DNA from: Candidatus Thorarchaeota archaeon
Lineage (GTDB): Archaea; Asgardarchaeota; Thorarchaeia; Thorarchaeales; Thorarchaeaceae
Length of the DNA stretch: 25,766 nucleotides
Direction: 5' to 3'
NCBI GenBank assembly: GCA_016839605.1
Contig: JAEOTX010000045.1
Location: 1-25,766, forward strand
The first letter of the stretch is position 1. The number at the start of each line of letters is the position of its first letter. The notes under the pieces were generated by a model. It worked only from the letters and a program-made list of their open reading frames with translations, had not been told where the DNA came from and ran no database searches. Position numbers and translations under genes: made by a program. This document shows, piece after piece, positions 1 through 25,766 of this stretch.

Positions 1-73
1 CATTATCCTCTCCATAGGTTCCTTTTACAATATCGACCACTGCGGCACGTACTGCAGTCATTCTCTCTCGCAT
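1..73 (-). CDS. 5' end of a gene running off the window; possibly RPA32/RPA2-like OB-fold ssDNA-binding subunit
   Basis: Manual translation from ATG at 73 gives MRERMTAVRAAVVDIVKGTYGEDN..., with a GGTGG SD at 87-83. Resembles the recalled N-terminus of archaeal RPA32-type proteins (R.R..A....I.DI..G.Y/F). Only 24 codons are visible. Confidence 0.45.
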   Translation of the reverse strand, partial: MRERMTAVRAAVVDIVKGTYGEDN

Positions 74-147
74 CAGGGTAGTCCACCTGTCTATACTTGT
101 TCTGTTTACTATTCAGTATTTATCGTTCTCTATATGATTGAAATGCT

Positions 148-1179
148 CTAGAAGTAGTCTGTGAGTGAACTCTGATGTGTAGACCCCCTCATCTCCTTTA
201 GCGCTTCATCCAAGCGCTCCAGAGATTTTTCAATGCGATTAGAGCTGAAGTCGTGTTCTCCGCATAGAATTCGAATTACCGCGTCATGATCGGGGTCCTT
301 CCATTTTGGTTCGTCAACATCCATCTTGGGCGGATTCAGAAAGATGGCTCTAATCTCTTCATAGGGGAAGTCTAGTTTGATCTTCCGCTCCTTCTCAATC
401 TGCTCAAGACATCCATACTGTTTAATCCATTTCAAAGCGGTCTTGGCTCCTACTCCCTCCAGCTTGTCGTTGTAATCAGTGCCTATCAGGATAGCAATGT
501 CTATGAGTTGCTCTCGAGTTATCTCTAATAGCCTGAGATTCAAGTCCAAGTCAATAATTTCAGGACTGATGGTCCTATACTTGGAGCGTCCAAATCTCCG
601 TCTTCCTGAGATATTCAGGTTTCTAATCATGCGGGGACAGTTGTATAACAGTGAGTCATTATCTTGGCTGGCACTTGCCCATACAATGTTCGCTCTAGTC
701 ATCTGTGCAGCCAGAGCCTCACCTTCCGATGGTGCCTGAATCACTGGAATCCCAAGGGCTGTCAGTAACTCTTTACTCTCATCTATCATTGGGCTAGTTA
801 GTCTAGAGCTAGCTTGTCCCGCTTTCCTCGCATCTTCAATTCGACCTTCCGCTTTCGCGCGCGCCCACTCCTCTCTCGCTGCATCTCGAATTTCTCTTCT
901 CCTTTGAACCTCTGCAGCCTTTAGCTTGGGAGCCTCCCCATCAAACACGAATATCGGGCTGATTCCGTTCTCTAGTAAGTTCAGGTTTCTGTAAAAGAGC
1001 CCAGAGAGGTGACTGGTTACACGACCCTGGCGATCCATGAGTGGTGTGCCATCAGGTTGTCTGATGCTTGCTAGAAATGCATAGATCGTGTTGAATGCGT
1101 CAATCGCGATTATTCGCCCGCCAAGCTCTCTCAATGAGATTGGTTCAGCAGTCACTATGTCACCTAGCTTTGTACCCAT
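148..1179 (-). CDS. fen: Flap endonuclease 1
   Basis: IAIDAFN, DRQGRVTSHLSGLFYR, FVFDG, APSEGEA, SQDNDSL and GTDYN motifs; C-terminal PIP box QSSLTDYF. Confidence 0.97.
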   Translation of the reverse strand: MGTKLGDIVTAEPISLRELGGRIIAIDAFNTIYAFLASIRQPDGTPLMDRQGRVTSHLSGLFYRNLNLLENGISPIFVFDGEAPKLKAAEVQRRREIRDAAREEWARAKAEGRIEDARKAGQASSRLTSPMIDESKELLTALGIPVIQAPSEGEALAAQMTRANIVWASASQDNDSLLYNCPRMIRNLNISGRRRFGRSKYRTISPEIIDLDLNLRLLEITREQLIDIAILIGTDYNDKLEGVGAKTALKWIKQYGCLEQIEKERKIKLDFPYEEIRAIFLNPPKMDVDEPKWKDPDHDAVIRILCGEHDFSSNRIEKSLERLDEALKEMRGSTHQSSLTDYF

Positions 1180-1281
1180 AATATTCTCTCCAAACTTACT
1201 AGCACGTCTTCATAGGCCCTTCAGCCATATATGGATTAAGCTCACTCCTGATAAGCTGGGCATCTTATACGCTTCGACAGG

Positions 1282-1289
1282 TTTATAAA
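1282..1289 (+). promoter_or_regulatory. Putative TATA box of the Zn-finger/EF-1beta operon (divergent from fen)
   Basis: TTTATAAA in the intergenic region, about 55 nt before the Zn-finger start. Confidence 0.5.
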
Positions 1290-1345
1290 AACCGCACCGC
1301 TGGGCCCATGAAACGCAACCAGCGATAATACCCTCTGGTGATAAT

Positions 1346-1522
1346 TTGTCCAATATGAGAGCTATCAGATGCACTTCATGTCACCGTTCAATCTCCCCAC
1401 AGGAGAACAGCGTGAAGTTTCAGTGTCCATCATGCGGCGAATTCACGATCTGGCGGTGCGAGGTCTGTAGACGTTTCTCTGTAAAATATACCTGCCCCAA
1501 TTGCGCGTTCGAGGGGCCATAA
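1346..1522 (+). CDS. Small zinc-finger protein (DUF1610/COG2888, HVO_2753-like); absent from the ORF track
   Basis: Manual translation (TTG 1346 or ATG 1355): MSNMRAIRCTSCHRSISPQENSVKFQCPSCGEFTIWRCEVCRRFSVKYTCPNCAFEGP*. Four CxxC motifs, family-typical FxCPxCG and CPxCxFEGP end, GGTGA SD at 1337, and the usual position upstream of EF-1beta. Confidence 0.92.
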   Translation: MSNMRAIRCTSCHRSISPQENSVKFQCPSCGEFTIWRCEVCRRFSVKYTCPNCAFEGP

Positions 1523-1544
1523 CTAAGAATGGAGTTGATTTGTA

Positions 1545-1811
1545 ATGGCAAGAGTAGTTGTCACATTAAAGGTGATGCCAGAAGACGTAGATGTTGATCT
1601 TGAGAGTCTGTTGGAGCGCATCAAGGCTGCTATTCCGGATGGAACGGATCTGCGAGCAAATGAGATAGTACCAGTGGCATTTGGCCTAAAGGCACTCAGA
1701 ATGAATGTTGCCAGAGAAGAGTCGATGGGCGGCACTGATGATATCGAAGAAGCCATTGGTTCTCTTGAGGGCGTAGCTCAGGTAGAGGTCGAGATGGTCT
1801 CGCGCATGTAG
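1545..1811 (+). CDS. ef1b: Translation elongation factor aEF-1beta
   Basis: LKVMPEDVDVDL and PVAFGLKAL motifs, 88 aa, GGAG SD at 1531. Confidence 0.95.
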   Translation: MARVVVTLKVMPEDVDVDLESLLERIKAAIPDGTDLRANEIVPVAFGLKALRMNVAREESMGGTDDIEEAIGSLEGVAQVEVEMVSRM

Positions 1812-1934
1812 AGAGAAGCGCGCCATCTGTCTATCTCAATTTGAAACAACGATTAGAACTCAGGGTTTATAACCAGTCTTTCATCGAAATCGTCTGTAAG
1901 TCAACTTCGCTTGGAACCAGATTTTATTGGTGTT

Positions 1935-1948
1935 AAAAAACCCTTTAT
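1935..1948 (+). promoter_or_regulatory. Putative BRE-TATA promoter of the cdc48 operon
   Basis: AAAAAACCCTTTAT about 100 nt upstream of the cdc48 TTG start. Confidence 0.4.
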
Positions 1949-2050
1949 GGGAACTTGAGAGAGGGATACAAGACGAAGTTGAAGGGTCGTCGGTAAGCCG
2001 TCCTGTTTCTGAGCTATCAGAATCCACAACTAAAAGGATGTTGCCAAGCA

Positions 2051-4246
2051 TTGGTCGAAATAATACTAAAAGTTACAGAGGCTGAGCATCGAGATATTGG
2101 TAGATTCATTGTTAGAATCGATGCTATGTCCATGGAAAAGCTAGGAGTCAGGACTGGGGACATAATCCAGATCAAAGGAAAGCGTGTGACTGCTGCAATT
2201 GCTTGGCCGGCCTATCAAGGAGATAAAGGCCGGGAGATTATCAGAATGGATGGTCGAATAAGACGAAATGCAGGAGTCAGCTTGAGTGAGAAAGTCACAG
2301 TTTCACGTGCAAATGAAGAGCCTGCGCGTAATATCACCCTTGCACCAACATCTGTGCCGATTCGACCAGAACCGAGATTCGAGGAGTTTGTTAAACGTAA
2401 GCTCCTCAACTGTCCTGTGACTACAAATGACACAGTTTTCATTCCAATTCTGGGACGCGCAATCCCCTTCAAGGTCACCGGCGTAAAACCAGCCGGAACC
2501 GTTGTGGTTCAGCACTCTTCAATGCTGTCAATTGCAGAGAAGCCGACTGGTGATGTTGTTGGTGCGGCACAGGTCACCTATGAAGAAATAGGTGGTCTTT
2601 CTGATGCAATTCAACGAATCCGCGAAATGGTAGAACTGCCAATGCGCCATCCTGAAATCTTCAAACGTCTTGGTATTGATCCGCCACGAGGACTAATTCT
2701 GCATGGTCCGCCTGGAACAGGAAAGACACTACTAGCTAAGGCTGTAGCAGGCGAGTCGGAAGCCAATTTCGTACACATAAATGGCCCAGAGATTATGTCT
2801 AAGTTTTATGGCGAGTCAGAACAGAAACTAAGGAAAATCTTTGAAGAAGCAGAAGAGAACGCTCCTAGTATAATCTTCATAGATGAGTTGGACGCTATAG
2901 CACCAAAACGAGAGGATGTACAAGGCGAGGTTGAGAGACGGGTTGTTGCACAGCTATTGGCAACCATGGATGGTCTCAAAGCACGAGGACAAGTGATTGT
3001 GATAGGAGCCACTAACAGAGTGAATGCACTTGATCCTGCATTACGACGACCAGGACGATTTGATAGAGAAATAGAAATTGGAGTGCCTGATGAAACTGGT
3101 CGTTTGGAAGTACTTCATATTCATTCACGAGGAATGCCTCTGACTGCTGAAGGAGATAATCGGGTAGACCTTCAGAATCTGGCGCACATAACACATGGCT
3201 TTGTAGGGGCCGACCTAAACGCACTTTGCAGAGAAGCAGCGATGAAGGCGCTCAGGAGATACCTTCCGCAGTTCAATCTAGAGGATGAAGAGATACCTCA
3301 AGAGGTTCTTGATGAACTCGAAGTTAACAACGAGGACTTCCTGGGGGCACTCAGAGAGATACAGCCATCTGCTGTGAGAGAGGTCTTTATCGAGGTTCCA
3401 AACGTCAGATGGTCTGATGTTGGCGGCCTTGATAAGGTCAAGGAGAAGCTCATAGAGGTCGTGGAATGGCCATTGAAGAAGCCGGAGTCATTCACAAGGA
3501 TTGGAATAGAGCCACCGAAGGGCGTGTTGATATTTGGACCCCCTGGATGTGGAAAGACACTCTTGGCAAAGGCGGTCGCCACTGAGAGTCAGGCAAACTT
3601 CATCAGCGTAAAGGGACCGGAATTGCTTTCAAAATGGGTTGGAGAGAGCGAGAAGGCAGTGAGAGAGGTGTTCCGAAAGGCTCGAACTGCTGCGCCCGCA
3701 ATCATATTCTTTGACGAACTTGACTCAATAGCTCCTTCACGGGGCCGAATCTCAGGAGACAGCAATGTCACTGAGAGAATGGTGAGTCAGTTACTCACTG
3801 AGATGGACGGCTTGGAGTCTATGAAGGACCTTGTGGTGCTTGCTGCAACCAACCGACCAGACCTCATAGACAGAGCGCTTCTCAGAAAAGGAAGATTTGA
3901 CAGATGGGTCTATATTCCACCGCCCACTGCTAAAGGACGCGAAGCCATATTCCAGATATACTTGGACAGAATGCCTCTGGACAAGGATGTAAAAATCAAG
4001 ACCCTGGTAGAGGCGACTGAGAATTTTGTCGGCGGTGACATTGAGAACTTGTGCAAAGAGGCGGGAATGCACGCACTGAAAGAGGACCTCGATATCGAAC
4101 TCGTTTCATGGAGACATTTTGAGGAAGCAATGAAGGCAGTACAGGCCTCCATCACTCCTAAGGACATCGCAGACTACGAGAAGATGAACGAGGAGTTCCA
4201 GAGAACAGCAGCAAAACCATCAACCGCACCACCAGGCTATATCTAG
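2051..4246 (+). CDS. cdc48: CDC48/VCP/p97 AAA+ ATPase
   Basis: N-domain plus two AAA modules ([21 protein letters not shown] and [20 protein letters not shown]); C-terminal GYI resembles an HbYX motif; TTG start. Confidence 0.97.
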
Positions 4247-4259
4247 AGAGGTGAAAGTA

Positions 4260-4520
4260 ATGACATCGTGGAGCGTCATGCCTCTCAGAAACATAGTGAT
4301 GGAGATACTTCAGAAGAGAAGAGGGGTCATTCTAGATGATGAGCTGCAGAGAGCGCTGAAGAAGGCGCTTGGACAAGACCCAAGTGATGCCGAGCTCAAT
4401 TCGGCCCTTATGGAGTTGGAAATCAACGGTCTTGTGCATGTGAGTCAAATCACGAAGACAAAGAGAAGAATCGAAATTATAACTGAGGGGCACGAGTTCC
4501 TAGCCGTGGATGAAGACTAA
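4260..4520 (+). CDS. Small winged-helix protein, conserved archaeal hypothetical
   Basis: ATG 4260 after a GAGGTGA SD (track start GTG 4251). Helix-helix-helix-wing pattern (LNSALMELEINGLVHVSQITKTKRRIEI). Tightly spaced between cdc48 and ribL. Confidence 0.75.
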   Translation: MTSWSVMPLRNIVMEILQKRRGVILDDELQRALKKALGQDPSDAELNSALMELEINGLVHVSQITKTKRRIEIITEGHEFLAVDED

Positions 4521-4531
4521 TTGAGGCACGG

Positions 4532-4999
4532 ATGATGTCAGGCAAACGAGTGTTGGCTGCAGGCAAGTTCGATATCTTACACCTTGGACATTTGGCATAT
4601 CTGGAACAGGCTAAGGAGATTGCTGGTCAGGACGGCGAACTTATTGTTGTAATCGCCTTAGACAAGACCATCGAGAAGGAGAGGGGTGCTCCGCCGGTCT
4701 TTCCTGAAGAACAGCGAAGGAAGCTTGTGGAATCCCTTGATGTCGTCGACAAGGCGGTCCTTGGGTATGACACATCTGATCACACTGTCATTGTCACAGA
4801 TGTCAGACCGGATATTATTGCGCTTGGGTACGATCAGAAGACGGATATTTCCTCATTGGAGAAACACTTCCTAAAGAAGAACATGACCACAGAAATCGTA
4901 CGACTTGAGCAAAGAAAGGCTGATGGTCTGTTTTCCTCTACTCTGATACGAGAACGAATCATTGAATTCTATCGTGAAAACGGCAGAGCCAAAACTTGA
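4532..4999 (+). CDS. ribL: Archaeal FAD synthase (cytidylyltransferase fold)
   Basis: GKFDILHLGH (HxGH), PDIIALGYDQ and SSTLIR motifs. Confidence 0.85.
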   Translation: MMSGKRVLAAGKFDILHLGHLAYLEQAKEIAGQDGELIVVIALDKTIEKERGAPPVFPEEQRRKLVESLDVVDKAVLGYDTSDHTVIVTDVRPDIIALGYDQKTDISSLEKHFLKKNMTTEIVRLEQRKADGLFSSTLIRERIIEFYRENGRAKT

Positions 5000-5000
5000 C

Positions 5001-6350
5001 TCACAGCACCAGCTCGCCGCGTGCCTTCGCCTCACTGATTTTAATCATTCTTCTCACACGTCGGTCAATAGTCCATTTCCATATGCCAAATGTGACTCCA
5101 ATTGTAGCTATCAACCCAACCAATCCTAAAACTGTATACCATCCGAAAGGAAAGTGTATGACGAAATCTGGAAGAGGTCCGACAATGAAATATGGCCAAT
5201 TCACAGCTACGCCAAAAGCATACAGGAAACCCACAATAGTCAGTTCTTTTAGATAACCAATCTTGTGTTCATCCTTTTCAAATAGGAAAATTGCAGGACC
5301 TAACCAGAAGAGGTACCAGGGCATCTCCCATCTGAACACGAAAAGGACTGCAGGAAGCATGTAGATGTAGAGGGGTTTGAGAAGCTGAATCTTTCCTAAC
5401 AATGATGCTGTCCGGAAGGCCTCATTTTCTGGGAGATATAGCCGAATCGTAAAGAGCATGAAACCGACATATATCAGAAGGGGGATGATTGCAGGTGGCC
5501 AAGGATAGCTACCAACTACAATGCTATTCTCGACAATGGGAGTGTTTGAGAAGAGGCCTGGGTACATGGGATTTACTATGTACGAGCTGTAAGTGGATGT
5601 ATTGAGGAAGTGATTCACCAAGGAGCTGAAGTCAACATTCAGAAATAGAAATGGGATGACCGTCAGCAAGGTGGAAACAAGGAACCAAATAATCGACACT
5701 GGAGCTGCGAGGAACAATATGGGTAGTGCGACTACAGAATATATCTTGGTCTGGACAGAAAGGCCTAGGGCAAACATACCCTTGCCATATTGTTTCTCTT
5801 GGAGCAGAACCAATGACATGAGAAAGAGGCAGTCTACAATGGGCTCTAGCTTTCCTCCACCTGCAGACATAATGAGACCATAGACATAGTATCCAGTGAA
5901 GAAGAACCGTGCCCACTGCTTCTTGAAGATGCGATCACCCAAGAGAATCGCAACTAGAACAAGATTCAGGTTGAACACCAAGGTCAATAGGAAGTTCAAC
6001 CATAACGGCTGCAAGCCACCTTGTCCTGGAAATAACCACGTAGCTATAGCAAAGAAGACCAGCCCAAATACGGGATATTCGTAGGTGATGTTTCCCAGGT
6101 AGTCGGGAAGCACATGGTCTTCGTCATTATATCCCCACTCCGGTGGCAGGGCTGCAGCAAGTTCGTGGTCATTCATCTCATAGATTTCGAATCCATATAT
6201 CCAGAAAGCTTCACCATACATCTCGTTTCGGTTTCGGTCACGTTCAATGACCAAGTAATTTGCAAAGGGGATGGCGATCATAGAAATTATCAAGCTCAGC
6301 ACAAGCTCTCGTCGGAATCTCCAAATTGTGATTGAGATTGAACGGAGCAT
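5001..6350 (-). CDS. Multi-TM GT-C-fold glycosyltransferase (GT87/DUF2029-like)
   Basis: N-terminal TM, acidic external loop, YEYP, TKIY and PWYLFW motifs, and about 10-11 TM segments. Likely start ATG 6350 after a GGTGG SD (track start 6362). Confidence 0.6.
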   Translation of the reverse strand: MLRSISITIWRFRRELVLSLIISMIAIPFANYLVIERDRNRNEMYGEAFWIYGFEIYEMNDHELAAALPPEWGYNDEDHVLPDYLGNITYEYPVFGLVFFAIATWLFPGQGGLQPLWLNFLLTLVFNLNLVLVAILLGDRIFKKQWARFFFTGYYVYGLIMSAGGGKLEPIVDCLFLMSLVLLQEKQYGKGMFALGLSVQTKIYSVVALPILFLAAPVSIIWFLVSTLLTVIPFLFLNVDFSSLVNHFLNTSTYSSYIVNPMYPGLFSNTPIVENSIVVGSYPWPPAIIPLLIYVGFMLFTIRLYLPENEAFRTASLLGKIQLLKPLYIYMLPAVLFVFRWEMPWYLFWLGPAIFLFEKDEHKIGYLKELTIVGFLYAFGVAVNWPYFIVGPLPDFVIHFPFGWYTVLGLVGLIATIGVTFGIWKWTIDRRVRRMIKISEAKARGELVL

Positions 6351-6407
6351 GATTGTTACCACCAGAATCTTCAGTCGCGGGTCACAGTGGCCCGCTTCTC
6401 GAGGGCC

Positions 6408-6421
6408 ATAATTAAGGTTTT
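6408..6421 (-). promoter_or_regulatory. BRE-TATA promoter of the GT-C gene
   Basis: Minus strand AAAACCTTAATTAT; the identical 14-mer lies upstream of atpF (25090-25103). Confidence 0.6.
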
Positions 6422-6470
6422 GTGAGCAGAAAGCATCCCGGCACTATATAACGACTAGCAATACATGTAG

Positions 6471-8423
6471 CTAACCAAGGTATGTTGGGCAAGGCCATGT
6501 GTCGCACTTCAGACAATTTGTACATTTTTCGGGGTCTACTGTAATCTTACCTTCAACAAGATTCAATGCATCATGGTCACACTGAGGAACACAAGATCCA
6601 CATGCCTGACAGAAGAGTGCACGTTTCACGGCACGCTCTACTTGCTTAGCCAGAACCTCAACCTCGGATTCATCTTTCCCCCGAATGACCAGTGAACCTG
6701 AGCTGAACAGTGCTATTGTACTGTCACCAGAGGTTGTTCTGAGGGCTCCAAGCTCTTCAGATATTTTCGTCCTTCCAAAAATGGGCGTCAGCTTTGATAC
6801 TCGATTCAAATCGACACCTTCTGAAAATTGCCCCTCCAGACTAAATCCAGAGTCTGTGCAAGGCGAAACTCCCTTCACCACCTCAAGCTCCAAGCGATCA
6901 GAAGGTCCAGGACGTTCACTTTCTATATCCAGTCCAAGTTCATCAATCAGCTTCAACTGACCAGGTGGTAGGCTTTTCCATCTCCAAAAGCCAAACTCAG
7001 CCCACTCTTTGGAATAACCGAACTTTTCTGCCCATTCGCCAATCTTCTCTGTCCATCTCGCATAGAGTTCAGGATGAGTTTTGCGAAGACTCTCAATCTC
7101 GGCAAGCGGTGATGCAGGGCACAGATAACAGCCCATTCTATGATAACCTTCGTTGTACATTGGGTTGAATGGTTCCTCCTCTCTGAATATGTAGAGCCAA
7201 ACCTCTAGCGCGTTCCACTTCTGAATTGGATTTGCTGATGTTTGTCCAGGAACCCATGGATTTGAGGACACTCGTGGCTCCACCGAACGCTGAAAGGACT
7301 CGAGCTTTCTCTGGCCCATAAAGCTCAGCGTGTCACCACCTATCTCCTCACTGATTGCCAAAGCTGCGGGACCAAGCTTGAGAACTTTGCAGCACCAGCG
7401 GAAGTCCCTTGCTGGCGGTCCAAAAGTGTCAATTGACTCCCAGAACTGGTCACCTGCCTCCTGAGTAATAACTGTAGCCTGATGTCGAATCGCAAAGTCA
7501 TTCAGATATTCCACGGTTTCCGGGAGCTCAAGACCAGTGTCCATAAAGAAAAGTGGAGGGCTCTCTTTCAGTGCCTTCTCTACAAGAAGATATGTGACTA
7601 GAGAGTCTTTACCCCCACTAAAACCAACGACCACAGGCAACTGATGCCTTTTGATGGTTCGATGAATGAAGGAGATTGCTTCATTTTCTATCAATTCGAT
7701 GTCTATGGAGTTTGCTCTCACTGCGTCATCCCAGGAGGCCGATGTGGGATTAATGGCTGGCGGCTGCGGATCATCCACCTCACGGATCTTGATAGCGAAT
7801 CCTTTCGTTTCGCGAGCCATCTCTTTGCCACTCATTCTGGCGATTCCAACACCCAATACTGCTCCATTTGAATCAGTAATCCAGACTTCGTTCCCAACCT
7901 CAATGCCATTGTCACAACCAGCAATACCGGGGAGCATTAGGTTTGCACCCTTCTTCAGGTATTGCAGGACACCATCATGACATGAAACCCACTTCTGCCT
8001 GCTATGGGCTCCGATTCGACGACCTCCCTCTAGGGTGAGAAGGAAGGAATAGCCGCCTTTTGGGATGTCATAACGAAGACGACCAATAATTTGACCATCC
8101 ACAACATACTCATACATCGCGTCGAGCGAGGAAACCTTGTTGATCACTATGGTCTTGTCTGCGGGTAAGACCTTCTGGCCCACCCCCATACCGAATTGCT
8201 CATCTATGGTGGCTATGGCGCAGCGGAGATGACCCTCCATCGCAGGATATGGGTCACCAGGCGGTGATATCTGCACTTTTCTTGGCTCATTACCACAGGT
8301 TCCACAAATGGTCTCCGCTGCCTTTGGGATGTTGCAATCATCACACCAGTATAGCCGAATCTTGGTGAGGAAGGGTGCATGAGACCTTCTGAACTTTCTG
8401 CGGCCTTGTTTCTTTCGAGCCAG
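6471..8423 (-). CDS. Zn-ribbon + PUA + PAPS-reductase-like (PP-loop) + 2x[4Fe-4S] protein
   Basis: SGGKDS, DTGLE, WCCKVLK, RMGCYLCP, a PUA segment and C-terminal CQACGSCVPQC...CTNCLKC. The frame stays open upstream of the track start (8276) through WCDDC...CGTC to a TGA at 8432-8430; the most plausible starts are CTG 8423 or 8429. Confidence 0.85.
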   Translation of the reverse strand: MARKKQGRRKFRRSHAPFLTKIRLYWCDDCNIPKAAETICGTCGNEPRKVQISPPGDPYPAMEGHLRCAIATIDEQFGMGVGQKVLPADKTIVINKVSSLDAMYEYVVDGQIIGRLRYDIPKGGYSFLLTLEGGRRIGAHSRQKWVSCHDGVLQYLKKGANLMLPGIAGCDNGIEVGNEVWITDSNGAVLGVGIARMSGKEMARETKGFAIKIREVDDPQPPAINPTSASWDDAVRANSIDIELIENEAISFIHRTIKRHQLPVVVGFSGGKDSLVTYLLVEKALKESPPLFFMDTGLELPETVEYLNDFAIRHQATVITQEAGDQFWESIDTFGPPARDFRWCCKVLKLGPAALAISEEIGGDTLSFMGQRKLESFQRSVEPRVSSNPWVPGQTSANPIQKWNALEVWLYIFREEEPFNPMYNEGYHRMGCYLCPASPLAEIESLRKTHPELYARWTEKIGEWAEKFGYSKEWAEFGFWRWKSLPPGQLKLIDELGLDIESERPGPSDRLELEVVKGVSPCTDSGFSLEGQFSEGVDLNRVSKLTPIFGRTKISEELGALRTTSGDSTIALFSSGSLVIRGKDESEVEVLAKQVERAVKRALFCQACGSCVPQCDHDALNLVEGKITVDPEKCTNCLKCDTWPCPTYLG

Positions 8424-8454
8424 TTGCAGTCAACTCCATTAGCAGGTGCTGCGG

Positions 8455-10245
8455 CTAGACATCTATTTTCAGCTTTTTGATACGGTCTTTGGAAGGCTTG
8501 CCCTCTTTGTCCCATCCTCTGAGAGAATAATACTCTGCTAGCATTGTATCAAGCTCAACCACTCGTTCTCTTGAGTTGCCCTCTGGAAGTGGACTGAAGA
8601 ACCTAGGTGGCAATTGATCATCTTTGGCCGTTAAGCCTTCACGGTTGTTGAAAATGCGCTCTAGATTATAGATACGTTCACCTATTTCCAATAGTTCACG
8701 ACCATTTATTGAAAGACCGGTTCCTGCGGAAAGGAATTCTGCATAGTCATCAACAGTCCAGGCAAAGTTTGTGAAACGACAAAGAATCATCGCATCCATA
8801 ACAGCAGAAAGGTTTTGATAGAGAATGACTAGGTCAGCTTTCCCTTTTGGATTATCTCGATCCACCCTGACTGGAGACCCAAGAATCTCGGGACCGATGA
8901 GATAGGATCTTAGGTGACAGCCACCTCTATTAGACGTAGAATACCCTAGGGCGTGACCTTGAGCTCCTCGGGGGTCATAGGCAGGGATTTCCAGACCCTT
9001 TACATGCATCGCCAACTCTGGAGCACCATTCTTTTCTGCGAAAGTCCGACTTCCCTCTCCCAATTCACCACCAAGATCGCGGGCATGTGCCATGTCCCGA
9101 ATCAAGTCAAGAAGTCCCTCTGTGCTACCAAACTTCATTGGCGCTTCTATCTTACCCTTCTGGTAGAGTTCCATCGCGCACCCTATAGTGCTACCCACAG
9201 AGATAGTGTCTAGCCCTAGTAGGTTACACTCATGATTTGCTAGCGTAATCCATTCTAGGTCGTTTATGCCACATTGTGGTCCAAATGCCCAAATGGTTTC
9301 ATATTCAGGACCTCCAATCTCTTGGTCGCCCACACGACTTACGCGGCCACAGCCAATGGGGCAGCCATAACAGTTGTATCTTCCAACTAGCAGCCTCTCA
9401 ATGAGTTTCTCTCCGGATACACCCACTGCATCATTGAATGTCCCCTCCTGGAAATTGTGTGTGGGCAGCATACCGAATTCGTTCGTCACATTGACTAGGA
9501 CCGATGTTCCATAGATAGGAAGCGACTTGTTTGTCACTGCGTTCTTCTTGATGAGTCGTCTAGCCCGCTTTACAGCCTCGGTCAGACGATCTTTATCATC
9601 TACTCCGACGCTACCAGTACCTTTAGCAACCACGGCCTTCAGGTTCTTTGAACCCATGACTGCACCGACCCCGCCACGACCTGCAGCTCTATGCTTGTCC
9701 GTCATGATGGCGGCTAGCTTGACTTTGTTTTCCCCTGCAGGTCCAATGCAGGCCACCTGTGCCTTAGGATCAGTTTCTTCTAGAAGCCTGTCGGTGGTTT
9801 CATACACATCTTTGCCCCATACCTTGGAGGCATCACGGAGTTCGACCTTATCATCATTAATCCAGAGATAGACAGGAGTGGGTGCACTTCCTTCGAAGAT
9901 TATTGCAGCATAACCTGCACGACGCAGCTGTGCACCTATGTAACCACCAACATTCGAGTCAAATATAGTGCCCGTGAGAGGGGACTTGGTGACGACCGCC
10001 AGTCTGCCTGCAGTAGGAACAGGCATTGCTGTGAGGGGTCCGATAGCAAATACAAGGAGGTTTTCAGGAGATAGCGCGTCAACTCCAGGGGAAAGAGCAT
10101 CATAGAGAATCTTCACACCCAGACCCCTACCTCCAAGGTATTTCCTGTACAGGTCTTCAGGAATGGATTCAGTGGTGATCATTTGGTCTGTTAGGGACAC
10201 TCGAAGAATCTTGGATTCAATATATGGCAATGGTGAGTCAGACAT
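8455..10245 (-). CDS. aor: Tungsten-dependent aldehyde:ferredoxin oxidoreductase family
   Basis: KSPLTG, AAGRGGVGAVMGSKNLKA, CYGCPIGC, GPEYET, GLDTIS, RGGCH and LCRF motifs; GGAGG SD. Confidence 0.93.
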   Translation of the reverse strand: MSDSPLPYIESKILRVSLTDQMITTESIPEDLYRKYLGGRGLGVKILYDALSPGVDALSPENLLVFAIGPLTAMPVPTAGRLAVVTKSPLTGTIFDSNVGGYIGAQLRRAGYAAIIFEGSAPTPVYLWINDDKVELRDASKVWGKDVYETTDRLLEETDPKAQVACIGPAGENKVKLAAIMTDKHRAAGRGGVGAVMGSKNLKAVVAKGTGSVGVDDKDRLTEAVKRARRLIKKNAVTNKSLPIYGTSVLVNVTNEFGMLPTHNFQEGTFNDAVGVSGEKLIERLLVGRYNCYGCPIGCGRVSRVGDQEIGGPEYETIWAFGPQCGINDLEWITLANHECNLLGLDTISVGSTIGCAMELYQKGKIEAPMKFGSTEGLLDLIRDMAHARDLGGELGEGSRTFAEKNGAPELAMHVKGLEIPAYDPRGAQGHALGYSTSNRGGCHLRSYLIGPEILGSPVRVDRDNPKGKADLVILYQNLSAVMDAMILCRFTNFAWTVDDYAEFLSAGTGLSINGRELLEIGERIYNLERIFNNREGLTAKDDQLPPRFFSPLPEGNSRERVVELDTMLAEYYSLRGWDKEGKPSKDRIKKLKIDV

Positions 10246-10257
10246 TATTCGTTCCTC

Positions 10258-11079
10258 CTAGTCATTGAACACATTCTCCGATCTATCTGGACAGACAAGG
10301 CAGCGCTCTTTGTACCAGACATAGACTTCCTTTGGTTGTTTAGCAAGGTTGGCCTGACGGCTTGGACAGTCCCAACATGGTCTGTCTTCTTGCATCCAGC
10401 TGTCACTATATTGAGCCCAGCGGAAGTCTTCAACAATAGCAACACCTGCACTAGTTCCTAGTCTGTCAGCACCTGCATCAATCATCTTGATCGCATCTTT
10501 GAAGTTACGAATCCCACCTGCAGCCTTTACACCCATATCTTTGCCTACCGTTTCTCTCATCAACCGAACATCGTAGGGAGTCGCTCCCATGGGACCAAAA
10601 CCTGTAGAAGTCTTAACGAAGTCAGCTCCAACCTCCTTCGATAGAAGGCAACCTTTCTTTTTCTGGTCATCAGTCAGAAGGCCAGTTTCCAGAATCACCT
10701 TGGTATGCGCATCACCGGATGCAGACACAACTGCTTCAATGTCACTACGGACAAGCTCGAAGTTCTCATCTCGCAGCGCGCCTACATTCACGACCATGTC
10801 TACCTCATGGGCTCCACCACGCACTGATTCTTTGGTTTCATAGGCTTTAGTCGCAGAGGTGTTGGCACCGAGTGGAAATCCAACCACACAGCACACTTTC
10901 ACATCAGAGTCCTTCAGAAGCTCCGCAGCGTAGGCAACATGGACAGGGTTGATACAGACAGCTGCGAAATTGTAAGTGAGAGCCTCTTCACAGAGCTGCA
11001 GGATCTTGCTCCTTTTTGTTTCGGCCTTTAGAACAGTATGGTCGATGGTCTTTGCTAGCGCCTCAGCAGTTAGGTCCAT
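10258..11079 (-). CDS. deoC: Deoxyribose-phosphate aldolase with a Cys-rich C-terminal extension
   Basis: IDHTVLK, VVGFPLGA, EVDMV, KVILETG, FVKTSTGF, VKAAGGIR and RLGTS motifs. Likely start ATG 11079 after a GGTGG SD. Confidence 0.95.
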   Translation of the reverse strand: MDLTAEALAKTIDHTVLKAETKRSKILQLCEEALTYNFAAVCINPVHVAYAAELLKDSDVKVCCVVGFPLGANTSATKAYETKESVRGGAHEVDMVVNVGALRDENFELVRSDIEAVVSASGDAHTKVILETGLLTDDQKKKGCLLSKEVGADFVKTSTGFGPMGATPYDVRLMRETVGKDMGVKAAGGIRNFKDAIKMIDAGADRLGTSAGVAIVEDFRWAQYSDSWMQEDRPCWDCPSRQANLAKQPKEVYVWYKERCLVCPDRSENVFND

Positions 11080-11143
11080 AATAATGCCACCAGACGCGGA
11101 ATGCACTGTCGAGGGCTATTAACCCTTCCATAGAATAGGATGG

Positions 11144-11482
11144 TTAGCGTGCCCCAAGATATGATTTGATGTCGTCAAGAACTTCTTTCTGTAAACGAAT
11201 GACGTCGTGGACTTCAATCTCCTCGGCCTCTTTCACAACCGAGTTCAACTGCACTACAGTGCCAACCGTTTCGACCTTGGCAAAATCGACTGGGAACTCC
11301 ACTTCAGCGCCCTTTACAATCAGTTCTGAGCGAGTTGGATGTATTGCGATTCTGATGCTGCGAACAATCCCAATCCTGCGTGCCCTACTGTCTAAGACTT
11401 CCTTACCCAACAGCCTACCAGGCATGCTCAGTTCATATAACTCAGCTTCGATAGTTGGGTTTGGCTCACTACTTGTCATCAC
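11144..11482 (-). CDS. PRC-barrel domain protein (possibly CdpB-like)
   Basis: LLGKEVLDSRARRIGIVRSIRI...PVDFAKVETVGTVVQL is the PRC-barrel signature, followed by a C-terminal helix; GTAGGAG SD. Confidence 0.8.
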   Translation of the reverse strand: MMTSSEPNPTIEAELYELSMPGRLLGKEVLDSRARRIGIVRSIRIAIHPTRSELIVKGAEVEFPVDFAKVETVGTVVQLNSVVKEAEEIEVHDVIRLQKEVLDDIKSYLGAR

Positions 11483-11509
11483 GTCTGGCTCCTACTCTTC
11501 CTCAGGTTG

Positions 11510-11538
11510 TAGGAGTCTTTTTAGACCGAGTATTATCA
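11510..11538. repeat. 29-bp motif, copy 1
   Basis: TAGGAGTCTTTTTAGACCGAGTATTATCA; 25/29 identical to copy 3 and 23/29 to copy 2. Confidence 0.85.
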
Positions 11539-11572
11539 AGAGGCGGTCATTTTACCAAACCGTAAAATCCTG

Positions 11573-11601
11573 TAGGAGGATTTTTACAGTGAGTATTGTC
11601 A
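11573..11601. repeat. 29-bp motif, copy 2
   Basis: TAGGAGGATTTTTACAGTGAGTATTGTCA; 63 bp from copy 1 and 24/29 identical to copy 3. Confidence 0.85.
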
Positions 11602-11684
11602 GCCAAGTGTTGCTTCATCCATCATACAATACTATTCAATGCAAACATCAGCACTGTTCGAGTGTCGAATAAACATCTGCTTTC

Positions 11685-12965
11685 TCAAATGAACAACACG
11701 AAGAGCACGATATAGATTGAGCAGAGTGCAATCTGAATGATGTTCACCAGTATCGCAATGATGAGGAATTTGCGCCATGACATTTTTGAATCTTTAAAGT
11801 TAACCATCGATAAAACTATCAATGGCACTGAACCAAACGGTGCTGCTACGCCACCTAGAGCGGCCCCAAATCCTACCCCCCAGAATAATGGATCACGTAT
11901 ACCGATAGGCCAACCCATGACCGTGGCCACATCGATGGCAAGGGGTGCAAAGACCGTGGCTATGGGTGGACCACCAATAATGAAGGTTCCAGCCCAAGCT
12001 CCCAAGAGTAACATCAAAGATGCAGGAATTAGTTGTCCGCCGCTTGCTGAAATAATGACGTCTGAAATAACGGTCAGAATTCCGACAAGTTCCAATGCTC
12101 CTGACAGAATGAAGAGCCCACCGATGAAAAAGATGATGTCCCATTCTATATCGCGAAGACTTGTCCGGGGTTCAGAGTGACTGACCGTCATGAAGACAGT
12201 CATCCCCCCAATAGCGACAACATACGGTTGAGGAAATAGGACAAAGGCAGCAATTAGCAGAACAAAGAGTCCTGCGTATACCCAAAACAGTCGTCGATTT
12301 GGCACCATCATCCAGGGGTCCAAATCCATCAAACGATCATATGCCTTTGGATCGACAGCAGTCAGTTGACTACGAATCATGTAGTAAACAGCGACTAGTG
12401 ATACTGCAATCACTAGTAGTGCAAATATCCCAAAACGTGTCATGTAATAATCGAATCCGAATCCTGCGTAATCGGCAATGATGATATTTGGTGTAGTGCC
12501 AATCAAAGTGAACGCACCACCAGCACCAACTGCTAACAGTTCTCCGAGGAAGAATCCATGCGGCTTAATCTCGAGTGCATAGCACGTTAGAATCACTAGA
12601 TATCCCATAATCAATATTACAACAGAATTCAGCAACACCGTCGATAAAAGAGCAGTCAGTAAAAAGAAGATTACAAATAGCTTCTTTGGATTTCCTCGTG
12701 TCAACCGGACAAAATATACTGCAAGAAACTGAAAGACGCCTGCCCCACGCATCACCTCAGCAACTACTGTCATTCCGGTAATAACAAGAATCGGCTCTAA
12801 ACGTATCATTGCTAAGATTTCTTGATCTGAAAACCCATTCATGATAAGAGCAATTGATGCTAATACTGCCCCAAATAATGCGGCTGATGTATGATGAATC
12901 ACCCGTGCTGCAATCAACAACACGGTAAGGAGGAAGATTATCAGAATCAGCAGCCATAGCTCCAC
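11685..12965 (-). CDS. ArsB/NhaD/SLC13 (P-protein-like) ion-transporter superfamily permease
   Basis: About 11-12 TM segments, GGAFTLIGTTPNIII, IEWDIIFFIGGLFI and ALGG motifs. Confidence 0.85.
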   Translation of the reverse strand: MELWLLILIIFLLTVLLIAARVIHHTSAALFGAVLASIALIMNGFSDQEILAMIRLEPILVITGMTVVAEVMRGAGVFQFLAVYFVRLTRGNPKKLFVIFFLLTALLSTVLLNSVVILIMGYLVILTCYALEIKPHGFFLGELLAVGAGGAFTLIGTTPNIIIADYAGFGFDYYMTRFGIFALLVIAVSLVAVYYMIRSQLTAVDPKAYDRLMDLDPWMMVPNRRLFWVYAGLFVLLIAAFVLFPQPYVVAIGGMTVFMTVSHSEPRTSLRDIEWDIIFFIGGLFILSGALELVGILTVISDVIISASGGQLIPASLMLLLGAWAGTFIIGGPPIATVFAPLAIDVATVMGWPIGIRDPLFWGVGFGAALGGVAAPFGSVPLIVLSMVNFKDSKMSWRKFLIIAILVNIIQIALCSIYIVLFVLFI

Positions 12966-13093
12966 TTTGGTTCACATACATCAAATTGCTTGGCTCTACG
13001 AACAGGCTTTGAGCTATTCAAATTTGTCTTCTTGATGTTTGTATTCATAGTAGACTAACTTTCTCTGCGAGTATATCGATGGGCAGAAAACCA

Positions 13094-13122
13094 TAGGAGT
13101 CTTTTTACATTGAGTATTAACA
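13094..13122. repeat. 29-bp motif, copy 3
   Basis: TAGGAGTCTTTTTACATTGAGTATTAACA in the permease/hef divergent intergenic region. Confidence 0.85.
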
Positions 13123-13155
13123 CTGTAAGTTAGAAACAACCTATTCTATGGAGCT

Positions 13156-15474
13156 TTGGTGTTGGCTAAGAACGAGACCTACGTGAATGAACCAATGATA
13201 CGCAAAGATAGTGTTGATTATCGAGCGTATCAGGTTAATCTTGCTGAGGTCGCTGTCAGAGAAAGTACGATGGTAGTTCTTAGCACAGGCTTGGGAAAGA
13301 CTGTGATTGCAGCGTTAGTGGCTGCAGTGCGTCTGACTCAAAATCCAGACTCAAAGGTCCTGTTTCTGGCACCTTCTCGACCTCTTGTGGATCAACAGGC
13401 TCGGTATCTAAGGATGGTTCTGGATATCGATGCTGAACATGTAGTATGCATGACTGGGCATGACACCCCTGAGAACAGGCGCTCAATGTGGAGCGAGGCT
13501 AGAGTCTTCGTAATGACTCCGCAGGCTCTGCAGAATGATCTGGTACAGAGGAGCTATGGGCTCCAAGAGGTCTCTCTGATTGTATACGATGAGGCCCATA
13601 GGGGTGTGGGTAACTACGCATACACCTTCGTTGCAGAGCTATATGAGAAACAAGGAACGGACCAGCTGTCCCTTGGTCTCACTGCATCTCCAGGCCACAA
13701 GGCAGACCATATCAAGACAGTCTGTCAAAACCTCCGTCTTACTCGTGTTGAGGTCCGCACTGAGAAGAGCCCAGATGTACGTGATTACGTCGTATCGATA
13801 GATACTGATGTAAGATATGTAAGACTGCCTTCCGAGGTTGAGGTCCTAAAAGACATACTCTATGGTCTTCTCGAGGAATACAAGAAACCAATTCTGGAGC
13901 ATGGCTTCTCGTTACCCAGCAGCCGCCGATTGAGTAGAAGAGAGATTCTTAGAGTCCAGAAAGAGGTAAGGAAAGAGATCGGGTCTTATACCAAACCTCC
14001 TCGTAGCCTATTCTTAGTCATCAGGAATCTGACTGCAGCTCTCAGGCTCGTTCATCTCATTGAGTTCATTGGCACCCAGGGTCTCACACCGACTTATCGC
14101 TATATCCAAGGTATCTACGAAGAAGTCCGCCACAAGAAGAGCTCTAAAGGTGTCAAGGACCTGATATCAAAAGCAGAGTTTCGGCAGTTTGAGAATCTCC
14201 TGAAAGCCCTCATTGACAAGGGGCATCGACATCCCAAGGCAGATGCGATTCTCGAACTAGTGAACGAGCAGCTTTCAGCTAATCTGGATTCGCGTATTCT
14301 TGTGTTCACCAGGTTCCGAGACACTGCAATAGAGGTCGTGGAAACCCTAGAACAGCTGAGAGATGCAAGAGTTAGTCGATTTGTGGGACAGAGCTCCAGA
14401 CGTACGGACAAGGGGTTCAGCCAAAAGAAACAGGTCGAGGTTCTTGAGGGATTCCGCAATAATGAATTCAATGTCTTGGTGGCCACTCAGGTTGGGGAGG
14501 AAGGGCTTGATATTCCAGAATGCAACTTGGTTGTGTTCTATGACTGCGTACCATCGGTGGTTCCTTACATCCAACGTAGAGGAAGAACAGGAAGAAAGAC
14601 ACCTGGGCGTGTCGTAATCTTCGTAGCCAGAGGGACACACGATGAGTTCTATCACTGGAGTGTGATTAGTAAATTGAAGAAGATGCCAGATGCTCTAAAG
14701 GAAGCCGAAAAGGACTCTGATGAAGAGCAGACTAGCCTAGAGGACTTTGTGAGTGAAGATGTGTCTGCGGACTCTTTCAAAGAGAGACCAAGACCGACAG
14801 GGGCTCCAAGTCCTTCCGATGACACGATCAGGATGATTGTTGATTCGAGAGAATTACCAACTGCTGTAGCCAGGGAACTTACTCGGCTAGATGTGGAGAT
14901 CTCAGGGGAGAGTCTGCAAATTGGAGACTACATAGTATCCGAGGATGTGGCAATAGAGAGAAAGGAATCGGGAGACTTCATTCAATCACTCATAGATGGT
15001 AGGCTCTTCGTGCAGCTCACAGCGCTACGCACGTCGTATCGGAGACCGGTCCTCATAATCGAAGGGGAGCAACTGATAGGACTACGCGCGGTGAACCCCG
15101 CTTCCATTTACGGTGCATTGGCATCAATTGCTATCCGGATACAAGTCCCCATCCTATGGACTCGAAATGCAGAAGAAACAGCAAATGTCCTCTATCGTTT
15201 AGCTCACTTAGAACAAGTGGGGGCAAAGAAGACGTTACGGACTAGGTCAGGGGATGCTAGAGGTACTGATGCAGAGGCACTGGAATATGTTCTGTCTGGA
15301 TTCCCCGGTGTAGACACTGTGATATCTAGGGCAATCCTGTCCGAGTTCGGGACTCTGGAGGAGGTCTTCTCAGCCAGCGAAAAAGATCTTCAGAGCGTAA
15401 AAGGAGTAGGAAAGAAGATTGCTGGTAGAATCAGACGGCTTCTGACAACAAGATATCCCTCCCACAAAGAGTAG
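13156..15474 (+). CDS. hef: Hef helicase/nuclease (FANCM/XPF-ERCC4 family)
   Basis: STGLGKT, DEAH, TASP and QRRGRTGR motifs; ERCC4 domain VDSRE...GDY...ERKESGDF; tandem HhH. Start is TTG/GTG at 13156-13162 after GGAG. Confidence 0.95.
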   Translation: MVLAKNETYVNEPMIRKDSVDYRAYQVNLAEVAVRESTMVVLSTGLGKTVIAALVAAVRLTQNPDSKVLFLAPSRPLVDQQARYLRMVLDIDAEHVVCMTGHDTPENRRSMWSEARVFVMTPQALQNDLVQRSYGLQEVSLIVYDEAHRGVGNYAYTFVAELYEKQGTDQLSLGLTASPGHKADHIKTVCQNLRLTRVEVRTEKSPDVRDYVVSIDTDVRYVRLPSEVEVLKDILYGLLEEYKKPILEHGFSLPSSRRLSRREILRVQKEVRKEIGSYTKPPRSLFLVIRNLTAALRLVHLIEFIGTQGLTPTYRYIQGIYEEVRHKKSSKGVKDLISKAEFRQFENLLKALIDKGHRHPKADAILELVNEQLSANLDSRILVFTRFRDTAIEVVETLEQLRDARVSRFVGQSSRRTDKGFSQKKQVEVLEGFRNNEFNVLVATQVGEEGLDIPECNLVVFYDCVPSVVPYIQRRGRTGRKTPGRVVIFVARGTHDEFYHWSVISKLKKMPDALKEAEKDSDEEQTSLEDFVSEDVSADSFKERPRPTGAPSPSDDTIRMIVDSRELPTAVARELTRLDVEISGESLQIGDYIVSEDVAIERKESGDFIQSLIDGRLFVQLTALRTSYRRPVLIIEGEQLIGLRAVNPASIYGALASIAIRIQVPILWTRNAEETANVLYRLAHLEQVGAKKTLRTRSGDARGTDAEALEYVLSGFPGVDTVISRAILSEFGTLEEVFSASEKDLQSVKGVGKKIAGRIRRLLTTRYPSHKE

Positions 15475-15485
15475 GAGGAGGAATC

Positions 15486-16205
15486 TCAGTAGACATCAGG
15501 GTTCTTACTGAGCCCTTCCTTGTATGCTTTTCGGAATCTGTCTGTGAGTTCCTTGCTCAGCTTCTGATAGCGTTCAAAATCTGAATCACTTAGTTTGGCA
15601 AGGCAGAGGATTCTCCTGAGAGCGAGGTAGACTCCGGGATCCATCGCAGAAGCAGCATCCAAGATCTCCTTCACTTCCACCCTTGCTTTCTTCCAAAGGC
15701 GGTCGCGTTCAACGAAGTCCTCGGCTATCTCCTGAATCTCATTCTCATCCTTGAAAATGAACCCTAGGCCACGCATAGTGCCAACTAGGTCGAGTGTCAT
15801 GTCAATTCCATTAACGGTTCTCTCAGGGAGAACATCCATGTCACTTGTTGCGATAAAGACGTTCTCAGCTGCTGCAACCCATAGTTTTGTCATAATATGA
15901 GAGTCGCCATTTCCAGTAGGCGCAACCCCATCCTGGATGATAAGCCCAGCCCGCTCCAGCTCCTTCAAGTGATAGCGGACGGTCTGGGGTTTCAATTCTT
16001 TGCTTGGATCAACATCATCTAAGAATTCGCAAATCTCGGATGTTGACATACGCTTGGACCTGAGAGCATGGAGGATTCGCCGGCGATTCTCGTCGTTTAG
16101 AGCACGGACTACTGCTGCAGTCTCTTCTTCACCAGCTACAATCCTAAGCGTTTCCATCTCTTCAGACTCCATCAATGGATAGTTCATTCTTGTTCCATGG
16201 CCCAA
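15486..16205 (-). CDS. ArsR-like winged-helix transcription regulator with C-terminal helical domain
   Basis: ALNDENRRRILHAL...PQTVRYHLKELERAGLI. The real start may be 16187 or 16172. Confidence 0.8.
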   Translation of the reverse strand: MGHGTRMNYPLMESEEMETLRIVAGEEETAAVVRALNDENRRRILHALRSKRMSTSEICEFLDDVDPSKELKPQTVRYHLKELERAGLIIQDGVAPTGNGDSHIMTKLWVAAAENVFIATSDMDVLPERTVNGIDMTLDLVGTMRGLGFIFKDENEIQEIAEDFVERDRLWKKARVEVKEILDAASAMDPGVYLALRRILCLAKLSDSDFERYQKLSKELTDRFRKAYKEGLSKNPDVY

Positions 16206-16329
16206 TGATAGGATATCTCACCTATCGATTTGTTGTTCAATCCGCAAAATCCCTCTAAGAGGCGACTTGCAGACGTCTTAGTTCAAGGTCACCCGTCGAG
16301 ATACATCTTCTCCAGTGAGAAGACATATC

Positions 16330-16572
16330 CTATGCGGGGACGTAAATCCACTGACGCATGTCCTGCAGACATGGTACTCTCTTGATTAGTTGCTTCTTGA
16401 GGAGCTTTCTAAGTGCGTATCTGACAGTTCTGGGTGCAAAAGACACCTTGTCCAGGAGTTGCTTCGGCGTAACACCGTTTCTCCCACTGCTTCGGAGAAT
16501 GTCCAATACGATCATCTGACTCTTTGTGAGCTTCAGTTCCTTAAGCTCCTCTCTTAGTTGTTCATCTGACAT
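16330..16572 (-). CDS. Small MarR-like winged-helix DNA-binding protein (RTVRYAL...DxRQ family)
   Basis: LTKSQMIVLDIL...PRTVRYALRKL...DMRQWIY. Likely start ATG 16572 after an AGGTGA SD (track start 16644). Confidence 0.8.
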   Translation of the reverse strand: MSDEQLREELKELKLTKSQMIVLDILRSSGRNGVTPKQLLDKVSFAPRTVRYALRKLLKKQLIKRVPCLQDMRQWIYVPA

Positions 16573-16796
16573 CAATTCGATATCACCTACTTCCGTTCGT
16601 TTGGTTGAAGCCAACAGAGTTCTCAATCTTGCTTCAATCAACACCTAATTATTTGTACAATAAACTATATTAATGTATCGCAGCCTTGGGTTGTATGTCG
16701 CGGTCTATCACCGCGTTAAGGTGTTCCGCGCGGTACACTCCTAGAACATCCGACAAACTCTATAACGAGGTATACTAACTGAAACCTCGAACCTCC

Positions 16797-18047
16797 ATGA
16801 AAAAGGCAGCCCTACTCGCCGCTGGCGAATCCACTCGAATGATGCCACTAACAGCAAACATGCCGAAGCATCTTCTCCATGTCGCCGGGAAGCCTCTGGT
16901 TTTCCATACCCTTGAAGCACTAAGAGATGCAGGCATCAAAGAGACCTTGATGATTGTTGGCTATCGAAGAGAGGAATTGAAGGAAGGAATAGACTCAGTG
17001 GACTGGAGTCCTATGAGCATCTCCTATGTTGAGCAGAAAGAGAGACGTGGAACTGCCCATGCCGCAGGTCATGCGAAGGAATTCGCCGGTGATGAACACC
17101 TAATTGTGATGAATGGAGACATCTTGATGGGCCCTGATGCATTTCAAGGGCTCATTCAGCACCACAAAAAGGACGGATATGAACTAACCCTGACTGTGTT
17201 CCCTATCGATGATCCGTCACCATACGGAGTGGTAGCGGTCAAGGATGGTAAGGTAACTGCTCTCATCGAAAAGCCTTCCAAGGAACAGATGGTGAGCAAT
17301 CTTGTCAATGTGGGAATGTATGCTGCAGGACCTTCGCTGTGGGAATCCATTGAGAATACCAAACTATCTCCTAGAGATGAGTATGAGATTACGGATTCCA
17401 TTATGATGCTGATCAAGAATGGTAATGTCGGTGCCTTCTCGATACCTTCTTGGTGGTTAGATATTGGAAAACCTTGGGACCTTCTAGAGGCTAACGAGAA
17501 GATATTGAGCACAACGAGTGGACGCATCTCGGGTGATGTGGAGAAGGGCGCGACTCTGAAAGGAGAGGTGATAGTAGAGAAGGGAGCAACTATCAGAAGT
17601 GGAGCATATATCGAGGGACCTGTGTTCATCGGAGAGGGTTCTGTGGTTGGCCCCAACTGCTTCATCCGACCTCATACGAGCCTCAGCAGAGGGGTCAAGG
17701 TGGGAAATGGATGTGAGGTCAAGAACTCGCTGATAATGGATGGTTCTAGTGTGGGACATCTCTCCTATGTTGGCGACTCGGTTATTGGACGAAAGGTCAA
17801 CTTTGGAGCAGGCACTATCACTGCAAATCTTAGGCATGATGACCTGGCTGTGAGTGTCACGGTCAAGGGAGAAAGAGTGAGTTCAGGTCGCAGAAAGCTG
17901 GGAGCGATTGTCGGAGATGATGTCAAGACAGGAATAGGCACTCTCTTGGCACCAGGAGTTGTGCTTCATCAAGGTGCAAGGACTGGTATTGGGGTTATTG
18001 TTGAGCGGGATGTAACACCAGGTAAGCTGGTCCATGGCGAGAGATAG
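16797..18047 (+). CDS. glmU: Bifunctional sugar-1-phosphate nucleotidylyltransferase/acetyltransferase (archaeal GlmU)
   Basis: LAAGESTRM, PKHL, GTAHA, NGD, EKP, WLDIGKPWDLL, hexapeptide repeats, HLSYVGDS and TANLRHD. Confidence 0.9.
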   Translation: MKKAALLAAGESTRMMPLTANMPKHLLHVAGKPLVFHTLEALRDAGIKETLMIVGYRREELKEGIDSVDWSPMSISYVEQKERRGTAHAAGHAKEFAGDEHLIVMNGDILMGPDAFQGLIQHHKKDGYELTLTVFPIDDPSPYGVVAVKDGKVTALIEKPSKEQMVSNLVNVGMYAAGPSLWESIENTKLSPRDEYEITDSIMMLIKNGNVGAFSIPSWWLDIGKPWDLLEANEKILSTTSGRISGDVEKGATLKGEVIVEKGATIRSGAYIEGPVFIGEGSVVGPNCFIRPHTSLSRGVKVGNGCEVKNSLIMDGSSVGHLSYVGDSVIGRKVNFGAGTITANLRHDDLAVSVTVKGERVSSGRRKLGAIVGDDVKTGIGTLLAPGVVLHQGARTGIGVIVERDVTPGKLVHGER

Positions 18048-18077
18048 TGGTAATGAGTACATGATGAGGTTCAAGCT

Positions 18078-19604
18078 TTGTCTAAGACCCGACTCAGAGA
18101 ACACAATGTAGTTGTGAAGGATCTTAGAGATGTCAGTGTGCTTGTAGGATATTGCTACCCATCCACGTACAGAGCAGGCATGACTGGGCTTGCCACACAC
18201 CTGTTTTACGCACTTCTTAACACAAGAGTCGACGTTTCATGCGAGCGGTATTTTCGATATGATGTCCCTTCAGCTGTTCGTTCTCTGGAAACATCCAGAC
18301 CGCTACCAGACAATCACATTGTTGCATTCTCTCTGACCTGGGAAGAGGACATTATCAACCTCATCCAGATGCTGGAGCTAGGCTCGATTGCGGTAGAAGC
18401 TAAAGATAGGACGGAGGAAAGCCCAATCGTGCTGGTTGGTGGTCCAGTTGTAAGCTCCAATCCAGAGCCCTATGTTGATTTTGTAGACGCCTTTGTTATA
18501 GGTGAAGGAGACCTAGTCATTCACGACATCATTGACGCGGTTAGAGATTCTCCATCCAGATCAAATGCTCTGGAAGGCCTGTCAGAAATTCCAGGAGTGT
18601 ATGTACCAACTACAGAGCCTTCTTCAGTGGTCAGAATTATCATAGAAGATCTTGATTCACTTGCATATCCTACCTCTCAGATCATTCCTGATGTTTTAGA
18701 GGGGTCACAACTTGAACCAGTCTTCGGAAAGTCATTCCTGACCGAGGTCACTCGTGGTTGTGGTCATTCCTGTAAATTCTGTCTGATAGGACATATCTGT
18801 CGGCCCCGCAGGACCAGATCCCTCGACAGGCTAAAGGAGATTATCGCGCAAGGACTCGAGGCTTCACCTGTAAGCAAAATATCACTAATCGGATCATCGC
18901 TTGGAGACCATGATGGTCTAGAGGACCTCGCAAATTGGGTTGTGAAGAAAGGTGTTGAGTTATCAGCCCCGTCGTTGAGGGCAGACTCGGTCACAGTGAA
19001 TCTCTTGAGGGCACTTGTAAATGGAGGTCAGCGAACTCTCACGATAGCACCAGAGGCAGGATCGCCAGAACTGAGAAAGGTCATGGGAAAGGGTCTTGAT
19101 GACGAGGACATTCACAGAGCTGTTAAGATGGCCAAGGATGCAGGATACAATGCAGTGAAGCTCTATTTCATTATAGGCCTGCCAAATGAGTCACAACAAG
19201 ACGTCTTGGCAATTGTCCAAATGGTCAAGCAGTTGGCCCAGACATATGGTCTCAGGACTACCGTTAGTGTCAATCCATTTGTCCCTAAGGCACACACAAG
19301 GTGGGAGGGTGAGCCACAGTCTACTGTTGAAGCATTGCGCCAGAAACTCAAGTTGATTGAAACCGGAGTGCGTAATGTCCCAAAGGTAACAGTGGAAGGG
19401 GTTGACCCAAGGAATGCAAGAATTCAGGCTGCGCTCTCAGTTGGTGACCGTTCGATTGGTAAAGTTATTCAGTTGGCAGCAAAATATGGAGGGCTCGGAG
19501 GTTGGAGGAGAGCTGAGAAGGAATCCGGAATTTCGTTCTTCTCAGTAGCAAATAATCCTCGATACGTGGATGGAAAAGTTCCGTGGGCATTCATGTCTAG
19601 CTAG
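18078..19604 (+). CDS. Radical SAM protein with B12-binding-like N-terminal domain (COG1032-type)
   Basis: YPSTYRAGMTGL, GGP...NPEP, IGEG, EVTRGCGHSCKFC (CxxxCxxC), TIAPEAGS, KLYFIIGLP and PFVPKAHT. Confidence 0.88.
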   Translation: MSKTRLREHNVVVKDLRDVSVLVGYCYPSTYRAGMTGLATHLFYALLNTRVDVSCERYFRYDVPSAVRSLETSRPLPDNHIVAFSLTWEEDIINLIQMLELGSIAVEAKDRTEESPIVLVGGPVVSSNPEPYVDFVDAFVIGEGDLVIHDIIDAVRDSPSRSNALEGLSEIPGVYVPTTEPSSVVRIIIEDLDSLAYPTSQIIPDVLEGSQLEPVFGKSFLTEVTRGCGHSCKFCLIGHICRPRRTRSLDRLKEIIAQGLEASPVSKISLIGSSLGDHDGLEDLANWVVKKGVELSAPSLRADSVTVNLLRALVNGGQRTLTIAPEAGSPELRKVMGKGLDDEDIHRAVKMAKDAGYNAVKLYFIIGLPNESQQDVLAIVQMVKQLAQTYGLRTTVSVNPFVPKAHTRWEGEPQSTVEALRQKLKLIETGVRNVPKVTVEGVDPRNARIQAALSVGDRSIGKVIQLAAKYGGLGGWRRAEKESGISFFSVANNPRYVDGKVPWAFMSS

Positions 19605-19703
19605 AATCAAGGCCATCTTGGCTACAGTTAAAAGGGATTATTCAAGAGAAGTCTTGGAATACATCCCAAGACGGGTCCTAGTGCAGGCGGCCTGGTGATT
19701 GCA

Positions 19704-20048
19704 ATGGTAGACGAAGAGTTCAAAGATGACTTCCCAGCGCTTGCCAAGGAGATGAGTGAGAAGCGAACTTTGACTCATAGGATAGATGGTGTCCGCACAA
19801 TGTCTGATGACGAACCTAAAGAAAAACGTGAGCACAAGACCTTCTTACCGGATATTGTGGACTATATTCGACGCTGCGATACTGTTACGCAGGCAATTGA
19901 GATTGTGGATTATATGTTAAGCCGAGATGAGATCTCTCTGTCTGATGCTCGGGAAATCAAGTCCCAACTCAAAGCTGACGGTCTACGGAGCTTTGGTGCC
20001 AAGAAGGAAAAGGACCATTATCTTCATCATGGTATAGAGCCCGAGTGA
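19704..20048 (+). CDS. DUF2095 family protein
   Basis: FPALAKE, PDIVDYIRRCDT...EIVDYM...EI and LRSFGAKKE motifs; ATG 19704 after GGTGA. Confidence 0.8.
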   Translation: MVDEEFKDDFPALAKEMSEKRTLTHRIDGVRTMSDDEPKEKREHKTFLPDIVDYIRRCDTVTQAIEIVDYMLSRDEISLSDAREIKSQLKADGLRSFGAKKEKDHYLHHGIEPE

Positions 20049-20186
20049 TGCTCAACCGTACGGCCTCCTGCGACATCCCCTGCTTGTTCTGGTACTGGTC
20101 TTTAGATTGCTCTTGCCACAGCTGCCCACAAGAAGAATACGCAGTCTAGAGTTTCTGTTTGGCAATACTGGCATGTGCCAAAGTTT

Positions 20187-21587
20187 CTAGGCTTGCTTGT
20201 AGGTGCCTTGTTCCTTTGCCCAGGAGATTGTGTCAGGATCGCATCTCTTCAGCTCACGCTCTGGGAACTCACTCAATAGATTCCATCCCAGATCTAAGGT
20301 CTGTTCAAACGAGCGGTCCTCGAACTCACCCTGGCCAATGAACTCTGCCTCGAAACGATCAGCAAACTTCAGATACTTCTGGTCACGGTCTGTAAGTGCC
20401 TCGGAACCGACTACTGCCACCAAGTCCCGTAAGTCGATACCTTCAGAGTATCCGTAGTAGAGCTGAGCTTGGACCTCCTTGTGGTCAAATCGAGTCATGC
20501 CTTCTCCGATACCTTCCTTCATGAGTCGGCTCAGTGATGGCCCAGGATCAATTGGAGGATATACACCTCGCCTGTGAAGGCCTCTGCTTAGTGGGAGCTG
20601 ACCCTCAGTGATGTAGCCAGTGAGGTCGGGGATTGGATGAGTCATGTCGTCTTGAGGCATCGAGAGGATTGGCATCTGCGTAATGGTCCCATTCCTTCCG
20701 TTGATACGGCCAGCCCGTTCATAAATCAGGCTAAGATCAGTGTAGAGATAGCCAGGATAGCCACGACGCCCTGGTACTTCGGACCTTGCAGCACTAATCT
20801 CTCTTAGAGCCTCAGCATAATTTGTCATATCAGTTAGAACGACAAGCACGTGCATATCAGACTCATAGGCAAGATATTCTGCTGCAGTAAGTGCGGCCCT
20901 GGGGGTGATGATGCGCTCAATGGCAGGGTCATTTGCCAGATTCAGAAACAGGGTTGTGTGTTCTAGTGCTCCAGTTTCCTCAAAGGACTTCATGAAGTAC
21001 TGTGCTTCTGTGGCTGTAATGCCCATAGCTGCGAATACAATAGCGAAGTCACCCTCTTCACCAGGAATCTTGGATTGCCTGACAATCTGAGCGGCAATCC
21101 TATTGTGGGGAAGACCTGAACCTGAAAAGATAGGAAGTTTCTGCCCCCGAACCAGAGTATTCAGACCATCTATTACCGATAGACCCGTCTGAATTGGCTG
21201 CCGGGGATACTGTCGAGCATAGGGATTAATCGGTGATCCATAGATGTCCCATTGATCCTCAGCCGTGAGTTTCGGGCCACCATCCAGCGGGTTTCCTGAT
21301 CCGTCAAGAACACGACCTAGAATCTCACTAGAAACAGGGAGTTTCAGGGTTTCTCCGGTAAAACGGACTGCAGTGACATCAGTGTCTAAGCCACTTGTAC
21401 CCTCGAAGACCTGTATAACAGCTCTTCCTCTACCCGTTTCAAGAACCGTGCCTGTCAGAAGCTCTCCCGATGGAGCACGAATCTTGACTACTTCATTATA
21501 GCTGACATTGTGAGTGCCCTCCACAACAAGTAGCGGTCCACTTACATCGGACACGGTACGATAAGCAACAGAGGTTTTCTTTGACAT
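20187..21587 (-). CDS. atpB: A/V-type ATP synthase subunit B
   Basis: [66 protein letters not shown] and SLSRLM motifs. Confidence 0.97.
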
Positions 21588-21648
21588 CTCTACTAGCCGC
21601 CTCAGGTCTTCTAGTCAAGTCTTGCTCGGCTCGGTACAAATCTCCTAG

Positions 21649-21660
21649 TTTTAAGACTTA
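21649..21660 (-). promoter_or_regulatory. Putative own promoter of atpB
   Basis: Minus strand TAAGTCTTAAAA about 60 nt upstream of the atpB ATG. Confidence 0.4.
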
Positions 21661-21679
21661 CCGTGTGACTTGAGGGAAA

Positions 21680-22198
21680 CTATATCCATGGAGCTACATG
21701 AAAGAAGGCAAGAATTGGAGCAAAAAGCAGTGCTCTGACAATCAGGGATTGTCCTCTGGACTTGAGGTCTCCCGAGAGTGGAGTAAAGTACATTATAGCT
21801 CCTGAGAGGATGCATACAGCTGCGACAATGTCACCAATAGTCACTAGGAGAAAGACCAGCTCGGCATCTGACATGCCAATAAGACTCAACCATGCGCGTG
21901 TTGCGCTTTCCAGGTTTATAGGCCCCGTTCCTATTATCCCGGCAAAAATGTCGAGTACAAAGGGACCCAGGATGTAAATTGCTACACCCATTATTACAAG
22001 CGTCTTTCCCAGCCCGTCACTTAGACCTGTGACATAGATCATGAATCCTACAAGAACAAGTAACAGATAGCCACGGATTGCCAGCGCAAACAACACATTG
22101 AGCATAAGTCCTGCCAAGTCCATCCAAGGTCCATAAGTGGGAATCTCAAAAGGAGATTGAACCATCATTGAGAGAATTGGTGGGACCATTTGCTCCAC
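21680..22198 (-). CDS. Uncharacterised 4-TM membrane protein with internal duplication (VirB2/CedA1-pilin-like hairpins?)
   Basis: Two similar halves: LVLVGFMIYVTGLSDGLGKTLVIMG and CILSGAIMYFTPLSGDLKSRGQSLIVRA. Start may be ATG 22189. Confidence 0.7.
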   Translation of the reverse strand: MEQMVPPILSMMVQSPFEIPTYGPWMDLAGLMLNVLFALAIRGYLLLVLVGFMIYVTGLSDGLGKTLVIMGVAIYILGPFVLDIFAGIIGTGPINLESATRAWLSLIGMSDAELVFLLVTIGDIVAAVCILSGAIMYFTPLSGDLKSRGQSLIVRALLFAPILAFFHVAPWI

Positions 22199-22233
22199 AG
22201 AAAGTTGTCAAGTGCACAGCATTTAACCGCCAC

Positions 22234-22785
22234 TCATTTGAGCTCCTGTTTCAATATCTCGAAATCTGCTTTCATAACATCTCTGAACTTAGGAAACCTG
22301 AGTGCAGCTGCGGGGTGATAAGTGATGAAGAATGTGTGTTCACCACCTTCGTAGAATCTTCCATGAGATTGAGACAGCTTCCATGGACCAATCATAGATG
22401 ATACCGCAACACCACCAAGAAGCACAACAATCTGCGGATTGATGATCTCTATTTGGCGTTCAAGATAATGTCTGCAGGCTTCTATCTCACGCCGAGATGG
22501 AGTTCGATTTTTTGGCGGCCGTGATTTCAAGATTGATGTGATAAAGACGTCACTCCTAGAGAGACCAATACCTGAGAGCAGTGTAGTGAGAAGCTCACCT
22601 GACCGTCCGACAAATGGACGGCCTGACTCATCCTCTCTAGCTCCCGGGGCTTCACCAACCAACATCAATTTTGCATCTACTGGACCTTCTCCAGGAACTG
22701 GATTCAAGCGGGATATGTGCAAGCGACATTTCTCACATGTCGCAATCTCTTCATGAAGTCGGTCCAATTCCTTTTGGCGAGTCAT
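22234..22785 (-). CDS. udg: Uracil-DNA glycosylase, family 4 (variant motifs)
   Basis: CEKC, VGEAPG, E...GRPFVG, RPPKNRTP and TYHPAA motifs. Confidence 0.92.
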   Translation of the reverse strand: MTRQKELDRLHEEIATCEKCRLHISRLNPVPGEGPVDAKLMLVGEAPGAREDESGRPFVGRSGELLTTLLSGIGLSRSDVFITSILKSRPPKNRTPSRREIEACRHYLERQIEIINPQIVVLLGGVAVSSMIGPWKLSQSHGRFYEGGEHTFFITYHPAAALRFPKFRDVMKADFEILKQELK

Positions 22786-22856
22786 CTCTTATCATTGGTG
22801 GTACTCGCTCCCGATAAATTCCACTATGCCTTGCAGCAGTTGGGGTTCAGGAAGAG

Positions 22857-24665
<1,809 letters not shown>

Positions 24666-24690
24666 CTTCATTCGCTCCATCATTGTAAAG

Positions 24691-25014
24691 CTAGACTTTA
24701 ATTTCGATACCAACGGCCCTCCGGATCAATTCTCGTAGGACATCCTCATATGCACCGGTGGAACCCTGTCTGTCTGGTATCAACAGGATGACCGGGACTG
24801 GTGCCTCGGAGAGCTCCATCAACGTAGATTCTATGGGTTTGGCGAGGGGTTCTGTGATGACTATGAGCCCAGTATCTGGGTCTCTGAAGTATCTGGTCAG
24901 CACACTTCGTGTTTCTTCAGGAGTAGTGGGAATGGCACATTCACTGGCTCCAACCATCTGAAAACCAGTGACGGTGTCCCTGTCTCCAATCACTACAATC
25001 TTGTTGCCGACCAT
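24691..25014 (-). CDS. atpF: A/V-type ATP synthase subunit F
   Basis: IVVIGDRDTVTGFQMVG and LRELIRRAVG motifs; ATG 25014 after GGAG. Confidence 0.93.
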   Translation of the reverse strand: MVGNKIVVIGDRDTVTGFQMVGASECAIPTTPEETRSVLTRYFRDPDTGLIVITEPLAKPIESTLMELSEAPVPVILLIPDRQGSTGAYEDVLRELIRRAVGIEIKV

Positions 25015-25089
25015 TCGTTGCTCCACGCCGTTTTCGCTATTTCGGGGTTGAAGCAGTTATTCTGCTAATGGGCTGCAACAAATGTCGGG

Positions 25090-25103
25090 ATAATTAAGGT
25101 TTT
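25090..25103 (-). promoter_or_regulatory. BRE-TATA promoter of atpF-atpA
   Basis: Minus strand GAAAACCTTAATTAT, a canonical archaeal BRE+TATA; same 14-mer as 6408-6421. Confidence 0.65.
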
Positions 25104-25129
25104 CATTCGACATCGTGGCCAATAATGCA

Positions 25130-25621
25130 TCATTTCGTTTCTGTAAACTGAGCAACGATGTCTGTTTCATCAACCATTGTCCAACAATAATGGCATTTGA
25201 GAGAAACGGGATCTTTCGAAACAACTTGAAACTTGGGCGTCACTGGTTCCCTCTCCTTGTTTGTCACACAGCGCTGGTTTGGACAGGTGATTACATCATC
25301 TATCATATCAGGCAATTGGATGCGGGTCTTCCTGGTTACTTTACCGTCCTCTATGAGATTCAGAGTTGCATCAGGAGCCACTAGAGCAACTCGAGCTACT
25401 TCGTGGTCCTCAAGGAATCTATGCTCCAGCTTAACAATGTCCTTTTCCCCAGTCTTGGAGCTGCTGATGTTCATTGCAAGGGTAATGATGTAGTCCTCCT
25501 TCCCCGTTATTCCAAGGATTTGCAGTACTTGAAGAGCGTGCCCTGCTGTGATATGATCAATCACTGTTCCATCAGATATTTTGACAACTCGAATGCCTTC
25601 GACCTTCTTCCTCTCACTCAT
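25130..25621 (-). CDS. pyrI: Aspartate carbamoyltransferase regulatory subunit
   Basis: GTVIDHI, KDIVKLE and Zn ligands CPNQRC...CHYC. Likely start ATG 25621. Confidence 0.95.
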   Translation of the reverse strand: MSERKKVEGIRVVKISDGTVIDHITAGHALQVLQILGITGKEDYIITLAMNISSSKTGEKDIVKLEHRFLEDHEVARVALVAPDATLNLIEDGKVTRKTRIQLPDMIDDVITCPNQRCVTNKEREPVTPKFQVVSKDPVSLKCHYCWTMVDETDIVAQFTETK

Positions 25622-25766
25622 CTGTTTCCACTGGGAGAGTAGGGGACCCCTCGGTTGTTTTATTCTTTCCCCTCCTTCTGCGCGATTAGGCGCCAATGTT
25701 GAAAGCGAAGGTTGATATGGAGAACGACGGGACTGCTTTTCGATAACACGGTGACACGCTTTGGTC

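Follow-up and report, generated by a model that had tools for sequence, protein, structure and literature searches.

A conserved 29-bp block between a PRC-barrel-like gene and hef in Thorarchaeota is probably a promoter-region element reused as an integration site

Comparative analysis of a 25,766-nt stretch of Thorarchaeota DNA (the window; contig C196 of assembly G000, which comprises 3.08 Mb in 259 contigs and is about 80% complete) showed that a 29-bp block present there in three copies is a single Thorarchaeota element specific to one locus, where it usually occurs once and is strongly conserved. The reading that we consider probable as a whole is that this conserved promoter-region block has been reused as an integration site, with the copies in the window being insertion scars. 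The copies and the features around them are as follows.

11144-11482, minus strand: PRC-barrel-like gene, 112 aa, ATG at 11479; leftward partner of the element.
11510-11538, plus strand: copy 1, adjoining the PRC-like gene; attL position; full consensus; T5A box at 11518-11523.
11539-11572, plus strand: spacer of 34 bp between copies 1 and 2.
11573-11601, plus strand: copy 2, internal; no gene start beside it.
11685-12965, minus strand: CitMHS-family permease (Pfam CitMHS, 5.9e-47); cargo of the inserted block.
13094-13122, plus strand: copy 3, adjoining hef; attR position; T5A box at 13102-13107.
13156-15474, plus strand: hef, with helicase, ERCC4 nuclease and HhH (Pfam); rightward partner of the element.
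15486-16205: wHTH gene beyond hef, ArsR-type.
16330-16644, minus strand: wHTH gene beyond hef, MarR-like.

All three copies share the pattern TAGGAG-N2-TTTTTA-N-A-N2-GAGTATT-N2-CA, in which TTTTTA is the T5A box. Pairwise identities counted on the sequences are 23, 25 and 24 of 29 (23/29 for copies 1 and 2), and none of 100 dinucleotide-preserving shuffles matched the pattern, the chance expectation being no copies. The flanks of the three copies are unrelated, with the likeness ending abruptly at the edge of the 29-bp block. Copies 1 and 2 are spaced 63 bp start to start, while copy 3 ends 33 nt before the start of hef (13156), its other end lying 128 nt from the start of the permease (12965). 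An earlier note on this DNA had described three intergenic copies in one orientation; we recovered all of them at the same positions on the plus strand. The invariant pattern and the 23-25/29 identity that it reported were reproduced by direct count, and its copy spacings and distances to genes agree with our recomputed values. Scanning the entire window with Rfam (E up to 1) and for tRNAs returned no matches, and folding of the copies with their leaders on both strands gave no significant RNA structure (z -0.2 to -1.7). Pairing of CUCCUA/UAGGAG with the ribosome-binding site of the PRC-like gene was dismissed as trivial, both being SD-like. An origin-recognition box was likewise rejected, because the block occurs once per genome and bears no visible likeness to such a box.

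In 77 Thorarchaeota and three Odinarchaeota species, the PRC-like gene and hef adjoin each other in divergent orientation. The family gene order runs PAPS-reductase/PUA, AOR, DeoC, PRC-like gene (leftward), hef (rightward) and then, family-wide, an ArsR-type HTH gene, a MarR-like wHTH gene and a nucleotidyl transferase. The PRC-like protein is 79-97% identical across the 77 Thorarchaeota species and 56-61% identical to its Odinarchaeota counterparts. Searches of the 112-aa protein against Pfam and NCBIfam gave no match. A profile search yielded a weak match to PDB 1pm3 (MTH1895; E 0.003), which we take to have a PRC-barrel fold, and a neighbouring Atlas cluster (score 0.97) is named PRC-barrel, with PF05239 in 33% of its members. 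The AlphaFold model (pLDDT 42) was too poor for a structure search. The label "PRC-barrel-like" is plausible from these matches, and a role of the protein in cell division is purely putative. The MarR-like wHTH protein (16330-16644, minus strand) is 79-96% identical across the family and has a match to the Rpc34 subunit family of RNA polymerase as well (PF05158, E 8.9e-8). Elsewhere in the window, positions 5001-6362 (minus strand) encode a 453-aa protein without a Pfam match, which is syntenic in several relatives at 64-68% identity.

Analysis of the family revealed that the element belongs to this locus. In a survey that located copies within 1.5 kb of the PRC-like gene, the motif (at most 3 mismatches) was found between the PRC-like gene and hef in 57 of the 77 Thorarchaeota species, the commonest state being a single copy about 28-60 nt from either start codon. 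Mean information reaches 1.75 bits per position in the block, in comparison to 0.42 and 0.18 in the flanks. Positions outside the selection criteria are near-invariant as well, namely the preceding base (G, 56/57), position 8 (C, 56/57) and position 26 (A, 57/57). Among metagenome contigs that match the core pattern exactly, 31 of 33 carry the PRC-like/hef locus; within family f1, motif matches fall on one contig per genome, and the 16 of these loci that were examined all proved to be the PRC-hef locus. Deep-branching species retain just the PRC-side half of the motif, at a fixed place, and in the three Odinarchaeota the PRC-like/hef gap lacks the Thorarchaeota motif. The Odinarchaeota loci (L124-L126) have a conserved AT-rich block of their own in this gap, upstream of position 1501, which is unrelated to the Thorarchaeota motif.

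The earlier note had interpreted the copies as an operator co-regulating hef, the PRC-like gene and the permease within a wider repair/division regulon, and had proposed a motif scan of the genome and its relatives. Fixed blocks with mismatches between them, together with the strong conservation, do suit protein binding, and two wHTH genes just past hef are kept in all relatives. Scanning the whole assembly with the pattern at up to 5 mismatches returned the three copies and noise, the counts of two half-patterns equalled those of reversed controls, and an nhmmer profile derived from 58 orthologous copies recovered the three copies (E 1e-7 to 3e-4), with the next best hit at E 2.1. No further copy, half-motif or profile match was thus present in the roughly 80%-complete genome, and the relatives carry the motif at the PRC-hef locus only. 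With a single locus throughout the 77 species and the metagenome contigs (31/33), and with the permease being a variable insert rather than a conserved member, we regard such a regulon as very improbable. On contig C211 of the same assembly, a 26-nt look-alike (C211:5975-6000) between two divergent genes agrees with the copy-1 type at 20 of 26 positions. It was discarded as a further copy, being at about chance level in 6 Mb and missed by the profile search.

Evidence for integration came from locus L144, where an 8.4-kb insert lies between two copies of the block. The first gene of the insert (L144:4984-5832), 47 nt from one copy, encodes a 282-aa Phage_integrase protein (Pfam Phage_integrase, E 1.4e-17; PHROG integrase, 1.7e-28), and most other ORFs of the element have no known family. 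L146 and L151 have integrases 97-99% identical to this one, again at 47 nt from a copy, and relatives 55-62% identical to it were found in L163 (35 nt from a copy) and in G016 (adjoining a copy). Across these five contigs, the integrase gene is thus 35-47 nt away from a copy. More distant relatives (26-52% identical; G089, G109, G018 and others) are not beside the motif. The motif-adjacent integrase of G016 (L033:5940-6777, minus strand) is frameshifted, with residues 1-45 and 46-260 in different frames, and the G016 element is probably defunct. Within the 8.4-kb element, L144:11936-12313 (plus strand) encodes a 125-aa protein with a match to the HMG box (PF00505, E 5.7e-6, 27.1 bits, cutoff 25.4), a eukaryote-type DNA-binding domain here on an Asgard mobile element. 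Searches of viral_contigs gave no match to the motif or to the integrase, and neither an excised circular form nor a free element turned up.

Comparison of empty and occupied sites delimited the core of the attachment site. The empty site in L077 reads PRC leader, block and amidohydrolase flank, with no element. In L140, a PRC leader and block identical to those of L077 are followed by element DNA, and in L146, element DNA is followed by the block and then by an amidohydrolase flank identical to that of L077. Both 60-nt flanks are identical between L077 and L140/L146, and the common core spans 27 bp (positions 1-27), with the final two bases of the block being element-type at attL and host-type at attR. 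Because an integrase family adjoins the copies, and because empty and occupied sites differ in this way, the block is identified, at the level of sequence, as the core attachment site of tyrosine-recombinase integrative elements, whose integration leaves a copy on either side. The integrase gene is placed relative to the element's copy much like the PRC-like gene relative to its own copy, and the element may use the same type of promoter for its integrase.

Every multi-copy genome, with two or three copies, has an insert between the PRC-like gene and hef that is bounded by copies; such copy-bounded inserts were observed in the window and in G004-G008, G013, G015, G016, L102, L144 and L150. The inserted genes at this position are diverse.

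CitMHS permease: G000, G004-G008, G010, G013 and G015; also a second clade with L099, L105 and L111.
Leucine-rich-repeat protein and tyrosine recombinase: G016.
324-aa membrane protein: G007.
Amidohydrolase: L077, L144, L146, L150 and L151.
Matrixin-type peptidase: L099.
258-aa protein of no known identity: L102.

The presence of the permease requires at least five gains or losses on the PRC+DeoC tree, and a comparison of the CitMHS tree with that tree is compatible with vertical descent plus losses and with transfer alike. Relatives that lack the permease carry a single copy, among them L047, the nearest relative (96% nucleotide identity); the earlier note had suggested checking whether such relatives have fewer copies, as support for insertion. 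In L031 (5000-5460), and likewise in G008 and G013, the PRC-side copy is separated from the end of the permease gene by about 500 nt that contain a further small ORF, and this stretch may represent a further insertion layer.

Comparison of the window with L047 and with intact elements suggested how the three copies arose. Copy 1 is identical to the single copy of L047, and homology between the two loci ends 4 nt past copy 1, at 11542, and returns only at 13227, inside hef. The spacer aligns with the first ~32 nt of the element left ends in L144, L140 and L157 at the same offset from the motif, with alignment scores equalled by 1, 14 and 13 of 2000 shuffles, respectively; resemblance of its 3' end to the element right end was not significant. 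Among 86 family genomes, it was found in G000, G005, G015 and G016 only. The spacer (11539-11572) is best described as a remnant resembling the left end of an element. Given a 29-bp repeat and a 34-bp spacer, copies 1 and 2 also have CRISPR-like sizes; a mini-CRISPR array is nevertheless so improbable as to be negligible, since the repeats are just 23/29 identical, the spacer is conserved across four species and looks like the end of an element, the genome has no array with the same repeat, and the block is single-copy in most species. Returning to the reading as insertion scars, the orthologue of copy 2 in G005 and G015 no longer has the T5A box and departs from the pattern at several fixed positions, from which we infer that copy 2 is a decaying relic. 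An insertion carrying the CitMHS permease, together with a 34-bp stub of an element end, would account for the three copies in the window.

The G000 assembly, including the window, contains no integrase of the L144 family, and that the permease block came from a mobile element is for that reason proposed by analogy. As the cognate integrase is gone from the window, the copies would now be fixed scars. The alternative offered by the earlier note, namely repeat scars or recombination sites from insertion of the permease, is borne out by the integrase family, the comparison of empty and occupied sites and the single-copy relatives. About 100 nt to the right of copy 3 (13123-13226), comprising the hef leader and the first ~24 codons of hef, could not be aligned to L047. 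Such a mismatch would not be expected from a clean site-specific insertion, and a larger segment may have been replaced by homologous exchange. In the window, the N-terminus of hef is of a type different from that of permease-free relatives, and the remaining hef is 90% identical to that of L047, which suggests that hef is a mosaic gene.

The position of the block and its pattern of retention point to a promoter function. The T5A box precedes the hef start by 54 nt and the ATG of the PRC-like gene (11479) by 44 nt; genome-wide, TATA-like hexamers are most frequent 55-65 nt ahead of starts and are broadly spread around that peak. In the hef-facing half, the T5A box is the sole AT-rich box. After duplication, PRC-side copies keep the T5A box plus GAGTATTAT; their positions 8-27 are kept in all species, with variation at positions 1-3 and 28-29. 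In hef-side copies, GGAG-N2-T5A is kept and the GAGTATT block drifts. Mismatches in GAGTATT per distinct sequence average 0.06 on the PRC side versus 0.92 on the hef side. A point against the promoter reading is that the TAGGAG block shows just a modest difference from side to side (0.94 versus 0.58). In L060, L064, L082 and L083, the two halves are separated; each adjoins the gene it belongs to and has an AT-rich box of its own. This side-specific retention after duplication fits two overlapping half-promoters, and we infer from the sequences that the block is the core promoter of both flanking genes.

In the mechanism that we propose, the T5A box would act as a TATA box, with the upstream GGAG-N2 serving hef and GAGTATTAT, on the other side of the T5A box, serving the PRC-like gene. 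The TATA box may be shared, or each AT-rich box may double as the proximal element of the other promoter; alternatively, ATAATA on the PRC-gene strand could be the TATA box of the PRC-like gene. In the window, copy 1 would drive the PRC-like gene and copy 3 would be the presumed core promoter of hef. Insertions would survive only where they restore the element on either side, as tRNA-targeting elements restore the tRNA.

A rival explanation holds that the block is an attachment site only, with repeated integration and excision resetting the core across species and no promoter role. This would suit the sharp edges of the conserved block, whose extent matches the att core, and the presence of the element's own copy beside its integrase gene. 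It is nevertheless improbable, for in most species a single copy stands without any element, the PRC-side half is kept at a fixed place in deep-branching species, and in several lineages the parts lost differ between the two sides while the internal copy decays. The different losses on each side and the decay of the internal copy indicate selection tied to the neighbouring gene.

A second rival retains the extra copies as scars and takes the block as a locus-specific operator for a dedicated regulator, for example of the ArsR or MarR wHTH type, overlapping the core promoter. The conservation between and beyond the TATA-like box exceeds that of usual basal promoters, and the wHTH genes are syntenic family-wide. 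The generic BRE signal of the genome is A-rich at -5 to -3 with C/G at -1, and the motif agrees with it at -4 and -1 only, a weak fit that counts against the core-promoter reading, so that a dedicated factor may be involved. The motif, however, is not palindromic and contains no clear direct repeat, and by eye nothing similar occurs near the wHTH genes, so that we judge a local operator of this kind unlikely. The promoter-region reading can also be extended, in that the block would be both a bidirectional promoter and a recombination site, making the PRC-like/hef gap a gene-capture platform. We consider this extension possible but doubtful. If it is true, each captured gene would land beside a working promoter copy and the integrase would be driven by the copy of the host promoter that the element carries. 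Rounds of integration and excision would then help to keep 27-29 bp identical where the proteins are only about 75% identical.

The probable reading, a conserved promoter-region block reused as an integration site, resembles several described systems in part. Archaeal integrated elements are known to use intergenic targets, to have att sites of comparable lengths and to integrate in tandem, as surveyed in Thaumarchaeota (PMC6563490). As in those attL/attR elements (PMC6563490), repeats here bound the insert, an integrase lies beside one repeat, an empty site exists in a relative, inserts are stacked at one site, and an att of 27-29 bp falls within the reported range. Unlike them, the target here is not a tRNA gene or the 3' end of a gene; it is a conserved block between divergent genes that resembles their core promoter, and the window is without an integrase. 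Bidirectional promoters with a shared TATA box and start sites about 50 bp apart have been described in Pyrococcus furiosus (PMC6640164). Similar to that BRE-TATA-BRE arrangement (PMC6640164), one AT-rich box here lies between divergent units with specific sequence on both sides, and the expected start sites would be about 50 bp apart. In contrast to it, the blocks beside the box are far longer and more conserved here, and the fit to the generic BRE is poor. As in integron cassette arrays, a tyrosine recombinase gathers varied genes at one site, each bounded by a repeated site, whereas hairpin-forming attC sites are absent here, the recombinase travels with the element instead of residing beside a fixed attI, and cassettes occur in both orientations. 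The known kind is therefore an attachment site with insertion scars, and what is unusual is a target that resembles a conserved bidirectional promoter.

These results remove a false lead, as no repair/division regulon is found at this locus, and an insertion hot spot explains the variable gene content between two conserved genes. We found no published description of this strongly conserved Thorarchaeota cis element, of the integrase/att pair with its precisely delimited core, or of this insertion hot spot. The element is a compact candidate for testing promoter architecture in Asgard archaea. To our knowledge, no genetic tools are established for Asgard archaea, and a native integrase with a 27-29 bp chromosomal target present in most Thorarchaeota may thus offer a starting point for integration vectors.
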